Source: Octopus vulgaris (Eukaryota). Taken from it: a DNA stretch of 64,000 nucleotides. Shown piece by piece: positions 1 to 64,000 of this stretch. The notes beneath the pieces were generated by a model. The model did no database searches. It saw only the letters and a list, made by a program, of their open reading frames with translations, and was not told where the DNA came from. Within the stretch, counting starts at the first letter, position 1; the number at the start of each line of letters is the position of its first letter. Location: the NCBI GenBank assembly GCA_951406725.2, contig OX597814.1, forward strand, positions 161,696,001-161,760,000. The letters run 5' to 3'. The position numbers and the translations under genes are program-made.

Positions 1-199
1 GAAAGCATCTTCCAATGATGCTATGCTCATCTTGTTTCTTTCAATAGCAAGAAAACACAAATGCTACTCTTATCAACAAAACGCACTTTCAGTTAAGCAG
101 GAGCAGTATGAAATTATTTGCTTTAATTGTTGGGTTACAGTATATTGAGGATTTCTCCTAGTGAAAGCATATTCTCAACGTAACAAGGTCAGTATCCCA

Positions 200-530
200 G
201 AGACTTCCTTCTCTTCATGGTCATAAGATGCTTCAGCCTTCAATAATTGATATTTTAGAGAAATTAGGTGTGCCCTCAATGGAATACTCCTCCTGTATCT
301 TGGATGCTGCTGCTGCTGTTCACAGTCATGAACATTGCTACTCAGATATTCAGAACCACTCATCTCTTGTCCTCTCATCAACCTTGTTGAGTCCAACTTC
401 CTATATCACACTCTAACCACTACACCCACTCTTTCAATTTCCGGATTATTGGTGCTCTAGATTTCCCTCTCTACTTATGCCTTTCCTACAGATGCTGACT
501 CGCAATGGTTCAAAAGGACAATAACAGCAT
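200..530 (+). mobile_element. Degraded 3' end of a CR1/L2-group LINE ORF2
   Basis: Frameshifted translation HSHEHCYSDI...HSNHYTHSF...AFPTDADSQWFKRTI resembles the C-terminal pattern YYHGHCSSEL...HYxNSFFPR...FPxxxDLQxFK of this LINE group. Confidence 0.5.
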
Positions 531-884
531 TGGTCCCATTAGCCTCAAAATGCCTGCAAAACCATGATAGCTGCCCCTTTCTCCAGATCTAGCAAGTGTG
601 TGTATGTGTGTGTGTGTGTGTGCATGTGTGAGTTTTCCTTTGTGCTTGTCTCACTACCATCACTGGACAACAGCTGTCGGTTTGTTTATGTCTCCTAAAT
701 ATATATGCGTATGTATATATGTCTGTGAGTGAGTTTATAGGCCCTTTTCACCATTTACTCATCTGTTTTATACACGAGAGTTTAGCTAGGAAAATCTCAG
801 CACTCATCAAATAAGGTGGTAGAAAAAATATTGTGCAGTCTCTTTGGCACTGAAGATTAGAAAGTGTTACATCTGGTTTGTGAG

Positions 885-1115
885 ACATCATTATCACCAA
901 CAACAACATTTAGTGTCTGCTTTCCATGTTGGCAGGAGTTGGATGGTGTGCCAGCAAACCAGCAAGCTGCAGGCCTGCATCAAGCTCCAATATCATCATT
1001 GTCATGGTTTCAATGGCTGGATGTTCCTAATGCCAACCACTTTACAGGGTGTACTAGGTACTTTTTATGTGCCACCAGCACTGGTGAGATTTCCATGAAA
1101 ACTTGCAAGGCATAA
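885..1115 (-). mobile_element. RTE-type 3' tail fragment (LINE 3' end or RTE-tailed SINE)
   Basis: A decayed (CAT)n tail is followed by ctttccatgttggc...ggctggatgttcctaatgccaaccact, matching the reverse complement of the RTE 3' end at 22200-22370. Confidence 0.75.
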
Positions 1116-1227
1116 AAGAATGTTTATGTTCTTGATGCAGTCAGCCAGTATCCAAGGACACATCTGTGTTCATGAGGACAGGTTCAGAAAATTTCATTTT
1201 CCTTTCTGGGATTTTCCCCATAGTACA

Positions 1228-2516
1228 CCAGGTTGTGTCACAAGTTTTTAAAACATTTCTACTGATGATTTTTGGCAACTTATATCTTGATGTTATATCA
1301 TTAATTTGGTACAACTTGTAGCCTGATCATTGCTGAACTGTTTATTATATATTTTCATATATAACATACAAACATTAAATTTTTTCATATATAACAAACA
1401 TTAATTCTTTTTACAGCTTTTATAACGAGTGGTGAAAAAATTGCAACTAGAGCCATTTTATGCCACCTGTGGAAGAAAAAGAAAAGCCTGAATGCAAGGG
1501 CGGTAACAAAAGAAATTAATGATGTGGAAGGCCCAGGAGCTGTCAATGAACATGTGGTACAAAACTGGTTCAAATGTTTCGAAGAAAGTGACACCAGCCT
1601 TGAAGACAAACCAAGATCAAACCTTCTGTTGTGTAAGATGAGGCCTTACTTGAAATGGTTGAACAACAATCAAGCACTCATACATTGTCAGCAGGACTTG
1701 GCCCTCCACGAAGCAACATCAGTTGACACCTCCATAAGCTAAGCCTTGTGAACAGATGCTGTCGAGAAGCTCCTCATGAACTGACTAATGACCAGGCTCA
1801 TGTGAACATTTGCAAACAATGGCTGGCAAATCCTCAAGATGCCTGTTTTTGTCATCATATTGTAACTGAAGATGAAAAATGGATCTATTTTTATAATCCT
1901 AATGAGAGAAATCAGTGACTTCATTCTGGTCAGGCTTCAGAACCTATTGTCTAACAAAGGCAGTTTGAACAGAAGGTCATGTTGTGTGTTTGGTGGAATT
2001 TTGAGGAGATGTTGCACTTTGAGCTTGTCCCATATAGTCATGTGAATGCTAACCTTTATGCTCAACAACTGCAGTGAGTATCTGATTCTTTGAAAGCCTG
2101 GTACCTGTCACTGGTCAGTTGAAGATGTGCATTCCTACAGCATGACAATTCCCCAGCACACACTGCCAATGTGACCGAGTGCAGACTTGAGGAACATGAC
2201 AGGCTGGAAGTGCTGCTTCACCCTACCTACAGTCCAGACTTTGCACCATCAAATTACCACCTTTCTGTGACATGACTCATTTCCTACATGGCTGGAGGTT
2301 CAACAATGTGAATGAGGTTGAAGATGGGTGCTGGAAGTTTTTTGTCTTTAAACAAGCCAAATGGTATAAGGATGGAATTGAGCTTCTGGTACAATGTTGG
2401 AAACAGACAATAGAATATGATGATATATATTTTAAAGAGCAAATGCTTTTCCTATGTAATTTGTTTGAACTATTAATTAAAGCTTGAAATATGAGAAAAC
2501 TTTTGGCTCAACCTGG
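1228..2516 (+). mobile_element. Full-length, decayed mariner (DD34D) transposon, ~1.29 kb
   Basis: Imperfect TIRs ccaggttgtgtcacaagtttt / aaaacttttggctcaacctgg with TA at the 3' side. Transposase motifs VQNWFKCF, VTEDEKW, HDNSPAHTA and HPTYSPDFAPSNYHL occur with stops and frameshifts. Confidence 0.92.
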
Positions 2517-2841
2517 TATTTTGTTCCAGTTTTTTTACAACTGCAAATCAGATTACAACACTTCCAAACCTTCACTGTCAAAGTGCCTGTGCTATACTTT
2601 TTCTATCAGTTATTCTAATGAGTGCAGAGGTTGGTTTTCCCAAACTCTTGTGTTTGAAACTGATTGGTAAGAATGGCTGAAATTGGTCTCTAATATTGTG
2701 TTGTATAAATAATTAATATACTCAAGTCTGTTGACAAATATATACTGACAAATTTCTTCTGGCTCATATATTCTTAGAGGAATGAATGTATATGTGTGTG
2801 TGTGTGTGTATGTATATATATATATATATAGACAGATACAC

Positions 2842-2902
<61 letters not shown>

Positions 2903-2909
2903 TTATATT

Positions 2910-3148
2910 ATCATCATCATTATTTTAAGATCTACATTTCAATGCCTGCATGGGTCAGACAAAATTTGTCAAGGTAGATTTTCTATGCCTGGATGCACTG
3001 TTATGCCAAGCAGTGTAATATTTCCATTAGTTCAAAGTTCAGATGTATTTTTAATAGAAGATTGCAGACGAATGGAACTACTGATATGTCTGATTTTATT
3101 TTACAATGATGCCAAGACAAAGTGACACATACACACACAAATATGAGC

Positions 3149-3192
<44 letters not shown>

Positions 3193-3370
3193 ATGTTTGT
3201 GTAATGACCTTCTTTCAGTTTCAGTCTATCAAATTCATTCATAAAGCTTTGGGCAACCCAAAGCTATAACAGAAAGACACTTTCCCAAAGTGACATGTAG
3301 TAGGACTGAACTTGAAACCATTTGGTTGTGAAGTGAACTTCTTTAACACATAGCCATATCTGCACCTGTT
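2910..3370 (-). mobile_element. tRNA-derived SINE with internal microsatellite and RTE-type tail
   Basis: Reverse complement of the head ...ggctgtgtggtaag...ggttcagtcc...gggcaagtgtctt at 3200-3365, with a (CAT)n tail at ~2910. Confidence 0.7.
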
Positions 3371-6300
3371 TTCTTGAGGCATACATACATACATAAGTAC
3401 AGGCAGATAGACAGGCAGACAGATAGATAGATAGATATAGATATATAGATATATTCAGTTGCATAGAGGTCTGTACCTACTTCTAAATATGTTTTCGGTA
3501 ACTATATATTATTTGGTTGATCGGTGAATTGTATTTTATATAATGACATTCTTTGAGATACTGTTTTTGAATTATGTTAACTGGGAATATTATTCTCTCA
3601 GGATCAGCAAAATTGTTATGACTTCTCTTGCTATAGCCTTAAGTCATATTGGGAAAGAAATAGAGTACAATGAATTGAATCAATCTGAATATTTTAGTGG
3701 TGCTTATCTTATCAATGCCAGACAGATGAAAGACAGCAGAGATTCCAGTGGGATTTATCCCCAAAAATATGAGGCAGTGAATTAGATGCTTTACTAGATA
3801 CAGAAAAGCATTTAAAATCAGTTCTTTACTCCACCAGCTTAATGAAATAACAGCTCTGTTAAGAAAGTAGAACTTGGAAAGTTTTTTTATCATGTTGCAC
3901 GATGGAATTTTGATGCTATTGTATACAATACTGCTGCCACAAGCAGTAGTCCTTTGGGGTTGAGGAAAATTCTACTATTTGCACAATTTAGAATCTCAAC
4001 GAAAATCAGTTTCACTCTAAAGCACATTGCATAGAATTTTTTATTCATACAGATCAAAGTTAATGCTAGACAACTGGTTTTGTGATTTTTTAAGGGTATA
4101 AATTCTGGATCTGTCTAAATCAATTTCATAAGTCATCCTTTGTAGGCTCATAAAATAATGGAGATGTACTAATAAAACTGATTATAAATATAGACAGCAA
4201 TAATTTCAGACAATAGAAATCTTCAGATATCTATTCTGCACTAGCTATGGCATTATTACTTATATAAGAAAACTACTTAATATAAGTAAATGTACATGGG
4301 TGTAAGAAATTTCTATTTTGTACAAATTGCTAAGAAGCAAAACAATTAGTTGAAAGAAAGAAGAAAAAAATGCCATTCATTTTCTGAATTGGAAATGTAG
4401 AGCAAAGAAATAACAAAAGCAAAGCTGTAAGACCTGGTGTGTGAAAAGATACTGAGAAGTAGTAGTGTGGTTAAATAACAAGACAGATAAAGAATATAGT
4501 TAAAGAAGATATATTCAGAAGGAAGGAAGAATAGAAATAGTAAGGTTGGGTGCCAAAAAGAAATTAAAAAAAAACAAAACAAAACAGTTTATTGATTTCA
4601 ATTGACTAAACAAAGTACTAACTTTTGTAAAAGAGGGGAATATTTGATTTAACCACTCTAATATATGACTGGTAATTACTTCCTCAACTACCAGAATAAT
4701 GAAAAGCAAGGTCAGCATTGGCAAGATTTGAACTCAAAACAGAAACATGAAATTAAATATTGAAATATATCTAGCATAGGTTTTATTGTCTTAACTATTT
4801 GTGAGAAAAGAGGATGGGGACAAAAATAAAATAAAAGGAAGAAGATGGGAAAAGAAATAATAAGATTGGAAGATAAAAAAAAAATTATGCACAGGAAAAA
4901 AATATAATTGAAAAAAATATGAACAAAGCAAACAATAAAACAATGTGGAGGAGAGAAAAGAACAAAGAGGAAAGGAAAGAGAATAAAAGACTAAGGTGAA
5001 ATTTAAAGAATGCAACTGCTGATAATATATTTGATGAAAAAAAGGGAAGAAAAAAAAAAGGGGGGGGGCAAATTATCAAGTGTTGTTAGCAGAGATGATT
5101 ATTAATGATACATGATGGAAGATAATTCTGGTAATAGCCCAATTCAGCAATATCATTATAGATCCTTCTCTAACTTGAAGTTATAATTAACAAAATGGAA
5201 AAGAAGTACTAAGATTCTAATCAAACATAGAATTTGTGTTAAGAAAAAAGAAAAAAAATGAAGTATTTTATTCATTAACTACACATTTTTTTTTTTTTTA
5301 CTGTTACATTTTTATGCCTATTTTCTGGTGTGCTACTATTGTTAGTATTACATTAAGGCATATTTCTATTTAAAAAAAAAACCCCAATATTTCTCATAGT
5401 ATTGAGTAATTTGAAGAGTTCTTTTATAAATAATTAAGATTTTAACCAGTTTTGATAGGTCAAGTTCAAATAAATATGTTGTACACTAAGGCAAAGCATC
5501 ACTTTGATGTAAACATTATTGTGTTATTGATGATCAGAAGAGCACCCTTAAATCTTAGATATAAGAATGTATAGAGCATTTGTAAACATTATGAGGTGAA
5601 ATATGTGGCATAAAATGTAACATACTTCACCTTAAAATGACCAAACACTACCATAAATAATGAGAATATGGTTTTAATCTACAGTGAAGCATGGTATATC
5701 TCTACTAAGGTATACTTGTAGTTTACTCTCAAGTATTTGACCGACAATCTCAGTATCACAAGTGTTCTGAAACAAGGTTGACGAGAATAAGTTAACAAAA
5801 ACATCAAAAATGGGAATTATTTTTTAAGAAAGGCACCATCGCCGTTATCAACTATATCAGTTTAGTATGTGTAAAGAGACTTTGAGAAGAACTATGAACT
5901 GTAAATATGACTACTACATACATTATGAAGCATCATGGATGTAAAGATCAAGCTTGCTTCATAATTTGTGGTCTACAGATAAGTATTGTATTCAGTATTA
6001 ATGGGTTTAGTACTCTGAAGGCCACTACTACTAGTCAACCAGCATCCAGCCAACCTCACACACATTTTGAATATACAAAAATAAGTAGGTATACTCCAGA
6101 ACTACAATCTCTAATGGAAATTTTAATGGAAGGTTTCGCTAAAAATTGCATGTTTAATTGAGAAACAATAGTAGCAATAATGAAAGCACTGAAAGACCAT
6201 AATAGCATACATTTGCAGTCTTAAAAACAATATGCAAGGAAGATAGATGCTCAATGCTCCAATAATAATTCAAGAAACAATAACATGAAAATATAAAAAC

Positions 6301-6594
6301 CATTCCAAGGAAGGGGAAAGCTATGTCTAATAGTACAACTACAATGCTGATATAACAAGGCTGATTTTAATTCATAAAAGCATTTAGAATAGTGATGACA
6401 ATGAAGCATGAACAGAATTCCATGAATGAAGTTGCGAGAAGATTTTAGTGAATAAGAAATTTCACTGTTGCAAGACTGGGGAACTAAATCATTCTAACAA
6501 TAAACACTGAAATATAACGAGAGAAAGATGCAAAACTGAGTGTGATTGTGTCTTTATGTTTGTGTGTGCACATGCACACACATACACACACACA

Positions 6595-6639
<45 letters not shown>

Positions 6640-6899
6640 ACACACACACACATACACACACACACAAAGGTTTTCCTACAGCACTGAGTTGCTGAAAACT
6701 TTGCTGTAATATGGAATTCTCTAATGCAAAACCTATATTTTCCCATTGATTTCCATGTTATAAATTGAGATGCATTCTGATGGAAATTTTTTAACAGGAA
6801 AGAAAAGAAGAGTAATGCAGCCACTTGAAAATATCAGTTTTTTTAAAAGACACATAGTGCAGTAAATATACATAAAAAAGATTTTTGAAGTGAAATGCG

Positions 6900-8200
6900 T
6901 AAAGGAATAAAGAAAGACACAGTAATATCATAGTAAGATACATAGTAACTACAAAAGATGTTGACTGCTGTGAAATGGGAGGTGGTAGAACATGAGCTAC
7001 TGGGATGAAGAAAGGTACTATCTTCAGCCTTGTAGATCCTCATTATCAGCACTTAGGGGCAAAGAACTTACCCAAAGCTGTCTGACATTTACAACAAACC
7101 ATCTCTTTGGATGGTAGTGCAGGAACTGAGTCCATTATGAACGCCTTTTCTAATGTATATGTTATATTCATAATTTGGATTGTATTTGGATAATTTGCAA
7201 AAACTTGTAAACCACCTGCCACTGAAAGTGCCAACCATTTAGTTACCCATGTTTCTTACCAGTCAAATGAAATAACATGAGCATGGAGTTTATACAAACT
7301 TTTATAGCCCTGTGGCTCATTCTTGTCATAACAGCATCAGACAAACTTTCTCTGTGGGACTCTAGCAACTCAATCACATCGTCTTCTAAACATTCAAACC
7401 TTACATTATTTGCCAATGTCAAATAAGTACTTTGATAAACTTCATGTAGATGTTCTGCTGAGAAGAAAGCCTGTAAAGTCATAGATGTAATTTGTTCATA
7501 TGCTTTTCCAAAAACCATTTATAGCTGAGGGTTTCACTTCATCTCATGACTTAGTTACATTAAACATAGTATTCATAATGCTGCACTTCTCCAAGTAGTT
7601 TCTGACTGTATCTTTATCTTTTCTCATCGATTGGTTTTATGAGTTGTTTCAGAGTTCTGTTCAGAGCAATATGTCAAAGGTAGATATCACACCTATTACA
7701 TTGTGATCCAATGTCTGGAATAAAGGTATTGTGCTCTTGGGAATATATTCACTTTCACATTGTTATCAAAATCATTTAAGTTCATTGGGTGGCTTGATAC
7801 ATCGTCTAAAAGGAGTAATACTTTGTAGGAAATATTACACCTGTACCACTCTTCAGCAGAGCAAAAAGATCTTTAAACCAATCTTAAAAAAAGGTTGAAA
7901 CTTTCTTGTTTGAACACCAAGTCACAGAGAGACAAAATTCGGTGTAAACTTTGAAAGACCTTAAGTTTTTAGACTGATACACAAGTAGGGGCTTTAATAT
8001 CAAATCATCAGCTGCATTTTTCTCCCACAAGAAGATCAGATGATTTTTTGAAAGCTTTAAAACTGGGTGCTGATTTTTTTTTACTATAAATAAAAGTACT
8101 AGCAGATGTGCACTTCCAGAAAGGCCCAGTTCCTTTAATGCTGGACACTTATGTTGTGTAACCTTCCTCAGTAGGCTAATGCAGTGGTATATTGACCAGT
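6900..8200 (-). mobile_element. Tigger/pogo-family DDE transposase pseudogene
   Basis: Minus-strand remnants EEGY..TGPFWK, NAADDLILKPLLVYQSKN, KVLLLLDDVSSHP, FQTLDHNVI and EDDVIELLESHRE align in order with Tigger1-type motifs (DETGLFWK, KPLLIYHSENPRA, LLLLDNAPGHP, QPMDQGVI). Confidence 0.85.
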
Positions 8201-8469
8201 TATTTCAATGTTGTGCAAAATAAGCACCTCTTAAATCTTTCAAATCAGTCCTCTAGTCAGGAAAAGTGTTGCACACACACAGATATGAAGTCTACAAATA
8301 TGGTCACAGAAAACTGCCTTGTAAACTCCTGGAACTCTTTTTGCTAACATGGAACAACAGACCACTAAGCATTGTTGCATAAATAAAGGTAACAAAGCAA
8401 TTTCTGAAAATCATTGATGAATTTCTCTTTTTCCTAATTTAATTAAAATCCTGGCTCATCATATCTTGA

Positions 8470-8800
8470 ATGGACTAGTTACTCATTTTATAAACAAAAT
8501 ATATTCTGAATCTCAATATGGCTTTAGACCAGAGATGGGGTTAATTGACATGATATACTCTCTAAGGCAAGTCACATAAGAAAAGTACAGGGAAAAATAT
8601 CAGGAAATGTTTTAGTGGGTTTCATCAAAGCCTTTGATGCAATAAACTAAGGAGTAGGGTCTACCTGGAAAGTTTTAAAGAAAATCAGTGTGTCTGATAA
8701 CATGTTAAATGTGATTGATTCCTTTCATAAATGTATGAGGCCTGCAGATATCTCAAGTAGAGAATTATCTGACCCCTTAGGGACAGCTTTGCCTTGTTTT
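8470..8800 (+). mobile_element. RTE LINE reverse-transcriptase fragment
   Basis: SESQYGFRP..IDMIYSLRQ...KAFDAIN...WKVLKKI...IDSFH corresponds to the RTE RT motif PESQCGFR..DMIF.LRQ..KAFD. Confidence 0.8.
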
Positions 8801-8824
8801 CGGTATTGTTTGCCCATTATTTTT

Positions 8825-9040
8825 CAGGAGTTGGCAAAATAGCTAAAGCATTAGAAAAAGATACCACATGGTATTTGTTCAAACTCTACATTCTGAGTTC
8901 AAATCCTGCAAAGGTCAACTTTGCCTTCCATCCTTTTGGGTTTGATAAAATATGGTACCAGTCATATACTGGGGTTGATGGCATCAACTAGCTCTCCCTC
9001 CCCTCAAAACTGCTAGCCTTGTATCTAAATCTGAAACCAT
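8825..9040 (+). mobile_element. tRNA-derived SINE with Meta-like core
   Basis: B-box-like gagttcaaatcc followed by core gccttccatccttttgggtttgataaaat..gtaccag. Homologous to 34907-35137 and 45446-45665. Confidence 0.8.
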
Positions 9041-9856
9041 TATTTTTCAGTAATACTTGATGTGGGCAGAAGAGTTGGATTTAGTTTTCATATTCAGCTT
9101 AACCACTAGATATTCAAACACACTACAAGCACAAGTACTAGATACATGCATTAAAATCACTAGGAAAGTTCAATAATATGTGTGTATGTGTGTGTGTGCA
9201 TGTTTCAGATTTATTGGTTAACTTCAGCAGTCTGTGTGTATGTGCGTATGCACATGCATGCACATAGACTGGCATAATCCACCAACATATCTGCTGTTTT
9301 ATCCAGTTTAACATAAAAGACTACATGAGCATTAGATCAAGTGAAATTACTAACTAGCTAAATATTATTAACAAACACAATTAATTACATAAACATTGAC
9401 TCTATGAAGTAATGGCTTAAGGTTAATATTAGTCATATAATTTCACTACTGAACAATTCTGTTTTTTTTTTCTTCTTTTTTGTTTTTCACATCCTACTCC
9501 ATCCAATATTTTTAAAAAAGTGAAAAGTTTTATTTCATTTTTCAAATTAATTTTAGCTTATCTCATCTTTTACATAACTGAATGTTTTAAACCTCTAACT
9601 CCTTATCAACCTCTTACTCTTGTTACAACCTCTCCACTATTCTTTTTGCTCTTCCTACAAATTCACATCTCCAATTTATTTTTTCTACAGCCACACATCT
9701 CTCTTTCACTCTTTCGACACATTTCTCTCTTTCTTTCTGTAACCTATTCTCTACTAACAACCCATCAGCTTTCTCTCAACTTCATATTCGCTCAACAACC
9801 ACTTCTCCTACTATCACCTCTAACCTAAATATTACTTATTACTAAAATATTATTTA

Positions 9857-10213
9857 CTAGCACTATGACCCAGCGTTGCCGGGTCATAGTGCTTGTGCAT
9901 GCATGCATGCACACATACACGTGAGTACTGTCCAAATCTCCGACCAATCACATACAGCTAGATGGCATTCAATTGGTGTATCAAGTTTCAGGCATTTTGA
10001 TTGGGTTTTGGATAGAAAATTCACAAAAAGTCACTTCTATTGATTTTTTAATGGGTTTGCGGGGTGACTGGGGAGATGCAAATATGTGCACGACCACCCT
10101 TAGATGGTTTTGAATGACTATAGAAAGTGTGAGCCCTCTAACTAAAAATTTGTGGATTTGTATAAAGGACACACACACAGACAGACATTTTGCCGTTTAT
10201 ATATATAGAGAGA
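9857..10213 (-). mobile_element. Non-autonomous Helitron
   Basis: The minus strand starts TCtctctatatatataaacggc and ends in hairpin gcactatgacccgg-caac-gctgggtcatagtg plus CTAG|T. Confidence 0.85.
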
Positions 10214-10607
10214 CTAGCAGTATCGCCCGGCGTTGCTCGGGTTTGTAAGGGAAATAATTATATAAGCATTTTTAGAGATGTAAAGTATAATAGCCATCTC
10301 AATATGGCTAACCACAAAGGGAGAGGGGTGTTACTGTAGCTTTTTACGTTCTGAGATTTAATAATAAATTTTAGAGAGTTACTTCCCTTATATATGTCAA
10401 AAATGGATTAAAAATGTGAAAAATTGATGGTAAATTTTTTTTAAATCGTAGACTCATCGTAGACGCGCGCTAATACCCAGACGGTCTCAATATGAATCAC
10501 GACTATAAGATACCCGGTTTTGGTTAAACTGCACCGCAAAATGTGGGAGTAGTTAGGAATCTAAATCGTAGGAGACAGACACACAACCTCACTTTTATAT
10601 ATAAAGA
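10214..10607 (-). mobile_element. Non-autonomous Helitron (second family)
   Basis: The minus strand runs A|TCtttatatataaaagtgagg ... cccgagcaacgccgggcgatactgCTAG. A closely similar copy lies on the + strand at 12944-13338. Confidence 0.88.
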
Positions 10608-10668
10608 TTTCCTCTATTTACATAATATTGAGGTCTCTTTCTTTCTTTTGTTATCTTACTGTTTTTAC

Positions 10669-10701
<33 letters not shown>

Positions 10702-10777
10702 TATATATATATAGTTACAGAGATGTACTTGCATAGCAAGTGACTTGATCTGAGATCGTGTGCTGGAACGAAAACAG

Positions 10778-11036
10778 TTGCAGCGTTGAAGGTGTTTATA
10801 AGCCATTTAAGAAACACACAAAAACCGTTAGATTCACTTCAACATTTAAATTTAATTTGTCAAAATATTTTCGTCGCTTTGAGACCGCGACCTGTTAGCA
10901 CAATATTTTTGTCAGTGAACAGGTCGCGGTCTTAAAGCGACGAAAATATTTTGGCAAATTAAATTTAAATGTTGAAGTGAATGTAACGGTTTTTGTGTGT
11001 TTCTTAAATGGCTTACAAACACCTTCCACGCTGCAA
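10778..11036. repeat. Fold-back inverted repeat (119-bp arms, 21-nt spacer) between (TA)n tracts; PLE-terminal-repeat-like
   Basis: 10778-10896 is the reverse complement of 10918-11036 with only a few mismatches. Confidence 0.95.
10908..10958 (+). ncRNA. Minimal type-I hammerhead ribozyme motif with G3-C8 variant core
   Basis: tttgtca [gtgaaca] g gtcgc-ggtcttaaa-gcgac [gaa] aatatt t tggcaaa: 7-bp stem I, 5-bp stem II and a palindromic stem III. Confidence 0.65.
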
Positions 11037-11084
11037 TATATATATACACACATATATATATATGTATGTATGTATGTATGTGTG

Positions 11085-11335
11085 TATATGTGTATGCATG
11101 TATGTGTGTGTGTGTGCGTGTCTGTGCTTGTGATTGTCCTCCACCACTGCTTGACAACGAATGTTGGTTTGTTTACATCCCTGTCACCTAGTGGTTTGAC
11201 AAAGGAAACAGATAGAATAAGTACAATGCTTACAAAAATAAAACTGGAGTTGATTCATTAAACTACAATTCTTCAAGGCATTGCCCCAGCATGGCCACAG
11301 ACCAATGGCTGGAAAAAGCAGAAGAATAAAAGAAT
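11085..11335 (+). mobile_element. SINE 3' half (CR1-type tail)
   Basis: gcttgacaac..tgttggtttgtttacatccc..gatagaataagtac..gccccagcatggccacag, as in 14391-14840. Confidence 0.8.
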
Positions 11336-11401
11336 ACATTCTCTGCTTTGGTCTTATGTTCAAGGCATGAGAAAGCTTGAGTTTACATGAGAAGGCCTAA
11401 C

Positions 11402-11666
11402 AGACCTGGTAGAAACAGCAGCCAAATCTCCCTCAAATCACACCTTACTGTCTTATGTATGTATATATATATGAGCCAATGAGGGGACCTCTACATGGTA
11501 GCTAGACCTGGTAGAAATAGCAGCCAAATTTCCCCCAAATCACACCTTACTGTCTTATCTATGTATATATGTATGTATGAGCCTATGAGGGAGACCCCTA
11601 CATGGCAGCTAGACATGGTAGAAATAGCAGCCAAATCTCCCTCAAATCACATCTTACTGTCTTATC
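11402..11666 (+). repeat. Three tandem ~102-107 bp units
   Basis: agacctggtagaaatagcagccaaatctccctcaaatcacaccttactgtctta (with variants) starts at 11402, 11504 and 11611. Confidence 0.9.
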
Positions 11667-11907
11667 TTTCTGCTACTTGGATATAGGTGTTATATTCGTC
11701 TAAAAAAACTTTCCTGTCACACACTCACGCACACGCACACACACACACACACGCACCCTCACACACACACACACGCGCACACACACACACACACTCACAC
11801 ACACGCACGTTAGCTTACAATTTTATTTATATATTTGCGTGTCTATGTGTGGAAAGAGGAAGTGGGAGGCAGAGTGAAAGAATCACTCACTACAGTAAGT
11901 GAATTAC

Positions 11908-12428
11908 TTTCATTTTATTCGTTGCCCACTGTGTGTGTGCGTTTGCGTGTGGTGTAAACCAGACTAAGAAAAGCATTTGACACACACACCAGAATGTGAG
12001 TTTTCTGTAAATTTTGCTTAATTGGAGTTTAAATTTTAAAAACTGGACCTGGCATGACGCGATGCATTGTACTCTTAAAAATGCTAGGTAAATTGTAATT
12101 GAAGAAATCCTATATTGTAGATTTGTATAACTCCCAAAGGGAGGCAGATTTTATCTGCCTATAAGAGATTATAAAAGGCAGATTTTATCTGCCTCCCTTT
12201 GGGAGTTATACAAATCTACAATATAGCATTTCTTCAATTACAATTTACCTAGCATTTTTAAGAGTACAATGCATCGCGTCATGCCAGGTCCAGTTTTTAA
12301 AATTTAAACTCCAATTAAGCAAAATTTACAGAAAATTCACATTCTGGTGTGTGTGTCAAATGCTTTTCTTAGTCTGGTTTACACCACACGCAAACGCACA
12401 CACACAGTGTGTAACGAATAAAGTGAAA
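11908..12428. repeat. Long fold-back inverted repeat (~240-bp arms), possibly head-to-head Helitron-like 5' ends
   Basis: 11908-12149 is a near-perfect reverse complement of 12187-12428. The centre holds two copies of aggcagattttatctgcct. Confidence 0.93.
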
Positions 12429-12943
12429 CTAGATGTAATATTTGTTTCTCTCTATCACGCTGATAGATACATGAGTAAAATGTATGGGAAGCTAACAGAT
12501 AACAGTGAGTGAAAATGTTCTTGGAAGAGAGTAAATTAGCGACAGAGTGATTTGAGGAAGACTAAACTGAAAGTATGAAACAGTGTTTATGTATAAACAG
12601 ACGACACTTATATAAACCCTTTCGTTACCAAACCGCCCGAATTTACCTATTCATATTTAAATGAGAATATCAGAGTAAATCTCTTTAGTACATTCGTGAA
12701 AACACGTATTATACTTCGTAAACACTTCAAATACAGTTTTGTACAAAAATCGAAGTGTAATTTTAATTCCGTGAATTATGGGAGATTTTTTTCTGAAATT
12801 TGTTCCTATTATGTTTGCAAAATTTGTAATTCTGACGAAAAATGGATACGAATTTCATTATATCAAGCAGCGAGTCAGAATTCGAAGGATTTTCTACTGA
12901 AGACCTTCATAAATCTAACTCTATGACTGAAAAAAAAAAAGCA

Positions 12944-13338
12944 TCTTTATATAAGAGTGAAGTTGTGTGTCTGTCCCCTTCGATTTAGATTCGTAACTAC
13001 TCCCACATTTTGCGGTGCAGTTTAACCAAAAGCGGGTATCTTATAGTCGTGATTCATATCGAGCCCTTCTGGGTATTAGCGCGCGTCTACGATGAGTCTA
13101 CGATTTTAAAAAAATTTACCATCATATTTTTCCATTTTAATGCATTTTTTTCGCTTTTATATAAGGGAAGTAACTCTCTAAAAATATCTACGATGTGTCA
13201 ACGATTTAAAAAAAATTTACCATAATTTTTTTTCAATTTTTAATGCATTTTTTTGCTATTTTTTGGCTATAACTCTCTAAAAATGCTTATATAGTTATTT
13301 CCCTTACAACGCCGAGCAACGCCGGGCGATACTGCTAG
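12944..13338 (+). mobile_element. Non-autonomous Helitron, same family as 10214-10607
   Basis: A|TCtttatataagagtgaag ... gccgagcaacgccgggcgatactgCTAG|T. It has an internal ~100-bp-period duplication (tctacgatg...aaatttaccat...aatgcattt). Confidence 0.9.
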
Positions 13339-13605
13339 TAAGAGATATAAGTAGTATCTTTTAAGTTAATTCAATGCTATTTCTGACAATTCAAAAAATA
13401 GCATTCTCGACTATATTTGACAATGTTTTATTTATTAAATTATACCTCTTCTAGTATTGAGTACTTTCTAACTCTCATCATATGTCTTTTCATTATATAG
13501 TTACTTTTATGACCTCACACACACACACACACACACAAATATATATATGTGTATGTGTGTTTATATATATATATAATAAATAATATATAATATACATATA
13601 TATAT

Positions 13606-13760
13606 ATGGCTTGGCTGTGTGGTTAGGGAGCTTGCTTCCTAGCTACATGGTTTCAGGTTCAGTCCCACTGCGTGGCACTTTGGGTAGGTGTCTTCCACTA
13701 TAGCCTCGAGCCGACCGGAGCTTTGTGATTGAATTCGGTAGGTGGAAGTTACTGCCGTGT
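13606..13760 (+). mobile_element. SINE 5' head (tRNA-derived)
   Basis: tggctgtgtggttagggagcttgcttcc...ggttcagtcccactgcgtggcactttggg, with A-box-like and B-box-like motifs. Confidence 0.8.
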
Positions 13761-13806
13761 GTGTATGTGTGCGTATAGCTGCTCAGTGCCTCTCCGAAAG
13801 AGAGAG

Positions 13807-13848
<42 letters not shown>

Positions 13849-14075
13849 TGAGGGAGATAAATTAATATTAATTTTAATATCAATTTAAAATCAGAGAAAA
13901 TTCTAATATATGTGTATATTGGCAGAGCAAGACTGCTAGGTAGTCGGCCGTATGCTAGAAATAGATCATCAACAATCAAACTATAAAGAAAGTTCTCTAG
14001 AGGAAAAATTCAGCGAACACCAGAACCAATTTTGGCGGGCAGGACAGATGAAAATTTATATAAAAAACAGAATTA

Positions 14076-14152
14076 ATTGCATACCTCGGTTTCGGCCTTT
14101 AACAAAAGAATTACTTACAAAATTCAAGTGTCCGTGGCCTCATCAGTACAAT
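14076..14152 (-). ncRNA. Type-I hammerhead ribozyme, canonical core
   Basis: Minus strand: attgta CTGATGA ggcc..loop..ggcc GAAAC cgag GTA tgcaat. Stem I has 6 bp with one G-U, and the cleavage triplet is GUA. Confidence 0.82.
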
Positions 14153-14390
14153 CGTTCAGTGTAGATGCAATCTGAAAAACTAACCCCAGCTTTCTGTGCC
14201 AAAACAGACACGTGTTTAGTTTTACCGATTACATTAGGTATAAAATTTCAAATGTCTTAGTTCCGGCGCACTAAAGAATTCCTGAAGCGAAGGACTGCAG
14301 TAAATAATTCACTGCGGTTAGTGCTTGCTACTAGAGAACGTATTTATTTCAATATTTAAATAATGAGGGAGATAAATTAATATTAATTTT

Positions 14391-14582
14391 CTGTGTGGTA
14401 AGTAGCTTGCTAACCAACCACATGGTTCCGGGTTCAGTCCCACTGTGTGGCATCTTGGGCAAGTGTCTTCTGCTATAGCCCCGGGCCGACCAATGCCTTG
14501 TGAGTGGATTTGGTAGACGGAAACTGAAAGAAGCCTGTCGTATATATGTATGTATATATATATATATGTGTATATATGTGTG

Positions 14583-14623
<41 letters not shown>

Positions 14624-14840
14624 ATTTGTGTGTCTGTGTTTGTCCCCCTAGCATTGCTTGACAACCGATGCTGGTGTGTTTACGTCCCCGTAACTTAGCG
14701 GTTCAGCAAAAGAGACCGATAGAATAAGTACTGGGCTTACAAAGAATAAGTCCCGGTGTCGATTTGCTCGACTAAAGGCGGTGCTCCAGCATGGCCGCAG
14801 TCAAATGACTGAAACAAGTAAAAGAGTAAAAGAGAGAGAG
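14391..14840 (+). mobile_element. Young tRNA-derived SINE with CR1-type tail
   Basis: Head ctgtgtggtaagtagcttgc..ggttcagtcccact, internal (TA)/(TG) microsatellite, tail ggcggtgctccagcatggccgcagtcaaatgactgaaac plus (gtaaaaga)n. Very similar to 52115-52528. Confidence 0.92.
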
Positions 14841-14878
14841 AATATCAATTTAAAACCAGTAGTTTAATCGTTGATGAC

Positions 14879-14916
<38 letters not shown>

Positions 14917-14924
14917 CATACATA

Positions 14925-15682
14925 TGTACATGCATATATGGGCACAGGATGTCACCAACAGTGCAAATAACATGAAATATATAAACAAATGAGGGGAAAA
15001 TGAGTAAAATACATAAACAAGAAAAAATGGAAAATAGGACAAGTAAACACAGAGAAAGGACCCTTCATCAGATGTCAGCTGTCCATCTATTTCTCATTTC
15101 AAGTATTCAATGACAATATGTGTCTTCAAAGACAGTTGCTCCCAAAAATTCTAAAACAAAACTTAGGATTTGTGGAGGGTCAAAGTTGGGAACAAAAAAA
15201 TGAGTGGAGATATACAAGGAAAATGAAAACAAACTTGGAGGGTTGTTAGACAAGAATGAGAGAAAAATAGTGAATGCTGGAATAAATATTTTTTTGGAAA
15301 GAGAAAAGACAGAAGAGAGAGAGAAAAACACATCTGTTTTTTTTTTTAACGTCCGTGCAGGAAAAGAAAGATGGTCAACTTCAGTTTCTTTGTATGTCTC
15401 CAGTGTCATTTTTTGGTTCCCAATTTTGACCCTCCATGAATCCTAAATTTTATTGCTGAATTTATGGGAGCATTGTCTTTGAAGACTCATATTGTTGTTA
15501 AATGCTCAAAATGAGTAGACAGACAGCCAACAACTGATGAAGGGTCCTTTCTCTGTGTTTACTTGTCCTGTTTTCCGATTTTTTCTTGTTTACACATTTT
15601 ACTTGTTTTTCTCTCATTTATTTATGTATTTCACATTATTTGCACTGTTGGTGACGCCCTGTACCCATATATGCATGTATAT
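14925..15682. repeat. Diverged fold-back inverted repeat (~300-bp arms) between (TA)n tracts
   Basis: 14925-15227 matches the reverse complement of 15380-15682 (e.g. gagaaaggacccttcatcag / ctgatgaagggtcctttctc). Confidence 0.88.
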
Positions 15683-15741
15683 ATATATATATTATATATA
15701 TTATTATTTAATTGAACGCGGTGCATCCATTTCCAAGTAAG

Positions 15742-16056
15742 TATCATCACCGTCATTTAACGCCTGCTTTCCATGCTGGCATGGGTTGGATGGTTTGAGT
15801 AAAATGCTGGCAAGTCAGAAGGCTGCACCAGGCTTCAATCTGAACTGGCAAAGTTTCTACAGCCGGATGCTCTTCCTAACGCCGACCACTCTGAGAGTGT
15901 AGTTGATGCCTTTTACATACCACCAACATGAGGGCCAGTCAGGTGGTACTGGCATTGACCATGCTTGAATAGTGCTTTTTACATGCCACTGACACAGGAG
16001 CCAATCAGGTGATACTGGCATCGACCACACTTGGATGGTGCTTTTTATGTGCCAAC
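15742..16056 (-). mobile_element. RTE LINE 3' UTR fragment
   Basis: catttaacgcctgctttccatgctggcatgggttggatgg...cttcctaacgccgaccactc plus three gtgcttttatgtgcca-type units. Confidence 0.85.
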
Positions 16057-16089
16057 ACACATACATGAACATAGAGATAAAGACAGTTG

Positions 16090-16900
16090 ACAAAGGCTTC
16101 AATTTTGCCATAACAGCTTGTTCAATTGTTTGAATAACCCATTAGGGCAAAACTTGTAGTCCCAGTCAACTCAAAATAATTGATGTGCATTGCAATGTTT
16201 TCTTGCTGTATGCCCATAGTAAGTTGCCAGGACATTGCATATATGTATGGCCTAAAATTTGTAAATCACATTGACCGTTAATAGATTCTCCATGGTTTTA
16301 CATATTTGTGCCTTATTATTGATTTTTAGGTCTTTTATTTTAATGTTTTAAGTATAAATGCATTTTGTGTTCCTGATTTTTTTTTTTTTTTGAGATTTTA
16401 CTAATGTTTTTATCTATTCTATAGTTAGATGAAAACATTTTATTATAGATAATGGTTTCATCTATTTTATAGTATTTTATCTATTCTGTAGTTGTACAAC
16501 ACTTTATGTGGTTTGCATATCTTTAACAGGCATAGTAGCTGAGATATTTACAGTGTTGAATTTGAATTCTGTATTGCTGTGTAACTAGCTCTAATACATG
16601 TTGTTTATTAATGTTTTGTTTTATTCTATAGATTTCATTATCTAGTGATTTGTTTCGTATAAGAGAATCAAATTGCTCTTCTAAGTAGGGATTTTACTAA
16701 TGATATTTTACATCTGTGTAGATATTCTGTCTCCATATGAGTACATGCATTCATCTGAATCTTTTGTGTAAATGGATGTCATATATTTCCTATTGTCTCT
16801 CTGAATATCTATGTCTAAAAACAGAGTCATTGTACTGCCAAGAGTTTTATTTGTATTTATGTATTTTAGTATGTTGTTTTCTGGATTTGCATCTTCCAGT
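16090..16900 (-). mobile_element. Penelope-like element relic (RT C-terminus plus GIY-YIG)
   Basis: LFLDIDIQ..YMTSIYTKDS (FLDI..T.VY.K), then SLLRRA, then NVIYKF...C...YYGHTAR. Confidence 0.7.
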
Positions 16901-17448
16901 CTATACCTATTGTGACAAGTATACTGTCTGCACACCTGGTGTATAGTATAAGTTTATGTCATGGTACCACTTTGTTTTCTATTGTGGTCACACACACACA
17001 CTCTCTCTCTCTCACACACACACACATACACACACCTATATGCACACTTATGATACAACATATAAAAAAAGCAGTCTACATAAAAAAACATTAGTAAACA
17101 ACATATTATACTCCACAACATTCCCTATAGAAATACATGATTAATGATAGCAGCAATATATATATATAGCACAACACAATGCTAAACAAATATAAAATGC
17201 ACTAACAACAATAAAAAACACCTGTTTCACTGATCACATAAACCCAATGTTCAAAATTTCAAACTTGGTGGTTGTCTACACCAGTCACATTGGATTTACC
17301 TATGATAAAGAGGTAGTAATGCAGGCCAACATGCAGAAGTCAAGACATTGAAGATTTACATAAGTATTTTAATGTATGCCTAAAAGAAACGCTGTTCCCA
17401 ATATTTACAAACATATATACATATTACACATGTACACGCACATATATG

Positions 17449-17492
<44 letters not shown>

Positions 17493-17658
17493 TGTGTGTA
17501 AACATAATGATGCAAAACATTTTAAGTTTCCACCAGTGTATGTATGTATACATATATATATATATGCATGTGTGCGTATGTGTGCACATGCGTGTATGTA
17601 TGTATGTATGTATGTATGTATGTATGTATGTATGTATGTATGTATGTATGTATGTATG

Positions 17659-17696
<38 letters not shown>

Positions 17697-17705
17697 AGAT
17701 AAGAA

Positions 17706-17858
17706 AATATAACTCAGTCTACATATATACCCACATGGGTGTGATATTTTTATATGTATAGGAGTGTGAGTATATGCACTCATATGTATATATATATATG
17801 TTGTATCGTGGGTACGCACCCACACCCATGTGGGTATATATGTAGACTGAGTTATATT
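17706..17858. repeat. Inverted repeat (38-bp perfect arms) directly upstream of a hammerhead motif
   Basis: aatataactcagtctacatatatacccacatgggtgtg ... cacacccatgtgggtatatatgtagactgagttatatt. Confidence 0.92.
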
Positions 17859-17863
17859 ACATA

Positions 17864-17990
17864 ATCTCCGAAGAGGCCTTGCGATATTTTTGTAAATGTC
17901 TCATTTAAATCTATATATTGACCAACCATAAAGGGCTAATATTGGTAAAATGAGACATACTTATCGACATGGCCGAAACAGCTGTAAGAT
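17864..17990 (+). ncRNA. Type-I hammerhead ribozyme motif, U4C core, long stem II
   Basis: atct CCGAAGA ggcc..extended hairpin..ggcc GAAAC agct GTA agat. Confidence 0.75.
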
Positions 17991-18409
17991 CTAATTTATA
18001 CTTATATTTATATTTACTTGTATTTATATTCCCTTTTATATATATTCTACTTATTATACAACATTACTCTTTTATGTACACTTTTTTATGTACATTCCTT
18101 TATGTACACTGATTTGTCCTGCTTTTTATATTTAACCCCACAATCTCTTATGTGGTGGTTTAATAAAGTATGTGATTGAGTATTAACTGGTAATTGATAT
18201 TTGATTTAGATGTATTTCTCCATTTTTTTATCTTGTATTAGTAATTTGTGGTAAATCATTTTACCTTTGCCCATATAATACAGTAAATGAATTGATTGCA
18301 TCGCAATCATTAACATTTATGTATTAACTTTGTTGGGTACTTCACTAGCAGTATATTGGATATATGTTATCCCATAGAGGGTTGCATTTACAACCCCTAT
18401 CTCAATTTG

Positions 18410-18478
<69 letters not shown>

Positions 18479-18494
18479 AAACACGTGTTTATTA

Positions 18495-18700
18495 GGCACA
18501 GGCATGGCTGTGTGGATATAGAGTTCACTTCATAAATACTTGGCTTCAGGTTCTATCCAACTGCATGGCATCTTAGGCTAATATCATATACTATAACTAA
18601 AGGGTGACCTAGCACTTGTGAGGAAAATTACTCAGAAACTATATGGAAGCCTTTCAGAGAGTGTGTGTGTGTGTGTGTGCGCATGTTTGTGATTATGTTT
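18495..18700 (+). mobile_element. Old SINE 5' head
   Basis: ggcacaggcatggctgtgtgg...caggttctatccaactgcatggcatcttagg. Confidence 0.7.
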
Positions 18701-18940
18701 GTATATGTGTATGAAGGTCTACAATTCATGTCTTTGTATAATGCTATCAGCCCAAAATGGTGATGTCATATTTGTATTCTCTGTAAACAATACATTTTAT
18801 AGTTTTATCTTTACTCAAACAACAGATAAGAGTTGACAATGGGAAGTGCATCAATGCATAAAATTCTGCCACAATAACTCTCCATCCAACCAATACCAAC
18901 ATGGTGAAAAAAATGGATATACAATGAACAAATGAACACT

Positions 18941-18993
<53 letters not shown>

Positions 18994-19339
18994 TTACATT
19001 TTGTGTATACAGTCAGATGTGTGACTACTACTGTATGAGTTAGAGCTCCTCACAGGCTATCTTTATCCAGTCAGTTTTCCGCACAGTAGTTAGTCTATTG
19101 CTATACTTAGTAGTGTTATTAGCTATGATATGCAGAGCATATGTAAAAGAAAATAAAGATAAACATCAGTGTAAATATTCAGTTCCCACATACAACTACC
19201 CATTGCAGTTAAATGGAACTCAACATTAGATGTCTCAAGTGCATTTTGATGCCTAACTGCAATGGATCATCATCAGAACACTTTATTGCCTTCTGTTAAA
19301 GAGATCTAAAACAGCTATTAGAGACCTAATACAGATATA

Positions 19340-20000
19340 CAGGGGTTGAACAAAGTAATGGAAACACCTTAAAATTTCAAACAAATTAATTTTAATATAA
19401 GATAGGACCGCCTTTGGCAGTAATTACAGCTTGAATTCTATGAGGTATGGGCTCGTACAAAGATTGAATTATTTCCAAAGAAATTTTATCCGTTCTTCAG
19501 CTAAAACAGTCTCCAGTTCTTGTAGTGATGATGGTGGAGGATATTGACTCTTTACTTGCTTTTCTAAAATGCACCATAAATGTTCAATAATATTGAGATC
19601 TGAGGACTGTAGTAGCCAGATAAGATGTTCAACTTCACTAGAATGTTCCTCATGCCATTCAGTAGCAACTTTAGCTGTATGAATTGGTGCATTATCATCC
19701 TGAAAGATTACGTTTCCCTCCGAAAACAGTTCTGCAACCATAGGATGAGTTTGATCAGATAAAATGCTTAAACAGTCTTGACTATTAATTCTGCCATGAA
19801 GGGAAACCATTGGGCTGGCAGATTTCCAAGATATACCCCCCCCCCTCAGCTCATTACAGTTGGAAGAAGGCAGTCTGGGTCAAATATTTCTCATGGCTGT
19901 CCCCACACATATACTTGGCCAGTGGTTGGAAATAAGGTACAGGGTGACTCATCCAAGAAAACAACATTCTTCCACTGCTCTAGGGATCAATTCTTTTTCT
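19340..20000 (-). mobile_element. Tc1-family (DD34E) transposon, 3' half
   Basis: ORF 19469-19810 contains IFQDDNAPIHTAK and QSSDLNIIEHLW. The terminus is TA|caggggttgaacaaagtaatggaaacacc. Confidence 0.9.
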
Positions 20001-21156
20001 GATGATATAAAATGTATCCGTGGAAAGTCATATTTAACACATGTAAGTGCAATTTCCTCAAAGGAAGGTCTTCTCACATCTGAATGCACTCAAATGTGTT
20101 AAATATGACTTTAGAATATATATTCATGTACAACTGCATGGAATAGATAAAAATATTCAAAATATTTGGGGGTATGACAAATTGTGTAGGTTTTATTACA
20201 ACAAAAGAAATGTAACAGATATGGAATTTGACACTGAGAACAAAATCTAGAATCAAAATGCTGCGTGTGTTCTTGACTAAAAGTAAAATTATTAGGCTTC
20301 AACAATGAATGCCATATAATAAAAGTAACCTTTGATCTAATTTGTGGATAATTGGTATTTAGTGAAACGTGTAAATCAAACATTCACACTTGAAATAAAT
20401 GTTCGGGTCCAACTGCAATGGTAAAATAGGAAAACAGCTTCTATCTAAAATCCATATCCTGCAACTTCTGTAAAGGAAATTTTTATGTTCCCTTCCTAAA
20501 TCTTCAATGTATGATTGATAATTAGATAAGATATATTGTACATGTTGCAATATACAGCACAATGTGATAGGTGCAACAGAAGTAAACTTGCCTGCTTCAA
20601 GTCAAATCTGTGACCCACTTTTCATTACATTACATCCTACATTCTTACCTCTACATGCCATACATAGTATCCTTTTATTATTCTGCACAATGACATGAAC
20701 TGGCTAATGGTGTTAAGTTCCTGCCAAATCAATGCTTTACAGTATTTAGCTGCTTTAAAGTCTCTAATTTGGTATCTCCAGTTTTATGTTAAGATCACAC
20801 CAAGGAACCTTTGTCTTTCATTTCTCTAAAGTTACAAAAATATGAACGCATACACTGAAATAATATTACTTCACAAGATCCCATCATCATTATCAAAACT
20901 GACCTTCTGCCTCCTAGTAAAATAGTTATTGGCAGATTTCATTCATGTTCTTGCGAAAGTCATGAATGACATAATGTTTTATTTTCCTGTGTGTGATCAC
21001 ATGCCAAACGGAAGATATTTTCTATTATTATAAAAAAAGAAAAAAATTGAATGAATATGGCCATTGGTTAGGTATTGATCAATGGCGAATAATAATATTA
21101 AGGATGATGTGAAGCAGAAATAAAGTAAACACAAAGTTAAAACAAAACAGAAAATA

Positions 21157-21212
21157 AAAGGAAATGATCAAGAAGTGATATATAAAATATATAAAAGAAT
21201 ATAAGGAAATGA

Positions 21213-21246
<34 letters not shown>

Positions 21247-21342
21247 ATTTATTCATTTTCCTTATATTCTTTTATATATTTTATATATCACTTCTTGATC
21301 ATTTCCTTTATATATATATATATATCACTTCTTGATCATTTC

Positions 21343-21345
<3 letters not shown>
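21157..21345. repeat. Short fold-back around a (TA)n core, with an extra partial copy
   Basis: aaaggaaatgatcaagaagtgatatataaaatatataaaagaatataaggaaa and its reverse complement at ~21257-21309. tatcacttcttgatcatttccttt recurs up to 21345. Confidence 0.9.
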
Positions 21346-21402
<57 letters not shown>

Positions 21403-21407
21403 GTATA

Positions 21408-21451
<44 letters not shown>

Positions 21452-21508
21452 CACACATATCATCATCGTTTAATGCTGGATATATGCATGTGTATATATA
21501 TATATATA

Positions 21509-22370
21509 TGTTGGACCTAAGGAGCATCAGTTGTGGTGTGCAAGAGAGACGATTGCGCTGGTATGGCCATGTGGCGAGAATGGATGAAGATAGGTGTGTG
21601 AAAAAGTGCCAATCCCTAGCAGTGGAGGGAACCCGTGGAAGAGGTAGACCCAGGAAAACTTGGGACGAGGTGGTGAAGCACGACCTTCAAACTTTAGGTC
21701 TCACTGAGGAAATGACCAGCGACCGAGACCTTTGGAAATATGCTGTGCGTGAAAAGACCAGGCAGGACAAGTGAGTCCAGCCCACTTATGCATGCCTTTC
21801 CTCCCTTGGACACACAAAGACCTGTTGAGGCAAGCGAAGTCGATATCGAACCTCATCCGACGACAGGCACCTATGCCAACCCCCCTTTGCTTGCGAAGAC
21901 CTGTTGGGGCAAATGAAATCGGAATCGAAATTGAACCAATCCTATGACTGGCACCCGGCAGATGCCAGGACCCCTGGACTGGAGATACGTAAAAAGCACT
22001 ATCCGAATCGTGGCTGATGCCAGCGCCGCCTCGACTGGCTTCTGTGTCAGTGGCATGTAAAACGCACCATCCGAATTGTGGCCGAAGCCAGTGCCGCCTC
22101 GACTGGCTTCCGTGCAGGTGGCACGTAAAATGCACCAATCTGACCGTGGCCGATGCCAGCCTCACCTGGCACCAGTGCAGGTGGCACGTAAAAAGCACCC
22201 ACTACACTCGCACAGTGGTTGGCATTAGGAACGGCATCCAGCTGTAGTAACATTGCCAGATAAGACCGGAGCCTGGTGCAGCCTTCTGGCTTACCAGATC
22301 CCCGGTTGAACCGTCCAACCCATGCTAGCATGGAGAACGGACGTTAAACGATGATGATGATGATGATGAT
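21509..22370 (+). mobile_element. 5'-truncated RTE LINE (ORF C-terminus, 3' UTR, (GAT)n tail) inserted in (TA)n
   Basis: [21 protein letters not shown]...[20 protein letters not shown], stop at 21774, UTR tandem units, and end ggacgttaaacgatgatgatg. Confidence 0.93.
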
Positions 22371-22374
22371 ATAG

Positions 22375-24690
22375 TTGGAATTTACAAAAAAAAATAAAAA
22401 ACAAATATGGATATGTAAACAACAAACCGATGTATTAGTTTAAAGCTTGAGAAGTGAGAAAGTCTTTCACGTTTTGAGCCTACACCCTTCAACAGAAAGG
22501 AACACAGAAATAAAGAGAGAGAAAAATAAAGTTAAGTGGCTTGTGATCAATCATGGACAGAGGTGGTCAGACAGGAGAGCTAGGAAGAAGGGGAGATAAT
22601 AAAGTAGTGGTGATCCCAAAATGAAGGTGCACATGCATGTCAGAGTGTGTGTGTGTACATGTGGATAGGGGCTGGTGACCTTGATGTGGGCATGTGTTCA
22701 TTTGTAGGTGTGTGGATGATGGTATGGGTAGTGGGAAGTGGTCAGTGCTAGTGTGTGGGGTGGTGTGGTGTGGTGTGGTGTGGTATGGTGGTGTTTAGTG
22801 TGGTGGTGTTGGGGTGTGGGGGAAGAGGGGGATGCAAGGGTGGGGTAAGGTGGGGCATGTAGGAGTGGGGTATGTGGGTAGGGATGGGGTATGTGGGAGT
22901 GGAATGTGTGTAATGGGGCGGGAGTGGGATGAGATGTATAGGGATGGTGGGGTTGGAATGTATAGGGGTGGGTAACAACAGAGGGGTGACGATGAAGGGA
23001 GATGGTGGAAGGGAGAATGTGGGTAGGAGTGAAGAGAGGAAGTAAGTGTCAGAGCAAGAGAGAAGAGAGGTAGGTGAGAATGAAGGAAGGAAGTACGTGT
23101 GAGAGGAAGAGAACAGAGAGGAGGGGGTTAGATGAAGAGGGGAGGTGAGTTGAGCCCATGTGGTGCAAAGGAGTGAAGAGAAAAGATGAATTTCTGTTTA
23201 CAGCAAAGATGGGAGTCCGGATGGACTCTGTGCAAGGACAATCTGAACACAGACAGGTGTAAAGAATGACCAGTAGAGCAGAAATGACACTAGACTGGGG
23301 TGTCATTGCCAAGGTAGCGATGGTGTACATGAAGCCCCTCGTGGTGAGGGATCACCGGTATAGGCTCTTGATGTTGAGTGAAGAGAAGTTTAGAAGAGTC
23401 AGGAGGGAAGGAGAAAGAGTTGAACAGATGAAGAGCATAGTTAGTGTCATGGATGTGAGAGGGGAGAGAAACCACAAAGGGAGGGTGCAAGGAGATGGTC
23501 AAGATATCTGGAGATGAGTTTGGTGGGGCAGTTGCAGGCGGAGACAATGGGGCATCCAGGGTTGTTAGGTTTGTGAATTTTGGGGATGAAGTAAATTGTG
23601 GGGATGCGAGGGGTGTGGACAATGAGGTTGGAGGTGGTGGGGGGAGAAGGGAGGAGGAGATGACGTCTGGATAGTAGAGAACACCATCTATTGGTAGCTG
23701 GATGTGGGGTTGGAGGGCAGAGGGCAGTAGGAGGAAGTGTCTTGAAGGTGTCGGAGAGCTTTGGCCTTGTAGAGGTCTGCACACCACACCACCATGGCTC
23801 CACACTTGTCAGCCAGTTTTATGATGATGTTTTTGCGGTGTTGGAGACATTAAATGGCCAAGAGTTCGGCTGGAGAGATGTTCAGATGTCGGGGACGCCT
23901 GGAAAAGTCAAACGCCCGCAAAAAGGAACTGGCCAGAACCTGGTGTCTACTGAGATGGTTGGCGGCAAGGTTGGTGAAGCAATCCTCCTCATTAGAGGCA
24001 GGTGGAGTGTCGCAGAATAGCACACACAACCTAACACGGCGCACAAAGTTGTGGATATCAGCACGAGTCCGAAATTCGTTGTTGGAAGGAGTGAGGGGGA
24101 TGAAGGGCAGGCCCCTACTGAGGAGGGAGTGCTCCGCCTCAGAGAGGGGAAGATCTGGAGAAATAGTAGCAACAGACTGAAGTGGAGAAGGGGTGGATGG
24201 GACAGAAGAGGTGGGTAGTGGACGGCTAGGAGGGAAGGGATGAGGGGTAGGTGTGTGTGGGGGGGTCAGAGTGATGGGGTTGGTGAGGGTGGGGGAGCAT
24301 ACCAGGGAGGGAGGAGGCTGGGGAGTAGTTGGGATAGTGGCATCGGGTGTGATGGAATGGAGGAGTGAGTGGAGTTTACATTGTTTGGTGTGAGCAAGAA
24401 ATTCATGAAAGAGATTATTTAAATGGATTATGTAAAGTAAAGTGGAGTTTGTATGGGAGGGCAATTGAGAGGAGAAGATGGAAAAAGCAAGAGGGAGAAG
24501 CCAGTCGATGGTGTGCATTTTGGAGAGATTAGAACAAACAGTGGAGTGCATAAGGCAGTAGGAAGTAGTATGGAGTATGGGTAGGATAGTTGAAGCAGAG
24601 TGGAGAGTAAGGTGGAAATGGAGGCGGAAACCTTTAGGGATGAGGCAGTGATGAAGGCAGTGACTGAGAAAGGAAACGTGGCTAGAGAAG
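22375..24690 (-). mobile_element. Penelope-like element, internally deleted, with 3' terminal repeat
   Basis: LSEAEHSLLSRGLPFIP, IYFIPKIHKPNNPGCPIVSACNCPTKLISRYLD and SHIHDT..IPHHEGL are followed directly by GIY-YIG C-terminal TPV.HF.STGHS...FIFSLHSFAPHGLN. A C-rich 3' UTR follows. Confidence 0.9.
22464..22499 (-). ncRNA. Degenerate minimal hammerhead motif in a PLE terminal repeat
   Basis: cttt CTGTTGA a gggtgtaggctc aAAAC GTg aaag. G12 and the cleavage base are mutated in this copy; a related copy lies at 63606-63640. Confidence 0.45.
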
Positions 24691-24750
24691 CTATATATAT
24701 ATAAATAGATGAGTGTCTTTTTCCCTTGTTAACATATATATTAATATATA

Positions 24751-24995
24751 TCATCATCATCATCATTTAGCGTCCGCTTTCCATGCTAGCATGGGTTGGA
24801 CGGGTCAACTGGGGTCTGTGAAGCTGGAAGGCTTCGTCAGGCCCAGTCAGATCTGGCAGTGTTTCTACGGCTGGATGCCCTTCCTAACGCCAACCACTCC
24901 ACGAGTGTAGTGGGTGTTTTTTACGTGCCACCTGCACAGGTGCCAGACAGAGCTGGCAAACGGCCACGAACGGATGGTGCTTTTACGTATCACCA
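24751..24995 (-). mobile_element. RTE 3' end
   Basis: (CAT)n plus ttagcgtccgctttccatgctagcatgggttggacgg...ggatgcccttcctaacgccaaccactcc. Confidence 0.88.
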
Positions 24996-25039
24996 TATAT
25001 ATGTGTGTGTGTGTGTGTGTGTATATATACTTATAATTA

Positions 25040-25490
25040 TTAATATTTGAGGGAATAAAATCCAAAACTTACAAGGAAAAAAATTCAATTTAGAAATACT
25101 AAATCAAATTTCACACAATATAATATATATATAAAAAATTAGAAAACACCCACCTTTTATCAATTCAAAATGAACAATTAAATTACCCCATCTAGAAAAT
25201 TACATATAATAGAAATATTAACATTAAAATGACAATAAAATGTCAATGATTAAGTAAATTGCAAAAAAATAATAATAATAATAACATATATATATACGTA
25301 TATATACAATTTATATACGTTATTATTATTATTATAATTATAATTATTTTTTTGAAATTTACTTAATCATTGACATTTTATTGTCATTTTAATGTTAATA
25401 TTTCTATTATATGTAATTTTCTAGATGGTGTAATTTAATTGTTCATTTTGAATTGATAAAAAGTGGGTTTTTTCTAATTTTTTATATATA
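25040..25490. repeat. AT-rich fold-back (~165-bp arms); same family as 51105-51245
   Basis: ~25125-25290 is the reverse complement of ~25320-25490. The leader gggaat..ccaaacttaca.ggaaaaaattcaatttagaaatactaaatcaaatttcaca recurs at ~51107. Confidence 0.88.
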
Positions 25491-25586
25491 TACATATATA
25501 TACATACATATATATATATATATACAATGTATATATATATATATATATATATAAATATACATATATATACAATGTATAATATATAC

Positions 25587-25619
<33 letters not shown>

Positions 25620-25620
25620 C

Positions 25621-25718
<98 letters not shown>

Positions 25719-25774
25719 TAAAACAATATATTATTTGCAATGTTTATATATATATATATATACAAGATATCAAC

Positions 25775-26690
25775 ATCATCATCATCATTGTTTAATGTCC
25801 GCTTTCCATGCTAGCATGGGTTAGACAGTTTGACTAAGGACTGGCAATCTGATCTGGCAGAGTTTCTATAGCTGGATGCCCTTCCTAACGCCAACCACTC
25901 TGAAAGTGTAGTGGGTGCTTTTATGTGCCACTGGCACAAGAGCCTGTGAGGCGGTACTGGTGATGACCACGCTGAAATGGTGTTTTTTATGTGCCACCTA
26001 CACAGGAGCCAGTCCAGTGACACTGGCAACAACCTCGCTTGAATGTTGTTTTCATGTGCCAGTAAGGCGAGGCTGATAATGATCATACTCAAATGGTACT
26101 TTTTATGTGTCACTGGCACAGGAGCCAGTCAGCAGCCCTGGCAATGATCACACTCGGATGGTGCTTTTAATCTTCCACTGGCACAGATGCCAGTCAGGTG
26201 GTGCTGTCATCGGCCATGTCAATGAATTTGATTTTGATTTCACTTGCCTCAACAGGTCTTCGCAAGCAATGCATAAGTAGGCAGGTTACACTGCTGGAAT
26301 AGGTCACAGGTTATCGTCTCACTTGGTTTCCTGGATCTTCTCAAGCACAGCATATTTCTAAAGGTCTCGGTCACAAGTCATTGCCTTGGCGAGGCCCAAT
26401 GTTTGAAGGTTGTGCTTCACCACCTCATCCCAGGTTTTTCTGGGTCTACGTCATCCACAGATTCCCTCAACTGTTAAGGTGTGACACTTCTTCACACAGC
26501 TGTCCTCATCCATTCACACCACATGTCCATACCAGTGTAGTTGTCATTCTTGCACACCACATCTGATGCTTCTTAGGTCCAACTTTTCTCTCAAGGAGCT
26601 TACACTCTGTTGTGTATGCACACTAACATTACACATCCATTTGGGCATACTGGCTTCATTCCTTGCAAGCTTATACATGTCCTCAGCAGT
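25775..26690 (-). mobile_element. 5'-truncated RTE LINE
   Basis: The minus strand reads [45 protein letters not shown], then UTR repeats and a (GAT)n tail. Confidence 0.9.
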
Positions 26691-26747
26691 TATATATGTG
26701 TATGTGTGTGTGTGTGTGTGCAATGTTTATATATATACAATGTGTGT

Positions 26748-26812
<65 letters not shown>

Positions 26813-27714
26813 TATATATATATATATACAATCATATATATCTGTGGGTGTGTAAATATATCTATATATACATATATATATATATATACATGTGTATACA
26901 TACTATACATATATATATAAATGTGCATATAAATGTTTTTATATATACATTATACATACATATACATATATGTGTATACATATATACATATATAAATATA
27001 TATACGTCTATATACATGGAAAATGTGGGTAGATCAAACGTCTCCAACTTACTTTCATATTAAATTAGAGATTGGGGTGAGGAAATATTAACATAGGAAA
27101 AGGATGATTATGGTGATTCTCATAGAGAAAAAAATTTCAATTGTTCCTTTATTCCTCTGACTCATTCAGTGAAATGACAATGGATTTATTTACCTGTACA
27201 ATGATATATAAATCAATCAACATTGAAGATTCTAAGTGCAGAGTATAAAGAGAAAATCGTACAAGTGAAACAATTATTGTTTCATGCCTTGATGTGACAA
27301 AGCTTAACATTTATTGATCTTGATTTGCCAAAAAAGAAGAAAAAATATTAATTAATTCAAACTCCATGATAATATACATGGAAATGCAATTGTATATATT
27401 ACAGTAATGAGACTAATATTAAAATTTATATGCAATTACTTTGGTTGTCTATGTGTGTGTGTGTGTGTGTGTATGTGCATAAATACATATTAATACATTA
27501 AGCACACACATAGATATGCCCATATATACTCACATATGTATGAATGCATGCATGCATACATACATACATACACACACACATACATACGTACATACATACG
27601 TACATACATACGTACGTACATACATACATACATACATACATACATACATACATACATACATACATACATACATACATACATACATACATACATACATACA
27701 TACATAAATAAATA

Positions 27715-28786
27715 CAGGGAGTTGTGGCTAAATTTGACAGTTTGCATAATAAAAAAAGAAAATACAACAGCCCATCCAAAGATAAATGTATTTAAAAAAA
27801 TCAAAAATTAACAACTGGATTATGGCTGGAAGATAACAGTATACACAAGGCAGCTGCCCTCAGCTTCCACCACAGCCTCGAATTGCTTCTGAAACTTGAT
27901 TTATGCATTCCTCATTGTGACCCTGGGAAGATCTTGGAATATTTCCTTTATCTTGCCCACCAGCTTGGCCTTTATGTTGCAGGCAGAGCAGTTGGTGTCT
28001 CTCTCAACTGCACCCTACACATAGTAATCCATGGGATTACAATTGAAAGATTTAGGAGGCAAGAAATTGGGGCTGGTGAAGTTATAGAAATTCTCTGACA
28101 ACTGCTTGCATCTCTTTCTGGAGGTATGACAAGCACCTGAATCCTACTGCCACATATATGACCTTCTGGTAACAATCGTCTCCAGTCAGGTATTGACCAG
28201 TCTCCAGTAGCTTCATGTAGCCAACTGAATTGAGTTTAAGGCCTTGTTCAAAAATAGGAAGCAGAATGACAACAACCTCACTGGAGACACTCAAAGATCA
28301 TCAGTTTGGGGAATCATGGTTTTCCTGATACATGGGACATCTCACAGATTGTAGGCAAGCCATCTGTTGTTCCAGGTTTTGCAACTAGTCTTGACAGGAG
28401 TATTTTTCTTCTGAGAAGAACCAAATCATCCCCAACTCAACAGGATGCCTTAGCTTGTCCAGGAGTTCCTTTGTCTTTGTTAAGTGGTTTTCCTTGGCCT
28501 TGGCTGTCAGACTTTGCACCTCTTGTATGAGTGGTAGCAAAGGCCCTCATTCAGGGCCAGCTTCATGATGATAACTCCAATAATCATCCCATTTGCCAAA
28601 TCCTGGATTCCCTTGTTTGGATCTTCCACCACCTGGTCATGCTATTGTTGGATGAATTTCAGCATGCAGACACAGACAATACCTGTTGTACATGCACACT
28701 GACATTGCCCATGTTTCAATGCCAGGTAGCATGGCTATTTGCATATAGACATTGTACAATCTGCCTTTCACTCTGAGGACTCCTTG
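27715..28786 (-). mobile_element. Tc1/mariner-superfamily transposon, DD37D (maT)-like, decayed
   Basis: Terminus TA|cagggagttgtggctaaattt. The minus strand reads PNFLPPKSFNCNPMDYYV.GAVERDTN (cf. PPNSPDLNPLDYYVW) and PIFEQGLKLNSVGY. Confidence 0.78.
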
Positions 28787-28789
28787 TAA

Positions 28790-29900
28790 CCAGCAGAGAT
28801 AAGGACTCACTGAACTTTGTTCAGCCTATTCTTATTCTAGTAGCTATGCTCTTAGAGCATCCACCTCCACAACTGATCAGATAGCTAATCCCTCATTTGG
28901 GTCAACATTTGGCAGGCTCTCCCATTCATTTTCCACATTTAGCAGCCATTCATAAGGGCATTTCCAAGTCTCTTTCTTTGCAGAATCATTAAATGCAAGT
29001 GCACCGTCATCCATGCAGACACATTTCTCTTCTATGACATCACAATTTTCTCTCACACACTGTTTTGCAATCTGAAACATTTCACGTCTCTGGTCCTCGT
29101 GTCACCTTCTTTTCTGCTTCTTCCCTGGTTAGATACACCTGTCTTCTAGCTTCACTTCTGGCTATCTGATACAGTTCCCTGCTACCCCCACACTTTCCAT
29201 CCTTCCAGGTCTGTTTCTATGCTCTGGTGGCCCTGTCTACAGCATAGTTGAACCACCACTGCTACCACATCACCCTAGGTCTGGATGGGACTTTGCGCTA
29301 GCTACAGATTTGATTTGTGGCACTCAGCAAGCTGTCCCACAGGAATTCCCAGTTGCTCTCTACGCTACTAGTCTTTAGTTCCTCCTCCCCTTCATCAAAT
29401 TTTTCAATGAGGGTATCTCTGGACCTCTGACCATATAAAGGTGTTCTTAAGCTTCCAGATTGGTCTGCTTCTTGGCATTCTTCTGGCCTGAAGTCTAAAG
29501 TTACTAATGACTAGTCTATGCTGGGGGTACATTCTTCACCAGGGAAGGTCTTTATATTTATGAGCAACCATGTGAGCTGCTGTCTGGTGAGAATGTAATC
29601 GATTTGGCTAGAGTAGTCACCTGATTGGTAGATTATCAGGTGGCTGGCTGACTTCCAGAAACTGGTGTTGCAGATCAATAGGTCATTTGCATCACAGAAC
29701 TTTTATACCTATGTATGTTTCCTGTGGAGAACCTGGCTGAAGCTCCCCTCTATCTTACCTTTTGAATACAACACACATCAACATGTCTCTGTTTAAACAT
29801 CTCAACAATGTCACCAGACCTACCTTTCAATATGCCTACATTGATAGCGCCAACTCTGAAAACTGAGTAAAGGACATGGGTGGGAAGATGGTATTCAGCA
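28790..29900 (-). mobile_element. RTE LINE 5' part (APE endonuclease and linker)
   Basis: RVGAINVGILKGRSGDIVEMFKQRHVDVCCIQKVR; FCDANDLLICNTSF..SHLIIYQSG..SQIDYIL; QHRLV; WLLNVENEW. Confidence 0.88.
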
Positions 29901-29918
29901 CCTGAAAAGATTTCAATA

Positions 29919-30000
29919 AAGGAACAACAAGCAGGTGTATTAGCACTTGCTTGTTGTTCCTTCATCTGTCTTCATCTTTTGTTTTCTGTAAATTGAAACT
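29919..30000. repeat. 19-bp-arm hairpin from a PLE terminal-repeat fragment
   Basis: aaggaacaacaagcaggtg-tattag-cacttgcttgttgttcctt. The same sequence occurs at 63555-63580. Confidence 0.8.
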
Positions 30001-30149
30001 ATATATACATATCATCTGATACTGGGTCACCTCTTCTAATATCCCCTCCATTATGGCAAGACACCTGTTTCTGTCTCTCTGTCACACTCTAACCTTTCAT
30101 TCTCTGACACAAGTTCCCCTCCTCAAATGCTTTTGCCCCTTTCATAATT

Positions 30150-30460
30150 CCTTGTCTTGCAAGTAGCTTGGTGACCCTGCCAGAGCTGGTGCCACATAAA
30201 AAGCATCTAGCCCACACTGTAAAGACGTTGGCATTTGGAAGGGCATCCAGCTGTAAAAAATCAAGCCAAAACTAACCTTGCCTGTGATAGTACTACATAA
30301 AAAACACTGAGTCCACTCTGCAGAGTGGTTGATGTTAGGAAGGGCATCCAGCCATAAAAATTCTGCCAAAACAGACACAGTAGCCTAGGGTAGTTTTTTA
30401 CCTGGCTGGCTCCTGTCAACCGTCCTACCCATGTATGTATGGAAGACCAACATTAAACGA

Positions 30461-30465
<5 letters not shown>
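30150..30465 (+). mobile_element. RTE-type 3' tail with duplicated ggaagggcatccagc unit
   Basis: ggaagggcatccagc occurs twice, and the segment ends accaacattaaacgatgat before (TA)n. Confidence 0.75.
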
Positions 30466-30531
<66 letters not shown>

Positions 30532-31763
30532 CACACACACATATAGATAGATAACTAGATAAATAGATGTACACACACATACACACAAATATATACACGT
30601 GCACACATACATCTCATTCACACACACATGTATTGAAATATACTGGTTGCAGTAGGTATTTATGGTAAGTGATCTGACACGATACATGCATACACCAATT
30701 TAAACTTTTTCATTTCTCTTTGAAATGTATCAGAAAACATTAACATCAAAGATTCTAAACTGACATGTAAATGAAAACATATGTCAAGTTTGTAGCTGAA
30801 CCAACCAACCAACCAACCAACTAATCAACCAACCAAGGTATCTTAGTGATCACTAGCTTCTTGAATGTAGCTAAGTCCCTTTTGTTCCAGTCAGGAAAAT
30901 GATGGAGACCTTTGCTTAGAATGTGTCATCCATGGTCAAAAGAAAGAAACCTTCTCAATAGCCAAATATCATCAGAACGAGGAGCAGGCGGAGAGAACAA
31001 TGTGGTTTAGCTAAATTGATTATTAACTATGCTCAAGAACCCCAAGAAACCTATAATGTTCTGGCTCTTCTCAGTGATGCTGAGATGAGTGATGGAGGGA
31101 TGATAGATGGTATTAAATACAAAGAAGGTGACAAATACAGACTTCACAAAGACATACTGGGTGAGAGACCCAAATAGGGTAATGAGGAGTCTCTAGCTGT
31201 ACATGATACAAGGCAACCTCCTTAGTGTTAGTGTCACCATAAAATTTTCTCAGAATAAATTGTCAAGTGGTTGAAAAATTAGTGGAGATCATGTAGGGCT
31301 GAAAGGACTTTCTAGTCTTGTCAAGAACATGAGAATATCAATATTACTGTTGATATGATAAAATTCCGCTAATAGCCTCTATGAAGTGGTTGGTGATTGG
31401 AAGGACATCCAACAGCAGAATAACTGTGAATAAGAACTAACTTGAATTGTGACAGTCCATCCAATCCATGTAAACTAGCATAGAAAGTAGATATATAATG
31501 GTGGTGTTGGTGGTGGTGGTTGTGGTGATGGTGGTGATATACCATTATTCTTTTAATGCCCACCTTTCCATGTTTGCATGGTGCCAGGTGGAATTTGTTG
31601 AGGCAAATTTTCTATCACCCTCGCTTGTTTCCAAGCAAGGTAATATTTCTCCATAGCCAGATAGGTTTTCACAGATCTTTAGAAATACTGAACACCACTT
31701 GTATGATGGTGATGCTCATTTACAACTATTGTGCAATGTCAAGACAAGAAGACAAATACCTGC

Positions 31764-31800
<37 letters not shown>

Positions 31801-31854
31801 TGTGTACCTCAGTGTGCTAGTGTATAAAAGTCAGGCTAGAAATATAATTATGGA

Positions 31855-32232
31855 ATAGCTGTGTGGTAAGAAGCTTGCTTCCAAACCACATGGTTCCTTG
31901 TTCAGTTTCACTGCATGGCACCCTGGGGAAGTGATTTTTACTATAGTTTCAGGCCAATCAAAGCCTTGTGAGTGGATTTGGTACACAGAAACTGAAAGAA
32001 GCCTGCCGTATATATATGTATGTGTGTCTGCCCCCCCACCCCACACACACACCTGACAACCAGTGTTGGTGCGTCTACATTCCCGTAACTTAGTGGTTCA
32101 GCAAAAGACACTTTTAAAATAAGTACCAGGTTTAAAAAATGTAAAAAAGTACTGGGACCAATTCATTCAACTAATATTCTTCAATGCAGTGCCCCAGCAT
32201 GGCCACAGTCTGATGGCAAAAGAATAAAAGAA
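31855..32232 (+). mobile_element. tRNA-derived SINE, CR1-type tail
   Basis: Head gctgtgtggtaagaagcttgc; tail gcagtgccccagcatggccacagtc. Confidence 0.85.
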
Positions 32233-32430
32233 TATATATATATATATAAAGGTATAAAAGCTGATGAAGATTGTGAAAGAGGGAGGAATGGGCAGAAAGA
32301 TGGCTAGACAGACAGACAGAGGGTGGATAAATGGATATGTAGCGAGAAAGAGAGGTAAAAAAGATAGGTTAATAGACACAACATAGAGAACTGCATACAT
32401 GGATGGCTGGAGAGATGGATGGATGGATGG

Positions 32431-32464
<34 letters not shown>

Positions 32465-33054
32465 ATGGATAGATAGATAGATACCTACCAACCTATACAC
32501 ATGCAAATTCATACACACATACACACATGCATAAGAGATCTTTGACAAATCTTTATACATACATATGTACATATGCACACATGCATGTACATGCACACAC
32601 ACACAACAACAACAACAACACAGTCATAACCTCAAATACTGTCTCCAATGAAAATAACCAAAAAATTTAGAAGAAAAAATGAAACTACTATTCTTGGATT
32701 AACAAAAAAATGAATTGATTATAGACAGTATTCACATATATTTATTCAGTTGAAAGTGTTCTTTATGTATTTAGTTTAAAGTATACCAACAAAATTAAAT
32801 GGTTACATAAATTGATCCAAACAATTTTTGTAATTGACGCCACATGACTTCATCCAAGTGACTTGGTAAAGTCCTTGTTTGCATGCTATACATAATTTTA
32901 AAAGAGTGTTTATTTTGGTTTTTTTTCAAGTGTGTTCAGTCATATTGCTATGAGCACTAGTCAGTTGGTCCATGAATTTCATATTATCTCTGAAAATATT
33001 TGTATTTTCAGACAAATTTATTGCTAATATATATTGAAAATGAGTATAGATGAT

Positions 33055-33235
33055 AGGCGCAGGTATGGCTGTGTGGTTAAAAAGCTTGCTTCTAAACCAT
33101 GTGGTCTTGGATTCAGTTCCAGAGTGTGGCACCCTAGGGCAAGTGTCTTCTATATTTCTTTTTTATGTGTACTGTAGCTCTAAACTGACCAAAGCCTTGT
33201 AAATGGATTTATTAGATGGAAACTGAAAGCAACCC

Positions 33236-33270
<35 letters not shown>

Positions 33271-33505
33271 GTATATGTACAGGGTGTCCCAAAAGTCGCT
33301 GATGAGTTTCAGTTTTTAATAACTTCCATAACTGTACAAATAAATGTATGAAATTTTGATACAACATAAAGGACATGCTTGGAAACAGGTGAAGGCTGGT
33401 GACAGCAGGATCATCCAGCATCAGAAAATCAGCCTCAACAAATTCCATTTGACCAATTGCAAACATGGAAAAATGATGATGATGATGATGATGGCAATGA
33501 TGATG
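33055..33505 (+). mobile_element. RTE-tailed SINE containing a Tc1/mariner-type terminal fragment (33280-33375)
   Basis: Head aggcgcaggtatggctgtgtgg, then TA|cagggtgtcccaaaagtc inside the microsatellite, then tail gcttggaaacaggtg...(GAT)n. Confidence 0.72.
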
Positions 33506-33649
33506 ATAGAGAGAAAAGAGCTTAAATCAATGTCAGTGGACTTGAATCTTGTATTCAATATTTTGATGATCTATAAGCATCATGTATTTTGGGGCTACCT
33601 GGGAGAATGGGAGGGTGATGAGGAGAGGGGTTGGAAATAGGTAAGATAG

Positions 33650-33737
33650 AGAGACAGAGAGATAGGTAAGTAGGATAGATAGAGAGACAGAGGGATAGGT
33701 AAGTAGGATAGATAGAGAGACAGAGGGATAGGTAAGA
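33650..33737 (+). repeat. ~33-bp minisatellite, about 3 copies
   Basis: gagagacagag(a/g)gataggtaagtaggatagata is repeated. Confidence 0.85.
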
Positions 33738-33887
33738 CTGAAAATTACGTATAAGATACAAAAGTAGTCAGGTAAGTAGATGGGTAAATAGATATGCCTA
33801 TGCACACAACTGAATGACTGTCCAACCTACAGACAGAGTACTGTTGTAATCTTAGGAGTCAAATCAGAAGGATATTATGAAAACAAT

Positions 33888-34262
33888 CACTTCCCAACCA
33901 CATGGTTCCAGGTACAGTCCCACAGCATGCAACCTTGGGTAAGTGTCTTCTACTATAACCATGAGGTGACCAAAGCCTTGTAAACGGAAACTGAAAGAAG
34001 CTTGTTGTATATATATATACATATATATATATATGTGTATATGCATTTGTGTGTGTATGTCTGTTTGTCGCCCCACCGTCACTTGACAACTGGTGTGTTT
34101 ATGTCCCCGTAACTTAGTGGTTCAGCAAAAGAGACCGATGGAATAAGTATCAGGCTTACAAAAAATAAGTCCTGGGGTCAATTTTTTCAACTAAAACCCT
34201 TTCGGGCGGTACTCCAGCTTGGCTGCAGTCAAAATGACTGAAACAAGTAAAAGAATAAAAGA
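33888..34262 (+). mobile_element. tRNA-derived SINE, CR1-type tail
   Basis: cttcccaaccacatggttcc ... ggcggtactccagcttggctgcagtcaaaatgactgaaacaagtaaaag. Confidence 0.88.
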
Positions 34263-34906
34263 AAACATGTTTCTTTTGTAGGCCCTGTTCATGCAGGCAT
34301 GCACAAACACATGCATGTGTACAAACATACACACTTATGTGTGCATGCACACACATACACACACACACACACATACACCATTGGCTTCATAGAGTTTATG
34401 TCAACCAGATTCATTCACAAGACATTGGCTGCCTCAGAACTATAGTAGAAGAGACTTTCCTAAGGTGCCACTTGATGTGACCGAACCTGAAACTATGTGG
34501 TTGCAAGATGAACTTCTTAATCACACAACCCTGATTGAGCTTTGGGAAAACAGAAAAAATACGAAGTTTTTTATTGTCCTCTATCAAAAGAAACAAAAGA
34601 GACCACAGATAAAGAATAGCTGGATTGTGATCCTGAGTCAGTCTTGACAAGCAAACTTTGATTAAAAATATGCTAGTCATGACCATCTAGTTACATGTCT
34701 GATTTGCAGAAAATTTGATTTGTGTTCAGTAGGCCCAACAACTGTGTAGAGGCAGTAATTTGATTTCTTCAGTTGCCACATACGGGTAATAGAATTATAA
34801 AGGAACTAACAAAACTGGAAGTTTCCAATATTAACTTACCACTCAGCCTCTTTTGTTATTGCAAAACATACTCTTATGTAAGCTGGTCTGTTGCTTTTCC
34901 CATAAC

Positions 34907-35137
34907 CTATTTCTTTACTACCCACAAGGGGCTAAACACAGAGAGGACAAACAAGGACAGACAAACAGATTAAGTCGATTATATCGACTCCAGTGCATAA
35001 CTGGTACTTAATTTATCGACCCTGAAAGGATGAAAGGTAAAGTCGACCTTGGCGGAAATTGAACTCAGAATGTAACAGCAGACGAAATATCGCTAAGCAT
35101 TTCTCCTGGCATGCTAGCGATTCTGCCAGCTCACCGT
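34907..35137 (-). mobile_element. Full-length SINE with Meta-like core and ~13-bp TSD
   Basis: cttttcccataac occurs at 34894-34906 and 35138-35150. Core: ctttcatcctttcagggtcgataaattaagtaccag. Confidence 0.9.
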
Positions 35138-35929
35138 CTTTTCCCATAACTATTAGGTTACTAGGTTGCCACAGAAGATGCCCTGCAGCTATTTTCACTT
35201 ATCCACATGCATCAAATGTCCATACCACCATAACTTTGCTCCTGCATTCAATTGATTCCACATATACCCAGTTTTCCTCTCAGCTCATCTATAACTTGTT
35301 AAAGCTCAGTAACTTCACACATCTAATGAATCAATGTCATCACTAGATCTACCCTTGGCTAGGATTTCTGCACGTTTCACTATGAAGAGAGCATCAGGGA
35401 TACCCCAGCCTGGAAAAACCCAAACTGCATCGCATCCATGTGCTTTCTCTTCTTAATCAATTATGCTAAACATGTCCAGTGACTTTTATAATTCAATTTG
35501 ATACCTCTGTAATTGTTTCTTCGTTTTCCTAGATCATCACATTTGCCACAGTAACAGCTGAGGATTATACTACTGTATCAGTCATTACATATGACAACCT
35601 CACAATAAAACTTGCTAGACTATGCAGGGATTAGCTTGAATCCTATTTCAACAGATATTTTCAGTATTTCAGTTGAATCAACTACTATCCCAAACTCCAT
35701 AAACTAAATAGCCATTTGACTATATACACACACATATTTACACACACACACACACACACACAGACACACACACACACACATACACACACACACACACACA
35801 TGATGCCCAAACATGACCATAATCCAATGAGGGAAACCAATAAAAGAAAAGAGCATAACATTTAATCTGCTGGGCTTTAAGAGAAATTTTTTTTTATTGT
35901 GTCTAAGTCAGCTCTTATACACGTTAAAC

Positions 35930-37200
35930 CATCCCTTGAAAAAAATGCAAAAAAAAAACAGAGACATTCTTATTGTTTCATTTGTCCTGCTGAATCTTTA
36001 TGGTATAATTTCACATGAATATGGATTAAATGCCATTGAATTCTGGTCACAAAAATTTTTCTAATGAACTACCTGAATGAATAGAGAAAGCTTCATCATT
36101 GAAGGAATGAAATTCACCTGGGAAAATAATTATTTCAACTTCAAAGGCATCATTCACAGACAAATATTATAGACTGTGATGAGAACAAGAGCCACTCTAA
36201 CTTATGCTAATTTAGTCATGGCATATTTAGAAGTTCAAATATTTGAGTAATCCAGACTAAGGCATGGCAACAATTTCATAAAACACCTATTGGACTATTG
36301 GTAACAACATTTGGATGATTGCTTTATCCTGCAGATACACAGTCTTGACCAGTTAAATGAGTTAGAAACTTTAGTTAACAGTATAAATAATAGCATTCAA
36401 TTCACAATAGAGTACAAAACAAACATTCACTTCCAGCCAACAGACTCAAAACAATATTTGTTATTTACTTCTTGCCTTTCTAAACAAGAAACAAGAAGAA
36501 TCTGCAAAAGTGTATCCATTTTAGAAACTCAAGATAAACAGCCTCAAGAATTAAAGAAAATATTATTCGAAAAACACTACTCAGCAACATAAACAGATAA
36601 TAGAATAGCACATGCCAAATAATAGTTGTTTAAAATCTTTGAAGGACTAAAGACACTTCTGATACACTCAAAGCCTTAACATCAACATACAAGCCAAGAA
36701 ATACAGAAGCATGCAACATTATTCATCAGAATATACCACTATTGAGGAAAGACTAAAAAATGAAATATACACTCAAAACTCAAAGAAAATTGAAAGAAGA
36801 CAATTAAAACCTTAAAGATTACTTACTGAAAATACAACCCCAAGTCAAAAAGTGTGGATGCCCTAACTGCAGAATCTGTATTAAAGTTACAATTTATGAA
36901 TTTAAATTGGAATAGATATTTACCCTGAAAAACTTTTCCTGTATATCAAAGAATTAAATTTATGTAACTAAATGTAACAGATGTGTGAAGATTACATAGG
37001 ACAAATGAGATCGATTTTTAGAAGAGTGGCTGTATATCATCAACAAATGCAAAATACTTATCAATGAATATTTGAACTTGTGTACAATAAATAAATTCCC
37101 AAAATATCCAGTTTTCTCTGTTGAATATATGAACTAAACAAATATGAAAGAATAAATGAAGCATTTTTATAAAGAAATACAAATCATGTCCAAAAAAAGA
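35930..37200 (+). mobile_element. Penelope-like element relic (RT core plus GIY-YIG)
   Basis: ENNYFNF..RQI..VMRT..TYANLVMAYLE, LDDCFI, IQFTIE, PTDSKQYLLFTSC, then IYVTKCNRC..YIGQ. Confidence 0.85.
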
Positions 37201-37237
37201 TGCTCTGTAACATAAATTAATGCTAACATAACTTTTT

Positions 37238-37775
37238 ATCATTGTTTAATGACAGTTTTCCATGCTGGCATGGGTTGGATAGTTTGACAGGAGTTGGCCA
37301 GTTAGGGAGCTGTCCAAACTCTAGCTGTCTGTTTTGGCATAGTTTCTACAACTGGATGCCCTTCCTAATACCAGCCACTTTACAGAGTGTGCTGTGTCAC
37401 TGGCATGGGTTTGATCACACAGCATTGGCACAAGTGAATTTATGCAACACTAGCATGAGCACATTTTATGTGGCATCAACATGAATGCATTTTACAAGCC
37501 ACTGGCACAAGTGCATTTTATGTGGCACTGGCACCTGCAAAGGACATGCCTGTAAGTTATGGATGACTGCAATTTCACTTAGCTTGATACATCTCAAGTA
37601 TATCAAATCAACACACAACTCCCAGTCCCTTATCATTTCCTCAGTGAGGCCCAGCATCTGAAAATCCTTTCTGACCACTTCATCCCATGTCTTCCTGGGT
37701 CAACCCCTTCCATGGTTTTTCCTCCACAACTAGAGATCAGCTTTTCTTTAAGCAGCTGTCTTCATCCATACACAA
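37238..37775 (-). mobile_element. RTE 3' fragment
   Basis: [22 protein letters not shown] is homologous to 21650-21720 and is followed by UTR and tail. Confidence 0.85.
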
Positions 37776-38539
37776 TAACTATTTTTTGAAAATAGATAAC
37801 TAAAGATCCTCTTTCACTTTGCCCATCATTATATCAGTTGTAAAACCAGTTGAGCAAATGAATAGAAATTAAAAGAAAAATGAGAGAAATTTAAGTGCAT
37901 TTCATTAAAATTGTTTTTTAGTATCTCAACCTGTGTAGTAGAAGACTTTGTATGTATGCAAGTGTGTGTATGTGATATTTGAGAAATTTTGTGCATATGT
38001 TTGTGTATATAATCATCTTCTCGTCCCCAGCTTTCTTTTGTATGTCGCTATTGCTCCTTCTTTACTGCCACAATACTGAAAATCAGTGTTTTATTATTCC
38101 ACCCATTTCTGATCCTGAAAGGAAGCTTTACAACTTAGTTTTTTTCTTTCTTCCTCTTTACTGCCTCACTCCCTTTTTGTCACATACTTTCCCTTTTCTT
38201 TATTTTTTTGCCACTCTAATACTATCAACACTTCTTTTACTTCTCTGATGCCCTTTTCTTTTTCTCTATACTTTTAGAAACCAGTTGCAAGGTTAGAATT
38301 TTAGCAGAATACTTGATTAATGTAGAGTTGTTGTTAATTATACACACACATCAGCTTCTGAAACTGACATAACTGATTATAATTTAAGCAAGAGGACAAA
38401 TTTTGTGTTTGTGATTTTAAATTATTTTCACAACTGAATGTAGTCTTCTCTTTTAGAAGCTACTTGCTACAAATGTCTCCTTCAATAATGCTATGGAAAA
38501 AAGGAGCCTTGCCAAGTGTGCACATTTTGAATTGGTTTG

Positions 38540-39650
38540 AGATCCCCTTCAATCATAAGGATTCCATCATATCTGCAGAGCTTACAGGGAGAAGGAGATT
38601 TTCAGAACTGTTAATACCCAGATGATTCATAATCCCTGTGGTATACTCAACAAGAAGTCACTTTGCACAGAGAACAAGTGTACCAAACATTTTCCAAAAC
38701 CATTTGTCGTGGAGACCCAAACAAGAGAAAATGGTTATCCTTCTTACTGAAGAAGAACTCCAAAGGATGGAAGCTTCAAATATTGACATCTGTTGGATAG
38801 TTCCCTTCAGGCCTCTTCCAAACAAGATGGTTAATGCACACATCAGCTTTGAGTTAGTTCTGCAATTCAATGAAGTTCATTAAGCATGTCAACAAATATG
38901 TCATCAAGGAATTGATGCTGCAATGCTTGCTCCAATACAGCAAAACAGTTGTGATAAAGTTAGTCAATTATAAGCAAGGACAAAGCACCAGTAGTGATGA
39001 AGCTTTATGGCACTTTTTGGTCCCTGCCATTCATGAATATACTATAGAAATCAACAGCCTGCTGTCAATTTGGAAAATAGTTATTGGATTTCAAGCATCA
39101 AGTTCAACAGATATACTTCACCATGGAAATAGGGCACATAGATGAAATCAACAATCCATTCATCATTGACTATTTCAAAGATATAAATGACTATGAAATT
39201 CAATAATACAGCTTCCCCCAATCAGACTACACTGGAATCAATAATCTAGGAACATAAGTTTTGAAAGTGGTATCATATAATGTTGACACAGAAATAGCTA
39301 CAATAATGTTGCATAATTTAGATCAGCTGTGGTTTTGCAATAGCACAAAAATGGTTACATGTTATCAAGGTTACTATTCTTACAGGTTACACCAAAAGAG
39401 AGGATGCAGTTATTCTCAGATTCCCACTCATGCCAACAGACATGCCTTTTTGATTTAGAAGATTTCAGCCTTCAGAACATCTAAGTTTTCCTATGTCAAT
39501 CATTAAATCCTAAGTGCAAACACTGACAGATGAGGAATATTGCTTTGCTAACGGTCAGTTTTATGCTCAAGAGATTGAAGCTTCCAGAAACTATTCATTC
39601 CTCTGATGGTTAAACCAAAAACATTGTATATCCTGAGAAGCTGACAATAA
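38540..39650 (+). mobile_element. Helitron RepHel pseudogene (Rep plus Pif1-helicase C-terminus, internally deleted)
   Basis: DSIISAEL, MIHNPCG..CTKHFPKPF, WIVPF..NAHISFE, KYVIKG, NLDQLWFCNSTK (NL..LCNGTR), RFPLMPTDMPF, CFANGQFY (FSHGQLY) and KNIVYPE. Confidence 0.88.
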
Positions 39651-39730
39651 CAATGTGCATAATTCCCAAAGTTATGATGGATACAGAGCTAATATCATAT
39701 AAATTGGGGTCCACATTGTAACTCTTAATA

Positions 39731-40941
39731 TAAGTGTTATCCTAAAAGTTATGCAAAAGTGAGCATAATATTTTTATTACAAGGCATAGGTCATTCAAAT
39801 TGTACATGCTGGTAAAGTAACTATCTCTCTCTCTCTCTCTCTAGTAATTCTTTTCCCTGTTTTTATTCATTGCAGGCTCATAACAGGTTCCAAATAGAAG
39901 TAATATGTTGTTGTTCAGTTCTTAATGGAGATGACATGAAAACAAGATGTGCACAGATGGATGAAAATGTTTAAAGAAGAGGAAACCAGCACTGAAGACA
40001 AACAACCATCAACTGTGACACTGACATGAATTTCCAGCAAATGGATGAATTTATTCACATAGACAGGTAAGTCTCAATCTGTAAGCAAAACTGGATTGTG
40101 GTTAGAATGCATTAAGATGGTGGAAGGCTCTGGGTATTAGAAAGTACATACAAAAGGAGTATCTAAGCAGCTAACATACAATTTAAAGGAGAAAAGGGCA
40201 GAAATCTGTGTTATGTTGGAAGTATTTGAAGTCAACAAAGATATGTCTCTTCCTGATCTTGTTACAAGGGATGAAACATGAATGTCTTTTTATAATCTGG
40301 AAATGAATGATGCCAGTCAACAGAATGGCATCACACCATTTCTCCAAGACAATAAAAGAGCTAGTGATTGGTATAAAAAGTCATGGTGATTGTTTCTTAG
40401 AATGGTAAGAGCATCATTCTCAGTGATTTCTGGAACATGTGTGTATCAGGTACAGAAACAAATCTTAGCGAATCCATTAGAAGGAAAAGACAACACAAAA
40501 ATCTGAAAACAATCTTCATTCACCACGACAATGCATGACTACACACATCTTTGACAACAAATTAGGCAATCAGCTAATTGAGCAGGTCAGTGGTCCTACA
40601 ACCACTATACAGCACCTTCCAATTTACCTCCAATTTGGCACCCTCCAATTTTCACTTGTTTGGTCCTATGAAGACAAAATTCAGGGAGAGTGGTTTGGTG
40701 ATATAGATGAGGTAAAAGAGGCTATGAAGAATTGATTGCAACAGTGCATATCTGAATGTTTTCAAAGAGGATTCAAGAATTGGGTTCAATGATGGAACAA
40801 ATGCATTACTTTTGATGGCGACTATACTGAGTGGTGTCCTTGTATAGAGAAAAGGTTTATAAATCAATTTGCAATTTAAACAAGCTATGTTAGCTAATGA
40901 AAAAGTTATCCACTTCTCCATTACTTTTGGTACAACTCTCA
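39731..40941 (+). mobile_element. Decayed mariner transposon
   Basis: TA-flanked imperfect TIRs taagtgttatcctaaaagttatgc / ccattacttttggtacaactctca, with motifs VTRDET(W) and HHDNA. Confidence 0.85.
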
Positions 40942-41999
40942 TATAATTTCTTTATTACTGCATGCATTGAAGTTTTAATGCATGGATGTGTGGGTTTTCT
41001 CTGAACACTCCAATTTCTATGTATTATAAGAATGATTTTATTTCCACGGGTGGTTTACTTCCCAACACTCTGGTTTCTACTTATTTCTCAAATTATTGAA
41101 GAATGAAAGAATTTCAAGAATAAAAGATAATATGTTATGTTCAATAATAGTTTCAAATGAAATAAAACTGTTTTTACATTTACTTAATCCTATGTTCTTA
41201 CTTAATTTGTTTGAATTCGATATATGTCATTTACACAATTATATTACAAAATGTGCTATTAATATTGAATGAATATCTGTAGCACAGTGCATTAGCTACA
41301 TGATTGCAACAATGTATTCGATAACAATTTCGTTTCTTAAATGAAGGATAACTTTTCAAGAGAAATCCAATAGTGTTCTATTACAATGAATATAACTTCA
41401 TTAAGAACAATATTGAGACATTTATAGCTATTTGCCATATTCTACTGGTGTATGTGAGTGTGTGTGTGTGTGTGTAAGTATACATACACACATGCATGTA
41501 TGTATAACTATGTACATATAATAAATGTATGTTTTATGTAAAATCATGCATAGAAACAATATAACATTAACTAAAAGAGCACTCAACACATTTAATAGAG
41601 TATTAAATATATTTTTACATTCAATGTTTCCCTACAAAAATAAATTGTTATACATCTGTATGTGTGTGTGTGTGCACGCAAGTGTGTGCATGCATGCAAG
41701 CATGTGCACATGTGTGTGTGCTCAGGTTAACACTGAATCCCATCCATCAAATTATCATTTACAGAAGTTTCAATACTTGGTGTGCTTCTATTTTCAGTTT
41801 TCAAAGATGATTTGGTTAACACCAATAAAAAGTCAATTGTACATCCATGCCAGCGACAGCTAAACACATGTGCTAAAGTTGGTGCAGTAGATGATTAGAA
41901 ATGGTGCATTGCACATTCATCTGTAATTGGTATATTTGATACTCTTTTGATCCAGAGATGTTAGCCAATACCAGTCCACTCAAGTCTAATAATCCTAAA

Positions 42000-43070
42000 C
42001 TACATTGTAAACATTTATGGGTTTATATGTTTCAAAAATCAAACCTTGTTTTTACGTTATTCATAATAGTACAAAAGAAAATGGGCAAACAGAAAAGCAG
42101 GAAATGATTATAAAAATGAATTCAATTAAAAGTGGGAAAATGAATTCCTATTTATTTAGAGACTATCGCAAAATGTTAGATTTGGAATGTGGTGATTCTA
42201 CCCAACATTCTGAGTTGTATTGAGTTTTTGGCAAAATTCAGAGAAGATTTTGGAAGCTGAAAAATACTATCCATTATTTTCTAGGAAAGAAAAATGAACC
42301 ACCTGAAGAAAGAACCCTTCTATATAAGATAGCAATTGATTGTTTGATTAAAAATTTTTAGTTGACATAACCAGCTATGTCAATGATTTAAATTTGAATC
42401 TTCAGGGTTAGAACAAATAGTTTTGCAGTTCAGTAAATGATATTAACACAGTTAAGATTTAAAATTGTTCATCTCTCAACTGGAAGAGAACTTGAGAATT
42501 TGAACCAGTTTCTACATTTAGAAAAGCAGAGTGAATGTGATGAGGATAATGATAATTTTACAAAATATGTAGAAGAAAATTCAATCTTTTGTAAGAGACA
42601 TTTGAAAGATATTTTTTGTTATTTTGCTCGAGAAAATTGCATACACACATTTATAAAACCATTTTCACTTAGTGAAGGAAAAGTAAATATATTATGAAAA
42701 TGCCTAGTAATATACAAACAGAACTTATTCGTTTGAAAACAAATTCATTATTGAAAATGAAATTTGATTTGATTCCCTCAGTTCTAAATGCTACTGATAT
42801 AATTAATTTTTGATGATCATTACCCTGTGATCATTTTCATAACTATGTAAATTTGCCCAGAGTTACATCTTTCATTTTGGAACGCTGCACAGATGTGAAC
42901 AAATATTTTTAGTCATGAAAGAGATATATAAAAAAGAAAAACAACATGAAAATGAAGTCATGATTGACTGATTTAAATTTGAAGAATTCTCTGCTGTGCT
43001 CAGTAAATAATATAACTCCAAGTCTTAAAGTTTGGCAACTTAAAAACAGATTCAAGTGTCTCATTAAGGT
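42000..43070 (+). mobile_element. hAT (Charlie/SPIN, GTF2IRD2-like) transposase relic
   Basis: GKIQRRFWKL, FLVDITSYVNDLNLNLQG, FIKPF, FGTLHRCEQIF (FGSTYxCEQxFS) and terminal QVSH*. Confidence 0.82.
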
Positions 43071-43379
43071 AAATAATGTTTACTTTTTTATATTAAATCA
43101 TTATTACATGTAAAAATGATGAATATATAATGTATTTGTATTAACATGTTTCATGCAAGAATTGAATAAGAAACAATACTTAAATGATGCATCTGAACTC
43201 TTGTGTGAAAGAAATTGGTGCATGGAATGTACCTAACCCTAACCCCACGCTATTGCAACAATACTATCTTTTGCATCAATAAGATTAAGGAAATCAATGC
43301 AGCAGTTACTAAAAGCTTTGTTAAGATGAAAGTTTAAGTATGTGATTGGAAGATGATATCATGAAAGTTTCAGCAACTG

Positions 43380-43750
43380 TTTTATCAGGGAAAAAGCCCA
43401 CTAAAACTTACATTGCATTAAGGAGGTTTTGCACTGGTAGCATTGATAAAGCAACGATGAAGGAGCTTGATATTATGGCTGTAGCCATAGACTGCAATCT
43501 GGCCTGGGCAAAATATATCTCCACTGTATGTAACAAGTTTGGAACTTTATACAAAACTGCTAGCCAGTTGGACAAGGACAGTAGGGCTACTATTTACAAA
43601 GTGCAAATTTGAAGTCTTCTGGAGCATACCTGCCTTTGCTGGATGAATGTTTCAAACAGCATGCTCAACTAACTCACTGCAGTTCAAAAGAAAGCTCTCA
43701 GGATCATTGCAGTCGATGATTCTAATACTGTGAAAATGTGTAGCCATCAT
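43380..43750 (+). mobile_element. CR1-group LINE RT C-terminal fragment
   Basis: ELDIMAVAIDCNLAWAKYI...RATIYKVQI.SLLEHTCLCW...VQKKALRII. Confidence 0.75.
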
Positions 43751-44049
43751 TTATCTAGACATTGCCTGAACAACAGCTTGTGTTGGCAAACTCTGGAGTA
43801 GATTATCAGTTGTATCCTAACAAACAGAAACTCTACAAATAATCTTTATTTTGCTTGTATATTTACTCCTGCCTGATTTAGTACACTATGGGTGAACCAA
43901 GAATATACAACTGAAAATGGGAAAATATCTGGGCATCTACTCCACTGAGAAAATCCAAGTACCATCATACAAACTTTATACCATACACCTTACACTTCAT
44001 TTGTAAAATTAGATGAGTAATCAAGTATATAAGGAGGAAAGCCTGCTCC

Positions 44050-44620
44050 TTCTGGAAAAGGACATCTGTAACATTATGAAACATTTATGTATTTAGGAAA
44101 TAAGAATAGCTCTTGTCAAAATTGAAGAATTTCAAAAACTTGGAACCTTGTTAGCTCAGTTTCTAAAACAGCTAAGATTCAGACATCATATCAATCTTTC
44201 CAGAACACCATAAACAACTATATTGCATCTTTACAACAATCATCTAACATCCATGTACTTGCAGACAAAGCAAAATATATACAAAGTAAATAGTGCCACG
44301 CAAACATTAATCTCTTACCAAAAAATGACCAAAACATTTTAAAACCAAGTCCTACTATCAACAACTCTATAAACATAGAAATAAAGAAGACCAGCCAGTT
44401 AGTTGAAAATGGATCACATACAGTGCTTCGTTATTATTCTAGAAGACCATAAGGTCAGTTTCTCTTTCAAACCAAAGAGGAGGTTAATAAGTCTCTTGAA
44501 GAATTAATTAGGTCTATTTAACAAATGTATCCTCAAAACAATTAGCTTTAAGATTAGAGATACTATGATAATAGAACAATGAAACTCAAGTACAATAAGA
44601 GAAATCAGAAGAAACATGTA
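44050..44620 (+). mobile_element. Divergent Penelope-like RT N-terminal relic (KDHK type)
   Basis: VLADKAKY ... ILEDHKVSFSFKPKRRLISLLKN.LGLFNKCIL resembles ADKT.N.Y...TLKDHK.NF..P.CRLINP.K..LG.ISK.IL. Confidence 0.6.
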
Positions 44621-45445
44621 AAAGAGGGGACTACACTGATATGCAATATGTGAAAAACAAGGACTATGTAACCCAGGTAGAAGGAGCTGCTGAAGACAAA
44701 TCAAGAGAGACATGAAAAGTAGTGAATACTGATATTAAGAAACTGAACCCCATGAAGGAGATTAGAGTCAAACACAACAACTGTGCTAGAGAAAACATGT
44801 CCAACCCATGCAAGCATGAACAAACAGGCATGGTGATGCTACTGCTGCTGATGATGATGAAATGGTTATGTAATGGGAACACAGATAAATGTCTCCTAAT
44901 ATATGACATGCTTTTCAGTTGGGCTTACAGAATAAAGCAGATATGAGTTGGATCTCCCCACAACACTTCCAGATTGAATGCTGTTCTGCCTTATATCATA
45001 TGATAGTGATTTTTAATATAGGTACAAGACAGTAAATTGAAGGGAAAGTAGTTAACTCAACTCCTGCACTGATGAGTACTTGTTATTTTGATCTCAGAAG
45101 AATTAAAACAGTAAACATAAAGGAATAAATATGACTAGATTGCTTATGCCAAGAAAAATGTATTCAAATACGATAGGAACATATCAAATATGCACAAAAG
45201 TCTGAAAGTGGGAGTAATGTGTTTTTTATTTAATAATTAGTCGAATTTTTGGGTGGGGTGATGCTGGCTTTATTAAATTTCAGTATACTACTGGCAATTA
45301 TTTTATCAACTTTGGACAGATAAAAGGCAAAGTCAACCCTAGTTGGATTTGTACCCAGAATCTAGGTTCTGTAAGATATTTAGTCTAAAGTTCTAACAGT
45401 TCTGCCAATCCACTACCCTTGTCTCAGGTAATATTCTCAGAAGCC

Positions 45446-45665
45446 GGTAGTGAGCTGGCAGAAATGTTAGTTAGCATGTTGGGTGAAATGCTCATTGGTA
45501 TTTCATCTGTCTTTACACTCTGAGTTCAAATTCTGCCGAGGGCAACTTTGCCTTTCATCCTTTTGGGGTCAATAAATTAAGTACCAGTTGCATACTGGGG
45601 TCGATCTAATTGACTGGCCCCCTCCCACCAAAATAATTTCAGGCTTTGTGCCTAGAGTAGAAAAG
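45446..45665 (+). mobile_element. Full-length SINE with Meta-like core and 16-bp TSD
   Basis: aatattctcagaagcc occurs at 45430-45445 and 45666-45681. An older antisense copy of the same SINE type lies at ~45250-45420. Confidence 0.92.
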
Positions 45666-48319
45666 AATATTCTCAGAAGCCTGGTATCTTCTCCCAATAA
45701 CTACATATACTGATGTAATTATAGAATGATTTAAATACAAAATAAAATACAATAAATTTAAACTTAAGACCAAACATATGCTCCACTGGCCTTTTCAATT
45801 CTATAATTGGAATGGATAATATATACTGGGTTAAAGAATCGATGTGAGTTAATGATGGAAAGTACCTGTAATGCAGGTAGATCAAGACTGGCAATAATTC
45901 TGATAGATCAGATTTGTAATCATATTATTTCACAGATGAAATGGTACATGATTGATCTGAGATACTGTATTGCAGATTTGCCCAAATGTTGCCAGCATAG
46001 AAAGCCAGATGTTAAAACAATGATTTTGATTGTAAGAAATGTTTTCCACTCAAATGCTCTGTCTACCTCATGCCAGCTATGCTAGATTAGTATCATATCC
46101 AGGTATCAGCTAGCTAGACAGTTTATATAATGAACTGTTTCATGATTCATAGTAATGTTTTGGATTCATGTTACACACATCTATTTGTATTTATACAAAT
46201 GGAATATATGACGTACAATAGATATTCACATGCTGTACAATACATACGTAGTACACGCATACAAATTAACTTTCAAGTCATTCAAAATGATATGTTCATG
46301 AAATCAATATGTATAAGATGGAACAGAAAGTGTTTATTAACTTTGGTTGATAATCCTTTCAAATGAAGAAGACCTTCAGAATGTTCTTATTTTCTTTTTG
46401 TGTTTGTGTGTTCTGATATCAACGAGCAGTTTCTATAGATTTATTCCTTTATGTAAAGATTATGAATTAATGCATACTACTAATTCCCAATACAACAAAT
46501 GTCATGCATTGAGAAGATAAAAATCTACGTGTTGATCTTACACTATCTTCACATAAAAAGAATTAGCCGTGACATGTAAGGTGTTCGTAGTGTTAATGTG
46601 AATACATATTTGACATTTCCTGCTGTGGAGAGTTACATCAATATAAAGATGCGTATGAATATACACATGCACAAGAACATATACAGACACACACACACAC
46701 ACAAGCTTATGACCAGGGACATTAAAAGTCAGTTATAAACTGCCAAGTGTTTTCAACAAAGTATTGATTTGTAAAGTTCTAACAGAGAAATTGGTTTTCA
46801 TGAGAATAAAAATAAGATTGGTCATGAATTATTCTTTCCTTAGATATCTAAATTCTAAATGGCATCCTCTGCTAAGCTATATATTAAATCAACGAGCTGT
46901 CCTTGGCGTATCATTTCCTAGAGTGAGCTTTTTTATCTATGATAATATATCAACAGTGCTATATTGATTTTAAATTGTCTAATTAAGTCCTTTCATACTT
47001 TTAATCAAGGTTTGTAACAGACTGAATCAATAAAGTGCTGGCTTCCCTGTCAAATAATCATTTGTATTACATCACCAATGTCATATAATGTCCCTAGTGA
47101 AAAAAATTAAACATCAATAGTCCAAGCTACCAAGCTGTAAATAGGTATAGAAAAGATCAGTGCCAGACTGTAAGCTGCATAGAAATAATAATGGCAGACA
47201 CAAAATGGGAATCACTCTTACCTCTTGAGAAAGTCCACACTTGAATCAGCTTTCAATAACAAACATTTCCACAATCTTTAATGTTTTCAGCTTCTGCCAT
47301 GGTCATTGCATTGTATAACACAAATTTAATATATATGATATATACAAAAGATATTTTCTCACAGTACAAAACATAAAGTTAAATTCTTCACTGATGTAAC
47401 ACTGGCTCAATGGTCTATGGCACAATATACTTTTATTTATCCACATCCTATTACATTAATGATCTAATGAAGCAATAAATAATCACTTGAGAGGTTGACA
47501 ATTTGTAATCTGTCATTAGTGGTGCTCAAACTAGAAACTTAGCTCTTAATAACTCATCGTAACTAGTTGTACATAGGTATCCCAGAAGGGTATAATTTCC
47601 TGATGAAAGCAGTAGTAACCCTGTAAAATTAATGAATGGTTTATTAGCATGCATTTAAACCAAACCTGTCATGTGTGACAGTTGGCACGTTATCCAGGTA
47701 GAAATTTGACATCCATTTAATGTAACAGAAACCAGAATTAAATACCAGCTTAGAAGACCTTTCAGGTTTGTAAATTGATTATTTCAGAAATAATTAAAAG
47801 CTTCAACTGAAAAACTGAAGGAGTTTTAGAAATGCACATAAAAATTTTGAAAAAAGTTCAAAAAGTATCATGCAGTACATAATGTCATGACTATTTGAAT
47901 TGTTATGTAACTTCAATGAAATACCAGTTTTAATTTGATAGATAGCTATCATATAAAGCTCAAATTAGACTAGATTGAATGACAGATTAAATTATGTTTC
48001 TGCATTAGCTTTTATATATAACTCCATAAATTCCTGTAAAATTTGCAACTTGTACTCTTTCCAAACAAATACACAATTATGAAAGGCCCTCTTCAGTCCA
48101 TTAGCTCTAGTTAGATCACTTACAGAAATAAGAAAGACGTCTGCAACAACAATTAAATTTTCAGTTTCCTTTTTACTAGAAAAAAATACAATTGTGTCAT
48201 TTTAGCCATTTCCGAACACAGAGAAACTGTTAACTTCACTTTTGTTTATTTTTTATTTATCTATCTATTTTTTAACTTTTTCTCATACTGTGTACCTTGA
48301 AATGTCTCTCACTAACCAG

Positions 48320-48432
48320 GTCACACTTCTGTGACTTAGTCACTCACATAATTTTCCTTTTGGTCACAATTTTGTGACTTGGTCACTGAAAGAATTCTAT
48401 TCTTGTCACATTTCTATGGCCTTGTAATTGAC
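48320..48432. repeat. Three ~42-bp tandem units, the first two with a palindrome gtcacaNNNNtgtgac
   Basis: Units start at 48320, 48363 and 48405; the third is degenerate. Confidence 0.75.
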
Positions 48433-48619
48433 ACAATACCACTGCAAAGAAACTGTGTCAGCGACTAGGCTGCAGAAGCAGGATAAAATATTTTGAGGCT
48501 TCACAATACTATCAAGGAATAAAAGAAAGTGGAGATAACAGTTTTTGTGTTTTTAAATAGCAAAAATGGCTCTTCCCTAATGCAATTGTTTCATTTTCAG
48601 CATGTAATCAACACAGAAT

Positions 48620-49325
48620 TCATGCAAGCATGCATGAATGCATGCAAGCATGCATACATACATAAAAATCTGCACATACGCATGCATACAAAAATAACCT
48701 ATTGTTGATGTTGAAATTCCAAAGAAGGAATATTGGATCGAGGCTACAAACCGGCTCTTTGTCTATTGGCAATAAATCTTTAGATAAAACTGAATAATGA
48801 CATACATGGTTGTGTGGTAAGAAGGCATAAGTGTGGCTGTGTGGTAAGAAGCTTCCTTCCCAACCACATGGTTCCAAGTTCAGTTCCACTGCTGAACTAT
48901 TCAGATTACAATCTAAACTATCCAGATTACAAGTTCAAGTTTATAACTGTAATTACTGGAGCACTGGGTTATGTAGCACACTGCCCAAACACCAATCTTG
49001 AGAAATTAGGCTTCTCAAAACTAGAAAGAGAAAGATGATTCAAAGACTACAGATCTACACCATCACTGGAACTGTAAAAATCTGTAAAACTTTCCAGAAG
49101 TTTATCATTTAATTATATATGAGTATGTCTAAATATGCAACTACATGCATGAGAATACATACATAAAACAAAACATACAAATTTGCACATATACATACAT
49201 ACATATTAAAATACTCTGTTGATGTTGTTGAAATTCCAATGAAGTAGCCTTGGATCTAAGTTAGAAACTGGCTCTTACTCTATTGGAGAGAAATCTTAAG
49301 ATAAAACTGAATAATGACATACATT
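48620..49325 (+). mobile_element. Two 3' ends of an R4/Dong-like (REL endonuclease) LINE separated by a SINE head
   Basis: YPDYKFKFITVITGALGYV...LEKLGF...ITGTVKICKTFQKF*. The shared UTR tgttgaaattcc...gataaaactgaataatgacatacat ends at ~48806 and ~49324. Confidence 0.65.
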
Positions 49326-49399
49326 CATTCATTTTTGTGTCTGTTTTCTCATGCTGGCATCATATGATAGTAACTGACATCATATGATAGTAAATTGTA

Positions 49400-50110
49400 T
49401 CGAACATGAAATAGTTGTTCAGTAGGATGAATTTCAGTGCTGCAATTATGAATCTGGTTGATGTGTCCTGAAATTTCTTCTGGGTATTTTTCTAGCTAGA
49501 AGGTGATTGCTTCTGTACCATAACTGTGTGGGATATTGGTGTACAAGTTCACATCGAATGATTCTAACAGAGTTCCTTCTTCGGGAGGTGGTTAAGCATG
49601 TCTAAGTCATCCCTGTTGAAGTTTTTCACATATTTTAGAAATGGTTTGAGTAAAATGTCGAGGAAATTGCTCAAACGGTAGGTTTCACAAGCAGGGCCAG
49701 TAATGATGGGTCTTAGTTTGAGGTCAGTAGGGGGAGGAACATCAACGCATAGGCGTGGAGAATTTGCAAGCTTTACAAATATGTGGGTTTTTGTGTATTT
49801 TAGGTAATTCGTAGAATAGACTTGGTCTGTATTCAAAATTGGATAAATAGTCAATTTCTTTTTTAGTGAGGCCCTTTCCATGTATTTGAAGTAAGGAGGA
49901 TAAGTTTTTAAGTGTCTTCTGTGGGTTGTTTTGTACTATCTTCTCATTGTAAATATTGTTTTCCAACGTGGAGAGAATAAAATTTTTATAGTACTCTGTG
50001 TCCATCACTACTACCGCACTTCCTTTATCGGCTTTTTTAATGGTCAGGTTAATATCATTTTCTAACTCGATTAGGTTTTTCCATTCATTTGTGTTAAGGT
50101 TGGATTTAAT
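49400..50110 (-). mobile_element. Penelope-like element RT N-terminal part
   Basis: IKKADKGSAVVVMDTEYY, FYELPKIHK, LRPIITGPACETYRLSNFLDILLKP and FDVNLYTNIPHSYG. Confidence 0.92.
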
Positions 50111-50404
50111 TCATTGTTGAACTTTGTTTAATAAGTTATATACTGATTATTTCTTTACAAGTTTTCATACCTGTACAACTTTTCAAAGAAAAGTATGAAA
50201 AAAAGACATTAGAAATCTAAGGAAAAAATTTCCATTAAAGGACGAACATACGTTCATCCAATAAATAATATATAAATACTCACATGCACACACACATACA
50301 AATACATGTGTGTGTACTTGTTCTTCACTTTCACTTGGCAACTAGTGTTGGTTTGTTTACATCCCCCTAACTTAGCAGCTTGACAAGGGACTAATAGAAT
50401 AAGG

Positions 50405-50548
50405 ATCATACTTGGCAAACTTGGTTGTCTGGATCACTTTGTATCAATAACTACATCATTTCATGATGGGATGGAAGCATAGATCAATGTCAGTGGTGGG
50501 ACCCATTTCAGTAGAGAATGGTGTCAAACAAGGTGACATCTTTGCCCT
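50405..50548 (+). mobile_element. RTE RT fragment
   Basis: ILGKLGCLDHFVSITTSFHDGM ... VENGVKQGDIFA. Confidence 0.75.
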
Positions 50549-50654
50549 ATATATATATAATGTACTGATCCGTGATAGAAAATTCAACACAAAAAGTACT
50601 CCATCTGGTGAGAGATAAATGTTATTATTTAAAGGTCACAATACAGGTATTAAA

Positions 50655-50705
50655 GCATTACTAATAGTTTCATATGTTGAGAGAACTCAAACATTCTTCA
50701 GGTGC
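50655..50705 (-). ncRNA. Type-I hammerhead motif
   Basis: gcac CTGAAGA atgtttgagttctctcaacatat GAAAC tatta GTA atgc. The first stem-I pair is a C-A mismatch. Confidence 0.6.
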
Positions 50706-50918
50706 AAACCGCATATCATAACAAAGTAAAGAAATTGAATAATAGAAGAAATGCAAAAAAAAAAAAAAACTGAGAAGGCAGCATATAAAAAATGCAGACA
50801 GTAAAGAATGGAAAATAAAAAACAAAAACTAAAATGTTTTCTGTATGTTGCCTTCTCAGTTTTTTTTTTGCATTTCTTCTATTATTCAATTTCTTTAGTT
50901 CGTTACGATATGCGGTTT

Positions 50919-50971
50919 GTGCCTGAAGAATATGTTTGAGTTCTCTCAACATGCGAAACTGTTAGTAATGC
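50919..50971 (+). ncRNA. Type-I hammerhead motif
   Basis: gtgc CTGAAGA atatgtttgagttctctcaacatgc GAAAC tgtta GTA atgc. Stem I is weak. Confidence 0.55.
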
Positions 50972-51008
50972 TTTAATACATGTATTGTAACCTTTAAATA
51001 ATAATAAC

Positions 51009-51052
<44 letters not shown>

Positions 51053-51065
51053 TAACTAACTAAAT

Positions 51066-51108
<43 letters not shown>

Positions 51109-51239
51109 GAATATTATTCCAAACTTACAGGGAAAAAATTCAATTTAGAAATACTAAATCAAATTTCACAAAGTATAATATATATATATATAATGTATAA
51201 AAGTATAATATTTTGATAAAAGGTGGGTTTTTTTTTCTA

Positions 51240-51291
<52 letters not shown>

Positions 51292-51293
<2 letters not shown>

Positions 51294-51608
51294 AGCAGCA
51301 TAGCCCAGCGTTGCCCGGGTATGTAAGGCGTCTCCAAGACAGTCTGTGGTTTGTGTTTAATACACAAATCGGTTTGCCATGTGTGCCACGCATATGAAAA
51401 GCTTAGATTCTCGACCCCATGTCGAATTTATCGATCTTTTTCAGGACTGGGGGAACTTTTCAAAATTTTCCCTGCGTTAGTTTTGAATTATGATATTGGG
51501 CTATGTGTGTGCCAAGTTTTATCAGAATCGGTTGAAAGCCGTGGTCAGGGTGAGGGTACAACCTCACAGACACACAGACAGACAAACTGCCGTTTATATA
51601 TAGAGAGA
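51292..51608 (-). mobile_element. Non-autonomous Helitron
   Basis: The minus strand runs A|TCtctctatatataaacggcagtttgtctgtc ... cccgggcaacgctgggctatgctgCTAG. Its 5' end matches that of 9857-10213. Confidence 0.87.
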
Positions 51609-52114
51609 TGAACACACAAACACCTATATAGTGGGAGAGTACAGGGATTTAGGAAATCTAGGTGAATTTCAGTAAACACATGTAAAATCCTGGCTAACAG
51701 AGTGTATAAGGAGGGGAAACAGAATTCAGGGCATTCTATACAAACTGCACATCCAAGTTCTTGTTTCATCTCCTAGACTCCTTTTTCTTCACCCATATGC
51801 ATGTAAACAATAAGCAATAAACTTAACAACCTCTTGACCTGTCAGAGCCAGTACACTGGCTGATTTATATTAAATCAAAGAAACGAAACTGATATATCCC
51901 TTATCTTCATTATCCATCTCCTGACATATCTCCATAATGGATTGACAACTTGCTGATTTGATTTATTTGATATTCTCTATATTACCATCTCTCACTATAT
52001 TTACTGGAAATAATTCAAAATATACTTTAAAATTATTACTCTAACTTAGTCCAAAATGATGTCTAACCCTCATTGGTTACTGTATGGACTCACATATTCT
52101 TTTAAAATATATAT

Positions 52115-52528
52115 GCGCAGGAGTGGCTGTGTGGTAAGTAGCTTGCTAACCAACCACATGGTTCCGGGTTCAGTCCCACTGCGTGCATCTTGGGCAAGTG
52201 TCTTCTGCTATAGCCCCGGGCTGACCAATGCCTTGTGAGTGGATCTGGTAGACGGAAACTGAAAGAAGCCTGTTGTATATATGTATATATATATAAGTGT
52301 GTGTGCATGTTTGTGTGTCTGTGTTTGTCCCCCTAGCATTGCTTGACAACCGATGCTGGTGTGTTTACGTCCCCGTCACTTAGCGGTTCGGCAAAAGAGA
52401 CTGATAGAATAAGTACTGGGCTTACAAAGAATAAGTCCCGGGGTCGATTTGCTCGATTAAAGGCGGTGATCCAGCATGGCCACAGTCAAATGACTGAAAA
52501 CAAGTAAAAGAGTAAAAGAGTAAAGAGT
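52115..52528 (+). mobile_element. Full-length young tRNA-derived SINE, CR1-type tail
   Basis: gcgcaggagtggctgtgtggtaagtagc ... ccagcatggccacagtcaaatgactgaaaacaa(gtaaaaga)n. Confidence 0.93.
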
Positions 52529-52631
52529 ATGCCAATGTGTAAATTGATGAAATGGCCACCACAAATTATTTAAATGGTCATGACAGTTTAATAAAGATAT
52601 ATAATACCATTATCTCCATTCCTTTGTTTGA

Positions 52632-53745
<1,114 letters not shown>

Positions 53746-53873
53746 ATAACATATCAGTGCCCTGGGTGAGGTATGAACTCAGAATCTCTGCATTCTTCAC
53801 CCATGACTCACACAACAAAGGTACTGTCTATAAGTACGATGTGCTCAGTGATTATATATATATATATATATAT

Positions 53874-56618
53874 ATCCGTGGGGACCTCACACCCCAGGTC
53901 CTTTTGTCATACTCAAACTCGGTGTGTGACACACTAATTGTACACATAAGGCAACTTGATGTAGTTGTGTGTGCTACATATCGCCCTCCAGATGCCCCAA
54001 GTCATATGGGCAAGTTTGAGGACTGCCTTTTAAAAATAGAAGAAGTTCTAATCACATTAGAACAACACATAAGTGTACTTCTCATAGGAGACTTCAATCT
54101 ACCCAATGTCAGATGGCCCGAGGGCCTTTCTCTCCCAGGAATGACAAGATGTGAACGAGGACAGGCGAGGTCCCTCCTGAACCTCATCAACACCCTGTAC
54201 ATGGAGCAAGTAATACTCCAACCAACCAGAGCAGGTAACACACTGGATCTCTGCTTCACAAATAATATGGATCTCATCCATAATGTGAAAGTGACACCGA
54301 CACTACTCTCGGATCACATGGTAGAGCTGACCATGTACGGGCCAAAAGAGAGCACGGACATGCAGCCTACAAGAAACCCTCAGAATCTTTCCAGCTTGAA
54401 CTTCAATAAGGCAAACTGGAAACAAATTGAGAAAGAGATCCTCAAACAAAACTGGCCTGAATGTCTCTCCTCGCCGGACATCGACATGATACTTCAACAA
54501 TTCATGTCTGTAATGCAAGCCATATGCTACAAATGTGTCCCAGAGAGAAAGGCCACTGTACACAAGAACAAAATCCCCAGAGAGAGGAAAATTTTAATGA
54601 GACGGCGTACAAAAATTTCAAATCGCCTAAACAAACAAATTGAAAGCAGTGAAAAGTCCCGCCTGAAAATAAAACTGTTAGAAATTGAAAATTGTCTGCA
54701 ACTCTCCCATGAGAAGGAGAGAGCAGACAAAGAAGCCTGGGCTATAGACAACATAAAAACTAACCCCAGAGCTTTCTACAGGTATGCCAAAGAAACAGCT
54801 ACGGTGCACTGTAGGATAGGGCCACTCCTTGAAAAGGATGGCACACTCACAGGAAAACCAATGAGGGTAAGTGAAATACTGAATGAACAATTCAAGAGTG
54901 TTTTCACTCCACCCCTTGGGCATTTCCAAATCAGCAATCCAACTGACTTCTTTACCACTGCAGATATAGAATCAGAGGCGGTGACGATAAATTACATCGA
55001 TATAAAGGAAGACGATGTAATAAAGGCTATAGATGAAATGAAAACAGACTCAGCTATTGGCCCCGATGGATTCCCGGCAATCCTCCTAAAAGTATGTAAG
55101 AGAGTCCTAGCAAGACCACTGCAGTTCCTCTTTCAGAGCTTCCTTGCAGCTGGCAAACTTCCAAGAAAACTGAAGGAAGGTAAAATATGCCCTATTCATA
55201 AAGGAGGTAGCAGAGCGGAGGCCAAGAACTACAGACCTATCTCTCTGACCTCACACATCAGCAAGGTCATGGAACGAATAGTCAGAAGGAAACTAATCAC
55301 CTTCCTTGAAGAAAACGACTTGCTGCCTGACACCCAACATGGTTTCCGACCAGGAAGAAGCTGCTTAACTCAGCTCCTGCAGCACTATGACTGGGTGCTG
55401 AAACAACTGCTCAACCACTCAAATGTGGAAGTCATATATCTCGACTTCGCAAAGGCCTTCGATAAAGTCGATCATGGAATGATATGTCACAAACTGCGTG
55501 ATCTTGGCATAGTTGGAAAACTAGGAGAATGGCTTCATGACTTTCTGAAGAATAGAAGTCAGGTGGTAGCAGCTAATGGGGCCACTTCCATTAGCACGCA
55601 AATAGTGAGCGGTGTTCCACAGGGCACTGTTTTGGGACCACTACTGTTCATAATGGCCCTCTCAGACATGCCCTCAGCCACGCGGAGAGCCACGATCACA
55701 AGTTATGCAGATGATACAAAAGTTTCACAGGCAATACAGAACCCTGAAGACACTAAGCACCTGCAATGTGAGCTGGACGAAATATACAAGTGGGCTGAAA
55801 AGAATAGAATGCAGTTCAATGCTGAAAAGTTTCAAGCTTTATACTATCAGCATGCAAAACTGAATGCAATACCCAATGAATACACTGGACCCGGAGGGAT
55901 TGCAATCCCAGAGGCACAATCAGTGCGTGACCTGGGTATTCACATGAGTGATGACGCGACCTTTCATGTACATGTTGCTAAACTGACAATGAAATGCAGA
56001 CGGCTGGCTGGATGGATTCTTAGAACCTTTAGAACAAGAGAACAAGAAACCATGATGGTCCTCTGGAAGACACTTGTCCTAAGCCACTTTGACTATTGCT
56101 CTCAGCTATGGTCACCATCCAGTGTCAAGTTGATCACAGAACTTGAGGCGATCCAACAAAGCTACACGAAGAAGATAGCCTCGTATGTGCAGCATACGAG
56201 CTACTGGGAGAGACTCAAGAGATTAAAGCTCTATTCCCTGGAGCGTAGGCGAGAAAGATATGCCATAATATATATCTGGAAGATCCTGGAAGGTCTTGTC
56301 CCAGACTTTGGCATCGAGAGTCACACAAACGCCAGAACCGGACGCCACTGCGTAGTACCAAGGACTCCAAATTTGCCATCAAGATGTAGGACAAGATATT
56401 GTGATAGCCTGAGCTTCAGAGGCCCACGGCTCTTCAATGTCCTCCCGAAGAACCTGAGGGACCTGCATGGTGTAGATGCGGATGTCTTTAAAGTAGGACT
56501 GGATCTCTTCCTGTCAGGTGTCCCGGATGAACCAACTTCACGGCAGGAGGTGCAGATGAGGGCAGCTGCATCGAACTCTCTCATGCATCAGATGGCGTTT
56601 GCTAAAAAGCATCCGTGA
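53874..56618 (+). CDS. CR1-group LINE ORF2 (5'-truncated APE endonuclease plus reverse transcriptase), 914 codons without a stop
   Basis: APE motifs YRPP, LIGDFNLP, PTRAGNTLDL and SDH. RT motifs NYRPISLTS, QHGFRPGRSC, YLDFAKAFDKVDH, SGVPQGTVLGPLLF, YADD and DLG; C-terminal LERRRER. No native start is present. Confidence 0.93.
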   Translation: MRGDLTPQVLLSYSNSVCDTLIVHIRQLDVVVCATYRPPDAPSHMGKFEDCLLKIEEVLITLEQHISVLLIGDFNLPNVRWPEGLSLPGMTRCERGQARSLLNLINTLYMEQVILQPTRAGNTLDLCFTNNMDLIHNVKVTPTLLSDHMVELTMYGPKESTDMQPTRNPQNLSSLNFNKANWKQIEKEILKQNWPECLSSPDIDMILQQFMSVMQAICYKCVPERKATVHKNKIPRERKILMRRRTKISNRLNKQIESSEKSRLKIKLLEIENCLQLSHEKERADKEAWAIDNIKTNPRAFYRYAKETATVHCRIGPLLEKDGTLTGKPMRVSEILNEQFKSVFTPPLGHFQISNPTDFFTTADIESEAVTINYIDIKEDDVIKAIDEMKTDSAIGPDGFPAILLKVCKRVLARPLQFLFQSFLAAGKLPRKLKEGKICPIHKGGSRAEAKNYRPISLTSHISKVMERIVRRKLITFLEENDLLPDTQHGFRPGRSCLTQLLQHYDWVLKQLLNHSNVEVIYLDFAKAFDKVDHGMICHKLRDLGIVGKLGEWLHDFLKNRSQVVAANGATSISTQIVSGVPQGTVLGPLLFIMALSDMPSATRRATITSYADDTKVSQAIQNPEDTKHLQCELDEIYKWAEKNRMQFNAEKFQALYYQHAKLNAIPNEYTGPGGIAIPEAQSVRDLGIHMSDDATFHVHVAKLTMKCRRLAGWILRTFRTREQETMMVLWKTLVLSHFDYCSQLWSPSSVKLITELEAIQQSYTKKIASYVQHTSYWERLKRLKLYSLERRRERYAIIYIWKILEGLVPDFGIESHTNARTGRHCVVPRTPNLPSRCRTRYCDSLSFRGPRLFNVLPKNLRDLHGVDADVFKVGLDLFLSGVPDEPTSRQEVQMRAAASNSLMHQMAFAKKHP

Positions 56619-56711
56619 GGTAAACCCGTGTAGCAAACCAAATGGCAGTGCCCCAGCATGGCCACAGCTCATTAGCTGAAACTGGAAAATCAAAAATCAA
56701 AATCAAAATCA
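53874..56711 (+). mobile_element. Young 5'-truncated CR1-group LINE in a (TA)n tract
   Basis: The ORF above is followed by a short 3' UTR with a hairpin and an (AAAATC)n tail. TA repeats lie on both sides. Confidence 0.93.
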
Positions 56712-56791
56712 TATACATATATACATATATATATGAGTGAGTGGACAAATGAAAGAAAGGGCACTCAACACATTTATTGCAAGTTACATGT

Positions 56792-56954
56792 ATTAATCAA
56801 AACAGTTTGATTCAGATTCCATGCTACTTCAAGTTTTGCAGGCCCCTAACAGAGTCCGCCTCCTCAGGTTGGTGGGATATCTGAAGACAGGCTCTGTTAG
56901 GGACCTGCGAAAGTTGAAGTAGCATGGAATTCAAATCAAACAGTCTTGAATAAT
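56792..56954. repeat. Diverged fold-back (~77-bp arms) made of two opposing hammerhead-like motifs
   Basis: Plus strand: CTGAAGA cagg..cctg c GAAA gttgaa GTA gcatgg. Minus strand: CTGAGGA ggcgg..cctgc aAAAC ttgaa GTA gcatgg. Confidence 0.8.
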
Positions 56955-56959
56955 ATATA

Positions 56960-57320
56960 TTGGGCCGTTGCCAGCACCGCCTCGACTGGCTTCTGTGCCG
57001 GTGGCACATAAAAAGCACCATCCGAATGTGGCCGATGCCAGCACCGCCTCGACTGGCTTCTGTGCTGGTGGCACATAAAAAGCACCAACCGATCGTGGCC
57101 AATGCCAGACCCCTCTGGCACCTGTGCAGGTGGCACGTAAAAAGCACCCACTACACTCGCGGAGTGATTGGCGTTAGGAAGGGCATCCAGCTGTAGAAAC
57201 ACTGCCAGATCAGACTGGAGCCTGGAGCAGCCCCTGGCTCCCCAGACCCCGGTCGAACCGTCCAACCCGTGCTAGCGCGGAAAACGGACGTTAAACGATG
57301 ATGATGATGATGATGATGAT
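56960..57320 (+). mobile_element. RTE 3' UTR and (GAT)n tail
   Basis: Three gtggcacRtaaaaagcacc units, then ggcgttaggaagggcatccagc...ggacgttaaacgatgatg. Confidence 0.9.
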
Positions 57321-57380
57321 ATATATGTAAAGAACAAATTAAATAACATAGACCTATATACAATTATGTGTATGTGTGTG

Positions 57381-57420
<40 letters not shown>

Positions 57421-58073
57421 GTTTCAGCTGTATATGACTATTATCCAAACAAGAGAGTCCTAAGTACTATAGTGATAAAGTGCATTAAGATTCCAAGTTG
57501 AAGAATTCAGTATTACATACTTACTATTCTGTATTTCTCAACTTTGAATGCCACATAACAATGAAACTTAAACAGAAATATAGCTTAATTTGCTGGAAAA
57601 ATTCTTCTTCTGCTTCACAAACATCTGTAGCTCCACACTAACTTTCATCTCATTGATTATCTATAATAACTAACCTATAAACCTCACCATCCTTTTACTA
57701 GCAGAAATTTAAATCTTCCCAACACTAATTGCTATACAGCTCAACTTCTCTTAACAATAACCTACAGCATAATTTCAACAGAAAAATTAGTGTTTGCATC
57801 AATGTTAAATACACAATCACCTCAACAGATTTATAACTTGACACAACAAAGCATTCCAGTTACTTTAGGTGAAGGTCTTTCTCCCTAACTTCCCCAAATA
57901 TTATGATTCTCCTTCACCATAACTACCAACATTGATTTAACTGTCTCAACTGTTATAGTGAAAACATTCAGTATAACTATCCTCTCTCTGAAGATGTTAC
58001 TGTTGTTTAACCCTAGTTCAACTATAAATGAGCAGACCTAAGATCAAAGACATTTCGTTTGTAACTATCTGGT

Positions 58074-58123
<50 letters not shown>

Positions 58124-58780
58124 CTACATCATTCATTTTATCTCTTCCTTTTTAAAGTAAGTATGGTGTAATTTGAGGGACTTTTGACTGCTATTTCTAG
58201 CAAGTTGAGCAACCACATAGTGGCATCTCAGAAGTAATCACTTTTAGTGTCTTCAATGTTCCTACACATCCTAGTTTTTCAAACTCCACTCCTTCTATCC
58301 TAAGATTCTTAATCTCTTTGCCATGTTTTAACTTTCTTCATGGTTTTTGATTAATTTAGTGATAAATATTTATTACTATATCATGGTAAATGACATTGAG
58401 CATGTGCTAGTTATCAGTTGCACAATACTGCAGCATAATTTCAATCAGTGGTTATAAAATCATTTTACTTCACTTAGATAAATAATGCTCAAGAGAAAGA
58501 TAAGAACATCCTTTGTAACTACTCAAAAGGAAATTAATATTTATTATTACATCAGATTCAAACTGGAACTGTAATTTTCTCTTGTATTCTTTACTACATT
58601 CCTAAGGTAATGAGATGGTAGAATTGTCAGTCAGTTGGACAAGTAGCATTTCTTTAGGCTCTTTACATTCTTGGTTCAAATTTCACCAAAGCTGACTTCA
58701 ATTTTCGTCCTGTTGAGATCAATAAAATAATTACCAGTTGAACACTGGAGTCAATGTAATTGACTTACCCACTGCCTTTA

Positions 58781-60243
58781 ATCCTTTAGTTTTTAAACTG
58801 GCCATATCCAGCCCCAAATTTTCTACCTGTTTTACGTTCAAACTGGCTAGATCTGGCCTATCACATGTACCTAACAATGTCAGAGTAAAAATATACAATT
58901 GCATCATTGAAATCTCAAAGCTACAAGATAATGCATGATTAATTCAAATCAATGTGAATAAATATCAGGTCATCCCATAAGTTCTGTCAGGATTTTGAAT
59001 AAAGAAAACAAGTGATCAAATGTTATATTTAATTGAAATTCAATCATCAGTGTACTTTCCCTGATTATCTGTGACTTCCTTCCATCTATTTACAAGCTTT
59101 TTAATCCCATCAATGTAAAACTCTTTTGGTTTCAAAGCGAAGAACTCTGAAATGTCATTTCGACCTCCTCCTGGCTTGCAAAAGTTATGTCCCTCAAATG
59201 ATTTTGTAAACTATGAAACAAATGGTAGTCTGAAGGAGCAAGGTCGGGAGAATAAGGTGGATGAGGAATTTTTTCCCAACCAAGCTCTTCAATCTTTGCA
59301 GTGTGGAGTCGTGCATTGTCCTGATGAAACATCACTCCTTTTCAATTCACTAAAGCAAGTAATTTTTTCTTCAAAGCTTGGTTCAAATGCTCTAATTGCT
59401 GACAGTAGACTTGAGCATTGATTGTTACATTAGGTGCTAACAATTCAAAGTGAATTACTCCTTTGCAATCCCACCAGAGTGAGAGAGAAGAACCTTTTCC
59501 CTTTTACCAAGCCACTGTTTACAACATTTAACATTTCGAAAGAAGATCCATTTTTCGTCACCAGTCACAAGTCTATCCAAAAAGGGTGAAATGAGTTTGC
59601 AAGAATGGAGAGAAGAGCAGATGTCAACTCGGGATTTGTGGTAGCTTTTGGACAATTCATGAGGTACCCATTTTCCAAGTTTAGAAACCTTTCCAAGTTG
59701 TTGAAGATGACGATGAACAGTTGTATGGTTTGAACTAAGCTTTATTGCCAATTCTTCAACTGATAATACAGGATTTTCTTCAAGTAATGCCTCAAGGAGC
59801 TTATCATCAAACTCAGCTGGACATCCTGTTCGATCTTCATCTTCAAAGCTGAAATCTCCACTTCTGAATTTTGCAAACCTTCTTCTGCAAGTTCTTTCAT
59901 TCAAGCATTTTTTCCCATAAACTGAGTGTATGTTCCAAGTCGCTTTGGCTGCAGAGTTTCCTTTTTTGTACTCATAAAGCATTATGTACCTCAAATGCTC
60001 TTTGGATACTTCCATGTTTGAAAGGGTTTTAATCATAGAAATTTTAATTCTATTATTCTGTAAAATAATATTTAATTAGTTTAAATGTACATAAATGCAT
60101 AAAAATAATTAAAAATTCCATTAGACATTCTAAAATACTATTAAATTTCATTCAATTTTAAAAAAGGTAAAATCAGACAGAACTTATGAGATGATCTGAT
60201 AAATAAACATTACATTTGACAGAATAATCTGAATGATAAAAAG
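58781..60243. mobile_element. TTAA-flanked piggyBac-type MITE inside a Meta-like SINE (~58605-60270), itself interrupted by a mariner
   Basis: ttaa|tcctttagtttttaaactggcc ... tctgaatgataaaaag|ttaa. The SINE core lies before it and the SINE tail (gcaccaaaatttgaaa) after it. Confidence 0.55.
58965..60199 (-). mobile_element. Mariner (DD34D) transposon with intact TIRs and a broken transposase
   Basis: TA|tcaggtcatcccataagttctgtc ... gacagaacttatgagatgatctga|TA. Motifs WVPHEL, LVTGDEKW, HQDNARLH and HPPYSPDLAPSDYHLF. Confidence 0.95.
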
Positions 60244-62980
60244 TTAAATTGCTTGCACCAAAATTTGAAATCATTCTTTCCTAAGTTCTCTTGGAAAGCT
60301 TAGGACACTTTGCAGGAAAAAAAAACATTAATCCATTCTCATCTCATCTCCATACTGGTAATATAAATTTAGTCTTTGCTCAATTCTGATTCAGCATACC
60401 TTTGATGAAAGGTATTCCAGTTATGACCATCCCAACCCATTCTTTTTTTATTTATTCTTTTTATTCACATTGTACATTGGCAATCTTGTGAGTAGAGAAA
60501 GATTTAGCTGCTATTTTTAGTAGATAAAGTGAACCTGTAGTAGCTTATTCATTAGCTCACAGATATAAATTAGTTAGAATGGATGGAAGGCAGAATCTAA
60601 AATTATTTCTCTGAACGTAATTCTCCGTTATCTGTTCAGGAAATTCATTCTACTGATTTAAATTTGAACATATTATCTAAACTGAAATCATAGGTTTTTA
60701 TTTAAAAAAAAGAAACCCATTTTGTATTAGAAATTTATCTATAATGTTAGGAGTTTGATTTCAGAATGATCAAAACAGAGAAAAACAAAAAAAAAATCAA
60801 TAAGAAGTAAAAATAAACACAGCTTGAAACATGTTGCTGAGAGATGTATGTATTGCTTTATCAAAATTTATTTCGATAATATATGATTATAGCAATTTAA
60901 AATGAAAAAGAATTTCTACAGAATAAATCCCTATCAATACCACACACCACAATAACTATACTAACAGCAAAATGAATTATAGAAACAGTTGCCAAATTTC
61001 CATCAAATGTTATCCTAATATCTTTAAAGGAAAAAGTAAATGGAAGGGTGTAGTGCATAACACAGAGGAAGGTGGACTTCCTGAGAAAATGATGGGATTA
61101 TCACTGCTTGAATGCCTGCGACCATGCCTGCTCAATGACAGCTATCTAATCTAGGACTAAACAACTGATACACTGACGTAAAAACAACCAAGTCAATAAT
61201 GGAGATATTAACCATAGAAACATAGATAAGTCAACAGTGAAGCTTTTATGTGGTCACTCAAATCTCCATCATATCACACTTTATCTTCTTAAATAAGAAA
61301 AGGATATATCAGATATATAGTAGTGCATATCACTAATAAAAAAGATGTTTACATATTGGAATATCTTTGATCATAGGTCTATCTGCTGGAAGTCCATAGT
61401 ATCACTTCTTTGTTGTACCTATCAAATTGATAATAAAGTAAGGACCATTATTCTAAATGCAAGTGTTTCCATGAAGGATTATGGAGGAATGCCAGCCTTC
61501 ATACATAAGAATAATTCCTCAATGCTAGACATTTACATCACTAAAATTCCTTCGATTTAGGAACCATTACCTAGTGTAACTCTCTTTCTTTACCATCATA
61601 AACGAGCAAAATGTGGTAAACTTAAAAAAAAATAATGAAAAATGATAAAATCCCTGAAATATATAAACCAGAGAGTTGCTAACAGTTATACAAAAAGGCA
61701 CAGTGCATATTCACTTCTCAGAAGCGAAGCATTCGGAATTCAATGCCTGAAATTTGTGTACAACAAAAGAAGGGTAAAAAATGGTTATAAATTATTAATT
61801 GTCCAATAATTAATTCTCTTTCCAATTTCTGGTCCATATAAACTATTCATTGGATTTTGTTTCCAACATTGGATCACACCCATAAAAAAAAAAAGCACAT
61901 TCAATCCTCATTGTACAATGCCACCAAATATGCATGCAAAACAATTGAAACTAACCATGCTAGCCTTATATGATTATGCTTCCTCATACGTAAGTGCAAT
62001 AATAAGAGTAGTGGTTCTATCCATCCTCAGCCTCCCTCAAACCAACACACACACGTTTCATCTTGCAATACTACAAGCCATCATACTCTCTCTCTCTCTC
62101 TCTTCTGGAACACTTTTATTACCGCCCAACACCTACTCTTAATACCCTTGGAAGAGGAGTGATTGGCAATTGCAGAGGTGGACAAAGGTAAGGGTACCAC
62201 ATACCCTTCCTCCTCCTCCTCCTCCAATTCCACTATGCCTTTCCCCCCATCACTTACTCCATTCACTCTATCAACCATTCTGGTTCTTCTGATGTCATTG
62301 CTCCCTCCCCACCTATTTACTAAGCAAATGTTCATGCCTTCACTTATTGATAACTCTCTACATGTACCTTCCTATCCTTACTTCTCAACAACTCATTTCT
62401 GGCCTTTCTGCTGTCATTCTTCCTTTTCTAATTCCTTTCTTTGTTTAACATACTTCAGGTTACTTAGCACTCTCTTCATTTTACTGCATATAAAGTACTC
62501 CACTACCTGTGCTGGTGTTACCACAGAATTTGTCATGCTATGTTCCCTGGGGAATAGTGAATAAGGTGGCCTCACTAGTGTTGGGGATCACAAAAAAAAT
62601 GCACCTCATATAAAGTGACTGACAAATGAGCAAAGAACACATTGGATTGACAAATGACTTTAATCCTATTTGTCTGAGGGTTAGGGAACCACTCAAGTGT
62701 TGGTGCCACAAGAAATGAACCCAGTAACATCGTTGGTGATTAGAAGAGCATCCAACTATAGAAAACAAACCAATTGACACATATGAGCACTAGACTTTAA
62801 GAATAGTAGCACCTAATAAGAAATTAGACTGTGGTGACCTATTCAACCCATGCCAACATGGAAACATTGAAAGTAGAGATGAAATGATGATGATGAATAA
62901 ATAAATATAAATATAGACACACATGCATAGACACATGTCTAGAATGTATATATGTACACAGGCAAGCATATATACATTAA

Positions 62981-63201
62981 CCCATTAATGCATAGCATCT
63001 AGAAAAATGGATGCAGAAAAAATTACTACTGCTTGTTAAGTAAACTACCTATTGAGCTTATTTTTGGTATCGTCTGCCTTTAAACTAGTGCTCTATGAAT
63101 GAGCAAGCACTGTGTACAAACAAACCAACTATACATACGTACGAAATAAGTGATAATAATTTTTCCTGCATTTATTTTTCTGGACACTATGAATTATTGG
63201 G
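62981..63201. mobile_element. piggyBac-type MITE
   Basis: TTAA|cccattaatgcatagcatctagaaaaatggatgcag ... ctgcatttatttttctggacactatgaattattggg|TTAA, giving ~36-bp imperfect TIRs. Confidence 0.85.
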
Positions 63202-63344
63202 TTAAACTTATACAAGGAAAAGGTTGACAGTGACTCTGAAGTTTCAACTTGCTCACTTTTGCCAGATTGTGTTTTATTTGAGCAAGCCTTCAGTTTAAAT
63301 TGTTTTTATATATAACTTGATATAAAAACAAACATTAATATATA

Positions 63345-63820
63345 AGGTGGCAAGCTGGTTGAATTGTTAGCACACCAAGCAAAACACTTGGTGATATTTC
63401 ATCCATCTTTAAGTTCTGAGCTCAAATTCTGCCACGGTCAACTGTACCTTTCATTCAGTAGGGGGTCAATAAAATAAGTAATAGTTAAGCATCAGGGACA
63501 ATGTAATTGATTTATAGTTCAAATTTATAGAAAACAAAAGGCAAAGACAGGTGAAGGAACAACAAGCAGGTGTATTAGTTTAACGCTTGGAAAGAATGGA
63601 AAAGTCTTTGATGTTTTGAGCTTTGTTCTTTGACAGAATGGATTAAGAGGGAAAAAAAAAACAAAGAGAGAATGAAAAAAAAACAGAGAGAGAATGAAAA
63701 AAAATGAAGAGAGAATGAAAAAAAGCAAAGAGAGAAAAAATGTGTAGAGATTAATAATAGTTCAACATGTTACCCCACCTCCTGAAATTGTTGGCCTTGT
63801 GCCAAAATTTGAAATCAATA
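63345..63820 (+). mobile_element. Meta-like SINE interrupted by a PLE terminal-repeat fragment (~63513-63765)
   Basis: Head and core run to ~63512 and the tail resumes at ~63770 (ccccacctcctgaaattgttggccttgtgccaaaatttg). The insert matches 22375-22540. Confidence 0.78.
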
Positions 63821-64000
63821 TATATGTATATATATAATCCTCATGTGCATGGTAAACAATGAGAGTCAAAATGACCATGTACATATTCAGTGGATTTGAA
63901 TATGAATATATGCTAATTACTGTTGTGCTTTATCATTGGAGAATACTACTTCTCTTTTCAGACATATGTGTATTCATAATACATTCAATACGCTTTGGGA

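What the first reader, a model, noticed from the sequence alone, without database searches (positions are those of the whole stretch)
10908..10958. Hammerhead with the C3-G8 tertiary pair inverted (GUGAACA, G3-C8)
The sequence folds as a type-I hammerhead. Stem I is uuuguca/uggcaaa (the mirror arm has the perfect ugacaaa), stem II is gucgc/gcgac, GAA follows, stem III is the palindrome aauauu, and the triplet is UUU. The core reads GUGAACA instead of CUGANGA. The only two deviations are positions 3 and 8, which form a Watson-Crick pair in the active fold, and they are mutually compensatory. That is unlikely from random decay and would be missed by standard CUGANGA searches. The self-complementary stem III suggests cleavage as a dimer.
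Basis: partly seen in the sequence, partly recalled or inferred. Interest (0 to 1): 0.85.

Follow-up and report, generated by a model that had tools for sequence, protein, structure and literature searches.

The report
Swapped-core hammerhead in octopus retrotransposon
This 51-base stretch is one of thousands of copies from a Penelope-like jumping gene in a likely octopus genome and has the shape of a hammerhead self-cutting RNA with its paired core letters 3 and 8 swapped, a form the papers searched describe only as a lab mutant; it likely cuts weakly and in pairs or with protein help, but cutting is untested.

Summary
Confirmed and explained. The motif (10908-10958) is the minimal type-I hammerhead of a Penelope-like retrotransposon (PLE). 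The window holds a short remnant with an inverted 5' copy, carried in a 2-kb composite repeat. The parent encodes RT plus GIY-YIG endonuclease; the motif lies about 1 kb after its stop and 56 nt before the next unit's ATG. G3-C8 is the family state: 3,274 of 3,719 copies with a 9-nt loop II, 2,219 with an 8-nt loop (64 lack C8), none with C3-G8. The sister PLE family (51% aa) and four metagenome relatives carry C3-G8 at the same place and two carry U3-A8, so the pair covaries and G3-C8 is derived. Against a needed cut: 5' ends of copies do not pile up at the cut site, G3-G8 copies recur and spread, and this copy is predicted to be trapped in a 119-bp hairpin. No natural G3-C8 hammerhead was found in five paper searches; one key paper was unreadable. 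The scan noted a similar core once before, in a protist PLE. New variant of a known kind; activity untested.

The parts
10908..10914 (+). Hammerhead stem I, 5' strand
10915..10921 (+). Core positions 3-9; G3 at 10915, C8 at 10920
10922..10922 (+). Extra nucleotide between 9 and 10.1, typical of PLE minimal hammerheads
   Evidence: PMC4209133
10923..10941 (+). Stem II (5 bp, G10.1-C11.1) with a 9-nt loop that varies in length and sequence between subfamilies
10942..10951 (+). G12-A13-A14, palindromic stem III segment (10945-10950) and U17; predicted cut after 10951
10952..10958 (+). Stem I, 3' strand; the G-U pair is a subfamily variant of A-U
10897..11037 (+). 5'-truncated PLE remnant (pseudo-LTR): leader, hammerhead, ORF start codon at 11008 and the first 10 codons, ending at the shorter of two family 3' ends before (TA)n
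10714..10896 (-). Inverted second copy of the remnant, from core position 6 to the longer 3' end; forms a 119-bp hairpin with the main arm
10214..12169 (+). About 2-kb composite non-coding repeat that carries this remnant as a passenger; the 40 best full-length matches share the junction, so they are not independent

Best explanation
This is the minimal type-I hammerhead motif of an endonuclease-bearing Penelope-like retrotransposon lineage in which the core pair C3-G8 has been replaced by G3-C8, and in the parent element's RNA it likely still cuts after position 17, weakly and likely only as a dimer or with the element's protein. Shown: the anatomy; the place in the pseudo-LTR between the 3' UTR and the ATG; G3-C8 in the youngest autonomous copies and in much older relatives; C3-G8 or U3-A8 at the same place in related PLEs. 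Inferred: transcription starts about 58 nt before the cut site, and reverse transcription starts inside the ORF at two sites and runs to the capped 5' end, giving the 140- and 205-bp remnants; the templates were uncut, so cutting is not a step in making these copies and more likely trims tandem read-through RNA or limits the pool of template and message. The copy in this window is likely inactive, being a passenger whose inverted arm would pair with the core.
For: Family counts: 3,274 of 3,719 G3-C8; 2,219 G3-C8 against 64 non-C8 in the young subfamily; 0 C3-G8; 27 C3-C8. Parent: 18 of 20 endonuclease-anchored loci (picked for long frames or high score from 150 listed) have the G3-C8 motif 1.0-1.2 kb after the stop; L137 has two, 4,261 bp apart, around the ORF; GIY-YIG passes the Pfam cut-off. 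Covariation: sister family, 51% aa, has C3-G8 with an A-U for G-C change in stem II; of 13 metagenome relatives examined, 4 have C3-G8, 2 have U3-A8, 7 gave no motif; the RT tree puts G3-C8 on one branch beside C3-G8 rows (99/97). Older G3-C8 copies differ at N7, loop II and stem III. Runs labelled as four other organisms show no other letter at 5% or more at 10915 or 10920. The engineered C3G/G8C double mutant partly restores cleavage, also in a PLE hammerhead that needs its protein (PMC11167929; PMC8495972).
Against: No cleavage data. At most 2 of the first 100 of 10,185 copies begin at the cut site. G3-G8 copies number 146 against 67 T8 and 29 A8 and 30 of 64 non-C8 in the young subfamily; they arose many times (13 changes), and some carry G8 in both repeats (L099, L107, L125), so predicted-dead sources did spread. 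The sister family's commonest copies have A9C. The stem III duplex is worth only -0.2 kcal/mol and the unconstrained co-fold does not give the double hammerhead. The older G3-C8 set was selected by a pattern that required G3 and C8; with both free, the 7 C8 rows among the first 100 of 668 had G3 in 5, A3 in 1, T3 in 1. Copy counts are not independent events.
Confidence: 0.65

Rival explanations
1. Hammerhead by descent but now almost or wholly inactive: the double change was fixed by drift or hitch-hiking in successive master elements, and the motif is kept as a protein-binding fold, a promoter part or not at all.
For: Inserted copies come from uncut RNA; G3-G8 and A9C variants amplify; hammerhead mutants do not impair PLE insertion in vitro and no RNA reads ended at the cut site (PMC11167929); Naiads spread without canonical hammerheads (PMC8557442).
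Against: G3, C8, the rest of the core and stem II persist while loop II, N7, stem III and the downstream 85 nt (42-60 identical of 85 in 18 older copies) change; position 3-8 is Watson-Crick paired in all three states seen across families.
Confidence: 0.27
2. The swap was driven at DNA level: the motif overlaps the element's internal promoter (start at the A of a TCAG/TTAG just upstream), a promoter preference fixed G3 first, and C8 followed as compensation.
For: 5' ends cluster at that AG with an extra G not in the parent: 31 of 83 non-parent rows (counted by eye) and 7 of 11, as a copied cap would give. D. virilis Penelope has an internal promoter with Inr and DPE (PMC2377424). G3-G8 is commoner than C3-C8 (146 against 27; patterns differ).
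Against: No start-site data; the spacing between start and G3 differs by one base between subfamilies; the same AG also reads as a splice acceptor; G3-G8 copies are scattered, not basal. Not exclusive of the best explanation.
Confidence: 0.1
3. Chance resemblance or random decay of one canonical copy.
For: Fold z-score only -2.3; no Rfam hammerhead hit.
Against: Thousands of copies, fixed position in a PLE, homologous canonical motifs in relatives.
Confidence: 0.01

Closest known systems
Minimal hammerheads of metazoan Penelope-like elements (Cervera and de la Pena 2014, PMC4209133)
   Same: Type I, in the pseudo-LTR, extra base between 9 and 10.1, G10.1-C11.1, palindromic stem III segment, mostly dispersed single copies, predicted dimer cleavage.
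   Different: Core pair is G3-C8; that paper reports C3-G8 and U3-A8, and the text of its supplementary alignment has no GUGANC core.
U3-A8 natural core variants (Perreault 2011, PMC3088659; S. mansoni Cercyon PLEs)
   Same: Natural compensatory change of the 3-8 pair.
   Different: U3-A8 takes two transitions and keeps pyrimidine-purine order; G3-C8 takes two transversions and inverts it.
Engineered C3G/G8C double mutants, including Poseidon of Anolis carolinensis (PMC11167929)
   Same: Same core; same layout with hammerhead near the ORF start, two reverse-transcription start sites inside the ORF and AT-rich targets.
   Different: Here the swap is natural; the ATG lies 56 nt after the cut site rather than 26 nt before it; the two 3' ends are about 60 nt apart rather than 30-40.
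Neptune/Nematis-type EN+ PLEs (PMC8557442)
   Same: One ORF with RT and C-terminal GIY-YIG, CX2-5CxxC linker, partial tandems, inverted 5' copies, (TA)n targets.
   Different: Clade not fixed with reference sequences here; Neptune and Nematis not told apart.

Membership tests
Hammerhead ribozyme, type I | Stems I and II closing the core, G10.1-C11.1, A15.1-U16.1, H17 | tested here: met
Hammerhead ribozyme, type I | U4, G5, A6, A9, G12, A13, A14 | tested here: met
Hammerhead ribozyme, type I | Literal C3 and G8 of the consensus | tested here: not met
   G3 and C8; 0 family copies with C3-G8; no Rfam match. Hence filed as a variant.
Hammerhead ribozyme, type I | Watson-Crick complementarity of positions 3 and 8, covarying across homologues | tested here: met
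   G-C, C-G and U-A in related PLEs
Hammerhead ribozyme, type I | Self-cleavage after position 17 | not testable with these tools
   No assay and no raw RNA reads; indirect footprint negative
PLE minimal hammerhead | Position in the pseudo-LTR of an RT/GIY-YIG element, repeated at both ends of the ORF | tested here: met
PLE minimal hammerhead | Extra base after position 9 and short palindromic stem III | tested here: met
PLE minimal hammerhead | Cleaves as a dimer | tested here: inconclusive
   Palindrome kept while its length changes, but the duplex is only -0.2 kcal/mol
EN+ Penelope-like element (parent) | Single ORF with RT and C-terminal GIY-YIG | tested here: met
   RT recognised by YVDD and neighbouring motifs, no Pfam RT hit
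EN+ Penelope-like element (parent) | Partial tandems, inverted 5' copies, two 3' ends (tail), microsatellite targets | tested here: met
Neptune/Nematis clade | CX2-5CxxC linker before the endonuclease | tested here: met
   CQSNCAVC; criterion from PMC8557442
Neptune/Nematis clade | Placement in an RT tree with reference clades | not tested
   No named reference PLEs in the tree
Non-LTR retrozyme | Head-to-tail tandem array of short hammerhead-bearing units | tested here: not met
   No tandem array at this place; copies are dispersed singles or inverted pairs

The most novel reading that the evidence does not exclude
The first natural G3-C8 hammerhead: an active, inverted-core ribozyme fixed for a long time in an autonomous, recently mobile PLE lineage with over 5,000 intact copies, missed by CUGANGA searches. 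Its cut acts as a brake rather than a step of transposition, since only uncut RNA is copied and mismatched G3-G8 escape variants keep arising.
Probability: 0.4. Interest if true: 0.68.

Novelty: new variant of a known kind. Interest (0 to 1): 0.5.

Why it matters
It would complete the natural evidence for the tertiary 3-8 pair, so far seen in nature as C-G and U-A in the papers read, and shows that searches fixed on the consensus miss whole families (Rfam found nothing here). One genome holds sister PLE families with C3-G8, G3-C8, G3-G8 and A9C cores plus intact autonomous copies: a ready set for the open question of what PLE hammerheads do. The 5'-end footprints already say that inserted copies were made from uncut RNA.

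Tried and rejected
Rfam: no hammerhead hit; best hits were hairpin-shaped miRNA models below threshold. Mirror arm as a second ribozyme: rejected, core broken. G3-G8 as the preserved intermediate of the swap: rejected as it stands, scattered over subfamilies (13 changes, 20.6 shuffled, 119 columns, weak tree) and older relatives already have G3-C8. First search for the ORF continuation led to another, older composite repeat. The AG at the 5' end as a used splice acceptor: it has a branch-point-like motif and pyrimidine tract, but no recurring upstream exon was seen in 100 rows and the 967-nt UTR has no AG/GTR donor; left open. RNA evidence: no RNA holder listed; only contigs were laid, which cannot show ends. 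PDB sequence search gave only weak bacterial RT matches. In the alignment one row (young sister copy) was cut at wrong coordinates and lacks the core, so one search counts 9 of 10 rows at most pairs; its covariation score was reached by 6 of 500 shuffles, which related sequences can give without structure. L079 in the tree has a decayed motif lacking G3. Lunse, Weinberg and Breaker (PMC5785218) is not held.

Full report
Observation. The sequence at 10908-10958 is as described: stem I 10908-10914/10952-10958, core GTGAACA, one extra G, stem II 10923-10927/10937-10941, GAA, the palindrome AATATT, U17 at 10951. It folds with stems I and II (-13.2 kcal/mol, z -2.3) and is the only hit of a relaxed descriptor in the window. 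Rfam does not see it. It lies in the right arm and loop of a 119-bp inverted repeat; the left arm starts at core position 6 and is not a ribozyme.

Family. The genome (2.8 Gb, 227 contigs) is likely an octopus: the best named homologue of the parent protein is annotated Octopus vulgaris, 54%. With positions 3, 7 and 8 free and a 9-nt loop II there are 3,719 matches; 3,274 have G3 and C8, none C3 and G8 (also none with 8-9-nt loops). An 8-nt-loop subfamily adds 2,219 G3-C8 against 64 non-C8. In 30 sampled loci the repeat is about 140 or 205 bp, starts about 20 nt before the core, often has a variable inverted copy at its 5' side and ends at one of two sites before (TA)n or AT-rich DNA. The window's copy is a passenger in a 2-kb composite repeat, 10214-12169.

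Parent. 17 of the first 100 of 2,165 5' ends continue into a shared upstream sequence. All 17 were fetched; two led through about 0.9 kb of UTR to RT and GIY-YIG frames. Of 20 loci picked from 150 endonuclease matches, 18 have the G3-C8 motif 1.0-1.2 kb after the stop and 2 have G3-G8; most are 91-98% identical to L087 in DNA. L137 is a repeat-ORF-repeat unit with two G3-C8 motifs 4,261 bp apart. The ATG lies 56 nt after the predicted cut, and the remnants' 3' ends fall inside the ORF, the layout shown for the Anolis PLE, where reverse transcription starts at two sites inside the ORF (PMC11167929, parts 1-2 of 4 read). The protein has YVDD, a CX2-5CxxC linker and a Pfam GIY-YIG hit, the Neptune/Nematis type by the criteria of PMC8557442 (passages).

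Covariation. A second PLE family in the genome (1,312-aa frame, 51% identical) has a hammerhead at the same place with C3-G8, the same extra G and an A-U for G-C change in stem II; non-G3 motifs of this stem type number 4,911. With 3 and 8 free in the short-loop type, the first 100 of 668 rows were 81 C-G, 5 G-C and 14 single mismatches or decays, none C-C (counted by eye); C3-C8 totals 27. Of 96 G3-C8 motifs with loops of 3-7 nt, 18 of the 30 fetched are older relatives with other N7, loop II and a 4-nt palindrome, 42-60 of 85 downstream bases identical. A metagenome scan gave 26 relatives; of 13 examined with flank, 4 have C3-G8 and 2 U3-A8 shortly after the ORF, all six with a palindromic stem III, and 7 gave no motif. 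In an RT tree of 15 rows the G3-C8 family is one branch, sister to the C3-G8 family (99/97), with C3-G8 and U3-A8 outside (midpoint root, no named references). G3-C8 is therefore derived and old. Contigs of four runs labelled as other organisms show no other letter at 5% or more at either position (contigs drop rare variants).

Mechanism. From established chemistry the base at 8 only has to pair with 3 while its 2'-OH acts in catalysis (PMC6155905 passage); G8C lowers the rate 10^5-fold and C3G partly restores it (PMC8495972 passage), also in a PLE hammerhead that cuts only with its protein. Minimal PLE hammerheads cut weakly and only as multimers or with an extended stem III (PMC4209133, parts 1-2 of 4). 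I infer the same here (0.65). The cut is not a step in making the copies: at most 2 of the first 100 of 10,185 copies start at the cut site, whereas 5' ends cluster 58 nt upstream, with an extra G in 31 of 83 non-parent rows and 7 of 11 loci, which fits reverse transcription to a capped end (inference; an unseen short first exon is not excluded; Penelope has an internal Inr/DPE promoter and a nearby intron, PMC2377424 passages). A cut in the upstream repeat would remove the cap, and a cut in the downstream repeat would remove the priming sites, so trimming of read-through RNA or self-limitation is the likelier role (inference). For the window's copy, a read-through transcript is predicted to fold into the long hairpin (-205.7 kcal/mol) that pairs the core from position 6 on, so it is likely inactive.

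Against. G3-G8 is the commonest change at position 8 (146 against 67 T and 29 A, with about 30 of the first 100 clustered on one contig; 30, 20 and 14 in the young subfamily), arose repeatedly and sometimes sits in both repeats of a copy. The sister family's commonest form has A9C. The stem III duplex is very weak. A largely inactive relic remains possible (0.27).

Known or new. Natural U3-A8 is reported in PMC3088659 (section 8 and passages) and PMC4209133. G3-C8 appeared only as an engineered variant (PMC3884650 passage). Searches for hammerhead with 'G3-C8' (1 paper), 'C3G'+'G8C'+'natural' (2), 'C3-G8'/covariation/natural variants (4), 'G3C8' (0) and 'G3 and C8'+inverted (0) found no natural case; hammerhead+octopus+Penelope listed only PMC8557442, whose supplement lacks a 13-letter core motif of either family. 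The text of supplement 2 of PMC4209133 has no GUGANC core; its file 1 and all figures were not searchable. Lunse et al. (PMC5785218), the largest survey of PLE hammerhead variants, was not held (title seen in a reference list), so a prior report there cannot be excluded. PMC11014351 had no relevant term; PMC6765202 was seen in passages and bioRxiv 2026.07.22.740005 in part 1 of 5.

Verdict. Real feature, first reading supported, new variant of a known kind, interest 0.5.

Noticed in passing
L144-L149, L150-L179 (sister PLE family): Very young PLE family with intact 1,310-1,312-aa frames and tandem copies; its commonest hammerhead has A9C while other copies keep A9. A9C also occurs with U3-A8 in metagenome locus L212.
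   Followed up: partly
G000 genome-wide; cluster on C16 1-11 Mb: C8 changes to G more often than to T or A in two subfamilies independently; unexplained mutational hot spot or selection for non-cutting templates.
   Followed up: partly
L137 about 1715-1720 and family 5' ends: The common 5' end reads both as an initiator-like start and as a splice acceptor with branch point; many copies carry an extra G there.
   Followed up: partly
L138 1532-2013: Chimeric insertion: about 255 bp of the ORF 5' part joined at a short GAGA overlap to the 5' end of a hammerhead-tail copy, a likely template switch.
   Followed up: no
window 10214-12169 and 12176-12431: Composite repeat with ends that recall non-autonomous Helentron-type elements (recalled, untested); contains a 107-bp tandem repeat (11402-11667) and is followed by an inverted copy of its last 256 bp.
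   Followed up: partly
L061-L068: A second, older composite repeat (about 80% identity) has also captured an inverted pair of this PLE remnant.
   Followed up: no
window 49564-50110 (-) and 23290-24728 (-): Broken RT fragments of two other PLE-type elements (DKG and PKIHK motifs); no Pfam hit at E<=0.1 of relevance.
   Followed up: partly
window 53331-56618 (+): 1,095-codon open frame that reads as a LINE endonuclease-RT protein (by motifs; not scanned).
   Followed up: no
window 19469-19879 (-) and 59455-60075 (-): Tc1/mariner-like transposase fragments (by motifs; not scanned).
   Followed up: no
L089 oriented position about 2228; L156; L169: Canonical C3-G8 minimal hammerheads of further PLE families in the same genome.
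   Followed up: no
run X14 at window 10941: About half of the contig depth shows T for C at position 11.1 (G-U for G10.1-C11.1) in organism B.
   Followed up: no
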